NCBI RefSeq assembly: GCF_031769215.1
Contig: NW_026782003.1
Coordinates: forward strand, 4,154,001-4,218,000
Direction of reading: 5' to 3'
DNA length: 64,000 nucleotides
Source of the DNA: Ylistrum balloti
Lineage: Eukaryota
This document shows positions 1-64,000 of the stretch, piece by piece. Both the position numbers and the translations under genes were made by a program. The notes beneath the pieces were generated by a model, which ran no database searches, was not told where the DNA came from, and saw only the letters and a program-made list of their open reading frames with translations. Within the stretch, counting starts at the first letter, position 1. Every line of letters starts with the position of its first letter.

Positions 1-1030
1 CTGAGTTACAATGCTTCTTTAACATGTCATAGATATAATCTTGTTAAAAAGGCAAAGTAGCTTGAGCTATTTTGTACACGTAACACAAATATAAACTGTG
101 CATAATATTAACTGCTATCTCATGCTAAGGTTTCAAACCACATTTGAATTCAGAGAAATTATACTCAAAAATGTAATCTTCCTACATAAACTCTTCTATT
201 CATGAACAGTATTTGGTTTGGGTATTGAGAAGATCTTTAAACATTGAGCCAATTTGACCCTTTTTGACTCGGTCCACCAGCCCCTGGGGGTCAGCCATGA
301 TCAATATGTATAAATTGTCAAACTCTCATACAAATAATTTTAACTTAGTCTGAACTAAATATAAGATAAACAAATTATGCTAAAAACGTAATTTTCCTAT
401 ATAAACTATAGTAAAATTTAGCTCATCTCAAGAAGGTTATGTGAGACCCTGTAGGGTCTTGAAATTCATCATTTGTATGAAGCACCTTAGGATATTTTCA
501 CCCAAAAAGAGTATTTGGATCTACCTTATCTGTGTCTTGGGAAGAAGATTTCTGAAGTTTGAATCCTCAGACCCCTAGGGAGTGGGGACCATATAATTTA
601 CAATTTTGGTGCACCTCTGGCCATGGAAGGATTTTTTTCTAAATTTCACTGAAATCTGTTCAAGAGATTTCCAGAAGAAATCCAAAAGTTGAAAACTTAC
701 AATGCTCGACATAGGATGCATATCATATGAGACACAACATCGGACAAAAGGCGATCACAATAGGTCACAATGAGACTTTGTCTCAGGTGACCTTATAAAA
801 ATTACGAAGAGCGTTGGACAATTATCTGTTTCTGTCCCAGTCAAACAAATGTCTGCTACAATTTTACAAAGAACAACAGAACAATGTTCCTAAACGCTGC
901 ACAATACTGAGCACAGCCAAGGAAACTTTACCACTTATAAAGCAACATCACACATGAATCGTGTTTATCCAGTTTGACAAACATTAACAAGATCCAGGAA
1001 CGGACTCCCACATAAACAGAGGAAGCTTGT

Positions 1031-1110
1031 GGATGGTTACACATGGACGGTTGGACGAACATGGATGGTTACACATGGACGGTTGGACGAACATGGATGG
1101 TTGGTTGGAC
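1031..1110. repeat. 32-bp tandem repeat, ~2.5 copies
   Basis: GGATGGTTACACATGGACGGTTGGACGAACAT at 1031 and 1063. Confidence 0.85.
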
Positions 1111-2349
1111 GGATGTGGAAGGCAATGTGACAGACTGATCGTTATGAAGCCACCCTATGGATGAAACAGGAAACGTATAACCGACACGTCTTAGTGTATA
1201 CCATTGTCAGTAGACAGTGTGTAGATGTCTTTTTTATCACCAGAGTTATTCCAATTGTTACCAAATCATCATTTATCAAAATGTTTTAAAGAAAAGTAAC
1301 TGATATCATTCTAACTAGAATCTGAAAACCAGTCAAACTTTCAGAGTATCAATGTAATAAAAGTTATATTGTAATTAATATTTGTTTTACCTTATCTATA
1401 TATATATTTTATCAGTCAAGAAAAAAAACTGAGAATCTTGAATTGAAAATCTAATATCATTTATAAAAATAAATAAAAAAATGAATATATTCCATCATTC
1501 ATTTAAATCTTAATTTTTATTTGATATGAAAGAAAAAAAAAACTTTTTTATCAAACACACAATCTAGGTTATATATGGTTGTACAGTGTGTTTTATAAAT
1601 CTACAAGTTCTCTACAATCTACAGAGACAGACAGCAAAAAGCAAATCTATCACAAACTATAGTGATAGAAAAAGTGCCGATATCTATATAAATATATATA
1701 TATGTTGTGTGTGAAATAAAACAGACACTTCCTAAAAGCAATGTGGTAATATTTAAGGAAAAGCAAATTTAGCTGACAGCTAGGTGCTTGAGTCAGTGTT
1801 TTTACATTTTCCTACACTAGAGACACATGTCAATAGTTTAAAAGTATTGCCAATTTTATGCCACATGAATACAAGACATACTTGGTTATGTTTATAGGGG
1901 ATTGCTATGATAGCTCATAGACCGTTTTGTATTTTGCCCTGTATCATATCATTGTATCATTTAATAAGATCAACAGGATATTAAATATAATTCTGTTCTG
2001 ATTGGTTAAAATCTCCTGACTGGAAAAAGTTCTTGGCATTGTTGGTTTCAAATTTTAATATTTCTGTGTGGTAAGTTTCTCTGAATTATTTAATTTTGAT
2101 GTGTTTTTATTTCCACATGATAGATTTAAAGTGATATTTTGTAGGTAAAGATATTTTTTAACCAATCATTAAGTACTGAAATCAATTCTTAAGTTGAAAG
2201 TTCACAAACTGTGCTGCAGGAATTTCCAGCGAGCCAGGTGATCCTATATACAGTTTGCTTTTCTTTGGGTTCTATTTTCAACCACTTTGAATTTCCAAAA
2301 AATACCATGAAGTACTGTTTGCACTATTATTGAGCAATTCCTTTAAGTT

Positions 2350-2484
2350 TATGTAACAGAGATCATTATTTATTTCAATGCCTCCATAAGGAATCGAACC
2401 CGGGACCCCTGGCTTACTAGTCAGACGCTCAACCAATCGAGCTAAAGAGAAATTCTCCCTAGCCGAGTGGTATATTGCGGCTAG
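2350..2484 (-). mobile_element. tRNA-derived SINE or tRNA pseudogene (tRNA-Thr(AGT)-like head)
   Basis: A box TAGCTCGATTGG, CTAGTAA anticodon-loop-like sequence, B box GGTTCGATTCC; imperfect acceptor stem; shared tail GCATTGAAATAAATAATGATCTCTGTTAC; upstream hairpin CTAGCCG..CGGCTAG. Confidence 0.7.
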
Positions 2485-3703
2485 TATTTTACCAGGGTCA
2501 TATTTGTAATGTTTGATTAATGGGATTTTGAAACAATGGTTTGGAATTTTCATTTAAATTAACAAATGATCAGAATATGTTTACAAAAGATTTTAGAGAT
2601 CCTGTTGTGATTTACCTTGTGTTTTCATCAGTAGACTACATATTGAAGAGCTATAAGAATAATAATGATACACGTTATAGTAGATCTATGCTACAACTAT
2701 CATATGCATTTGTATGGAAGAGTTTGTCTTAGATCAAAATTATTTCTTCAATTGTTAGGTCTCTAACTGCATTTTTATACTCATTTAAAACAAACCTAGC
2801 TGTTTATAAAACTGAAGTTAACATAAAACTTACAGATAATCCTGCTGCTAAATTTGTATCACTTAGGCAACAGAAATAAACCTGTTAAGCGAAAACCAGG
2901 AACAAACATATCATGATATCTCATGCTTCACCAATACAGATGACCAGTATAGATGACCAATACTGATGTGAATTGTTGATATTTCACAATCAGATATGAG
3001 CTACAAATCTGGAGCCAAAGATACTTTAATTTTTGTTCATGCCTCTACAGATGACAAAGGGCTCGAGAGTTCTGTCCGCCATGAAAATGAGACAGGGTCT
3101 GTCAGGTCATTATATTGCTTCGATATGTTTGCAATGATTGGGACATAGTCCTATAACTATAGACAGGTAGGAAAAAACTATTTCCCCTGGAGATAGCATT
3201 TATACAACAACCTCAGACAACAGAATTGATTACTGTACTACAAATCTACATGGGGTCAGATATGCAGAGTCAAAATTGCTTGTGATATCTACAGCAACAG
3301 GAAGTGGCCATCATCGTCTACTAAACAGTAACCATCAGACACAGAATGGAATAACTCTGACAGATACATTGATATACAGGTTAACTGGACATATCAAACA
3401 TCCTTCGGTACACATGCACTAAGGTTTCTTCACTGTCTATCTTGAGTTTAGAATCCTATTGTTAAATTGGGCAGTTAATTTCAAAGCAGTGCTGGAGTCT
3501 TTTTTACAGTAAATAGGATGCTTGGTGAAAAATGTGTACACAAGTAGATTTGCAAGATGTCTACTCAAAGCTGAAGTGGAAGCAAGCATTAATATGATAA
3601 TGAGAATTTCCCTAAGTGTTGTGCCTCCAAATCAATGCAGTCAAGCTTTCTAACATACAGACCACCCTAACCTCATACAGGCCAGAATTTGGCCACTGGT
3701 CAC

Positions 3704-3830
3704 TTAAGATTTCTGGTCAGAATTTGGACGGGCCTGCAGTTGAGGGTCTATGTAGACTTTGTTACTTTGTGTTGCTACCCAAGTGTGGAAAGCTGTGGGT
3801 AAGCGTTCTGTGTCGAAGCGATTGCCATCA
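3704..3830 (-). CDS. CCDC17: Alternative terminal exon B (DGNRFDTERLPTAFHTWVATQSNK...DQKS*)
   Basis: aatatttcag|T phase-2 acceptor, TAA at 3706-3704; peptide is homologous to exon A. Confidence 0.65.
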
Positions 3831-6800
3831 CTGAAATATTACAGTAGGATATACAGCTACTCACACCGATTCATATGGTTGACAAATGCCCACCATCTTG
3901 TGTTAGTAAATATTACAGGTATTACCAGGGGTTCAAATGTATCATTCTTCTATAATAATTTAAGCTGTAGGTGATTGTATCATGTAAACTGAAAACTTTT
4001 TTATTAAATTTTGATGAATTTTTGACTGATCTGATGCAGGCAAAAAATATTTTGAGTTCTGAAGTCATATGTTCAGAATGATTTGATTTTAAAACCCCTG
4101 CAGCCTATGGTAGTTAGATAAGTGATACACATGCAAATGTATTCCCTCATATAACTTGTGCTACCAGACACTGTTACCTTACACTTGATACAAAGACAGA
4201 TTAACACAACACCAATAATTAGTCTGGGTCATCAATGTCGGTTATAGGGTCTGGTCGTGCAGTGGGAGGTGGTCGGGACGTCTTTGTGTGCTGGGTGGAC
4301 ACCCAGGTGTGATGTGCAGTGGGCACATATCGATTGGGACTGTAAAAATAGCCAAGGAATACAAAAATAACATCAGAATACCTCAACATGCTGTCTTCAG
4401 GTGGCAACATACATGTAACATATTAAATGATTTCCCTAACTACACAACCAAGGATAATTCAATGTATCCTGTCTCTATNNNNNNNNNNNNNNNNNNNNNN
4501 NNNNNNNNNNNNNNNNNNNNNNNNNNNNNNNNNNNNNNNNNNNNNNNNNNNNNNNNNNNNNNNNNNNNNNNNNNNNNNNNNNNNNNNNNNNNNNNNNNNN
4601 NNNNNNNNNNNNNNNNNNNNNNNNNNNNNNNNNNNNNNNNNNNNNNNNNNNNNNNNNNNNNNTTCAGTAAACAATTAAGAACATACAAGCTTTACTAATT
4701 TTTCATAAATCCAGATGAAATCCAGAGGCACAACACCAAGGTCCTATTCCACATATAATTCATAAGATCTAACACCAAAGCCAAATTGATGTGAAACCTA
4801 AGACAAATGAATATAACAACTAGAAAAATGTTCTTGTGAACAAAATCATATGTTTCCACATATTAACTGAGAACTGATTATTTATTATGAAATATTTACC
4901 AGCTTCAATACTTAAAATGACCTTTGACCTAGTGACATTGACTTAGTCATGAGTATCTCTATTGATAAATTTTGTTTCATAATGGTATGACGAAATGTTT
5001 ACCAGTAAAAGTTTTTAAATTTGACCTTGACCTCTGACCTGGTGACACTGACCTGTGGTAAGATGACTTGCCATTTGATTTCAGTCAACTTTGCTTCTAT
5101 ACATCATAATAGCATTGTGAAATAAGCAGAAACATTTGGTAAAATTCTATCTTAAGTCACATATCTTTTCAAATTCGAAGTTACAACAACTCCATTTACA
5201 TTTGATAATCAACACTTGTTGGTGATGAAATTTAAGTTTCAACAATAGGAAAACAACTTAATGAATGAAAATTTTGTAATTATTTGACCTTAACCTTGAC
5301 TTTAACCTTGAGACCAAGGTCAGAAAGACCTAATTTCAGTGCACTGTACACCATCTGTGGGTGATGCAATTATCATTGTAGTTTTATTAAGTCATTTTCT
5401 GAACAAGAATATGCTGAAAATTCTGTACTTATTTGACCTTTGACCTAGACATGAAAGGCACTGTGACTAAATTTTGGTGCGCTGCACAACTTGTAGGTGA
5501 TACATGAATGTTTCAAGTTTCAGCAAGATACCTTAAGCATTTTAAAAGAAAACACTCTGGATAAGCTTTTTATAGCATCAGTCCCTTTTTGGGGTAGCTA
5601 GCATTATATAGTCATTATCATGCATTCAATTAAATGTACTAAATACATACAGAATTAATCACTCGATATATAAAGGATTATCAAAATAGGATCAATAATA
5701 TGAATGCATGCATATATGACGAATACAGACTCTCATATACTTTTAAATAACAGCTGACTTTTAACCCACAAGTTCATGGGTAAATTACAGCTTAAATCTC
5801 TATATATAGACCAAATTTCACATTCAATTGGCCTTCAGGATTCCAAGGTCAGCACAAGATAAATGCACTCTAGCTTTTTTGTTCTAATAGAGGGTGGATG
5901 ACAGAAAGCACCTATAACAGCACTGGATTTAGCACAATAGGTAAATACCTATGATATAACAGCACTGGATTTAGCACAATATGGAAATACCTATGATGGA
6001 TAGCCCAACCAAGGCTGTCCATTCCTTAGCATGGGAACGGCCGTATACAAACTGAAAAAACAATTTTAAGTTAAAAAGTTCACAAAAAGGAACAGATATA
6101 TAATCTTGGGTTTATAATATCTGTGAAGAGGATATAAAACTGACATCCCTCTGGTAACCTTGAGAGAAATAACAGTGTAGAAAGTGTTCAAAGCAAAAAA
6201 ATTATTCTTAAATCATGATTGCTGTACTTGTATATTGTGATATACCCCGTATACACTTCTGAATCCAGCCATGGTACACAAGTCATCACAGTAATGGACT
6301 GTTTTTGTTATGCATTTTTACTCATTAATATTCAAGGTTTGTGTATAAATTAATGAGGTAACATAGATAGCAAGTTTACCTTTCATATAGGTAATGGGGC
6401 TCATTTTCCTAATCGTATCTATGTTACGCGGTCAGCTTCCCAACAATTTTTTTTAACAGGTACTCTGGTTTCCTTTAACAAGTTATAAAGGAGGAAAATG
6501 GGGATACTATACAGTATTGCCGTAATGCAATGTCTCGATCAACATATCATTTCATACATCTTCACTGGAACTGAAAACATCCATTACCCATATCTTTATG
6601 AAAAACTCTTTTAAATGGTCTTTTCAAAACTTTATACAGCTGTAAATAGAATTTTTAGGCCCTGCATACTAAACTCTCCAATGTAAATGGTAGCACAATG
6701 TTAACTGGTCCACATTTGCAAAACAGAACTAAGAAGTAGATAGTGTCTACTTTTAGGTGAGTATAGTCATCTCTAAGGGGTTTGTCACACTAGAAACTTT

Positions 6801-9800
6801 GTCCTGTCCACCAACCTTCCATGGCACCAGTGGTAGCCAGTTTGTTCTGACCACTATTAATAGCAACTAAACTGGGAGTTGAGAGTGCGAGGAGCAGAGA
6901 TGACCATGAGTGGACCGGGGATATCATTCCTACTCCAGAACACACTGAACGGAGAAACAAACAAGGAGTCAGGGTTAGCATTCAGCACTCCTTGTTAAAC
7001 AACACTATTTCACTTCTAAAACTTTGAATTCATCATTATAACATTTCACATATAATTACATAAGATTAGTACTGTACATGAAAATATCTACATCAGTCTC
7101 CAATTTCAAGTACATAGTATCCCTCATATCTGAAGTCAACATTGTGTTAACCATAATGTTTTTATAATGAACCTATTTTACAGTAAACTTTTAAATTTTG
7201 ACAAATCAAGAAGACCTTGAAGCCTTTGTAAATAGTTGACGGCTAAATACGTTGTAAAAATCAATTTGAAATGGCAAAACAATGTTTTAACTATGTACTA
7301 TATATATTGCCAGCAACATTTTAACAATTCCTCAAACTGGGAGAGGTGATTATCACATGGTGCATTGTACATAAATTCATGGCCATTTACAACTCACCAG
7401 TCCTCTTCATACAATAAGCATTGAATATTCTACTTTACTAACCATGTACAGAATTGGATTACCAAAGGACACATCATAAACATGTGTCAGGCCAACTCCG
7501 AAATTTTCCCCTAACTAGGTCACACAAATTCATTAAGACATATGTCAAATATGAGTTCAATTCATTTAAAATTTTTTAGAAAATTATTTTTGTGTCAGGC
7601 TGGAATATGAAAATATGTCTATTTCATGAGTACAGCTGTACACTTTTCTTCCTATTGGCTGTAGTTATATAACCAGACTGGAGAGAAAACATGATAAACA
7701 GGATAAGATACTACAAAGTACTTACTATTGGTCGTACGGCTGCATAGGTTCTACGTCCACATAGGGGCGCTGCATCATCCATGGCATGTCTGCATTGTTC
7801 TGGAAACGGAGACAATTCAGAACAAAATATTACAACCGGAAATATCAATATCACAATACATCATTGTTAACTCACAAAGAATAATACAGTTTCTTAATGA
7901 TCGACGGAACGTGTTGTTTTGGTTGTAAAAACACCTATGAAATACTATCTTAAACTCATTAATAATCACTGATTGTTATTACCAGCTGAAAAATCCTTCA
8001 ATTTCATGTAAAATATTTAAATAGTGAAGTATATATTTTTGTCATATATGAAACCAAGTTGTTATTTTTTGGTCAGTAATATTTTTAATCTTTCATTTAT
8101 TAGAATAATTAGTTGTTTAAATGAATAGCTGATGGTCTTTGCTGTTTAACTGAAACATGTTAGAAAATTGTCAAAACAGACAAATATATTAAGTTTTTTC
8201 ATCAGCTATACCTGGGTTCTGACCTTATGGTCAGCCATATAGCAAGCACTCGATGACCTGACCCTTGTTTTAGTAGATGTTATACTTAACAAACCATATG
8301 AATGATTAATATGAAAGTCCATTGTTTTACTAATTAATTGTCATACTAGCCTCAAAATTAATATTTATTCATAAAACTTAACACTGAAACATTTACGATA
8401 AGCCAGTTAATAGCAGCATAAGAAGACACAATAATATAGGAGATATGACTTGCATAGATTACGAAGCAGCAATATCTGTTACATATGACACAAATCAACA
8501 ACCAACACACAGAGGTTTACAGTCTGTCAGTAACCTGTCCCCATATTAAGGGGTATATACCTCCAGTTCTGCCAAACTATACCGTACACTGTCCCCCATA
8601 AACATTCCTGGTACTGTCCTTTTGGTGGCAGGGGACATGGGGGTCACACCTGGCTGGTGCCAGCCCCCCTGGGGGAATAATGTCATCACATCAGACACAT
8701 TTCAATTCAGCCAAAGTAACCAAGAATGAACCAAATACAACATACTCACAAAAGTTAAGAATGGGTGATCTGTAATTAAGAGATTTTCGTCCAGAGATTT
8801 TATATTCGTACAGAAGTCAGTACTAGTATCTAGACTTATATATCATTGATAAACCACCACAGTTCAGTTTGTTAAACATATTTATGATCTACTTACAACA
8901 AAATCTGAGATTTTTTATATCAAGATTGATGAGGAGGGAGGTGGGTTTTCTGTTTTAACAAGTTCTGTTGTAGGAGGGATGTGGACTGTCTGTTTTAACA
9001 AGTTCTGTTGTTTACATACATACATACATACCGGTGCTGGAGGAGGGAGGTGGGTTGTCTGTTTTAACAAGTTCTGTTGTTTACATACATACATACCGGT
9101 GCTTGAGGAGGAAGCCAGTTGTCTGTTTTTAACAAGTTCTGTTGTTTACATACATACATACCGGTGCTGGAGGAGGAAGGCGGGTTGTCTGTTTTTAACA
9201 AGTTCTGTTGTTTACATACATACATACCGGTGCTGGAGGAGGGAGGTGGGCTGTCTGTTTTAACAAGTTCTGTTGTTTACATACATACATACCGGTGCTG
9301 GAGGAGGGAGGCGGGTTGTCTGTTTTAACAAGTTCTGTTGTTTACATACATACATACATACCGATGCTGGAGGAGGGAGGTGGGCTGTCTGTTTTAACAA
9401 GTTCTGTTGTTTACATACATACATACCGGTGCTGGAGGAGGGAGGCGGGTTGTCTGTTTTAACAAGTTCTGTTGTTTACATACATACATACATACCGATG
9501 CTGGAGGAGGGAGGTGGGCTGTCTGTTTTAACAAGTTCTGTTGTTTACATACATACATACCGGTGCTGGAGGAGGGAGGCGTGCTGTCTGTTTTAACAGG
9601 TTCTGTTGTTTAAGCAGCTCTATCTCATTCTGAAGCTGTAACATCTTCCTCAGCTGTTCCTCCTGAAGGCGTCGTAGCTGTGCCTCAAGTTCATCTGTCA
9701 GGATACAAGGTCAAAGTCAAGGTCAAACTTTTGGGGCCTTACCTCAAGGTCAAAAATAATAGGTTGCAATACTGACAATATATTTATATTTGAATAAATT

Positions 9801-12800
9801 AATATACTTAAATTAAATAATATTTTAAAACCTTATAGTAACTCCATTAATTATCTGTCTGCTTCACAAATCAATTTGAAGAAATGTGTCTCTCCTAAGT
9901 ATATATATACGTATTTGCTAAGATCTATAGTGTATCATTAAAATCCTTACAGAAAATCAAGAAAAAATACTTTGTGTAAACAAAATAGCATGAAAAAAGG
10001 ATATTTATTGTACAAATTTTTGAAAAAAAATATATCACCAATACAAAATTCTGATAAATTAGACAAAGGAAACCAATATAACAACAATCTGCATGTTAGT
10101 TACCATAGTTACTAACAACTACAATATCTTCAAGGGGAGGTAATCAATTTTTTTCAGCTACAACGGACGGTAATTCCATAACAAGGGACATACTCATTAC
10201 TGAAAAAAAAAAACAGAATTTTTTCCTCAATAGAAGGGTGTTCAGGTCTAGAAAACCTTCCATAGAGAAGACAGATATCTGAGAGTAGCCATTATTGAGA
10301 AGGTGTTTTGCCTCCTGTGTATAGTGGGTGACATGACACCACTGTTACTGTAATTTACTTTGAACTGGTAAGTAGTGAAAGACTCATATTGTAGATAAGT
10401 TATTACAGATATATAACATCAATACTGGTATTCAATTGACCATTGAGATAGGATTGATTGAAAGCAGTTGATGATTATTTCCTTGATAAAATACACCTTT
10501 TAAAAGCTGTTGAGTCGTGTGATTTATGAATCTGATTACATTTCTTTTCACACTTCAAAACCTCCTATTTATAATTAAATCGAGACTGATCTGCTATTTA
10601 CTTTGATTATGCCTGACTATAAATACCATTTCTATCAACAAATATCTTTATCCCACTGGGACATTTTTCTAGATCACATTTCACATAGATATTATCATTT
10701 CATTGCAAATTTTTTAGATTGAATATGATTTCATATACCTGGTCTCCTTTATTCATCTCATTTCATCCACAAAATACAAGAAAATTCACAACCAGTGGAA
10801 TGAAATTATCGAACTATTAAATACAATCAGAAAAACTTTCATTTTTGTTCTTAAAAAAAAAAAATTTATTGATAAATAATTTGTGTTACCATTAAAGTAA
10901 AACCTTTATATTACGGAATGTTTACATAGTATGGTATAAAACAGTCTCTTTCATGAGAATTAAGCACCATAACCTTGCTGTGATAAAGAAATCCTTTACC
11001 AGCCATGTTTTATTATATGTTCAGATAACACATCAAGATGGTTTGAGGAAATATTGAAACAAATAACACTTTTTTATAACATCTTCAATGAGAACATGAT
11101 GATCATAAAGGAAGATTAATTTGGCAAATCTATGTCCAGCTACAGAATCAGGCAAATTATAGTGCTGGTAGCATTGTTTTAGAGTTTTATTTTGGCATGT
11201 AAAATTATCCCAGTCAGTAATGAAAATTCAAAAAATGTCACATCTCATGACTAACCCTGCTGGGAAATGTTTACAGCAGGTTTAAAATGAAAAAATTATC
11301 CCAGTTGGTAGTGAAAAGGTAAAGAACATCACATTTTACATGAAATATTTTTCACATTGGTCCTACATAGATAAAAAGATATCTACTATCAATCATTAAT
11401 AATTGTAATTAACACAAAAGACAACTTCAAAATAATTCCTAAACTGTTAATATAGCCAGGAACCACTTAAAATGGTGAAATAATGTGTCTCTAAAATAGA
11501 AGTGATTCAGTCACATGATGATGATGAAGAAAGTGAATCAGCACAGATAATACATATATCGATTCTTATATTTTAGAAATTTTTCTCATTTGTGGGAGAG
11601 CTATACAAATCACTTTCCTGTAATGTCCATGATTACTTTAGCTAAATCTAAACCATTCTTCAGGAATTTTCAAATGACATGTGTTCTGTTGTTAGCTTTT
11701 TGTTCAACATGAATGTTCAGGATTTTAATTTGGGAAAGCAAAGATGGTTGACAAAAGGTTATTTAAATACATCGCCTCTGTCGAAAATGAATGGATTCCA
11801 TACAAATCAGGAAAGCCTGATTATAACCAACATTCAACTCTGATAATGGGCATCAATTCTACGTCCCAGTACTGACCATAATAAAAATCTAACATGGCCA
11901 TGTCAATGCCTCTTTCACCGAAAGTAGATTAAAGGTTAACTTACAACAAAAAAGTGGTTTTAATTAGCAGGTAGATCAGAATACTAATTACAAAGTGGTT
12001 CTCAGTTCAATATTCAGGTTGAGTACAGGAATCTCCATGATAATTATTTTAATATTAAACCTACCAGCATTCTGATCCAACAGAACAAGATCAGGTGTAT
12101 AGCCTACAGATGTCAATACAGTGTTGTATGTGTGGTATTGGTGTCATATTGTTATTGTCTGTACATCACCAACTAAAATACTGGCTTGTCAGAAACGGCC
12201 ACGCAATGTGTTTAACTGTTAACTATGTGCCGAATATATACTAAGAGGAAAAGAAACACAACTTCAACTTTATCCTTTACCATTTAAAAAATAAAATTCA
12301 TGAGCAATAAATGTGCATGCTTTAATAGGGACAATGTTCTGGGTTGCTAGAAAATCCCTACTGCTTCTTGCAACTTCTGGCCTAGCATTATGCTGAAAGG
12401 TCAAATAATGCCTTCTAATGAAAGGCACAACATGTGGCCCCAGGATCTCATCTTGATAGTGTACAGCCATAAAATTTCCATTGATGATCACTAAAGAAAT
12501 TCCTCCTCACACCATAAGTGATCCATCCCAAAATCTGTCCTGTTCCAAAACACAAGCTTCCACAAGGTGCTCTCCCTGACAACTGTACACACATTGACGG
12601 CCATGTTATCAAAACAACATGAATCAAGATTCATCCGTGAAGAGCATGGACTATCAATATATTATAGGAAAACATCTGTGGACATGTCAACCATCACATA
12701 TGATGAGGTGCCTACTGTTGTGGTGTCAGTGGCAAACCAATGCGGTGGCAAATTGGTAGTAAACTTGCCACTCAGTCTATTTCTCCCAATCTTCTTTTGG

Positions 12801-15800
12801 TGGATTTGATGGTTTCCATTGTCAATGGTATTTTGTGCTGTTTCGGCTGCCATTAAACTCCTGTTATGCGAGAAGGAAAGGCTTATAAACCAGTCTTTAC
12901 ATTTGGACATTCAGATTTTGACCTGTCATCAGCTCTTTCTGTGGTGTTGAGCCATAAATCTAGCTGGCTTACAGTGGATTAGTGAACTCCGAAGTGAGTA
13001 GCGACCTGCTGTTGAGTGTTACCTTCAATTAGCATTTCAAGAGCACATCCTCTCTCAAGTTGGGATAGCTGTGGCATATTTGACTTGGGCTTTTTAAGAG
13101 TGACCTTGACCTGTAATCTGGCAACTTCTCATTAGATTCTGGCCATCATTGCTTGATAGGTCCATAAGAAAATATTTGTCAGTAAAATAATTCAAATTTG
13201 ACCTTGACCTTTCAATGATGACCTTGACCTGTGATCAGGTGACTTTTCATTTGGTTACAGTCAAGTATGTTTCATTACATCATAAAGAATTATTTATTAG
13301 TAACATCTAGAAAAACATTTTTGTGCTGTTGAATCCGATTTCTATTTCTAGAAATGATGACCTTGACCTTTGACCTCTGAACATTGAAAATCATTGGAGA
13401 GCTAGCAGTAGGAATCAATGGAGGGAGTCTGAGTATGATTATTCAAACAGAACTGAGGATATTATGTAGAAAAAACAATTTTCTATTTACAGTTATAGTG
13501 ACCTTCCTTCAAAAAAGCATCGGGTAAAATTTGAGTGGCCCTAAAGAACTTGAGACATTGTGCTGAAAGTATGGACAGGCAGAACATACTCATTCAAGTA
13601 TACTTGCAGGTTGCATTAATAGTTCATTCAGTACACAGACTAACCAATCTGATAGCTATGGGAAACAGCATTACCGACATGGGGCCCTAATTATAAGTAA
13701 GTCATATTTTGAGATAAAACAATATCTTTATTTAAACTATAAAGAATATACAACGTACTATACATCAGGATAAACATAAGATATTGTAGTACATAATTCC
13801 AGTGTACTGGCAAGAAATTAAAATCCTAGTAAAAATTTATTCAAACCAAAATATTCAAGGTATTCAACAGAATGAAAGAACATCAACCGATGTAGCTTTA
13901 ACTTAATATCACTCTGGTAATTAAAATATATACTCAATTACACTTCTGTATTACCTATAATATAAAATATTTTTGTACCCAATGTTCCTGCTGAAATATA
14001 CCCATTAAGGACCCAATCATAGATAAAGAAAGGTACCTTTTGAGGCAATGTACATTATTTACATTTTAAGCCTGCCATATCAGGTACTCCATTTTCCTCC
14101 TCGAGTCCTAATCTGTCTGGCCACTAAGAGCATTGAATATACAAGGTAAGTTAATATAACTCACAAATATTGTAAATTAACAAAAAGTCTGTATTTAATC
14201 CTTAGATAATAACATAAATGAAAGACGTTATTATAAGTACAGGGGTAATGTACATATATTGTCTCACAGCTGATGATAGAGTATGACCTTATATGGTAAT
14301 ATCTGTACGTATGGCAGTGGATGGTCAAGAAACGTAAACATAACAAACATTTGCTAAAATCTGGACTTAATGTTGTGTTCAGCGATAATGACCTGTAAGA
14401 TCCCAGCTAAACCTTTAGCATGGAGACAGCAATTCAGTAAAGAAGAAAATTAATATTCCTTTTTCAAACATCTGAAGTATTGTTCTCTCTTCCTCTGGTT
14501 GGATGTGTTTCTTAAGAAGACTTGAAATAGATTTATGCAGAGTCTTAGAGTAAAATATACTGGAGAAAGTCCCCTAAGGTTTTTTTTAAGCTTTTTATGA
14601 AACTGAACAACTCACATCACAAGGCAAGTTTATGTGAAATTTGTCATAATTACCAGGCATGTATTGTAATCATAAAACAAGTATTTAATGTACCTTGAGA
14701 AGACAGAAAACTGAGATAAGTCTTTTCAATGGTATATGTTATAATATCTCGCCATCCTACATTTGCCATGACCCCTGACCTGTTACCATGGTAACCAGCG
14801 ATATCCTCTATTAACAGTGATCAGAATTGTAAGTACTTCTGACCCAAGATGTGACTTGGAAAGTAGGTCGCAGTTACCTACTTTAAAAACCAATGGTCAA
14901 GTTATGATATAGACAGTCTATACAGGCATATCACTTAAATGTCATTTTTCTTAAATATAAATGTGTGCTACATCTTGTGAAATATATAACAGCATATTCA
15001 AGCACCAGATGAAATGCGTAGTCAAGTAAATATAGTAATTCAATGTAATCCATTAGATATATATATATATATATATACTGTTGTGATAAAGGACACTTTT
15101 AAGAATTCCTGATATTTCACTGGTATATGTTATACAGTATCTGACCAACCTACACAGTTCACCACATACGATAAGAATCATAGAACAGTTCTAAATCACG
15201 CGCTGAGTATGTACAAGTCATACATAAATGTTTCAGACGTCTACTCTTTAATGGTTTATTTACATAACCTCCTTATCTTGACATCATAAACCAAACTATT
15301 CCAGAATGTCTGCCTAGTGCACCGAATCAACCTGTCAACCATGCAAGGTCATAGTCTGGTCCACTTGTCCATCATACTAGGTCACACCTTGGTCCACCTG
15401 TCCATCATCCTTGGGCACATCTAGCCACATGTCTTTAATCCGAGGTCACACCCTGATCCATCTGTCACCATCCAAGGTTAAATCTGGTATATCTGGTGGT
15501 GATCCAAGGCGACAATCTGGTCCTCCATTCCACAAAAACAGGTTCTCAACAACACCCTGATTCACCTGTCTTAAATCCAAGGTCATAATCTGGTCCATTT
15601 TTCAAGGTCACATACTAGTCCATAGTCCCAGGCCACACTCAGGTCCATCTGTCCACACCCAAAGGTCATACCCTAGAAGGCTGTCCCAAAACAACTCCTT
15701 TGTCCGCATAGCTATTCCTAAATATTATCGGTCTACCTAGTTGTCTGTACATATGTATGATATCACTTTGCGGAGATGTTGGTTTACGATTGTTATCATA

Positions 15801-18800
15801 CGGATTCCTTGGAAGAATATCAGTATTACTTTTACCACCTTCCTGAAAGTGATTTTGGTGGTGAGAATGACCACCTCTACCCCAGTTGGGCTGGTAGTAG
15901 TTATCTGCAAGGTTAGAAAAATGGGAATGAGATCGTAAATAGTCATGCTTGTGTCCATGTGGTTTCTCATCACTCTTATCCTTTTCATCATCAGAATCGA
16001 AAAACGGCATAGCTCTGTATTCATCTTCTTTCTTTTTTTCTAATTTCAAATATTCAGCAAAAGACCCACGTGGTTCCTCTCTTTCATCAGTGATTTCCCT
16101 CAGGTCAAGGCGAGGAACAGTGGGCTTGTTAGACTTGTCTGATTTCAGTTCTTTACTTTTCAGCTGTTTTATCTCCAGATCTGCCAACTCTAGATCCAAA
16201 CGATTAAGTTCTCTCTGATATTGTGATATAGTCACATTCTTGTGAGGTTCGCTACTACTTTGACCTTGGTTAGCTCCATGACCTTGAATAGGCCTCTGAC
16301 CATGGTAAAGACTATTTGGATAAGAACCATCGATGTGACTTAGCTGGTGTGCCACAGATGACTGATGGTCTGTGGTACTTTTCTTGCTTTCACTTAGCGA
16401 CAAACTATGTACAGAAGACTTCCGGGACCTCTCTCCATTATGACTTTTCTCAGACAATTGCTGCACAAGATGGCCATACTGTGCCTCAAATCTATCGAGT
16501 CTGTCATGGGGATCCCTCTGGGATGGAGCCTGTAATATGGGATTAAAGCTGACCCTAGGGTTAGTGTCTTTAGGGTATTGCCTACCTTCTCGGTCAGACT
16601 TCTTCCGGTTATGAAAGTTCTGTTCCTGTAGAAGCATCAGCTCTTTGTGTAGTCTTTCGTTCTCTATCTCCAGCATCTGTAGCTGGCCAAGATGGTCCTT
16701 CTTGTCTGTAACATACATATAACTGACCATTACTTACCAGTAATTCACCAACTTGTCTAGGCAAATGTGTTAGCATTCAGTTGACATATTTATTGAACTG
16801 TCGCACCTAATAAAAATATGAAGTTTGATACTTTAAGGAACTGGTTTTAATAATGCTTTCTTTTTCTAAGACAGCTTTTATTTTTATTTAAGAAATTTTA
16901 CTTAGCAAAAAATCAAACATATTTAAATACTGTCTTAATAAAATCAAAACCTTCTTACATAAAGTTCACCTGTATTGAACAATTATATACTACAAAACCA
17001 CTATCTAGACTCTCTTTTGTGTCTGTAATCTGCTTCATACCATCTTCCTTGTTTGTCTATGGATACCAATATCTTCTGCTCCACATATACAGGGTTGATA
17101 GTTACTGTTTGTTCCATGTCGTCTTTGTTAACAGTGTCTATAGCAATCAATGTTTGACAGTACATGTTAAATTACCTTTTTTATCTGGAGCCTGTTTCAT
17201 GCCATCCTCTATACTTTGAGCCTCAGCCTGCATCTGTGCCATCTGTGCCAGCACATCAGGATCATTACCACCATTTTGGAGATATGCCTGCCTCATTGCA
17301 CTGCAACATTATACAAACAGGATTTATTAGCTGTACTTAATTTTCTTTATTTGTTGTTGGGTTCATTACCCCAAGAACAAATATGGTGGTCATAGTTGGG
17401 GGTGGGGGTGGGGTGGGGGTGGAGTGGGGGTGAGGGTGGGGGGTGGGGTTGGGGGTGGGGTTGGGGGGGGGGGGTGGGTGAGTGGGGCTTTGTATGTAGC
17501 AGCTGGTTAAAGTGCTCTCCTTAGTTACTTTTCTAAAGTTACAAAAAACTTTCTAGAGCTAGTTTTCTTTTAACTTCTGAAAAAAAAACCCATCAAGATT
17601 GAAAAAAAATACCATTTACAACAAATTTTGTTGTGTAAATTCTTCATTTTATCCTATGACTTATAAAGCATTGCATTATCAATGGTGTGATATAAATGGT
17701 GAATCCAGCCTCCCACTGACCACAGACTAAGCAGGGATATCTTTTGTAGATTTTGTAAGTAAGTTTTATTAGCGTGCAGTGTGATGTACCCACCTGATCT
17801 CGGCCACCAGTGAGTTGCCATAGTATACAGGATAAACGTAAGACTTCCGGTCAGTGGCTGGCAATGCTGGGGGCTGGGGCTGTGTGGCCTTCTCTACCTC
17901 TCTAAAACACAGAAACAGGCTCATAAAAACTTGGTTAAGTCAGCCTCCATTATATACAGACACCTGTCTAGTATGTACACATTCCGTTATATACAGACAC
18001 CTGTCTAGTATGTACACATTCCGTTATATACAGACACCTGTCTAGTATGTACACACAGACACCTGTCTAGTATGTACACATGACGTTATATACAGATACC
18101 TGTCTAGTATGTACACATGACGTTATATACAGACACCTGTCTAGTATGTACACATTATGTTATATACAGACACCTGTCTAGTATGTACACATTCTGTTAT
18201 AAACAGACACCTGTCTAGTATGTACACATTCTGTTATATACAGACACCTGTCTAGTATGTACACGTTACATTAAATACAGAACCTCCCTTCTGTTGATGA
18301 TAACAGTAAAAACCTGTCTGTACCAACACCTCTGCATACAGACCCCTGGCCAGTCAGCAGTCCATCACTGATCATTATAGTGCAACAGTAACAACCTGAC
18401 TACAGCTGTCCAGTGTAACATTACAGCATATCAGTAACAAACTATGTTGATAACACACAGAAACATGTCTTTCTAACATTTCTCTATATGCACGTCATAT
18501 ACAAATTAACAAGATGTAATGTCAGTCAAATGTTAGTTAAGTCATGATTCACTAAAGAAGGCATATACAACTACCTGAAAGCTTAAGACTAAAAAATATT
18601 GATTCCAATTTTAAACATGTAGAGACACATAATGACTGATATACCAATATATATTCTATTAGCAATATTGATTTTAACAGATCCATGCGTACTTAATTTA
18701 TTTTACAGTTTCTGACAAGACAATATCTCAATTCATGTTTATCAATACCAAACAACTGGATCACCAAACTGAAGGCAGTGATTCCATGCCTTAGTGCACC

Positions 18801-21800
18801 CGAAGTTTCATAATGTGTTATGATCATGTATCATCTCTATTTTTGAAAGTTAATTTTATCGAAAAATAAGTAATATTTACAGCAATTTTTTTTTCATTTT
18901 AAAATTTAATATTTGTTTAATCTGAAGTACTGTTAGACTAAAGCACTATAGGGGTACTGATGATTGTGAAGCATTTGTTCATTTAGCATATCGGGGAACG
19001 AATGCTACTCTGAAATAATATATTATTGGATCAACTGCTAAGCAGATCCATCATGAAATATCACAACATTACACCTGAAAAAAAGATTAATTAATAAATA
19101 CAAGAATGATATACTAAATCTCTTGTAATATGATATTAACTACATTCTAGATAGATATATAATTAATAAAAGTTTACGTAACAAAACTAAACATTCTACA
19201 GATAAAATAAAACACAAAAACAAAAAATGTTAAAGTGACGCATGCAAATGAACTGATTAAACAAAAACTCTTGGTCAAACCTGAGCGGCCATGCCTGTAG
19301 TGGTTGGAAGCTTGGCTGATCCGAGACATGATGACTAGGGTAAGGATGACTAGAGTACGGGCAAAACTGACCAGGGTAAGTTTGATGGGAGGGTAAATAG
19401 CAACTATATTGGTCACCTGACTGTAGGAGTAGAGGTTTATATCCCTGCTGTCGCCCTCCAGAAGCCATTCTGTCCTTCATACTCTCCATGTGTCTACGGA
19501 GGTTTTTGTATCTATCTACAAGGCTCTGCTCTTCCGACTTTTGTTCAGAATCATTCAAATCATCAATTCCATCAGAGGTTTTATGATCCTTAAAATTTTG
19601 AATGCCATCTTGTATTACAGTACTCGGAGTGCGGAATTCCATTTTACTTGAAATTTCATGTAATGGGGACAAAATGTCTGCAGATTGAGCCAAAAGTCTT
19701 TCTGTAGTGTCTCTAGAGTCTGTTGTGATTCTACGGACTTCTGCAGAACAAGAATTACGAGATAGTTTTGAATGTGTTGTCTGTGATACTGGGGTGACCC
19801 TCCTAAGCTCTTTTCCGTTGCCTGCCAGTCCAGTCTGTAAACTTTCTTTCCCTCGACCAGTCACAATCATATCCACTGCTTTCTCAGAGTCTGGATCATC
19901 TAGGAGCTTGTTCTCCAATGCTTCCAGTATATTCATAGATGCCTCCATATTTTCAATGAGATTAGTTGCCTTGCTACACACAGGTATACAACAAAGGTTT
20001 TTATCTAGTTATAAGAAACATCTACAAATACTATTTCTTATAATTCAATCCATGATATATAAGTAAAAACTAGTAAATCTACAGATACAAAATCAGAGCA
20101 CAACAGAAAGATTACAAAATATTATATACTTTTGTTGTTAAAAGTTATTGTACTACAAACATTATACCTATGTAGGAATATTTAAATGGAATAAGCTGGA
20201 TTTAGAGATAAATATTACTAACATGAAGTTGACTCGTTGACCATGGATGTCATAAAGTTGCCTTCTGAGATCGTCCAGTGCCAGCTTGTTACGTTCCTCT
20301 TGGGCACGGAGTTCTGACAGAAGTTGTGTTGTATTATCTGTGGGTTGTGGTTTGCTTCCCTTGTTAGCCAGCTCCTCAAGACGTCGTCTAATATCTGTCA
20401 CAAAAAGTCAATCTTATTATTTTGCATTCTTGTATCACTATAAAAAATGAATACAAGTAGCACTTTCTTGAAGCTAACATATCTTTGACTGATCATTTTT
20501 CTCCAGTCATGTTTTGGAATATATTCCCTATCCTAACAACACCTATTTTACACCTCCCTGCCCTGATTACGCCTATCTTACACCTTCCTACCCTGATTAC
20601 ACCTATCTTATGACTCCCTTCTCTGATTACACCTATCTTACACCTCCCTACCCTGATTACACCTATCTTACACCTCCCTACCCTGACTACTCCTATCTTA
20701 CACCTCTCTACCCTGATTACACCTATCTTACACCTCCCTACCCTGATTACACCTATCTTACACCTCCCTACCCTGATTACACCTATCTTACACCTCCCTA
20801 CCCTGACTACACCTATCTTACACCTCCCTACCCTGATTACACCTATCTTACACCTCCCTACCCTGATTACACCTATCTTACACCTCCCTACCCTGATTAC
20901 ACCTATCTTACACCTCCCTACCCTAATTACACCTATCTTATACCTCCCTACCCTGACTACACCTATCTTACACCTCCCTACCCTAATTACACCTATCTTA
21001 CACCTCCCTACCCTGATTACACCTATCTTACACCTCCCTACCCTAACTACACCTATCTTACACCTCTCTACCCTGATTACACCTTCCTTACACCTCCCTA
21101 CCCTAACTACACCTATCTTACACCTCTCTACCCTGATTACACCTATCTTACACCTCCCTACCCTGATTACACCTATCTTACACCTCCCTACCCTGAATAC
21201 ACCTATCTTACACCTCCCTACCCTGATTACACCTATCTTACACCTCCCCACCCTGAATACACCTATCTTACACCTCCCTACCCTGATTACACCTATCTTA
21301 CACCTCCCTACCCTGATTACACCTATCTTACACCTCCCTACCCTAATTACACCTATCTTACACCTCCCTACCATGATAAAACCTATCCTACACCTCCCTA
21401 TCCTGAATACACCTATCTTACATCAAACAACTGGTATACCCACCAAATGTACCCTTACATGTATTCTCTGTCCCTTGAATCACCAGTAACTAAGTCTACC
21501 CTCTATCATCATGTACCCACCTTCCCGTTGTTTTTCCAGGTCTCGGTTTTTGATCTGGAGGTATTCCATCTGCCGACCATGGTTTTCTGCCAGTTGTTTG
21601 AGCTGGGAATCCTGGTTTGGATTATACCTCTGATAGTCCTACAACAGATAAACCTGGTTAGAATTGTACCTCTGATAGTCCCACAACTGATAAACCTGGT
21701 TAGGATTGTACCTCTGATAGTCCTACAACAGATAAACCTGGTTAGAATTGTACCTCTGATAGTTCTACAACAGATAAACCTGGTTAGAATTGTACCTCTG

Positions 21801-24800
21801 ATAGTCCTACAACAGATAAACCTGGTTAGAATTGTACCTCTGATAGTCCTACAACAGATAAACCTGGTTAGAATTGTACCTCTGATAGTTCTATAACAGA
21901 TAAACCTGGTTAGAATTGTACCTCTGATAGTCCCACAACTGATAAACCTGGTTAGGATTGTACCTCTGATAGTCCTACAACAGATAAACCTGGTTAGGAT
22001 TGTACCTCTGATAGTTCTACAACAGATAAACCTGGTTAGAATTGTACCTCTGATAGTCCTACAACAGATAAATCTGGTTAGAATTGTACCTCTGATAGTC
22101 CTACAACAGATAAACCTGGTTAGAATTGTACCTCTGATAGTTCTATAACAGATAAACCTGGTTAGAATTGTACCTCTGATAGTTCTATAACAGATAAACC
22201 TGGTTAGGATTGTACCTCTGATAGGTCTACAACAGATAAACCTGGTTAAGATTATACCTCTGATAGGTCTACAACAGATAAACCTGGTTAGGATTATACC
22301 TCTGATAGTCCTACAACAGATAAACCTGGTTAAGATTATACCTCTGATAGTCCTACAACAGATAAACCTGGTTAAGATTTTACCCCTGGTAGTCCAACAA
22401 CAGGTTAACCTGGTTAAGATTTCACCTCTGGTAGTCCTTCAACAGGTTAACCTCAATAAGATTGTACCTCTGATAATCTCAGAACAGAATTGAATCATGT
22501 CCTACTTCCAGTCAAAGATCAGAGAAGTACACATCCTTCAGTAGGATTTATAAGGCTAGTTTCATCAGTTCTTCACTTATATTCACTAACTTTTATTGGA
22601 GACAGAGTTTTCTTTTCCCAAACTTTCATTTTGTATTATCAGATCAGATTAATAGCAATGATTTAAAACTAATTGTAAAGCAAAGAATTTGCAACAGTTT
22701 AAGATATATATATTAATATTCCATTTGATACTCCTATCTTCAAGAACAAACAAACAAACAAACCTGTAACAAAGACTATGAAACCAGGGTTAGTGTGTTG
22801 ATATTTCATAACAGAGGAAATACCAGGCATGATGGTAATTAGTTAAACTTTATAATAATTTTTGTACAGAAAATAGCAAAGAAGGTATACCTGTATGACT
22901 TTAGTAAGGAAGGTAACAACTGAACACACCTTTATGACTTTAGTAAGGAAGGTAACACCTGAACACACCTGTATGATTTTAGTAAGGAAGGTAACAACTG
23001 AACACACCTGTATGACTTTAGTAAGGAAGGTAACACCTGAACACACCTGTATGACTTTAGTAAGGAAGGTAACATCTGAACACACCTTTATGACTTTAGT
23101 AAGGAAGGTAACATCTGAACACACCTGTATGACTTTAGTAAGGAAGGTAACACCTGAACACACCTGTATGACTTCAGTAAGGAAGGTAACACCTGAACAC
23201 ACCTGTATGACTTCAGTAAGGAAGGTAACACCTGAACACACCTTTATGACTTCAGTAAGGAAGGTAACACCTGAACACACCTGTATGACTTTAGTAAGGA
23301 AGGTAACACCTGAACACACCTGTATGACTTTAGTAAGGAAGGTAACACCTGAACACACCTGTATGACTTCAGTAAGGAAGGTAACACCTGAACACACCTG
23401 TATGACTTTAGTAAGGAAGGTAACACCTGAACACACCTTTATGACTTTAGTAAGGAAGGTAACATCTGAACACACCTTTATGACTTTAGTAAGGAAGGTT
23501 ACACCTGAACACACCTGTATATGACTTCAGTAAGGAAGGTAACACCTGAACACACCTGTATGACTTCAGTAAGGAAGGTAACACCTGAACACACCTGTAT
23601 GATTTTAGTAAGGAAGGTAACAACTGAACACACCTGTATGACTTTAGTAAGGAAGGTAACACCTGAACACAGCTTTATGACTTTAGTAAGGAAGGTAACA
23701 CCTGAACACACCTTTATGACTTTAGTAAGGAAGGTAACATCTGAACACACCTTTATGACTTCAGTAAGGAAGGTAACACCTGAACACACCTGTATGACTT
23801 CAGTAAGGAAGGTAACACCTGAACACACCTGTATGATTCTAGTAAGGAAGGTAACAACTGAACACACCTGTATGACTTTAGTAAGGAAGGTAACACCTGA
23901 ACACACCTTTATGACTTTAGTAAGGAAGGTAACACCTAAACACACCTTTATGACTTTAGTAAGGAAGGTAACATCTGAACACACCTTTATGACTTTAGTA
24001 AGGAAGGTTACACCTGAACACACCTGTATATGACTTCAGTAAGGAAGGTAACACCTGAACACACCTGTATGACTTCAGTAAGGAAGGTAACAACTGAACA
24101 CACCTGTATGACTTCAGTAAGGAAGGTAACAACTGAACACACCTGTATGACTTTAGTAAGGAAGGTAACACCTGAACACACCTGTATGACTTTAGTAAGG
24201 ACGGTAACACCTGAACACACCTGTATGACTTTAGTAAGGAAGGTAACACCTAAACACACCTTTATGACTTTAGTAAGGAAGGTAACACCTGAACACATCT
24301 TTATGACTTTAGTAAGGAAGGTAACACCTGAACACACCTGAACACACCTGTATGACTTTAGTAAGGAAGGCAACACCTGAACACACCTGTATGACTTTAG
24401 TAAGGAAGGTAACACCTGAACACACCTGTATGACTTTATTAAGGAAGGTAACACCTGAACACACCTGTATGACTCTAGTAAGGAAGGTAACACCTGAACA
24501 CACCTGTATTACTTTATTAAGGAAGGTAACACCTGAACACACCTGTATTACTTTATTAAGGAAGGTAATACCTGAACACACCTGTATGACTTTAGTAAGG
24601 AAGGCAACACCTGAACACACCTGTATGACTTTAGTAAGGAAGGTAACACCTGAACACACCTGTATGACTTTATTAAGGAAGGTAACACCTGAACACACCT
24701 GTATGACTTTAGTAAGGAAGGTAACACCTGAACACACCTTTATGACTTTAGTAAGGAAGGTAACACCTAAACACACCTTTATGACTTTAGTAAGGAAGGT

Positions 24801-27800
24801 AACACCTGAACACATCTTTATGACTTTAGTAAGGAAGGTTACACCTAAACACACCTTTATGACTTTAGTAAGGAAGGTAACACCTGAACACACCTGAACA
24901 CACCTGTATGACTTTAGTAAGGAAGGCAACACCTGAACACACCTGTATGACTTTAGTAAGGAAGGTAACACCTGAACACACCTTTATGACTTTAGTAAGG
25001 AAGGTAACACCTAAACACACCTTTATGACTTTAGTAAGGAAGGTAACATCTGAACACACCTGTATGACTTTAGTAAGGAAGGTTACACCTGAACACACCT
25101 GTATATGACTTCAGTAAGGAAGGTAACACCTGAACACACCTGTATGACTTCAGTAAGGAAGGTAACAACTGAACACACCTGTATGACTTCAGTAAGGAAG
25201 GTAACAACTGAACACACCTGTATGACTTTAGTAAGGAAGGTAACACCTGAACACACCTGTATGACTTTAGTAAGGAAGGTAACACCTGAACACACCTGTA
25301 TGACTTTAGTAAGGAAGGTAACACCTAAACACACCTTTATGACTTTAGTAAGGAAGGTAACACCTGAACACATCTTTATGACTTTAGTAAGGAAGGTTAC
25401 ACCTAAACACACCTTTATGACTTTAGTAAGGAAGGTAACACCTGAACACACCTGAACACACCTGTATGACTTTAGTAAGGAAGGCAACACCTGAACACAC
25501 CTGTATGACTTTAGTAAGGAAGGTAACACCTGAACACACCTGTATGACTTTATTAAGGAAGGTAACACCTGAACACACCTGTATGACTCTAGTAAGGAAG
25601 GTAACACCTGAACACACCTATATTACTTTATTAAGGAAGGTAACACCTGAACACACCTGTATTACTTTATTAAGGAAGGTAATACCTGAACACACCTGTA
25701 TGACTTTAGTAAGGAAGGCAACACCTGAACACACCTGTATGACTTTAGTAAGGAAGGTAACACCTGAACACACCTGTATGACTTTATTAAGGAAGGTAAT
25801 ACCTGAACACACCTGTATGACTTTAGTAAGGAAGGTAACACCTGAACACACCTGTATGACTTTAGTAAGGAAGGTAACACCTGAACACACCTGTATGACT
25901 TTAGTAAGGAAGGTAACACCTGAACACACCTTTATGACTTTAGTAAGGAATGTAATTCCTGAACACACCTGTATTACTTTATTAAGGAAGGTAATACCTG
26001 AACACACCTTTATTATTTTAATATGTCCTACAAAGTCATCAATTTCACACATAAATATCGAACCCACCCTAGGACGTCCATTAATGTGTATACTGAGTTT
26101 TGTTGATCTTTGTGCCATTTATTTACAAATATCTCCAGGCCTATAATCAAAGTTTGACAGAGAGAACCACTGGACGGGGTTAGAATTCACCAGGACAATG
26201 AGCCAGAGACGTGAGAATGTTTATCAGGCAAAATGTCTTGTGGTTACTCAATAGAGCTATCCTATTATGGAGGCAGTATTATATGTGTACCGTGTATATA
26301 AAATAAATAAAACGAAAACAGTAATAATCTATTCATCGTAAAATTCTTCTAAGTGTTGCAGTCACAAGTCTGGACAAGTTATCCATGCAAATAAGATATG
26401 TTCATAATTAGAAATGTCTTTTCAATCATGTTTACCTGCATTGTGCTTATCAAAACAAGTCAACACTACAGGTTCACTACAAGTTCCTTTAAATATCTTG
26501 TAATATACAAAAATCCAATCTAATATGTTCGAGGGGAGTCGCTGCATTTTAGCTACCTGTACATCTGACAAGACATGACTGTACACATACCCAATATACA
26601 TACAACACACACCTGGAAAGCTCTCTAAACCAGTAGTAAATCATTGCATTTATCAATTTATATCAACATAATCTTAATTTACCTCTCTATTTTTTTTTTT
26701 TAATTTTCTAATTCACAATATCATGAAACATATTCATACACTTTCTCTTCTCTGTTTCTATCTCCTAATCTCACACCGTCAGTTTACTTTATGGTCTAAT
26801 TTTTAATTTAAATTGAACCACAATGTGCTGTGATCTGTCGTCAATAAAATAATCCTCAGTATCTTTCATGTGGCACTTTGATTTTGACTTGTTACACATA
26901 TCATAGTCTATCTGTAAAGGGACAGTGTATCAGACAATGTCAATATCCTAAATTATAGTCATCAAAGGCACTTGAATAATTCCCCATGATTTTTGATAAT
27001 CCCTCTGTAAGACCCCCCCCCACTACATCACAGAGGTACATATTGTCTGTACCTGGCAACCCAGATACTAATAATTAAATGGGCGGGCACATTGTAACAC
27101 TACCTTCCCAAGCTACGGCTTTGTCTTCAGAGAGAAATCATTACCGGGGGTATTTCGAAAGATCATCAAGAAAATCTTCTTTGAATTTTCTTCTTTGTTT
27201 TCTTTCATTTTCACTTTCATTTTTGTATACTAATATTTGATAATTAAGATCCACAGACTTAAAACTAGTGTATGGTGAATTCTTCTGTCATGTCATATCT
27301 TGATTCCATATTACCCCATATTATATCACAGGGTTATTCATTTATACGTCAAGGTCATTGTGTGACCTTGCACTTGACATGTTCAAAGTGTCAAGGTCAT
27401 GTATGACCTTACATAATGATAACTATAATTATTACAGCATTGTTTGTAGACGACACTAATAAAATTACCATGATTATCTACATCCCATTCTTGTCTTTGA
27501 ATTGTTGATATTTTAACTGACTAGAAATTAAAAACAGTGATTTGTACAAAGTTAACTAATAATCTCAAGTTTGTTTCAGTAACAGTGACATTGACCTTTG
27601 ACCCTTTGAACACCCAGATGCCATTCCAAATAAGAAGCAGTGTGTAAAATTGGAATTTGAACGGTCCAAGACAACTGTGTTATTGTCTGGTTATGGTGAT
27701 GTGGAAGGAAAGAAAGATGGCATGATGGAGTGAGGGAATGAAGGATGGCTGGATAATGAAAAATTATATATATATATAAGGAACATAAAGTTATAGTCAG

Positions 27801-30800
27801 CGAAATAAAATCTAATTATTTTCCTTCTAGTGTCACCTAATATGTTATACACCTAAACTAAACATAAAGAATGTGTGTTAATGTTTAATTACTAAAGACA
27901 GAAATAAGGGTTGGGAATCTAAAGTCAAAAGATTTTCTGTGACGCAAATAAACAAAAAACAATGATCGGTATTATTACAAACAATAAAAAAAAATCCACA
28001 AATTGAGAACATGTTACAGTGAATGTCAACCACCATGTGGCACCACACACAACAAGAGAATAATACCTTGGACTGCTGTAAAAATAAGTTGTTTTCTGTA
28101 CATGTTATGATTAAAAATCCCAAAATAACATAGTAACACATTAATCACAGCACACAGTGTACATGTAATAGTACATTTAGAGATCATCAACTGGGGTTTA
28201 TCTTGATAATGATGAGGTTTAATTCAAATTCATTACTCATTAATGCAAAAATGATATTTGTTGAACCAACTTAATATCTTCAATGACTGATAAAAAAAGT
28301 TTTCCAAAGACATGGTTACAATCATAAAAACTTCCACGGCACAAATTTCCAACTCAACCATCTGTATAGATAGACAGTTCCAAAATTTTTCAAGGAAGAA
28401 CATTATTGTTACAATTTCTGGGTTTCACAAATTATCATTTCTTGTACCTTAACTGATTTCTGTTAAATTTATTACAAGGATTGTTTGTTCTAATCAATCA
28501 ATACACATACATGCAGTACATTAAGCACATCCAGCACAAACACAAGTGGGTTTTTTTTCTTCTACCATGAAGGATTATCTGTGCTTAAGGCTGTTAATAC
28601 ATTTGTGCAAGGTACATACCTTCCTCTTTTTCTGAAACATGGCAGGTGGTAATTGTATGTTAACATTACACTCTAGATTTCTCAGGGCCAAACACAATTA
28701 ACAACACATTTTGAGAAAACACACTTCAGGTTTATCAAAAACATTCAACTTGTCAGTCAAAAGAGCTTGTGTTTAAAAAGAAAACATTGGAAAAAATGAT
28801 AAAAACAAAAAACTTGTAATTTCTGTAAAGTCATTTCATCTGGATTGGCGACAAAGACACGACAGCTCTGCTGTGGTATTATACACTGATAGCTGGTACT
28901 TATACAAATTCTTATGTTATACATACAACACAAAGTTTACACAGACATGAAGATATAACTTAAGGGTATACACAATATGTCCTCAGTATTTACACCTTTG
29001 ATTTAAATACTACATTCAAGTGGTGTGCAAAAGGGAAAAAATTTAAATCATTTTCTAGTTTTTAATTTTCTTAGGCAAGAAAACAACCCATTGAACTTAC
29101 TGAAGAAAGTTGTATGGTATGTGGAGTCTAATACAACAGTAGAGTAACTTCAACACTGTGCAAGGTAACAGCCAAAAGGAGGAATTGGTCAAATCACACA
29201 GAATTTGTAGCATCAAACCATTGATCTTCATTTGGTGTAGTATTTAAACCAATGTAAAACTGCGAATTATATAATTAAAAACACACACTCTCAAAATCTC
29301 TTAAAACATAAAACATTAACAATAATGTCTATAGACAGAATGAGCTCTGGAAAAACATCCTGCAATCACGATGTTCAAAAAATAGTCAAGTTTAACTTAC
29401 ACGAAGCCTAAATCAATAAAAGTAATGTTTGGATATACATTGTATCTAAAAAGAAATACAAAATTTATCCAGGAGATTAAAGAAACCAAAAAAATACAAT
29501 ATAAGTTTTCCTTTTCAGCTACAAACCTCAACCTTTGTTAAATGTAAGTTTTAAATAGACAGTGTAACTCGTGTTTCTGGATAACAGTAAAACTATAACC
29601 TTGCAATAATACAACTGTAGGACTTTTTGCGAATACCCAAACTGGACCAAACACGATATTAAGTCACAATTTGTCAAACCACAGTGGACTTACATCATCA
29701 TCAAGATGAATGCTCATGCTAGCATCGGACATGACTGACCGATTATCCTGACGAGATGGACGGTCAGTGTGCTGTACTACAGGTTGATAATTCTTGCGTG
29801 GTCTCCTGTCAGACGGCTTCATGACTGGACGTCGATTACGGTCTGTGGATATTTTTTCTTTCAAATTCTCATACTGAAAAATTCCCCAGATATTTCTCGT
29901 AAATATTTGACTCAGAACATAAGATCAGAAAATTTATTTGTATAAATTTTGAATTCTTTGAATGTGCGATTTACTTAATACAAACTTGGCTGTTCAAATG
30001 TGGCTGTAACATATATACATGTGTAAGAATGAAAAGGAACTGTAAATGTCCAAACAGGAAGTGTCAAACAGGTTTGATTTCAATAAGTTTCACTGCCATT
30101 TCATAGTAATGTTAACAATGAAAATAACACCGATTTTAATGAGTGTTCGTGGGAATACTGAACAAAATGTGTTGCTCAATGAAAACCGATTGATCATAAA
30201 TAAAATGCTTGATAGAGATGTCCATGTAAGCTGTTCTAATTGTCTCAAATATTTCTTTCAACATCTTTTCATTTTTTTTAATTAACATGTAAGAGATGTG
30301 TAAAATTAATGCTCAGGAAATTCTCCGTTACACACGAGACAATAGTTAGCAGTAGAACACACCGTTAAATCCAAATTGATGTTAGTTTTGTGTGTACAGA
30401 ACAAACACATTTTCCAATCACAGTTATGTTTATTAGGAAAAACTCCTAAACAACCTTATGTTGTTTAAAATCATATCTATAAACTTCTGTTCAAATCCAT
30501 TTCTTTTATGTGTAGTGAAAAAATCTCTAACAGATGGGAAATAAATATTCTTGTGAAAATATTTAGCCATCATAACTGAAATAGTGTCCTGTTTTAGAGT
30601 GATAAGAAAATTATCTAGACTTTGCAAGCTGGCTCTGAGCCTCACCTCCAGTTGAAGATGTCGGACTTCTTGGTCATGCGAGAGAGGCAGGTTTGAACGA
30701 GCTCGACTAGGATGACGTGTTGACCAGCCAAGCTTACGGTCTGTGTCTTCCAAAGTGTCTAGCAAGATCCTCTCCTCTAGATTGCGCAAGTCTCGAATTT

Positions 30801-33800
30801 TATTGCGATTCTCCTTATAATTTTTCAGTTCCGCCACCTTAGCAAATTTACATTTAGAAAAATGACTTTTTTTCACTAAAGTAATTTGGTACTGACGCAT
30901 TCAATAGAGAAGGATTTATTATATACATTAATCATGACTTTGTCATAGAGCAGGTTCATCTGACATTCGAAGATACGGCCAATATACAGAATATCATTAA
31001 GCATTATCTGTCTATTATTGCTGAAAATAAAGAGAAGGTGTTCATACAAAGATGGCTGCCGACTGAGGTACTGGTGAAAATAAACAGTAAGTGTTCATGC
31101 AAAGATGGCTGCCAACTGAAGTACTAGTAAAAATAAAGAGTAGGAGCTCATACAAAAGATGGCCGCTGATTGAGATACTGGTAAAAAAATAATTAGTAGA
31201 TGTTCATGCAAAAGATGGCTGCCAGTTGAGGTACTGGAGAAAATCAAGAATTGATGTTCATACAAAGATGACTGCCAGTTGAGACAATGGTGAAAATAAT
31301 GAGTAGGTGTTCATACAAAGATGGCTGGACTGAATATATAGTCATCAAATATTGCTTACAACAACTTTTTCTTTGACCTAATAATACTAGAATTATTCAT
31401 GGAGGATTCAAAGGCATAATGGAATCTCTATGAATGTTGCGAACACTGTTAACCTGCTGCTCTTCTGTATTTTAGAATTTCAAATAAAAGAGTACATTGA
31501 GTTTGTAAAGGACATGTGATCTGCTTATATAAAAGGCTAGGCCAACAACTTCTCATTGAGTCTTTAGTGATACATTGTAGTATACAGCAATGCCAGTATA
31601 TAAGGCCATTGTGTCCAACTGTATGTGTACAATGTGAATCCTGGTGGAAAAAAGTCCTTACTCTGTATCTAACAGCTGGGCTTGAGATCTAACATCAGTA
31701 AAGGTTGACATCTGATATCATGTGGACATTAGACAGTAGAAAAAGAATCGTGATGGAAAGAAACATGAAGAAACCAATGAAAAGAAAATGTGTAATTTTA
31801 CCTGAGGAACCATACAGGTAACATAGACATTGTCATGTGCCAACAGAAATATAAAAGGTATTGATGACTATGTAAGTAAAAAGAAAATGAAAACAAGAAA
31901 TAACAGGACCTTTATACCACTTGTATCATCGTTATTTTGTTAATTGTTCAATCATTAATGATTTTATCGATATCTTATTTCAAACTCATGTATACAATCT
32001 ATAAACACAACATTACAGGTGTTTTCTTTTCTATGTCATTAGATACCGTCTTTAAACACAAACAAAATAATGTACATCATGCTGACATTTTGTTCTATCA
32101 ACATTCTAATGCCATTTATTTAATCTGTCATCTTCAACACTCAATCAAGTCTACTTGAACATCTCAACATTCAAGTTTACTTTAAAGTCCATTGCATTTT
32201 AACAACTATCAGTATATTTTCCAAAACACATCTCCCCATTCCTAAACACACCAAAAAACTACCTCCTTATGTCTGACCTCCCTAGAAACGACCTCCTTAT
32301 ACCTGACCTCCTTAGAAACTACCTCCTTATACCTGACCTCCCTAGAAACGACCTCCTTATACCTGGCCTCCCTAGAAAATACCTCCTTATACCTGACCTC
32401 CCTAGAAACTACCTCCTTATACCTGACCTCCCCAGAAACTACCTCCTTATACCTGACCTCCCTAGAAACTACCTCCTTATACCTGACCTCCCTAGAAACT
32501 ACCTCCTTATACCTAACCTCCCTCGAAACTACCTCCTTACACCTGACCTCCCTAGAAACTACCTTCTAATATCCATCCCTCTCTGTGACTTACTTTCTTA
32601 TACCAGTAGTGATATCCAGACTTATTATTACTCTGGTTTCCTACCACACGAAATCTCTCATGTGCTCCGAGCCAACAGCTTGTCAAATAGATTGAGCTTA
32701 TAGTTTTATACATGTACTCCAACTTGGAAACTACTACCCAACTAACTTGAAAATACTTTTTTATCTGTAGCCCTCAGGAAAATGAAAACTGCATAGTCAT
32801 CAATTTATAAATTTAAGGAAAGTGGATCTGCATTTCCTTTCCTTTGTATATTTAAAGTCAATATAAAAAAATGTAGTTTTGGAAAAGAGTTTGATGGTTG
32901 TGAAGATGCAATGTAAGCACTACCAGCACCAATCAAATTTCAATCAGCAGTGTTGCTATGGTAACTACATTATAACATCAATCATACAGTCCTACACCAT
33001 GCTCATGCTTGTCAACATGCATTCTTACTTAACTATAATTTCAAAGCTACCTACAGCTGTTCATTCATTCAGAAATTCAATTCAATTTACAAGTATAAAT
33101 CAAAAAGATGAAAACAATAAATGTTCACTTTAAAACAAAAACTTCTTGATAAAAAGGACTTGTCGACATCACTACTGGATTTCATTGTCAACACCATTCT
33201 ATAAGTCATGTTAACTTACTACACATTATGCACTAGCACAATACGACAGTTCAAGTCAAGACAACATCTGTCACATCAAGTAAGCAAAACTAAAAGACTA
33301 CTGGCGTGAAAGTCTACAGATATTCAAAACATGCATATATATATACACTAAACACTTTGGTTTACATTTTGAGAATTTGTTGAACACAGGATTTGATGGA
33401 AGGGATCTTGCATGCGTTTCCATTTCATATGAAATATCTTGAAACAAGTCTTAGAACTTTTCAATTGATCAAGCCTCTGGCAACGTGAAATGAAAAATCT
33501 GTAACCAGTTTTATAAATCTCACATACGAAGAGAAAATAAATGCAAGATTCTGTTCATCACATAACTTGTTAAATTGCCTTCTGTTGTCTGTTATAACAA
33601 CAAACTTTGGTCAACATAACGGTTACCACATTGTAAGAAAGGGTGTGGCTTATATTCTGGTGTGTCTTTTATGTGGATCAAATAAAAAAAATGCTCAAAA
33701 ACCAGCCCTGTGGCTTATACTCAGGCGCGGTTTATAGCCCGGAAAAATATAGTAAATATACACGGAATTTTTTAACTCAACTCACATAAGTTAAGTTAAG

Positions 33801-36447
33801 CAAATAAAAAACATTGTTTCTTTACTTTGTCCTCATTTAATACATTGCAACATCTTTCCATAACTAGTAAACATGTCCTGTTTTAGTTTCCTATGGAATC
33901 TTCAAACCATAATATCATTATCTAATGCTGTCAGGTTAAGTAAAGGAGGAGGCACTAACATTCAAAATTAAAGTCTGTTGCAATTTGATTGGTCCCTAAG
34001 TGGGACAAACCTTTTATACCTGAGCCAGAGAATCTGTGCTGAAATGTGATTGGACCCCAGGTGTGACAGTCCCTTTATACCAGAGGCAGAAAGTCTGTGC
34101 TGAAATGTGATTGGACCCCAGGTGTGACAGTCCCTTTATGCCAGTGCCAGAATGTTTATTCTGAAATGTGATTGGTCCCCGAGCGTGACAGGCCCTTTAT
34201 ACCTGAGCTAGAAAGTCTGTGCTGAAATGCGATTGGTCCCCAGGTGTGACAGTCCCTTTATACCAGTGCCAGAATGTTTATTCTGAAATGTGATTGGTCC
34301 CCGAGCGTGACAGTCCCTTTATAACAGTGCCAGAATGTTTAGTCTGAAATGTGATTGGTTCACGAGCGTGACAGTCCCTTTATACCTGAGCCAGAAAGTC
34401 TTTGCTGAAATGCGATTGGTCCCCAGGTGTGACAGTCCCTTTATACCAGTGCCAGAATGTTTATTCTGAAATGTGATTGGTCCCCGAGCGTGACAGTCCC
34501 TTTATAACAGTGCCAGAATGTTTAGTCTGAAATGTGATTGGTTCACGAGCGTGACAGTCCCTTTATACCTGAGCCAGAAAGTCTTTGCTGAAATGCGATT
34601 GGTCCCAAAGCATGACAGTCCCTTTATACCTGAGCCAGAAAGTCTGTGCTGAAATGTGATTGGTCCCCAGGTGTGCCTCTAACTATACAATAGCTAGGTT
34701 GCAATAGTTTTGCAGCATGCACATGCTGTATAAGGTGTAGGACAGATAGTCCTATGTACAAGGTACACTGAATGCATCATGCAGTATAACTATTAAACTG
34801 GCTATCATACACATATTTGACATACACTACTTACTAAGTAAGATGAAATGGATGGCTGCAAGAAAACGCCCTTGATATCATTAGTTTTAGACGTATCTTT
34901 ACAATCCAACTTTTTTAATTCAAATACCATAACTGTTTATTTCAGAGAAAATGTGAAGACTTGAAATGGAAGTAATGAATTAATAGGAGTTTTTTCCAGC
35001 TTGAGGGTAGGACAGAAAAATCTCAACCCCTCTCTGCAGAAATTCCCAACAGTCTAACCATCTACCTGTACATTTGTATTATAAAGCATTTTGACTTGAT
35101 TAATAAAACTACCAGGTATATTTAATGTGTTTTCTTTCTTTGATTTAATGAAAAGAAAATGTTTTCAAAATTCTGCAATGGTGAAATACAGGGTGTCTGA
35201 TATTGTATAAAATTCTGGTACAAGCTATATATATTGAACTCTGCTTATGGAGAACCAGTATGATCTATGCTGAACTGAGGTGTCCAGCTAGAGTAGCAAC
35301 GAAGTGTATTAAATGCTATTTCAGATATAATCTTTGTACAAGAGGAAAGAATATGACAGGTGTACGACAGTATATGATGATAGTAATGCCAAAAATAGTA
35401 TAGAAATTGAAAATTAAACCGGTTACCGTTAACAGTGCAAGACATACAAACACAAAGCAGACTGTTACCACAGACATATAGATATCAAGTAATTTTATGT
35501 CTGCGATAGCACCTGTGAAAATCCGGATTGAATGGAGTACCTGAGCGCCAGGTATAGTTGCCTCTTACAGGAACAATGTATCAAAAAATACCCTTGCAGT
35601 ATAAATCATATATTTAAAAAAAAATAGATTTTGACATTTGATATCACACTCAGTCGAGTTGATCAATCTTGGTCAGAATTTGTCTTAACAGAAGTGTTAA
35701 TAGATTCAGAGAATGTAAATCGTAAATGTGATTTTGTTTATTATAAAAGAAAGAAGAAATCCAGACCAATGTTAATTAGTATTAATTAACTTTGTTTAAT
35801 TAGCATTAATTAACTTCGTGTCAACAAACCATAACACACTGAGTGAACATTAAAACACTCACTCACCTTCTTCTCTGCTTTTTTCTGCAAAACAGTCAAC
35901 TTTCTAATCAAAACTTGGAGTCACATAGCATTTTTTTTTTCAAATACATTATTTCAAAGAGCAGTGGTTTCAAATAAGTATCTTTTTATTAAAGATAAGA
36001 AAGAGTTGATTCCTGTATTTAAATGGATAAAGATTTGTGATTTTATTTTCAACATGACTCATCATATTCTTATATGTAAAACAACATGTTCAACAAGTCA
36101 ATTTTGAAAAATTCTGTTTATGACTTTTCACTAGACATGTTAAAAGTTCAACAGTATATAAGATAATAGGCACATATTAGTGGGTTTTCTATCCTAAAAG
36201 TTGGGAGAAGAAAAGGCAATCTAAAATGATCTTCCTATTCTAAGTAATTATGTTCAGGACTTACCACATCGGGGGAATGGGGTCGTGGGGACGGTGTGCC
36301 TGCTGAATAGAGGCCTCTTCTCAGCAACAAGTTATCCGGGTCACCAATATTTCCACCAACACAAAACTTCTTTTTGTGTTTCTGTAGAAGTTGCGTAGAA
36401 TCGAAAGTCATGTGACACTCATGACACTTATATTTCCCATCTGCCAT
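3704..36447 (-). CDS. CCDC17: Coiled-coil domain-containing protein 17-like gene (multi-exon, ~1050 aa). Coding exons 36447-36265, 30837-30646, 29873-29694, 21611-21521, 20394-20223, 19973-19281, 17901-17794, 17300-17176, 16705-15737, 9694-9561, 8668-8561, 7799-7726, then 4339-4219 or 3830-3704
   Basis: All junctions are GT-AG and phase-consistent (3150 or 3156 nt). The peptides CHECHMTFDSTQLLQKHKKKFCVG, NSLVAEISAMRQAYLQNGGNDPDVLAQM and LEIENERLHKELMLLQ match human CCDC17 motifs as recalled from memory ([58 protein letters not shown]). Confirm by BLASTP. Confidence 0.8.
4219..4339 (-). CDS. CCDC17: Alternative terminal exon A (PNRYVPTAHHTWVSTQHTK...DDPD*)
   Basis: tatttttacag|T phase-2 acceptor, TAA at 4221-4219, AATAAA on the - strand at 4005-4000. 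Confidence 0.65.
4479..4662. other. Assembly gap (184 N)
   Basis: Run of n. Confidence 1.
4915..5560. repeat. TGACCTT(GACC)-rich interspersed repeat
   Basis: Dense TGACCTT/AAGGTCA motifs; the same motif family appears at ~13100-13510, 27340-27720, 44450-44580, 56340-56500, 57330-57480 and 61215-61380. Confidence 0.5.
7726..7799 (-). CDS. CCDC17: CCDC17-like exon (NNADMPWMMQRPYVDVEPMQPYDQ), phase 0-2
   Basis: ctccgtttccag|AAC acceptor, TA|gtaagt donor; the PYD motif resembles human APYDP. Confidence 0.75.
8561..8668 (-). CDS. CCDC17: CCDC17-like exon (GGWHQPGVTPMSP...SLAELE), phase 0-0
   Basis: ttcccccag|GGG acceptor, GAG|gtatat donor, GC-rich island within AT-rich intron. Confidence 0.65.
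8930..9612. repeat. 65-69-bp minisatellite built from the exon end and 5' splice site, 9 full units
   Basis: Unit on the - strand: AACTTGTTAAAACAGACARCCCRCCTCCCTCCTCCAGCAYCG|(GTAT)3-4GTAAACAACAG. Confidence 0.95.
9561..9694 (-). CDS. CCDC17: CCDC17-like exon (DELEAQLRRLQEEQLRK...TARLPPPAP), phase 1-0
   Basis: cctgacag|AT acceptor, CCG|gtatgt donor, strong coiled-coil translation. Confidence 0.85.
12235..13077 (-). mobile_element. Degenerate Tc1/mariner DNA transposon (transposase pseudogene plus one TIR-like end)
   Basis: Broken-frame translation: MPQLSQLERGCALEML..VATHFGVH*STVSQL (HTH), LFTDES, CVLEQDRFWDGSLMV*GGIS, YQDEILGPHVVPFIRRHYLTFQHNARP. TA-TATACTAAGAGGAAAAGAAACACAAC end at ~12235-12262. 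The C-terminal PDLxPIE part is deleted. Confidence 0.88.
13100..13510. repeat. TGACCTTGACC-rich interspersed repeat abutting the Tc1 fossil
   Basis: Multiple TGACCTTGACCT(T) motifs. Confidence 0.5.
15340..15670. repeat. Degenerate ~33-bp tandem repeat
   Basis: Recurring (C/T)AAGGTCA(C/T)A..CTGGTCCA..TGTC. Confidence 0.6.
15737..16705 (-). CDS. CCDC17: CCDC17-like 969-nt exon, phase 1-1 (in-phase alternative donor at 16586)
   Basis: Lies within the 354-aa ORF; gttacag|AC acceptor; TAG|gtagac donor at 15737; internal AAG|gtaggc at 16586. Confidence 0.7.
17176..17300 (-). CDS. CCDC17: CCDC17-like exon (AMRQAYLQNGGNDPDVLAQMAQMQAEAQ...), phase 2-1
   Basis: ttgcag|T acceptor, AAG|gtaatt donor; best-conserved CCDC17 motif. 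Confidence 0.88.
17398..17487 (+). repeat. G-run tract (GGGGGT)n
   Basis: More than 12 runs of G3-G12 in 90 bp. Confidence 0.95.
17794..17901 (-). CDS. CCDC17: CCDC17-like exon (EVEKATQPQPP...GNSLVAEI), phase 2-2
   Basis: gtgttttag|A acceptor, CAG|gtgggt donor; LVAEI motif. Confidence 0.8.
17950..18272. repeat. 37-bp minisatellite, ~8-9 copies
   Basis: TATATACAGACACCTGTCTAGTATGTACACATTCCGT. Confidence 0.95.
19281..19973 (-). CDS. CCDC17: CCDC17-like 693-nt symmetric exon, phase 2-2
   Basis: Lies within the 261-aa ORF; gtgtag|C acceptor, CAG|gtttga donor. Confidence 0.65.
20223..20394 (-). CDS. CCDC17: CCDC17-like exon (DIRRRLEELANK...HGQRVNF), phase 1-2
   Basis: gtgacag|AT acceptor, AT|gttagt donor, heptad-like leucines. 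Confidence 0.75.
20535..21425. repeat. 30-bp minisatellite, ~29 copies
   Basis: ACACCTATCTTACACCTCCCTACCCTGATT. Confidence 0.97.
21521..21611 (-). CDS. CCDC17: CCDC17-like exon (DSQLKQLAENHGRQMEYLQIKNRDLEKQRE), phase 0-1
   Basis: aaaccag|GAT acceptor, GAA G|gtgggt donor; not in the ORF track; joins the next exon in frame. Confidence 0.8.
21612..22470. repeat. 42-bp minisatellite containing the 3' splice site, ~20 copies
   Basis: TGTACCTCTGATAGTCCTACAACAGATAAACCTGGTTAGAAT. Confidence 0.97.
22882..26012. repeat. 39-bp satellite, ~80 copies, with higher-order structure
   Basis: GTATGACTTTAGTAAGGAAGGTAACACCTGAACACACCT. Confidence 0.98.
29694..29873 (-). CDS. CCDC17: CCDC17-like exon (YENLKEKIS...HLDDD), phase 0-0
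   Basis: ttttcag|TAT acceptor, GAT|gtaagt donor, 180 nt open. Confidence 0.75.
30646..30837 (-). CDS. CCDC17: CCDC17-like exon (VAELKNYKENR...RHLQLE), phase 0-0
   Basis: ctaag|GTG acceptor, GAG|gtgagg donor, coiled-coil-like translation. Confidence 0.75.
31018..31335. repeat. Degenerate 53-56-bp tandem repeat, 6 copies
   Basis: GTTCATRCAAAGATGGCTGCC cores at 31051, 31104, 31158, 31214, 31267 and 31320. Confidence 0.85.
32268..32565. repeat. 30-bp minisatellite, ~10 copies
   Basis: CTGACCTCCCTAGAAACTACCTCCTTATAC. Confidence 0.95.
33990..34680. repeat. 61-bp minisatellite, ~11 copies, A/B/C subtypes
   Basis: GTGACAGTCCCTTTATACCAGTGCCAGAATGTTTATTCTGAAATGTGATTGGTCCCCGAGC. Confidence 0.95.
36265..36447 (-). 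CDS. CCDC17: CCDC17-like first coding exon (MADGKYKCHECH...SPDV; C2H2/C2HC-type zinc-finger-like motif)
   Basis: ATG at 36447-36445; donor GTG|gtaagt at 36265/36264; the frame stays open back to the acceptor at 36533. Confidence 0.85.
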
Positions 36448-36887
36448 GATGGCAGCTGTGTTTATATCGTCCTTTGTCAACACAAAATATTCCTGTTTCT
36501 TTTCTTCCTCTTTCTCCAAATCATTCTTTAATTCTGAAGGGAATGAAAATAATTAAAATAGAAAAGTATTCTGAGAATTAATTGTACAATCTTCATAAAC
36601 TTTTAATAGATAACCTACTTTATTACAATGAAATACATATAAAAATACAGATACATTTAACAGGGGTCAGTGGTCTAACAGGTGTTTCATAAAATAGGTG
36701 TCTACAGTATCAAACAGATCATGACAACCCCTTCTGTACTGTTGAGTTTATAGATCAACACAGTTCTACAGATCTGTCAGAGACTTTTACGTCTCAGTCT
36801 GACCTTACTGTAAAGACTGTTATTTTCTGTGGTTCAAATTGTTGCAGACTGACTGCTTTACTGAATTCTTGATCCAAAAGGATGCAT

Positions 36888-37052
36888 CATTCTCTTATTT
36901 GTATTATCTTCATATTACTTCCATATTATCTTCATATTATCTTTGTATTATCTTCATATTATCTTTGTATTATCTCCATATTATCTTCATATTATCTTTG
37001 TATAATCTCCATATTATCTTTGTATCATCTTCATATTATCTTTGTATTATCT
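36888..37052. repeat. 11-bp low-complexity tandem repeat
   Basis: (ATATTATCTTC)-type units. Confidence 0.85.
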
Positions 37053-38344
37053 TTAAGTGGCATAGATAACTATTGTTTGCATTTTTATTTCATCTTCTAG
37101 AATAAAAAATTAAACAAACATTTCTTGATAATAACACCATTACCAGTATCAGAAATAAACTTAAGATCTGCCATCAACCATTACTTGTATTTTACATGTA
37201 GGTGGGTGATAACAGAAACATCAATCTAGTACAATTTCAACTCATTAATCTGACATAAATTTGTCATTATCATTAAATTGAAATTAATAATGTATAACTA
37301 TGATCATATTCTTGATATCATACCAACAACAATGATTGATGATCAATATATTTCCTTCATAACCAAAAAATTATACATCAAAAAAATGATCGCAAATAAT
37401 ACCAACAGCCAAGACAAAACATCTGTTATATTGCACTAGTATGACAACTCGAAAAAATTCAACTGTGATATTTTTTAAAGCCATCAGCAAATAAAATCTG
37501 GTTGCACTTTTGAGTCACATACCAATAAATTACTTATCAAACATATAATGCATGGCCCTTTGAGAAGTCTTTATCAATGCTTCCTTTCAGGACCAGCTCT
37601 TGCTTCACAAAGCTCCACAGATTTGTCAATAACATTTTATTTACCTCAACACAATAAACAACATCTTTAAAAGTAATGACAGCTAGGCTGAGAACATGCC
37701 TTTTCATAACTTTCAATGATGTTTAAATTTGATTTTTCAGCACCTATGGTAGATTAGCAGACAAGAAATGAACAGTTGTATGGTTTCCAGGCACCTTTGT
37801 AAAGTCTAGCTCAACTGTTATCACAACGTGTACGTTGGATCAAGGGTTCTCATGTCCTACACTTGAAATACCATCCTAATATTATGAAAACACCTGTATA
37901 GCTTAGTTTTGAATTTTTCTACTTGAAAACTAAATTCATATGTCATTTAAAATGTTTGACAAGCCCATGTATACCAGCTTTATGGAATAAAAGTTCATGC
38001 AAATTTTATTTTCATGTTTACTTCTGTTTCATCATCATCATCATCATCATCATCTATTTTAAATGTTTTAATTACCGATTATGTCATTTAATATATAAAT
38101 ATTGTGAATTAATCAATTAATATATCGAATATAAGAAAATCTACTACATTAAGTGTAATTGTGAAGATCCCTCCCACCTGGAACAATCAACTTTGAGACA
38201 GCAGTGACCTATGTTTGAAAACTCACAGATATTAAACTTTTTATTTTTTTTTTTTTTTTTTGATTTTTGATCAGCTACAGTGTAGAGGGTTTGAAAAAGT
38301 TTCGTCCTAAGAATGTAATCCTGATAAATACTGGCCATACTATA

Positions 38345-38465
38345 CTGCTCTGCTAGAAAGAACTTCTCTTTAGCTCGATCAGTTGAGCATCAGACTAATC
38401 AGCTGGGGACCCCAGGTTCAAGTTCTAGCAGAGGTATTGAAATAAAAAAATGACCTCTCTTATGT
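38345..38465 (+). mobile_element. Second, more decayed copy of the same SINE
   Basis: TTCTCTTTAGCTCGATCAGTTGAGC...GGTTCAAG...GTATTGAAATAAAAAAATGACCTCT aligns with 2350-2484. Confidence 0.7.
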
Positions 38466-38606
38466 TGGCTCTATGTAGGGACTCAGTCATGATACTCAAT
38501 ATTGTCCCACAGACATCACTGTAGCCCTAGGAAAACTTGAAGACAAGTTATCTCCTGGTGGGAGAGTATGTAAACCTGGTAAATACTATTCGCAATATAT
38601 TGCTAA

Positions 38607-38725
38607 GCTTAAGAGAATTTTCTTTAGCTCGATCTGTTGAGTGTTGGACTAGTAAGCCAGGAGTCCCAGCTATGAGTCCTGGCAAGGGCATTGAAAAGAA
38701 TAATGACCTCTGTTACAAGAATAAA
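38607..38725 (+). mobile_element. Third copy of the same SINE
   Basis: AGAGAATTTTCTTTAGCTCGATC...GACTAGTAAGCCAGGAGTCCC...GCATTGAAAAGAATAATGACCTCTGTTAC. Confidence 0.7.
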
Positions 38726-39886
38726 AACTAAAACAAGCAAACAAGGAAGACAGAATGTAGTAGAATTACCAGCTAGGTATATATCGGTTATGTGTCTACC
38801 CAAAGTCTTTGGTCATAGCTTTCCCTATTTTCTGTTAAAGTTGGGATCACTTGCTGCATTACAGACCTTATCCAAAGTTTCTGACAATAATATATTGTGA
38901 AGTGTGAGCTGATAAGATGAAGTAAATGTTGACACTCAAACCCTAGTACTGGCTGTATGTAAGAAATGTCAGATTTGTTCATCTTTTTTTTTTTTCAATC
39001 CACTAAAGCGCTGAGAACAACATAATTAAATGTTATATATCAATTAACCATAATGTTACATATCTTCTTGACGTTGGTTCTGTAATGTTATGTATTTCAG
39101 ACCAGCCATTTTGTTGAGCTGTAACATGTGGTGAACTAAAATCTATATATATATTGACCTGCGTGACCTCACATCCAGATTATTTTGGTTGCTGTAATTA
39201 ACATGTGTCAAACATCCAGAAACAAACAAAAAAACTCACTTTTGAGTAAATTCATGCACCAAAAATATTACGAGTTTATATTGGCAATTTTGTGTATTTT
39301 TCTTAATATATGCATTTTTACATGTCAAACATCCTCCCAGTTATGATAAAATAACCAATTAATCCATTCTGATCGGATGTCAGTATTTTGTTGTCGTCTG
39401 TCATGTGAATAAAAAATCGACCATTAATAATCAATAGGCCATACATTCTTGCAATTATTTTACCTCGGATGTCCAAACATGGACGTCTTACATTGAAAAA
39501 ATGATGATTTCAAAATTAACACTATTGTCTAGTATTGATGGCTGAATTCTGATTTTAGTTAACTAGCGAATTGCAGACCGACATATAACAAATAACTTTA
39601 AATAAAGTTTCACTGCTACAAATGTTTATCATCATTATTCAAAGTTCCCTCTCGTTACATTATTACGTAATATATTGCTTTAATGTGAACACCGGTAACT
39701 ATGATTTTAACGAAAAACACTACATGCTATTAACGGCCAACTTTAAAACTGGAACAGTAATGGCACAAGTGTGCATCTGTTCAGAACGGTAAGTACCGCC
39801 CTGCAAGACATGTAGTGACAACCCAGTTCATGACCTCTGTTCACAGAAAAATATTTTAACTAGCACAAAAGCAATATCAAACTTAC

Positions 39887-40060
39887 CATCGTGTCAGATT
39901 CTGTTTAATTAGCGGATTCACGGATTGTTTATATCCCTTTTCCACTTTCCTATCGGTCGTTACAGAAGCTATCGTATTAGTCAGACGCCATCATGACACC
40001 TGTTGCGCGCGCAGACGAAATCGCTACTTTTATTATCGTTGCCTGGGTGATGTTTACATG
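39887..40060 (-). promoter_or_regulatory. Putative CCDC17-like promoter and non-coding first exon
   Basis: CpG-enriched patch (GCGCGC, CGCCATC) followed by GATG|gtaagt, a consensus donor at 39887/39886. Confidence 0.45.
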
Positions 40061-40897
40061 CACACACTACTTTCACAATGACCGACCACGTGTTTTATGA
40101 TGTTCCTGAAATAGCCCAATCTTCATCGGACTCATATTGAGAAAGAAAGCATCGCTATGAAACTTTCCACCTGAAGATCATAGACCTAAACCAGGGACGT
40201 ATGATAATATTATACGTCCCTGCCTAAACTAATAACATTTCCCAAGATAAAATGATACTCAAATATTTACAAAGTGATGTTAAATTTTAATTACATCAAA
40301 TGGTATTGCCTTTTACTCTTTAAAAAAAATCACAGTAGATTTAAACTGAAAATGTTCCTTTGAATATTTTTTTAAAAACGAAAGCTCAAGTTCAGATAGC
40401 ATGTGACAACAACACCACTAGCTAGGGTAATGCATTATTTCCTGTTACCTTACAGTTTCTACCAATTAGTTTTAATTTTTTATATAGATATGCTTGACTT
40501 GCAAACTAAATGTATTTCTACGGATTGGTTTAATGCGGGGTGGGGGAGTGTGGAAGATGTATGAAGGGAAATAACTCTTCGTAAAAATAGCCTATCCTGT
40601 ATGATGAATTATTAAGGTTGGTGTCCCACTGCTCATCATTGTGGCTCTTACAAAGAAGTGTTCTTATTGTCTGCTGTTACTGGTTATATATTCCATGTCA
40701 CTATTCCACTACCATTGTCATTGATGTTTTCAATCTCAATAAAGTCTAAACGAAGATGGTTGTTTGTTTACACTAAATGAAATAGACTGCATAAATTAAA
40801 TTGAGTCCAATATGATCAAAAACATACATATTATATATATCATCTTTAACTGTTGTAGAGTAGAAGTTGAGAGCACAGATCACCTTAACTTCAGATA

Positions 40898-41285
40898 TTG
40901 GGAATTTCCCTTTAGTCAAGTAGTGTAATGTCTGTTAAGAGACCAAAAGTTTTTCTAATTCTAACCTCATCAGTGGCAAGGTGTCTATCATTTCTCCTTC
41001 CTTTTACATATTTGGTTCTGTTGGTCAATCCAAGGATAGAAACTATAGGACATCAAGATGCTTCTTTGGAGATATCAAACCTGGGTTGTTGTCTTTGGGG
41101 TAAAAGACTTTGTGAAGGAGGGAGTAGTTTAGAAGGTGTGTATAGAGATTGCCATACTAGCATCAGCTAATGGGAATTTTCCTTTAGTTGAGACGTAGAG
41201 TGTCATGCTTGAGACCAAAGGGTTCCTAGTTCAAACCCTTGCAAGGGCAGGATGTTTTCCATTCCTTCTCATTACACCTTTCCAT
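40898..41285 (+). mobile_element. Two decayed tRNA-like SINE heads about 270 bp apart
   Basis: GGGAATTTYCCTTTAGT...GAGACCAAA...GTTCAAACCC/TTCTAACCTC...TTCCTTC recurs at ~40900 and ~41171. Confidence 0.4.
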
Positions 41286-43361
41286 TTCAAAGGAAATTTT
41301 ATAAACGTTTTTGCTGCAAGACATTTGTAATGTTCTAAGTAACTCCATGTTGTAATTCATGTAAATATTACATATTCTCATTATTGAGGAATAAATGTTG
41401 ATACTAAATTTAATTAAAATTCAAATGATAATATTTTATTTAATGCATGCAGTGTACCAAACAGCTATGACTTCCTCATAGCCATCATTTTCAGAAAATG
41501 GTGAAGTTTCCCAAGCCTTAACCAGAAATTAGGTGAACAGAAAATCACGTGTGATCCCATCTTTTTTTTTTTTTCTTGACAATATCCTTTTCATACCATT
41601 TATGTTTTTTTTTCTTCTTTTATAATTATGTAAGGTTTTTATTTCAACATGAAAGCTTGAAAGGATAATATATACATCAAAATATCTTTAAAACCAATCA
41701 ACAGATCCAAAGTTCTCAATAGGAGGAAAGTTCCAAAAAACTACTTTTTCAAAGGGACCACACATGCAGTTTGTTGGTTTTATTGGGTTTTTTTTGTAAA
41801 CAGCTTGAATTCCCACATAATATTATGAAGTACTCACTATAGGAATAGTAGGTCTACAACATAACATTTGCTTTTCATCAGAATATCAAGATATTGGTGT
41901 TAGATTATGCAAAATTTTGAAATTTTTAAGTTTTTGATATATTTATATTTTGTTCTTATAACAGTATTTGCATTAACTGTTAAAGTATTTCTTTTGTTTC
42001 CATGTCACAATGTGAATTTGATTTACACGTCAGTGTCTGGTTTTTTTTGTATGTCACAGTGTTTCTTTTGTTTCAATGTTGAATGTTATTTACACAGTGT
42101 CTGTTGTTTCCGTTAAACTGTCTGTGTCGTTTATGTGTTTCCACTTCACACTGTCTCAGGTTTTTCCATACGAAAGTCTCTGTTGTGTCTGTGTCACATA
42201 GTCGCTATCTCTGTTCCACATCACAGAGTGTCACTGTTTTTTCTTTGTCACAAAGTGTCTTGTTTGTTCTCATGTAACACAGTGTCTCGGTTGTTCCCAT
42301 ATCATACAGTGTCTCTGCTGTTTCTTAGTATTTGTTGTTGCAATATCACATAGTACATATATCTCTGTTGCTTCATGTTACAGAGTACACACTGATGTTC
42401 TATTCAAATGTCACACAATATCTTTATTGCTGCCTTATTACGTAGTTTGTTCAGTGTTTAGCTATATCATCCTGGTTGTAATTATAACCAAGATTTTCAT
42501 ATCTGTTTCAATACATAGTAAAATTGTGGTGAATTCTCTGTGCCAAGCAAATATATATAGATATATATTTATCCGACAACCATGGGAATGTAGGAATTTT
42601 AGTGCATTATCACATTTTGAAAAATTACAACAAAGATGAATTTAAAATGTGACACAGTAATTATGATATATAAAATCCAATTTCAGAATGAAAACCACTT
42701 AAATAAGATACATCTGTTTATTGTATTAGGTCATGAAAACAATGTTTGGTGATAAATTAATTCATATTCATATTATACAAGTTCCTTTCATTACTAAAAT
42801 TTTGTGAAAAATTTTAAGGTTTTGACAACAATGAGTGATTTGTTATGTTACATCAATGACATGTTTATGTAAAATGAAAAGAAATACTGAGATTAATGTA
42901 CTATATTCTTTATCTAAAAGACATATGAAATGACAAACATAATAAATGAGTACTTGGGTATTGGGGATTTTACAAAGAATGAAAACAAAATGAAAGATGG
43001 ATATTTAGCCCCTCAAAGGTGAAATAACATTTGTTGAAATTACATTACAGAAATATTAACTCCTTAAGTTCCTTGTCACCAGCATCCTCAGTCATCATTT
43101 CTTTAAAGAATAATCAGATAAAACTATAAAAAAAAAAACAGTCTTTAGAAGTGTCCCACTGCCATACAGTTAGTCAAGAATGACTACCAGAAATAAAACA
43201 CACTCTCCACATTTTGTAAATGTTTTCTGGTACATGTCTCTTGATCACAACTTGATCAACATCTCTCATTAACAGCCTTATGTCATTCTATCTGAGGATT
43301 ACAGATGGAGGTTCTATTTCTGATCCCTACGCCTGCCAACAGCCTCCTTCCAACAGACTCC

Positions 43362-43441
43362 TTAGATAGGTTTGATTTTAAAGTGTAGTCCAATGAGAGA
43401 GAAGACTAAACATTTGAGATCTTGCACAAGGTAGTAGAATG
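43362..43441 (-). CDS. MAGOH: mago last exon, visible part ([26 protein letters not shown])
   Basis: Perfect Mago C-terminus with TAA at 43364-43362. The only clear acceptor (attttttag|CA) is phase 1, but exon 4 ends in phase 2. Confidence 0.85.
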
Positions 43442-46400
43442 CTAAAAAATCCTTAGTCCAAACTCATTTGATACATTCTAAAAATTGACCATTTTAAAAG
43501 AGTTTTTGGTATTGTGAAAGGTAATTTAGAAATAAGACTGTTAAAAACACAAATCTAAAATCTTATCTTGGAATCAATAGGGAGTACCTTTTTAAATATT
43601 TGTTCAAAATAAAATGAATTAAGCTGCTATAGTAAACACACACTTTTCTTTAAATATTAAAAAGTACAAAAAAAGTGAAACATACACACATAAATTGTAC
43701 ACAAAGTGAAACATACACACTCAACCAAACATATTGCTGCAGAGGAAGAGGTAAGTGGAATAGAACCAGTAATAATTTACCAATAGGATAGTTCCTGCCG
43801 ATACTCTTATCCAATTGATTACATCATTACATACTTACATAAAACATATTATTTGTCTGTACAGTATGAGTGAAGCTTTCAACATCAACGATAAGGTTAT
43901 ATGATCTATTGTACATTATTAATCAGACCAACTCTATGGTCTTGTATAAGCTTCTGTCTGTGGATTAACTCCTTTTGAATATAGCTTATATAATAAAATC
44001 TAAGCATTGTGAGTGAAAAGTCATACTTATACATACTTGCTCTGGTTGACATCAACAAGTGATCCAATTTTTGATGTTGTGAATGAAATATGTTCATCTC
44101 CAATGACAATTTCGAGTTCCTGAAAAAACAAGAAATTGCCAGTTATTCAAACATTTATAACAGTATAATATTATAGTATTACACTTGCCTTTCTGAGCCA
44201 TGAAAAAATGCTATATACATTTGAATTCATTTCTAAAACATCTGGAGGTACAAAATGTATTTCAGTTCTTCTGGAATCATGATGTAGACTACTTTTCATA
44301 CAAAGGCAGCTATAGCCACAAGAGTTTCAATCATAACACTAGAAAATGACTGTAAGACATATTTGCCTCTATTGCTGAGTGAAATTTGTTACTATGAAAG
44401 AAAGAATGAAGTGTTAATATTGAATTGGTTGACAATTTTCTATATATGGCAAGCGTGACCTTGGCCTTGAACTGGGGCTGTTGAAACACAATGACAATAA
44501 AGTGTATCAGTATTCATAATTGACCTTTGACATGGGCAATAAGCTCCCCTCCCCATTTTATGGCAGGGGCATGAAAAATGAAAACAGAACACAATTTTGA
44601 CTTATTTATCTCACTCAATATTGTTTCAAAGAAATCACAGTCGTAGAGTTGGAGCTTGTGTATGATCCCACACATTTACATAAAGAGAATTCCACTAAAA
44701 GCAGGAATGTGGAAAACACAAAAATCTTATGTAAACCAACCAATGTGACAGAATGGAACCTGACTCCTGCAGACTTCAAGAGTAATGAAAAACTTCAGAA
44801 AACTGTGAAGTATATTAAAGGGAAGAAACAGATATGTCCCCAGAGATGAATAGGATTTAAAATACATTACTGAAAAAAGGAAATTCAAAACTCAACAGCC
44901 TCTACACTGACAGTATTATGATCAAGACATACAAAAAATCATATTGGCATAGTATATGCATACTGATATTTTGTACAAGTTTCTGAAAGAAAAATATGTA
45001 GAAATTATGGCCCAATGAGAGAGACATATACCTGTCTGCCAACTCTGTCAGGTGACGGCCACACTGCATCGTCTTCCTGGATCACCTCTGAGTCCTCAAT
45101 GATACGTTTCAGTTCCTCCATCACTGACTTGTGTACAAATGCCTTTGTAAAACAGAAAAAAGAAATATAAAGCAAAGGCTCTCTGCAAGCTTGTAACTGT
45201 TATGCTGTGCTGCCTTTCAATAAATGCAATATTAGACACACCTATTATGTGCAATACAAAATAACACTATTGTGAGATACAAGACAATCATCTGATTCTT
45301 AGTATCCAATTCTCATGTCAAGGCAACTCATAACTTCATAACCATCTATTTTTATAAATAAATAATGTAAATGTAACTCGGTGGTGCATTTGTATACCAA
45401 TGGATAATAAATACCAAGGAATAAACATGGAGCAAAGTTGTAAAATACAGTATAAATATACTAAAAAATGTCTGTATTTCACTGCAAATACTAAAGGCTA
45501 ATAATACAATATTTTGGACATTTCAAAATAATATTCAACATTACCTCTTTCCTGATCATTGTGTCATTCTTGTAGTTTGAATTGTTAGCATACCTCAGTT
45601 TGCCTGCAAACAAAATATTATGTGGCAAGTTAGTATTTTTGTAGGATTGTTTTAGGCAAGTCCTGAACATCTTTTCCAAAATTAAGAGTCTCATTACTAA
45701 GAGATGGTAGGTGATAAAGTGCCTGCTTTATTCACCAAGAACAAATTCAACCAAGGTAAGTACCAAGTAACAATATATAAGTGTTTTTTGTTAACAAAAC
45801 CAAAATGCCTCTAAGTTGGAAAAAACAGTAAATTTTGTTTCCAAAAGTTAACTTACCCTTGTGATCATTGGCCTCTTGCAATTGAGATATATATTTATTT
45901 TTCAAAAGGTAATGTGTATTTATATGATTTCATTAAAATTTGGACATAGCAAACCGTACACCAATTCAACAGAATAAGTAGTGACTATAAACATAACATT
46001 ATGTTTACATTAAAGACTTATCTTATTGCCACTTTTATATTATAAAAGTTGCTGTCTAACAATGGAATATTACTCCATATGTGATACCAATGGTAGTATA
46101 TGATTAACATAATATCTCTAGAATCAACTCCAAGCTACATCTCGCAATTCGTTCCTTCTCTTTGTTTTTGGCCTTTCAAAGTTTCATGCAATTTATATTA
46201 ACTGTTTCTGGGGAATAAAGTTTTCTAATTATTTCGTCAATAGTTCGCCTTCAACAATATCACAACCTAAATGATCAACACACATAGCATGATCTTCGGC
46301 ATGTCACGATTTCTTTTCAAGCATAACTGATTTGCAAAGATTCGAATGAAACACGTTGCGTCCACACAGTCACCGGGTGCGGAAATCGAAGGCAATTTAC

Positions 46401-46564
46401 TCTGCAAAGTGAAGTCACACGGCTTCTTAAAGAAACGTATGTATTTGTCCATCTTTAATCTAATGCTTACCATCAGGTCTAAACTCAAATTCAAGAAATT
46501 CATGGCCAAATTTCCCTCTATGTCCAACATAATATCGCAGGTAAAAATCAGAGGACGCCGCCAT
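43362..46564 (-). CDS. MAGOH: Mago nashi (exon-junction-complex core). Exons 46564-46471, 45603-45545, 45142-45032, 44119-44037 and a 3' exon ending at 43362 whose 5' part is anomalous
   Basis: Near-identical to Mago: [47 protein letters not shown]...[25 protein letters not shown]. The internal exon sizes 59/111/83 nt match the conserved structure as recalled. Confidence 0.95.
44037..44119 (-). CDS. MAGOH: mago exon 4 ([27 protein letters not shown])
   Basis: ttttcag|GAA ... AA|gtatgt, 83 nt, phase 2. Confidence 0.95.
45032..45142 (-). CDS. MAGOH: mago exon 3 ([37 protein letters not shown])
   Basis: acaaag|GCA ... CAG|gtatat, 111 nt. Confidence 0.95.
45545..45603 (-). CDS. MAGOH: mago exon 2 ([20 protein letters not shown])
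   Basis: tttgcag|GC ... GAG|gtaa, 59 nt. Confidence 0.95.
46471..46564 (-). CDS. MAGOH: mago exon 1 ([11 protein letters not shown]...FRPD)
   Basis: ATG at 46564-46562; G|gtaagc donor. Confidence 0.95.
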
Positions 46565-46888
46565 TTTTATTAATGGTACGCGTTTTCTAATTATATCTTG
46601 ACGGGTATTGAATTCCGGAACAAGTGCTACAATGAGAATATGTAACAAGCAAAATGATGATTTTGTTATAGTGCTCAATTACCATTAAAATAAAAATGAA
46701 AATTAAATATTACATCATGCAAAAAAGAAATCTATTTATATGTATAAAACGTCAAATTATCACAAGCTAAAATTTTAACCGGAGTTAGTACTTTACAATC
46801 AAAAGTCTTCCAAACGCTTGCATTTTACACAGAATCTATCATAAGTGGGCATGCAAACGCTAGCAGGACGTTACTGTATAGGTGGAAA
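46565..46888. promoter_or_regulatory. Bidirectional promoter between mago and WDR83 (324 bp between ATGs); YY1-type AAAATGGCGG overlaps the mago ATG
   Basis: Divergent start codons, local CpG enrichment. Confidence 0.75.
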
Positions 46889-46967
46889 ATGGGCGAAGAA
46901 TTACCGGAGAAGCTGATTTCTGCTGTTAATTGTAAACAAGGAGCCGTTAGAGCTGTTAGGTTTAACG
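46889..46967 (+). CDS. WDR83: WDR83 exon 1
   Basis: ATG GGC GAA ... TTT AAC G|gtgtgt. Confidence 0.88.
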
Positions 46968-49900
46968 GTGTGTTTTATAATTTACACGAATCACGTTATA
47001 GGTCGAACGTGCCGTTCATGGCCTAGAAACTCAACCGTTGGATCTAACTACATAACTTCCATTTTCTTACTATCCGAGTGGATTTTATACACACTTATAA
47101 ATTATAAGAGTTTTATCCTCGCAAACAAGAAATCGTTCAACATACAACAGACTGTAAATCCATGCAGTTTTTAAAGATTTACTTTATAATATTGCTTAAA
47201 AAATGAATGATCAAACATATTATATTAATGTCTGTATTATACATCCCATACAAATCATGCCATCAGTATGGGTATCGCACATAAAAATGGTGACTCGCTG
47301 GATTGGCTCGTTAGTAGTGCTACTGTTTGATAATTTCTTAACAGAAATAATCTGTTTATTACGTATATTCAATCTGATTACTGTAAGGTCCATGTGTTAT
47401 GTGTGTAAGTAGATGTATGGAGCCGTGAAAACATGAAATCACCCCACCCTACATAACATATGTAAAACATGTTTTTAAAGCTAACAGTTAATGTATCAAT
47501 ATCTTCTAACTCAGGTCACATTACAGGTGTTCAGTATTGAATACATTGTATATATATTCAAATTAACAAAACTAGAAAAGTGGATATAAGTTCTTATACT
47601 CTGAAAGAAATACAGTAATATTAATGAATTTTAATATAGTAATTTAGACATGGGCACTGTGATTGGAAAATGAAGACAATCACCAGGGTACATAATGGAT
47701 ATCAATACATGTATATATTATGACAGCATGAAAACTTAATCTAAATAAATCTACTGTGAGTCAGTGGGGTGACGAAACGGTACGCGGAAAAAGTCAGATA
47801 TGTCCATCAACATTTATATGTTAACCTCATAAATAATGTTTCATTGCAAAATTGTAAAAGATATGGGTAAAATTTGTTTTGATTATAACATGAATGATTA
47901 TATTTTTTTCCTATTTAGTCGGAGGGGATTACTGTTTGACATGTGGAAGCGATAAATCTGTGAGGCTGTGGAATCCTCATAGAGGAATTGCCCTGAAGAC
48001 ATACACTGGCCATGGCTATGAAGTACTAGATGCACAGTCTTCTAGTGACAACAGTCAGATCTGCTCTGGAGGGATGGACAAAACTGTCATGTTGTTTGAT
48101 GTGGCTACTGGCAAAGCTGTTCGCAAATACAGAGGTCATGCAGGTAATATAAGCAGAGGTTTAGTTGGCCTGTTTTATAAATTGAAATTAAGGGTTCTGC
48201 ATTTTGACAAATTCTGATTTTAATGAAGAACTAAAGATTGAATTCTACATTAATGAGTGCATGAAACATCCATATTTATCTGGTATCAAGTTCAGGCCTA
48301 GTAGTAATCCCACCCCAATCTAATGGAATTTAATTTTAGAAATACCAACAAATACTGTGTCTGTTTTCTGTAATAAGCCCATCCCCTGATTTTGAATCAC
48401 AGGTAATGTTTAGGCCCCCTGATATTTCAGTTTCCCTGTAATAAGCCCACCCTATGACTTTTGAGTCACAAGTAATTTTAGTTTTAATTGTACATGTGTT
48501 TGTTAATCAGGTACTGTGAACTGTGTAAAATTCAATGAGGAGTCTACATTGATCTTGTCTGGGTCCATCGATAGCACAGTTCGCATCTGGGACTGCCGTA
48601 CAAAGAAGATGGAGCCTATCCAGGTAGGAGTAGTATAACCTGTGTTTAGAGATAACACAGGTATAGATAAAAATAATTGTAGCTTCAAATAAATTAAGTC
48701 AACAGTAAATCAAGTACTTTATAACTTATCAATTACAAGGAGAGTTACTCTGTGTACACCTCTGTTAAAGAATTATGTAATTTGTTACATAAAATTTTTA
48801 CGTAATTCTTTTAATGAGTGATTAGGTAATACAGTGTCATAACACACTTACCTTCACCGAGGCATGCAGGGTTCTATTCACTTCACGAATATGAAAATGT
48901 ATGGGGTCACTAACTCAAACCTGTGAGATTTTCCCGGGTAATCTGGTTTCCCCCACAGTAATACCCTTTGCACAATTCCTTCCAGATCAATAAGAGTAAT
49001 TGATATATGTTGGAATAACTTTTTTTTTTGCAATTGTTATAAAAAGATATTCATGTTTAATTGGAAAAAGTAATTTCTAAAAGATTTTAGATGAAGCTAA
49101 AGATGGAGTTACCTCCCTTCAAGTATCAGATAAAGAGATCCTGACTGGATCGACAGATGGTCGGATCAGGAGATATGACCTGCGTGTGGGGAAAATGTCT
49201 GTGGATTTAATAGGAAGTAAGTAATGTATGATAGAATCATGGTGAGATATGTGTATATTTGATTTAATTTACCCATTAAACATAAGTCTGCCACTAATAT
49301 CACCAGATTGGAATAGAAATTTTAACTCTATTAGTCAGTTAACACACTTGTGTCATCTTGTCCAGGTCTAGGTGTTGAAGGAAAAGATCACTATACCATT
49401 GTTACAGTCAGATATTTTTCACTTTTTTTACCCTACAATAAGATAGATACTCTGACAGCAAAAGAAGGAAATCATCTAAAGGGTTTAAATTGAATTGTTT
49501 TGAAACTCTCAGTTTGCTTCATATTTGTCCCCTTGATCTCTAAAATTTGTTTTGTGATTTCAGCCTCTGTGACATGTGTGAATTTCACACGGGATGGTCA
49601 GTGTATCCTGACCAGTACTCTAGACAGCAGTCTAAAGCTCATGGACAAAGACACAGGGGAGATGCTGAACGAGTAAGTGTTAGGGCACTGGGGAGATGCT
49701 GAATTGATAAGTGTTAGGACATAGGGCAGATGTTCAATAAGTAGGTGTTAGGACACAGGGGATATGTTCAATGTATAGTGTAAGGACACAGGTAAGATGC
49801 TAAATATATAAGTGTTAGTACACAGGTAAGATGCAGAATGTGTAAATGTTTGGACACGGGTAATATGCTGATTGCGTAAGTGTTAGGCAGGGGTAAGATG

Positions 49901-51389
49901 TTAAATATGTAAGTGGCAGGAAACAGCTGAGATGCTGGTGTTCGGACACAGGAGAGATCCTGATTTTGAAAATATAAGGATACAGGTGAGATTATAGTGT
50001 AAGGATGCAGGGGGAGATCCTTGTGTTAAGAAACAAGAAGGATGCTGGCGTTAAGACAAAGGTGAAATGCTATTAATAAGACACAAGGCGGTGCTAGTGT
50101 TAAGACAAAGGTGAGATGCTAGTGTTAAGACAAAGGTGAGATGCTAGTGTTTAGACAAAGGTGAAATGCTAGTGTTAAGACACAAGGAGGGTGCTAGCGT
50201 TAAGACAAAGGTGAGATGCTAGTGTTAAGACAAAGGTGAGATGCTAGTGTTTAGACAAAGGTGAACTGCTAGTGTTAAGACACAAGGAGGTGTTAGAGTT
50301 AAGACAAAGGTGAGATGCTATTGTTAAGACACAGGTGAGGTGGTAGTGTTAAGACACAAGGAGGTGTTAGTGTTAAGACAAAGGTGATATGCTATTAATA
50401 GGACACACAAGAGGGATGCTAGTGTTAAGACAAAGGTGAGATGCTATTGTTAAGGCACAGGTGAGATGCTATTATTAAGACACAAGGAGGATGCTAATGT
50501 TTAGACAAAGGTGAGATGCTCAGTAAGAAATTGTTGTTATCTACTTAGGCAGTATCAAGAATAGAAATATATCATAGGCATGCATTTGATGTAAGTTTAT
50601 CCTTTCAGTTAATGTTCAAATTTACAAAAAAAAAAAAAAAAGAAGGAGAGAAAAATCAAATGAAAATTACATTAAGCAATTTCTATCCAGGTACAAAGGT
50701 CATAAGAATAAGAGCTATAGACTGGAAAGCTGTCTAAATGTCCAGGACACCCATGTTCTCAGTGGATCAGAGGATGGCAATGTTTATATCTGGGGCCTAG
50801 TGGAGGTAACTATACTGTTTCATGGCTCACCATCATTTTTAGCATGTGTGTTTGGCAAACAAGATAGTAAGTCATCTATTTCAAACAAACCTGAAAATTT
50901 TACAATTTCAAATTGTTTCTTTTATTACTGAAATTTTTATTGTTAAGTAATTGAGAAGTTCTAGCACATCATCTTACATATGTAAACAATTAGAAACTGA
51001 TGTGAGTGAAAATAACTTTTGCCTATTACCCAAAATAAAATCATGGACATACAGTCAGAAACCTTCAGACTACCCTTGTGTTGGAGTCCTCACACCTTGC
51101 AATAAATCTACTTTCTAACTTTGAGTCAGATTCAATGTATTGGTCTCTTAGGTTATTGCGGAATAAATAACATATTTAAAATGACTCATTTAATGTATTG
51201 TGATACAAATAAGAGATTCACTATAACTGTCTATTTCTGTGTCAGGCTAAAGTTTTGAAGAAGTTGACTCATGAACCAGACAAGGCTGTACACTCCATTG
51301 CTTTCCATCCTGAGGAAACATGTCTTTTGACTGCCAGCATGGACAAGATGTATGTGTGGAAGTCAAAATATGCCCCAAGCAGAGACTGA
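46889..51389 (+). CDS. WDR83: WD repeat domain 83 / MORG1 (305 aa). Exons 46889-46967, 47919-48143, 48511-48623, 49084-49216, 49564-49672, 50691-50805, 51246-51389
   Basis: 918-nt phase-consistent CDS with QGAVRAVRFN, YCLTCGSDKSVRLWNP, GHGYEVLDA, QICSGGMDKTVMLFDV, LDEAKDGVTS, YKGHKN, LSGSEDG. Confidence 0.93.
47919..48143 (+). CDS. WDR83: WDR83 exon 2
   Basis: ctatttag|TC ... GCA G|gtaata. Confidence 0.93.
48511..48623 (+). CDS. WDR83: WDR83 exon 3
   Basis: ttaatcag|GT ... CAG|gtagga; SGSIDSTVRIWDCR. Confidence 0.93.
48860..48960 (+). mobile_element. SINE-core-like remnant
   Basis: TTTTCCCGGGTAATCTGGTTTCCCCCACA resembles the common invertebrate SINE motif TTTTCTCCGGGTACTCCGGTTTCCTCCCA; a similar fragment occurs at ~6450-6475. 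Confidence 0.35.
49084..49216 (+). CDS. WDR83: WDR83 exon 4
   Basis: ctaaaag|ATT TTA GAT ... GGA A|gtaagt; ILDEAKDGVTSLQVSDKEILTGSTDGRIRRYDLR. Confidence 0.9.
49564..49672 (+). CDS. WDR83: WDR83 exon 5
   Basis: gatttcag|CC ... AAC GA|gtaagt; VTCVNFTRDGQCIL. Confidence 0.93.
49650..50522. repeat. 33-to-25-bp tandem array seeded on the WDR83 exon-5 donor
   Basis: GACACAGGGGAGATGCTGAACGAGTAAGTGTTAG grading into GACAAAGGTGAGATGCTAGTGTTAA. Confidence 0.9.
50691..50805 (+). CDS. WDR83: WDR83 exon 6
   Basis: ctatccag|G TAC AAA GGT CAT ... GAG|gtaact. Confidence 0.93.
51246..51389 (+). CDS. WDR83: WDR83 exon 7 (terminal)
   Basis: gtgtcag|GCT ... GAC TGA; VHSIAFHP...LLTAS...VW. Confidence 0.9.
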   Translation, partial: AKVLKKLTHEPDKAVHSIAFHPEETCLLTASMDKMYVWKSKYAPSRD

Positions 51390-51434
51390 GAGAGTATGTT
51401 CACGAAGAATAGAAATCAAAGTATTCGAAAAGCT

Positions 51435-52880
51435 TGACTCGAAAGTGGTACTGTACACCACTAATGAAAGTGATACTGTCTACCACTAACTGAAAGTCAA
51501 GGTGCTCGGGATACTTGACTGAGAAGTGACACAATCCACCACTTAATGAAAGTCAAGGTACGCGAGACACTTGGAAGGGAAGTGGTACTGTCTACCACAA
51601 ACTGAAAGTCAAGGTAAACGAGACACTTGGCAGGGAAGTGGTGACTGTCTACCACAAACTGAAAGTCAAGGTACGCGAGACACTTGGCAGGGAAGTGGTA
51701 CTGTCTACCACAAACTGAAAGTCAAGGTTCACGAGACACTTGGCAGGGAAGTGGTACTGTCTACCACAAACTGAAAGTCAAGGTACGCGAGACACTTGGC
51801 AGGGAAGTCACACAGTCTACCACAAACTGAAAGTCAAGGTACGCGAGACACTTGGCAGGGAAGTCACACAGTCTACCACAAACTGAAAGTCAAGGTTCAC
51901 GAGACACTTGGCAGGGAAGTCACACAGTCTACCACAAACTGAAAGTCAAGAGACACTTGGCAGGGAAAGTACCACAAACTGAAAGTCAAGGTACGCAAGA
52001 CACTTGGCAGGGAAGTCACACAGTCTACCACAAACTGAAAGTCAAGGTACGCGAGACACTTGGCAGGGAAGTGGTACTGTCTACCACAAACTGAAAGTCA
52101 AGGTACGCGAGACACTTGGCAGGGAAGTCACACAGTCTACCACAAACTGAAAGTCAAGGTACACGAGACACTTGGCAGGGAAGTGGTACTGTCTACCACA
52201 AACTGAAAGTCAAGGTACACGAGACACTTGGCAGGGAAGTGGTACTGTCTACCACGAACTGAAAGTCAAGGTACGCAAGACACTTGGCAGGGAAGTGGTA
52301 CTGTCTACCACAAACTGAAAGTCAAGGTACGCGAGACACTTGGCAGGGAAGTCACACAGTCTACCACAAACTGAAAGTCAAGGTACATGAGACACTTGGC
52401 AGGGAAGTGGTACTGTCTACCACGAACTGAAAGTCAAGGTACGCAAGACACTTGGCAGGGAAGTGGTACTGTCTACCACAAACTGAAAGTCAAGGTACGC
52501 GAGACACTAGACTGCATAGTGGTACTGTCCACCACTAACTGGAAGTCAAGTAATGCAAGACACTTGACTAGGAAGTAGTACTGTCCACCAGTAATTACAG
52601 TGATACTCTCCACCACTAAGTGCAGTTATACTGTCTACCGCTAACTGAAAGTCAAGGTAGGTTAGACACTTGACTGGGAAGTGATACTCTCTGCAACGAA
52701 ATGAAATGATACTGTCCACCATTAATAAAAAATCAAGGTATAGGAGACACTTGACTAGGAAGTGGTACTGTCTACAACTAACTGATGTCACACAGTCCTC
52801 CACTAACTGAAGTGATACTTGCTACCACTAACTGAAGTGATACTGTCTACCATTAACTGAAGTGATACTTTTTACAACTA
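51435..52880. repeat. 56-bp minisatellite (core ~51545-52510, ~17 copies) with degenerate flanks
   Basis: GAAAGTCAAGGTACGCGAGACACTTGGCAGGGAAGTGGTACTGTCTACCACAAACT. Confidence 0.97.
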
Positions 52881-54614
52881 ACTCAAAATCAGGGAACATT
52901 GATTAGTTTTACTGAAAAATTACATGTTGTTTCTTTTCATCTTTGGATTTTCTTCAAAGTTAAAAAAAAATTGTCAATAAAGGAAAAAAGTATAGAATTG
53001 TTCATGCTGGTTGTATTGATTTCGAATCTTTGTTAAGCCAATATATAGAAAATGTTTTAAATATGTTTTTACACATACAGTTTTTTGTGAATCCGGGGTA
53101 ACATCAAAGTAAAAAAGTTAGTTGATAACTAATGGCATGACCTTTACACTTGTTGTTTGTTACATTGTTATACATTGTATCTGTCAATATAAAAAGTGTC
53201 AACAAGTGACAACAAGCATCATAGTGTCATCAGAAAATATCTTTTTAAAATACTCAATTCAACTTGTCAGGGCTCACGCTGTCAGTAGCCAAAGTAGCCA
53301 TTGACTACTTTTATTTTCAATTGGCTACTCAAAATACAAAGTGGCTACTTTTTGGCTACTGTGTTTTTTGTTTTTTTTTTTCTTTAATAAAGCCCACAAA
53401 AGTGCTCTGTGAAGTCGGTGTACTTCCATGTCCACGTGTGTATTGTAGGCCTACTGGCTGACACGCTTAGATAATCTGGGGGGGGGGGCCTGCGGCAGAG
53501 GCAGTGCTGTCACAGTTGAGCGCACCCGATCATGACTTTGTTAGACTAATTACTGGAAGTTTCAAACGAAAGTACATATTATAATTGGTGTTAAACTTGT
53601 TATGGCTGAGATAATTGGATAACCCAAGTTGCCTTAACTTAATCAACCTATATCTTTGTTCACAAGAGAATTATGGTCATCTTTATAAATTTTCTGATTA
53701 CTTCATTGAATAAAGAAATATCCGGAAGACACTTTACTATAACACGTGCTATTTGTATAAAACATACACGTTTGCCAAGCTGTCAATTTCACTAGCCTGC
53801 CTACAGTAAAGTTGTCATGATGTCATTTTTGCATATATGAAACTTAGTACACTAATGTATTATTATCATATTTGCATATATTTTGATGTCACTAATTTTA
53901 TGGTAAATATTTTCAGATTAATATAGATTGAGGATGCTGTTTGCAAGTGTGATACACAATACACATGTACTATAGATGATCAAGGAAAATCTGACACTCC
54001 CTAATTTTATCAGTTTCACAAGTATCAACATGAAACTTGACACAAAAGTGTATTAGGATCATATTTACAACATATTATTTGATGTCACTAACTTCATTAC
54101 ACATTTTAAAAACTATTTTCTGAAGTTGCTTTACAATGCTTATTGTCGCTTGTTGCTTTTTGATGCTTTTTAGGGAAACCACATTGTATTGATTAATTAC
54201 AATATTTGCTTTTGTTTCAGAAATAAGAAATATGTGTTATGATGAAATTCTTGAAATTGTGGAATTTTGAATGTTTTATTTTTAGGAAATTTTTCACTGG
54301 GAAAAATCAGCAAAAAATAAATGTAAAAAATGAAATAACGGTTTTGTTCGTACTTACAGATAAATAATTATATACATGTTTTTCCACTTTAAGGCGAACT
54401 ATAATTTGTAACATGACAAAAGAATAAGAAATTGACGATAATGGCGTAATATGTTATCATAAACTTAGTAATGTAGCAGTGTGATTAAGGAAATAAAGTA
54501 ATTGACTTAAAATCTGGGTAGGTTTTTATAAGAGTTACCTCCCGTTACACACAAATTGTTTGTGTTTTAATCGCGGATGCACATACCAGTTTTGGTAGAT
54601 CCTTAAACCTTAGA

Positions 54615-56117
54615 ACTGACTACACAGACCCTCACACTAGACCAGAGACTTCCTACACAGACCCTCACACCAAACCAGAGACTTCCTACACAGACCCTCA
54701 CACCAAACCAGAGACTTCCTAAACAGACCCTCACACCAAACCAGAGACTTCCTACACGGACCCTTACATCAGAACAGAGACTTCATACACAGACCCTTAC
54801 ACCAGACCAGAGACTTCCTACACAGACCCTCACACCATACCAGAGACTTCCTACACGGACCCTTACATCAGAATAGAGACTTCCTACACAGACCCTTACA
54901 CCATACCAGAGACTTCCTACACAGACCCTTACACCAGACCAGAGACTTCCTACACAGACCCTTACACCAGACCAGAGACTTCCTACACAGACCATCACAC
55001 CATACCACAGACTTCCTACACGGACCCTTACATCAGAACAGAGACTTCCTACACAGACCCTTACACCACACCAGAGACTTCCTACACAGACCCTTACACC
55101 AGACCAGAGACTTCCTACACAGACCCTCTCACCAGACCAGAGACTTCCTACACAGACCCTTACACCAGACCAGAGACTTCATACAAAGACCCTTACACCA
55201 GAACAGAGACTTCCTACACAGACCCTCACACCAGACCAGAGACTTCCTACACAGACCCTTACACCATACCAGAGACTTCCTACACAGACCCTCACACCAG
55301 AACAGAGACTTCCTACACAGACCCTCACACCAGACCAGAGACTTCCTACACAGACCCTTACACCATACCAGAGACTTCCTACACAGACCCTTACACCATA
55401 CCAGAGACTTCCTACACAGACCCTTACACCATACCAGAGACTTCCTACACAGACCCTCACACCAGACCAGAGACTTCATACACAGACCCTCACACCAGAC
55501 CAGAGACTTCCTACACAGACCCTTACACCATACCAGAGACTTCCTACACAGACCCTCACACCAGACCAGAGACTTCCTACACAGACCCTCACACCAGACC
55601 AGAGACTTCCTACACAGACCCTCACACCAGACCAGAGACTTCCTACACAGACCCTCACACCAGACCTGAGACATGACTACACAGACCCTCACACCAGACC
55701 TAAGACATGACTTCACAGACCCTCTCACCAGACCTCAGACATGACCACACAGACCCACACACCAGACTAGAGACATGACTACACAGATCCTCACACCAGA
55801 CCTAAGACATGACTTCACAGACCCTCACACCAGACCTGAGTCATGACTATACAGATCCTATCACCAGACCTAAGACATGACTTCACAGACCCTCGCACCA
55901 GACCTAAGACATGACTTCACAGACCCTCACACCAGACCTGAGACATGACTAGACAGATCCTCACACCAGACCAGAAACATGACTACACAGACGTTCACAC
56001 CAGACCAGAAACATGATTACACAGACCCTCACACCAGACCTAAGATATGACTTCACAGACCCTCACACCAGTCCAGAGACATGACTACACAGACCCTCAC
56101 ACCAGACCAAAGACATA
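54615..56117. repeat. Two-domain 33/34-bp minisatellite
   Basis: ACACCAGACCAGAGACTTCCTACACAGACCCTC, then ACACCAGACCTAAGACATGACTTCACAGACCCTC from ~55665. Confidence 0.97.
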
Positions 56118-57537
56118 CAGCTATTTAAAAACTTGGACATTTTTTTTCAAATGGCGCCTTCCACTCGATAGGCAATTAAATATCATATTAATTTTTGATA
56201 AAACCAATATTTTATAAGACTTTTCAGTAACATTGATTGCCAGCGTTTTTTTTTCAGATAATATTTCTTTAAAACAGTAATTTTTCGTATGCTACTGAAG
56301 ATGGAAACATTTTATGATGTTTTACGGGTACACGTTACCTGTAGCCAATGTCAAGGTCACAGACAGATTAAGTTATGTCTGGCCATATATCTGTTAAATG
56401 TTTGAGATATACTGATAAAACTAGTTTGTTTTCTGTGTGGCACTTTTATGATGTTCCTTAAGTCAAGGTTTTACGAAAGGTCAATGTCAGTTAAAAGTGC
56501 TGTTATATAATACATATACAGTGTCTTTTTCGAGTCTTCCACGTGTAACAGATATGCTATTTATAGAACTGACTTTATTTGTTGTATATGTCATACCTGT
56601 TACAGGTCAAAAGATTATTATTGAGTGTTGGATGGTTTTTAATCTTTGTCGACATGCTGCTTTGAAACAATGCAATCCGTTGTTGTTTACTTAATTTGTA
56701 CAAGTACCACTGTGTTGGAATAAAAAGCAGTAGGATTCACAGAAAATTATTTAGCATCATTATAAAAAAAATAAACGAGACGCTGAGTTCTATTGTTACT
56801 GAAAAACACATTAAATTTTGAACACGATAAATAGTGTGGGAGCCTAGCCTCTCCTGTTTAGTTCCGACTTCTCCTATGAACATATCTGGTGTACAAAGCC
56901 TGTGACTACGCTTGTGCCTGCATTACTCCAGCTTGACACGCTGACATACCTCGACAATATACAGCTAATGTAAGAACTGTATACTATATATAATCACTTT
57001 CAGTTTTGCTAAGATTATATCATCATTGCAATTAAATTACATGATACATATCTATCATAAGGCTTCGCTTGGTTTCTTGTGTTAATTTTGGTGCGGATAA
57101 ATCCGAAAATACCTGATTATAACTGATTTATCATTTCTTGGAAAGTACTGAAAACGTATCAAATAAACCTACATATCCGGTTCATGTTATAATAATGTGA
57201 AGTTAATATGAATGTACTGTAAATGTTTAAAGTCATGTTTTGTACTCAAAAGCCAAATATATGAACCGTAAAATTTCAAGATCTAATTTTGTATGTGACG
57301 GTGATACACGCTTTTTTCCAGCATTAGTTCTATAAATGTTCAAGGTCAAACTCTGTACATCACGGTATGTCAAAGTAGAATTCGCTATATCCAATATGTC
57401 CCGTGAGCGCAAAAGTTCAAGGTCAACTTCTTTATGTCACAATATGACTCGCTCAATCCATGGATGTACAAAGATTCAAGTATTGTTTTTGTCAGATGCA
57501 AATATTGCTGTACGCCAGTGCAAAGTAGATATACCGC

Positions 57538-58512
57538 GAAGGTTCAAGGTCTCGCTAAATAAACCAGACAGATCTGCCGTGAAGGTTCAAGGTCTCGCTA
57601 CATAAACCAGACAGATCTGCCGTGAAGGTTCAAGGTCTCGCTATATAAACCAGACAGATCTGCCGTGAAGGTTCAAGGTCTCGCTAAATAAACCAGACAG
57701 ACCTGCCGTGAAGGTTCAAGGTCTCGCTAAATAAACCAGACAGATCTGCAGTGAAGGTTCAAGGTCTCGCTAAATAAACCAGACAGATCTGCGGTGAAGG
57801 TTCAAGGTCTCGCTAAATAAACCAGACAGATCTGCCGTGAAGGTTCAAGGTCTCGCTAAATAAACCAGACAGATCTGCGGTGAAGGTTCAAGGTCTCGCT
57901 AAATAAACCAGACAGATCTGCCGTGAAGGTTCAAGGTCTCGCTACATAAACCAGACAGATCTGCCGTGAAGGTTCAAGGTCTCGCTAAATAAACCAGACA
58001 GATCTACCGTGAAGGTTCAAGGTCTCGCTAAATACACCAGACAGATCTGTCGTGAAGGTTCAAGGTCTCGCTAAATAAACCAGACAGATCTGCCGTGAAG
58101 GTTCAAGGTCTCGCTACATAAACCAGACAGATCTGCCGTGAAGGTTCAAGGTCTCGCTACATAAACCAGACAGATCTGCCGTGAAGGTTCAAGGTCTCGC
58201 TACATAAACCAGACAGATCTGCCGTGAAGGTTCAAGGTCTCGCTAAATAAACCAGACAGAACTGCCGTGAAGGTTCAAGGTCTAAATAAACCAGACAGAT
58301 CTGAAATAAACCAGACAGATCTGCAGTGAAGGTTCAAGGTCTCGCTAAATAAACCAGACAGATCTGCGGTGAAGGTTCAAGGTCTCGCTAAATAAACCAG
58401 ACAGATCTGCCGTGAAGGTTCAAGGTCTCGCTAAATAAACCAGACAGATCTGTCGTGACGGTTCACGGTCTCGCTAAATAAACCAGATAGATCTGCCGTG
58501 AAGGTTCAAGAC
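57538..58512. repeat. 43-bp minisatellite, ~22 copies
   Basis: GAAGGTTCAAGGTCTCGCTAAATAAACCAGACAGATCTGCCGT. Confidence 0.97.
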
Positions 58513-59434
58513 CAAGTCACAGCCCATATGCCATAAAGGTTCACCGTCACGGCACGTAGTACTAAATTCGATACGTGTACATCCAAATTGTACATGTACT
58601 TTCTCTATGTATCGAATCCTTTCGACTTTACGTTTTCCAAATCAAGATGATTGTATTCAGCTTCGAAAATGTTCTCCGTTCGCATATTGACAACACATTG
58701 CAAACGTTCAGGGATCAAATAGGACGGATGTTATTTCATTACACGGGTAAATACGACACATATTGTCTTTGTCTCGCACACTTTAGAAAATATGGCGACA
58801 GAGTAAGTGATTGACATGTTTGAACATCCCTCCAAGTTTACGATTAATACTAGTGTAAGTCACAAGGCATTTCGCAAATGCCTTACTTCGCGAAATCACC
58901 TCTGCTGATAAATTTGCGGATACAAGATTTCGCGAACGATGGGCAAGAAATGATTGAATTCGCGAATGTTTATCTATTAGATATATGGATTTTGGAAATC
59001 TCCCATAGCCTACCGCAACCAATAGCTTGATATTGTCCGCCATTTTGCTTATGATAGTCATGTGACTATACCTATATCTATGAATTCAACTGACGTGTAA
59101 ACGGATGTTAAGGTAGGTTATATTTAACGAGGGATAACAAAGACGTCATCAAGAGATTCATTCAAATAATCGTGAATTCGCGATTGGTTCTCCTCGCGTA
59201 TTACCGCGAAAATAAATACTACGTGAAATATGAGTGATTTACAGAAGATTAACTTCGATCATCGTTGCCTCAGCAATGACGTAGCATTTGAAGATGATAT
59301 TTTTTAAAGGGCGAGGGAAACATAAAAAGAGACAAAAGGTATTTCTAAATGTTTATTTTAGTGCTCTACAGAAATCGTTTGCAGACGCCCACGAAACTTC
59401 TCTTTAACAAATCTCCGCGAAATTTCAACACCGA

Positions 59435-59860
59435 CACGCACCTACAAAACGCTCTCTAGAGTTCACTATAACATGCACATAGAAAGCCCTCACCAGAGTT
59501 CTATATAACATGCATCTATCAAACCTGCACAAGAGTTCTCCCTAACACGTACCTACAAAACACTCACCAGAGCTCTCTCTAATACGCATCTATCAAACCC
59601 CCACAGGAGTGCCCTTTAACACGCACCCACAAAACCGTCACCAGAGTTCTCTCTAGCGCGCATCTATCAAACCCACAGAGGAGTTCCCTTTAACACGCAC
59701 CCACAAAACCGTCACCAGAGTTCCCTCTAGCGCGCATCTATCAAACCCACAGAGGAGTTCCCTTTAATACTCACCCACAAAACCCTCACCAAAGTTCTCA
59801 TGAACACACACCAGAGTTCTCTCTAACACGCACCTACAAAACGTTATGGCAGTCCTCTCC
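59435..59860. repeat. Degenerate ~37-bp tandem repeat with a 74-bp dimer
   Basis: Near-identical 74-bp blocks starting at 59612 and 59686. Confidence 0.8.
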
Positions 59861-62287
59861 AAACATATTGCATCTTAACTCTCAAGCGCGTTCTCGCTAA
59901 TCATACGACCAGGTGTTTCCTCTAACGACACATCTACAACACCAGCATAGAATACAAACGGCTAGAGTCGCTTGTGTCAAAAATTCATGGACGTTTTCTA
60001 GCATCTTACCAACCACGCACCTACTAAACGCTCATAGCGTTGTCGCTAATGACAGACGTCTGCATCTAAATTAGCAGTTATCAGTTGTTGTTTCATTTTG
60101 AACATTATCTGGTTGGTAATTTTCTCCATAAAATGGAACTTATTCACAAAAGAGTGTAATCAATTTATATTTCAACGAAACCAGCACGCTGAACTGCAAA
60201 CACAATTTGTATCGAGGACATTACTGGCAAAACCACATACATGTATATGTTGTTTAAATGTAGTTTTTTGTTTCATTACCATAGAAACTGATGCGATGTC
60301 AAAAAACTATACATATCTAATTCCTTTAAAATGAAATTACATTATACTTACATATTCTATTTTGTTAAAACGAGACTACAAGTTTTGTAATCATAGATGC
60401 AGGTACTAACAGATCCAGTTTTATTAAATTTTGCTAGGTAAGTGTATATTAATACATAATGGAAAACTTGGATCTGACTGGGATATACCAATTGTATACT
60501 GAGGTATGGAGACGTGGCAGAACACAGTATGGAAAGATGTCGTCAACAAATAAACGAAATGTATAGAGATTCAACTATTAATATACATCTTAACGGGTAT
60601 TGGTAAATAATCAAAGTTATAATGAATCGATCGAGAACTATCGTGATATGGCATTAATGACTGGTATAAATGACAGAGCTGTGCACACAAACATCACATG
60701 CAGGCAACCATGTTTGGTATACTTGCAAACCTATGTCATTTGTATCGACAATAAATGTCACCAGTGTAATGCTTATATTCACGTTTGTTTGGCATGTTGC
60801 TGACTTCAGCCTATCATAACTAGAATCAAATAACACGTGAAATAAAATCTTCATTATCGACAATGTCATCCGTTAACTGGAACCGCCCTTTTATAGGGAA
60901 CCTTTGCCATTTCCATACCCAAAATAATGTCATTAGTCAACCGCTGAATGCCATTTTTCGTACCGTAAATCACCCATTTTTGCCGTGGTATTGCAATGCA
61001 AATGTAGAACTACACGTATATGAAATCCCACCTCTAAACATGTAGCATCTATTGAATTTATATTAACAGGAATAATCTTTGTGTTACCCATAGTTATATA
61101 CCAAATAAAATAAAAAGAGATATACCCCCTCCCTCATCTTCTTTACCTATTGGGGAGTAAATGTATTAAGGGATTCAAGAGATATCTTGCACGCAAGCTG
61201 GATTTTTTAAAGTGGTCAAGGATGACCTTTGACCTTAAACCTTAACCGATGAGCACCAACATTTGGTCAGGTGTAGACCTGGGTGGGGTGATGCTATGGT
61301 TTGTGTACGAACCAAATCCTTCCATAGTTACATAAGATGAAACGTCTTGTACACAATATTATTTATTTCAAAAGTGGTCAATGATGACCGGTTAAGGAGG
61401 TGGACACTGATGCAGTAATGCAATTAAACTGCTTTTTTGTCGTTTTACTCTCTGTGACATATTTAAATTTCAGAGATTGGTTTGAAATTTCTTGTGTCTT
61501 AAATTTCCTGTTTTTCCTTTCGATTACTGAGAGATCTTCTTTAAAACCTCGGTGATTGTGATACATATCTTCGTCAGCTCTATATCAACAGTCCTCTAAC
61601 TGCAATGTACTAACAGAGAGATCCATGTAGTTTCTGAGTACAAGCACATGTGAAGCTTTTAGTGAGTATGGTATCAAAATGATGTTAAAATGGTATTGTT
61701 TTGTGATCTGAAGTGACAGTCATAAACGCATCTATACATACAACAAGGGCGTTTTCCTGTTGTCCGTAGATATTAACTTAAATGGACGATTACATCACCT
61801 AGACGTGTCAATTAGTTATGATCTAATGATAGTCATTTAAAGGCAGAAAATCTAAAATTATAGATAGGTCCAGGGTTTATCACTATACACCCAAACTAGT
61901 CTCAATTATCCTGTAGTGTAAAAACTCTCACTTCCCCCGCTCAATGCTGTAATAAGAGGCTTTAAGATCAGTGATGGATACTGAAAGTGATGATGTGATT
62001 ATATCGGTTTTGTGTGAATCATCCCTTTCTGTCTGCTCTCTGTTGACAGAGAATTTTTCATGAAAGCGATCCGATATTTCCTTTCACAGATATTCGCGAT
62101 TCTACTGTGATAAATGTTCTCATACCACGTAGATAAGTTTTTTAATCTAATTACCTCAAAATTACACCCTCAATAAATGTAAAGATTCCAACAGGAACTG
62201 AATCTCGGGTATATCAAGTACATAATCTCGTCATAATTAGACTAGAAAGTCGTTCTTACCAATGTTGTAACGTACCTCACTGATGCA

Positions 62288-63155
62288 CTTATAGTTATGT
62301 ACCCCTACCGATACACTAATAATTATGTACCCACACAGATACACTAATAGTTATGTACCCACACAGATACACTAATAGTTATGTACCCACACAGATACAC
62401 TAATAGTTATGTACCCACACAGATACACTAATAGTTATGTACCCACACAGATACACTAATAGTTATGTACCCACACAGATACACTAATAGTTATGTACCC
62501 ACACAGATACACTAATAGTTATGTACCCACACAGAAACACTAATAGTTATGTACCCACACAGATACACCAATAGTTATGTACCCACACAGATACACTAAT
62601 AGTTATGTACCCACACAGATACACTAATAGTTATGTACCCACACTGATACACTAATAGTTATGTACCCACACAGATACACTAGTTGTTATGTACCCACAC
62701 AGATACACTAATAGTTATGTACCCACACAGAAACACTAATAGTTATGTACCCACACAGATACACTAATAGTTATGTACCCACACAGAAACACTAATAGTT
62801 ATGTACCCACACAGATACACTAATAGTTATGTACCCACACAGAAACACTAATAGTTATGTACCCACACAGATACACTAGTTGTTATGTACCCACACAGAT
62901 ACACTAATAGTTATGTACCCACACAGATACACTAATAGTTATGTACCCACACAGATACACTAATAGTTATGTACCCACACTGATACACTAATAGTTATGT
63001 ACCCACACAGATACACTAATAGTTATGTACCCACACTGATACACTAATAGTTATGTACCCACACAGATACACTAATAGTTATGTACCCACACAGATATAC
63101 ACTAATAGTTATGTACCCACACAGATACACTAATAATTATATACCCACAAAGACA
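62288..63155. repeat. 28-bp minisatellite, ~30 copies, with degenerate tail to ~63400
   Basis: AGATACACTAATAGTTATGTACCCACAC. Confidence 0.97.
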
Positions 63156-64000
63156 CTTTCAACTGTTACATTCTAAAATACCCGAATTGTTACGTACCCT
63201 TAATTAAACCTGCAACTGTTACCCTCTAGAAATAGCCATATTGTAAGGTAACACCCCAATTATCTTCAATTGTTACACTCTAAGGATATTCGTGTGTTAC
63301 GTATCCCCACAAATACCGGCAAATGTTACACCCTAAAATTACCCGAATTGTTACGAAAACTCAGATACCTTCATTAGATACACTCTAAAATAATTGTAGT
63401 ATTACGTGTCCTCACAGATACATCCAGTGTGACACATGTGCACGTTTTTTTTCTTTTTCAATTCCAGTTTCAAAAAAAAATATTATTTGTGATATTTTTT
63501 TCAAAGACTTTGTTTTATCGACAAAAAGAGCAACTTCGATTGATACGTATTTGTTATTCGCATTCTTTAAACAAATTATACACCAAAATATCTTAATTAC
63601 ATACTTGATTGATGAAGAAAGTGTAACTTCAAGGTCGTAAGAATACAGGATTCTATTAAAATAAAACACAAACACAAATAGCTTCACAAAATGGATTTTT
63701 GTAGAACCGCAGTAGGAGCTTATCCGTCAGTTCTATTTGCGTGTCCAGCAGGGCTCAAATGTCGATGTGCAAGGAACGGTCTCTTAATTGAAAGCCATAA
63801 ACTACATGAGAGTGGAAGTAGTGACTGGAAACCATGGTGATTTGAAGCGAAACATAGACGCTGATCAGCTTTGATTGAACAAGAGATGAAATAGTTAATC
63901 TTCATGCGTTAATATTTTATTAACAGAGAAAGAAAATGTTTAATTCAAGAAGTATTTGTATTGTGAATTGATCTGGTAATGATCATGTTCGTCAGTGTGC

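What the first reader, a model, noticed from the sequence alone, without database searches (positions are those of the whole stretch)
3704..4339. Duplicated, homologous alternative last exons of the CCDC17-like gene
Seen: two phase-2 acceptor exons about 500 bp apart, each ending in its own TAA, encode clearly related peptides: P-NRY----VPTAHHTWVSTQHTK...ARPD versus DGNRFDTERLPTAFHTWVATQSNK...ARPN. An AATAAA (- strand 4005-4000) lies between them. Both splice in frame to the exon ending at 7726. Nucleotide similarity is low while the PTAxHTWVxTQxxK motif is kept. Inference: an old exon duplication under purifying selection gives mutually exclusive C-termini chosen by alternative polyadenylation. 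I do not recognise the motif.
Basis: partly seen in the sequence, partly recalled or inferred. Interest (0 to 1): 0.75.

Follow-up and report, generated by a model that had tools for sequence, protein, structure and literature searches.

The report
Duplicated alternative C-terminal exons, CCDC17-like gene
A bivalve CCDC17-like gene carries two anciently duplicated, stop-containing 3' coding exons that give the protein one of two related ~40-residue tails; the pair is real and also present in mussels, but it is an ordinary example of a well-known kind of alternative splicing.

Summary
Exon A (4339-4219, minus strand) and exon B (3830-3704) each follow an AG acceptor. Each completes the same Tyr codon left open by the exon ending at 7726, and each ends in TAA. 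Their peptides are each other's best match in the whole window (E about 1e-4). Mytilus galloprovincialis has both exons in the same order about 600 bp apart. Introns are unalignable and synonymous sites are saturated, yet exon A keeps 31 of 39 residues and exon B 19 of 40. GenBank already lists one Mytilus isoform for each tail. A transcript contig from a third species aligns to the window across the 7726-to-3830 junction. The invariant core is HTWVxTQ. A more distant homologous locus shows only one such exon.

The gene identity is supported: orthologues carry Pfam CCDC17_middle_coil.

Selection by alternative polyadenylation is not shown. The AATAAA at 4005-4000 exists. However, Mytilus transcripts splice two further small stop-carrying exons onward to a shared downstream 3' exon, and donor-like sites follow the stops of A and B.

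No RNA run was available for this genome, so use of either exon here is inferred. C-terminal swaps of tandem-duplicated exons are common, so this is a new member of a known kind. The scan has noted this stretch once before (s1-262816).

The parts
7726..7799 (-). Constitutive penultimate coding exon (24 codons plus TA; ends ..PYDQ). It is followed by the donor GTAAGT. An internal alternative acceptor (CAG ending at 7770) matches the one used in Mytilus isoforms.
   Evidence: Sequence. It is 87% identical to P0008 in tblastn and 81% identical in nucleotides to Mytilus L001 27897-27982. pN 0.09 against pS 0.84.
4219..4339 (-). Exon A: 1 base plus 39 codons plus TAA. Tail with the HTWVSTQH core, a proline-rich middle and an acidic DIDDPD end.
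   Evidence: Its orthologue at L001 30516-30641 keeps 31/39 residues, including the C-terminal DIDxPD and the stop position. It is used in Mytilus isoforms P0013 and P0016.
4340..4360 (-). Acceptor of exon A: pyrimidine tract plus AG at 4341-4340.
   Evidence: The equivalent tract plus AG is present in Mytilus.
4172..4177 (-). Donor-like GTAACA after AAG, 41 nt past the stop of exon A. It is a possible 5' splice site that would make A a cassette exon.
   Evidence: Mytilus has GTAAGT 17 nt past its exon A stop. The single motif exon of the distant locus L005 has GTAAGT 2 nt past its stop. This is inference only.
4000..4005 (-). AATAAA, the only canonical poly(A) hexamer between exon A and exon B, 214 nt after the stop of A.
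3704..3830 (-). Exon B: 1 base plus 41 codons plus TAA. Tail with the FHTWVATQS core and a variable hydrophilic end.
   Evidence: Its orthologue is at L001 31119-31244. It is used in Mytilus isoforms P0010 and P0012. Transcript contig L003 aligns to 7798-7726 and then 3830-3759.
3666..3671 (-). Donor-like GTTAGG after GAG, 32 nt past the stop of exon B.
   Evidence: This is a weak consensus match and inference only.
3025..3030 (-). ATTAAA, the first canonical poly(A) hexamer downstream of exon B.
4479..4662 (.). Run of N (184 bases) in the intron upstream of exon A. By position, a counterpart of the Mytilus extra exon X could lie here.
   Evidence: Position of exon X in Mytilus.

Best explanation
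Exons A and B are paralogous copies of one ancestral 3' coding exon of a CCDC17-like gene (zinc finger plus coiled coil). The duplication happened before the lineage of this bivalve separated from that of Mytilus. Each copy has its own acceptor in the same phase and its own stop codon. A transcript that joins the exon ending at 7726 to 4339 therefore makes a protein with the A tail (HTWVSTQH core, proline-rich stretch, acidic DIDDPD end). A transcript that skips A and joins 7726 to 3830 makes the B tail (FHTWVATQS core, variable hydrophilic end). Because A lies upstream and carries a stop, use or skipping of the A acceptor decides the C-terminus. The shared invariant core HTWVxTQ is most likely a short docking motif in an otherwise flexible tail, and the differing ends would tune it. 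Shown here: the homology, the phase, conservation of both copies, and use of both in Mytilus gene models. Inferred: use of both in this species, the way the transcript ends after A, and any function of the tail.
For: Reciprocal best hit within the window. Both exons are found in the same order in Mytilus galloprovincialis L001, while the introns do not align by blastn. NG86 for window against Mytilus gives pN/pS of 0.13/0.83 for A and 0.34/0.91 for B, compared with 0.09/0.84 for the constitutive penultimate exon. GenBank isoforms with each tail exist on two Mytilus contigs. That annotation was built from PASA transcript alignments with a refinement round for alternatively spliced exons (PMC7653742). 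Spliced transcript contig L003 from a third species aligns to the window up to 7726 and from 3830. The reading frame is continuous from exon 16703-16586 through 9695-9561 into 7799-7726. A second DNA data set (X1, about 1.8% different) shows only one listed difference in the two exons, synonymous at 3725, against 16 in about 830 flanking bases. That last point is weak.
Against: There is no RNA evidence from this genome: the only run holding the stretch is DNA contigs. The A-tail isoform in Mytilus is known here only from gene models, not from an independent transcript contig. The function of the motif is unknown: there is no Pfam hit and no PDB relative. A more distant homologous locus (L005) shows a single motif exon, so the pair is not universal.
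Confidence: 0.82

Rival explanations
1. Same two tails, different mechanism. A and B are not last exons but stop-carrying cassette exons that are spliced onward to a shared downstream 3' UTR exon. The choice is then made purely by splice-site selection and not by alternative polyadenylation. The stop sits less than 50 nt from the next junction, so the message would escape nonsense-mediated decay.
For: In Mytilus, transcript contig L007 joins the penultimate exon to a 30-nt stop-carrying exon C and then to L001 31752-31901, which is downstream of B. Contig L006 joins the penultimate exon to another stop-carrying exon X and then to the same downstream sequence. Donor-like sites lie 41 nt (window A), 17 nt (Mytilus A, perfect GTAAGT), 32 nt (window B) and 2 nt (L005, perfect GTAAGT) after the stops.
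Against: AATAAA lies 214 nt after the stop of A and before B. Mytilus has three AATAAA 280-330 nt after the stop of B and before the shared exon, which fits B being a true terminal exon. The window donors are only partial consensus matches in AT-rich DNA. No counterpart of the shared exon could be found in the window.
Confidence: 0.4
2. Only exon B is used in this species. Exon A is a decaying duplicate that merely keeps an open frame.
For: The transcript evidence that aligns to the window (L003) is for B only. The tails of P0010 and P0011 found by search are B-type.
Against: Exon A is better conserved with Mytilus than exon B (31/39 against 19/40 residues). Substitutions are concentrated at synonymous sites, and the acceptor, the stop position and the C-terminal DIDxPD are kept, while the surrounding intron is unalignable. 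Mytilus gene models use it.
Confidence: 0.06
3. The resemblance is chance between two short open frames in a 3' region.
Against: E about 1e-4 against the whole six-frame window, with nothing comparable elsewhere. The core HTWVxTQ is invariant in six sequences from at least four genomes or transcriptomes.
Confidence: 0.01

Closest known systems
Tandem duplicated exon substitution events that give homologous alternative C-termini (for example the three duplicated 3' exons of tropomyosin genes; 77 of 236 human events swap C-terminal regions, PMC9741552)
   Same: Adjacent homologous exons in the same phase with one upstream donor. Each message uses one copy. The pair is ancient, both copies are under purifying selection, and the tail is probably exposed and flexible.
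   Different: Found here in a poorly studied CCDC17-like gene of bivalves. The tail is a short unannotated motif rather than part of a known fold. The cluster holds further non-homologous mini-exons in Mytilus.
Mutually exclusive terminal exon clusters in Drosophila (pip; the 3' variable regions of PGRP-LC, chosen by competing RNA structures; PMC9013439)
   Same: An array of alternative 3' exons derived by tandem duplication, with the proximal acceptor competing against the distal one.
   Different: No conserved intronic element that could act as docking or selector sequence was detectable between the window and Mytilus. Only two homologous copies are present.
Annotated isoforms of the Mytilus galloprovincialis orthologue (VDI38781.1 / VDI38782.1 and VDI16103.1 / VDI16107.1, 'hypothetical predicted protein')
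   Same: The same two tails, the same exon order and spacing, and the same upstream neighbour (mago nashi).
   Different: They are deposited without name or comment. No paper found here describes the exon pair or the motif.
Vertebrate CCDC17
   Same: N-terminal C2H2-like finger and the CCDC17 middle coiled coil (Pfam PF28454 on the bivalve orthologues).
   Different: In Mytilus the CCDC17_C domain (PF28455) sits on a separate gene model 9 kb downstream. The bivalve short isoforms end in the HTWVxTQ tail instead. Whether vertebrate proteins have this motif was not tested.

Membership tests
Tandem duplicated exon substitution (homologous alternative 3' coding exons) | Two neighbouring exons of one gene are homologous to each other | tested here: met
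   BLASTP 16/34 identical, E 2e-7. Reciprocal best hits in the whole window, E about 1e-4.
Tandem duplicated exon substitution (homologous alternative 3' coding exons) | Both copies fit the same upstream donor in the same phase | tested here: met
   Both start with T after AG and complete TA-T. Mytilus isoforms read ..PYDQ-Y-tail for both. L003 aligns across 7726/3830.
Tandem duplicated exon substitution (homologous alternative 3' coding exons) | Both copies are kept by selection in other species | tested here: met
   Orthologous pair in Mytilus L001. pN 0.13 and 0.34 against saturated pS. Introns are unalignable.
Tandem duplicated exon substitution (homologous alternative 3' coding exons) | Transcripts carry one copy or the other | not testable with these tools
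   No RNA run holds this stretch; the one run is DNA contigs. In Mytilus the gene models carry one tail each.
Alternative last exons chosen with alternative polyadenylation | A poly(A) signal after the proximal exon and before the distal one | tested here: met
   AATAAA at 4005-4000.
Alternative last exons chosen with alternative polyadenylation | Transcripts that end at the proximal site | not testable with these tools
   No RNA data. Mytilus contigs L006 and L007 show neighbouring mini-exons spliced on to a shared 3' exon instead.
CCDC17 | CCDC17 middle coiled coil (Pfam PF28454) | tested here: met
   There are precomputed PF28454 hits on P0008, P0010, P0011 and P0003. The window exons are 57-87% identical to P0008 and 41-86% to P0003. 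The local Pfam copy lacks this model, so the window protein itself is assigned by homology.
CCDC17 | N-terminal C2H2-type zinc finger | tested here: inconclusive
   zf-C2H2 scores 17.9 bits, E 0.004, below the 25.2-bit cut-off. The CxxC...HxxxK/H pattern is visible in the exon 36447-36268.
CCDC17 | CCDC17_C domain (Pfam PF28455) in the same protein | tested here: inconclusive
   In Mytilus it is on a separate downstream gene model. The first exon of that model gives a stop after 10 codons if joined to the penultimate exon. The window ends 3.7 kb after exon B and shows no match.
LC8 (dynein light chain) TQT-type binding motif (considered from memory only) | Anchor triplet T-Q-T (or a close variant with T/V after Q) in a short strand-forming peptide | tested here: not met
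   All six tails have T-Q-H or T-Q-S, so the motif is not filed here. The resemblance is a lead only.

The most novel reading that the evidence does not exclude
The invariant HTWVxTQ core is a previously undescribed short linear docking motif at the C-terminus of invertebrate CCDC17-like proteins. It would bind a partner by strand addition in ciliated or germ cells. The two ancient tails (acidic DIDxPD end against variable hydrophilic end) would direct the same coiled-coil protein to different partners or fates.
Probability: 0.12. Interest if true: 0.5.

Novelty: new member of a known kind. Interest (0 to 1): 0.3.

Why it matters
It gives a clean, deeply conserved case of a tandem-duplicated C-terminal exon pair outside the model organisms. 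It corrects or extends gene models for a bivalve CCDC17-like gene. It also flags a seven-residue invariant tail motif in a protein family whose function is almost unknown. It does not change any general view, because C-terminal swaps of duplicated exons are already known to be common and ancient.

Tried and rejected
- **RNA evidence:** The one run (X1) proved to be DNA contigs that cover the introns continuously.
- **Word search with the 354-aa exon:** it gave only two Logan fragments.
- **Whole-library search with the same exon:** it gave 7 weak hits, which nevertheless led to P0008 and P0003.
- **Third word search, on the tail region of P0010:** it found nothing new, probably because of the length filter.
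- **Pfam on the two tail peptides:** no hit.
- **PDB search with the Mytilus A isoform:** nothing relevant.
- **Sinanodonta locus L002:** 10 kb of flank does not reach the 3' exons.
- **Shared Mytilus 3' exon D:** trying to find it in the window by short-word blastn gave only noise.
- **Mytilus exon X:** not found in the readable part of the window; there is one weak hit at 6913-6869, E 0.1.
- **Rejected readings:** chance similarity, a relic exon A, and the LC8 TQT motif as a membership claim.

Full report
**What is there**

On the minus strand, exon A starts at 4339 after a pyrimidine tract and the AG at 4341-4340, and it ends with TAA at 4221-4219. Exon B starts at 3830 after the AG at 3832-3831 and ends with TAA at 3706-3704. 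The upstream exon is 7799-7726. It reads NNADMPWMMQRPYVDVEPMQPYDQ, leaves two bases (TA), and is followed by GTAAGT. The first T of either exon therefore completes a Tyr codon.

**Is it more than chance?**

- The two peptides align with 16 of 34 identical residues (E 2e-7 for the single comparison).
- A tblastn of each peptide against all six frames of the 64-kb window returns the other as the best non-self hit at E about 1e-4.
- The next hits are low-complexity repeats at E 0.06 or worse. There is no third copy.

**Which gene is it?**

No Pfam family matches the tails or the large exons in the local library. The whole-library search with the 354-residue exon gave only weak hits, but among them were P0008 and P0003.

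Mapping these onto the window by tblastn gives the exon chain 36447-36268, 30840-30646, 21638-21522, 20395-20216, 17897-17796, 17305-17195, 16703-16587, 9695-9561 and 7796-7728.

I read the junctions directly. The exon beginning at about 16703 ends GAAG|GTAGGC in phase 1. The next exon starts AT GAA and ends CCG|GTATGT in phase 0. The frame then runs into 7799.

The orthologues carry the precomputed Pfam family PF28454, CCDC17_middle_coil. "CCDC17-like" is thus supported. The N-terminal zinc finger scores below threshold.

**Comparative evidence**

A region search with P0008 found P0010 (Mytilus galloprovincialis VDI38781.1) and P0011 (a Logan transcript). Both end ..PYDQ-Y followed by a B-type tail.

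It contains both exons in the same order:

| Exon in L001 | Coordinates | Residues identical to the window exon |
|---|---|---|
| A-type | 30516-30641 | 31 of 39 |
| B-type | 31119-31244 | 19 of 40 |

By blastn only the penultimate exon aligns between the two species, so the introns are beyond recognition.

Nei-Gojobori counts for window against Mytilus:

| Exon | pN | pS |
|---|---|---|
| A | 0.13 | 0.83 |
| B | 0.34 | 0.91 |
| Constitutive penultimate exon | 0.09 | 0.84 |

Exon A is thus as constrained as a constitutive exon. Its acceptor, its stop position and its C-terminal DIDxPD are all kept. Exon B is constrained in its first half only.

The 90% cluster of P0010 holds the other Mytilus isoforms:

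- VDI38782.1 on the same contig, and VDI16107.1 on a second contig, end in the A tail.
- VDI38781.1 and VDI16103.1 end in the B tail.

That annotation used PASA transcript alignments, with a round to refine alternatively spliced exons (PMC7653742).

The transcript contig L003 (P0011) aligns to the window at 7798-7726 and then at 3830-3759. This is cross-species support for the 7726-to-3830 junction.

An alignment of six tails shows the invariant core H-T-W-V-x-T-Q.

**How old is the duplication?**

A more distant homologous locus (ENA contig ctg17800, loci L004 and L005) has the same exon chain. It has only one motif exon (..GHTWVHTQH.., ending in a stop) and no second copy in the 6.8 kb downstream. 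The duplication is therefore older than the split between this bivalve and Mytilus, but it is not universal.

Another note of this scan (s1-232047) calls this genome a scallop. I did not test that. If it is true, the pair predates the split of scallops and mussels.

**How the choice is made**

In favour:
- AATAAA lies 214 nt after the stop of A and before B.
- The next canonical hexamer after B is ATTAAA at 3030-3025.
- Mytilus has three AATAAA 280-330 nt after the stop of its B exon.

Against a simple picture:
- Mytilus-group transcript contigs show two further small stop-carrying exons in the same cluster. Exon X is at L001 30167-30252, upstream of A. Exon C, 30 nt and encoding FRVRWF plus a stop, lies between A and B.
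- Both are spliced onward to a shared exon that starts at L001 31752, downstream of B.
- Donor-like sites follow the stops: AAG|GTAACA at 4178/4177 in the window, a perfect GTAAGT 17 nt after the Mytilus exon A stop, GAG|GTTAGG at 3672/3671 after window exon B, and a perfect GTAAGT 2 nt after the stop in L005.

I cannot decide between the two mechanisms without RNA. I put the cassette model at about 0.4.

**Direct evidence in this genome**

None is available. The single run search returned no RNA holder. The one run is DNA contigs about 1.8% different from the window, and they cover the introns continuously. Among its listed differences only one falls in the two exons (3725, CCA to CCT, synonymous), against 16 in about 830 flanking bases. 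That direction fits constraint, but it is weak. Two of the 19 differences in that contig were not listed.

**Comparison with what is known**

Homologous alternative exons from tandem duplication are a well-described class. In the human set of 236 such events, 77 swap one C-terminal region for another, a strong enrichment, and tropomyosin genes have three duplicated 3' exons (PMC9741552). Clusters of duplicated terminal exons are known in Drosophila (PMC9013439).

The Mytilus isoforms are already in GenBank as unnamed hypothetical proteins. I found no paper describing the pair or the motif. CCDC17 itself appears in the literature mostly in gene lists and as the source of a helical ASB7 degron, which is unrelated to this tail.

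**Verdict**

This is a new member of a known kind and of modest interest.

- I did not fill the N run 4479-4662, where a counterpart of Mytilus exon X could lie.

Noticed in passing
window 15666-16730 (-), donor at 16586/16585: If the donor GAAG|GTAGGC is not used, the exon reads on as a 354-residue open frame. Other bivalves have proteins that end in such a long exon (Sinanodonta P0003, 880 aa; Logan ORFs P0001, P0009). The gene probably has a third, non-homologous long C-terminus. Only the first 50-80 residues are conserved.
   Followed up: partly
L001 30167-30252, 30923-30952 and 31752-31901: The Mytilus cluster holds two more small stop-carrying alternative exons (X, encoding VIWNAGIP..KVV, and C, encoding FRVRWF). 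Transcript contigs L006 and L007 join both to a shared 3' exon downstream of exon B. Isoforms VDI16104.1 and VDI16105.1 use exon C.
   Followed up: partly
L001 40538-42912: A separate Mytilus gene model 9 kb downstream carries Pfam CCDC17_C. The bivalve CCDC17 therefore seems split into two transcription units, or a long isoform is unannotated. Joining the penultimate exon to the first exon of that model gives a stop after 10 codons.
   Followed up: partly
window 7770-7799 (-): An internal CAG acceptor inside the penultimate exon would drop the first ten codons (NNADMPWMMQ). The same alternative is used in Mytilus isoform VDI16105.1 and in transcript contig L007.
   Followed up: partly
window 9561-9695 (-) and 8930-9612: The real exon encoding ELEAQLRRLQ..PPPAP ends at 9561 with GTATGT.
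   Followed up: partly
window 3990-4000 (-): Directly after the AATAAA there is AGTTTTCAG|TTTACATGA. This resembles the acceptor region of the Mytilus mini-exon C (TTAGTTTCAGAGTTAGATGG). It may be a counterpart, but the coding content is not conserved.
   Followed up: no
window 3400-7900: DNA run X1 differs from the window by about 1.8-2% and carries several small indels in the intron (for example 19 bases missing at 7257). It is another haplotype or individual.
   Followed up: no
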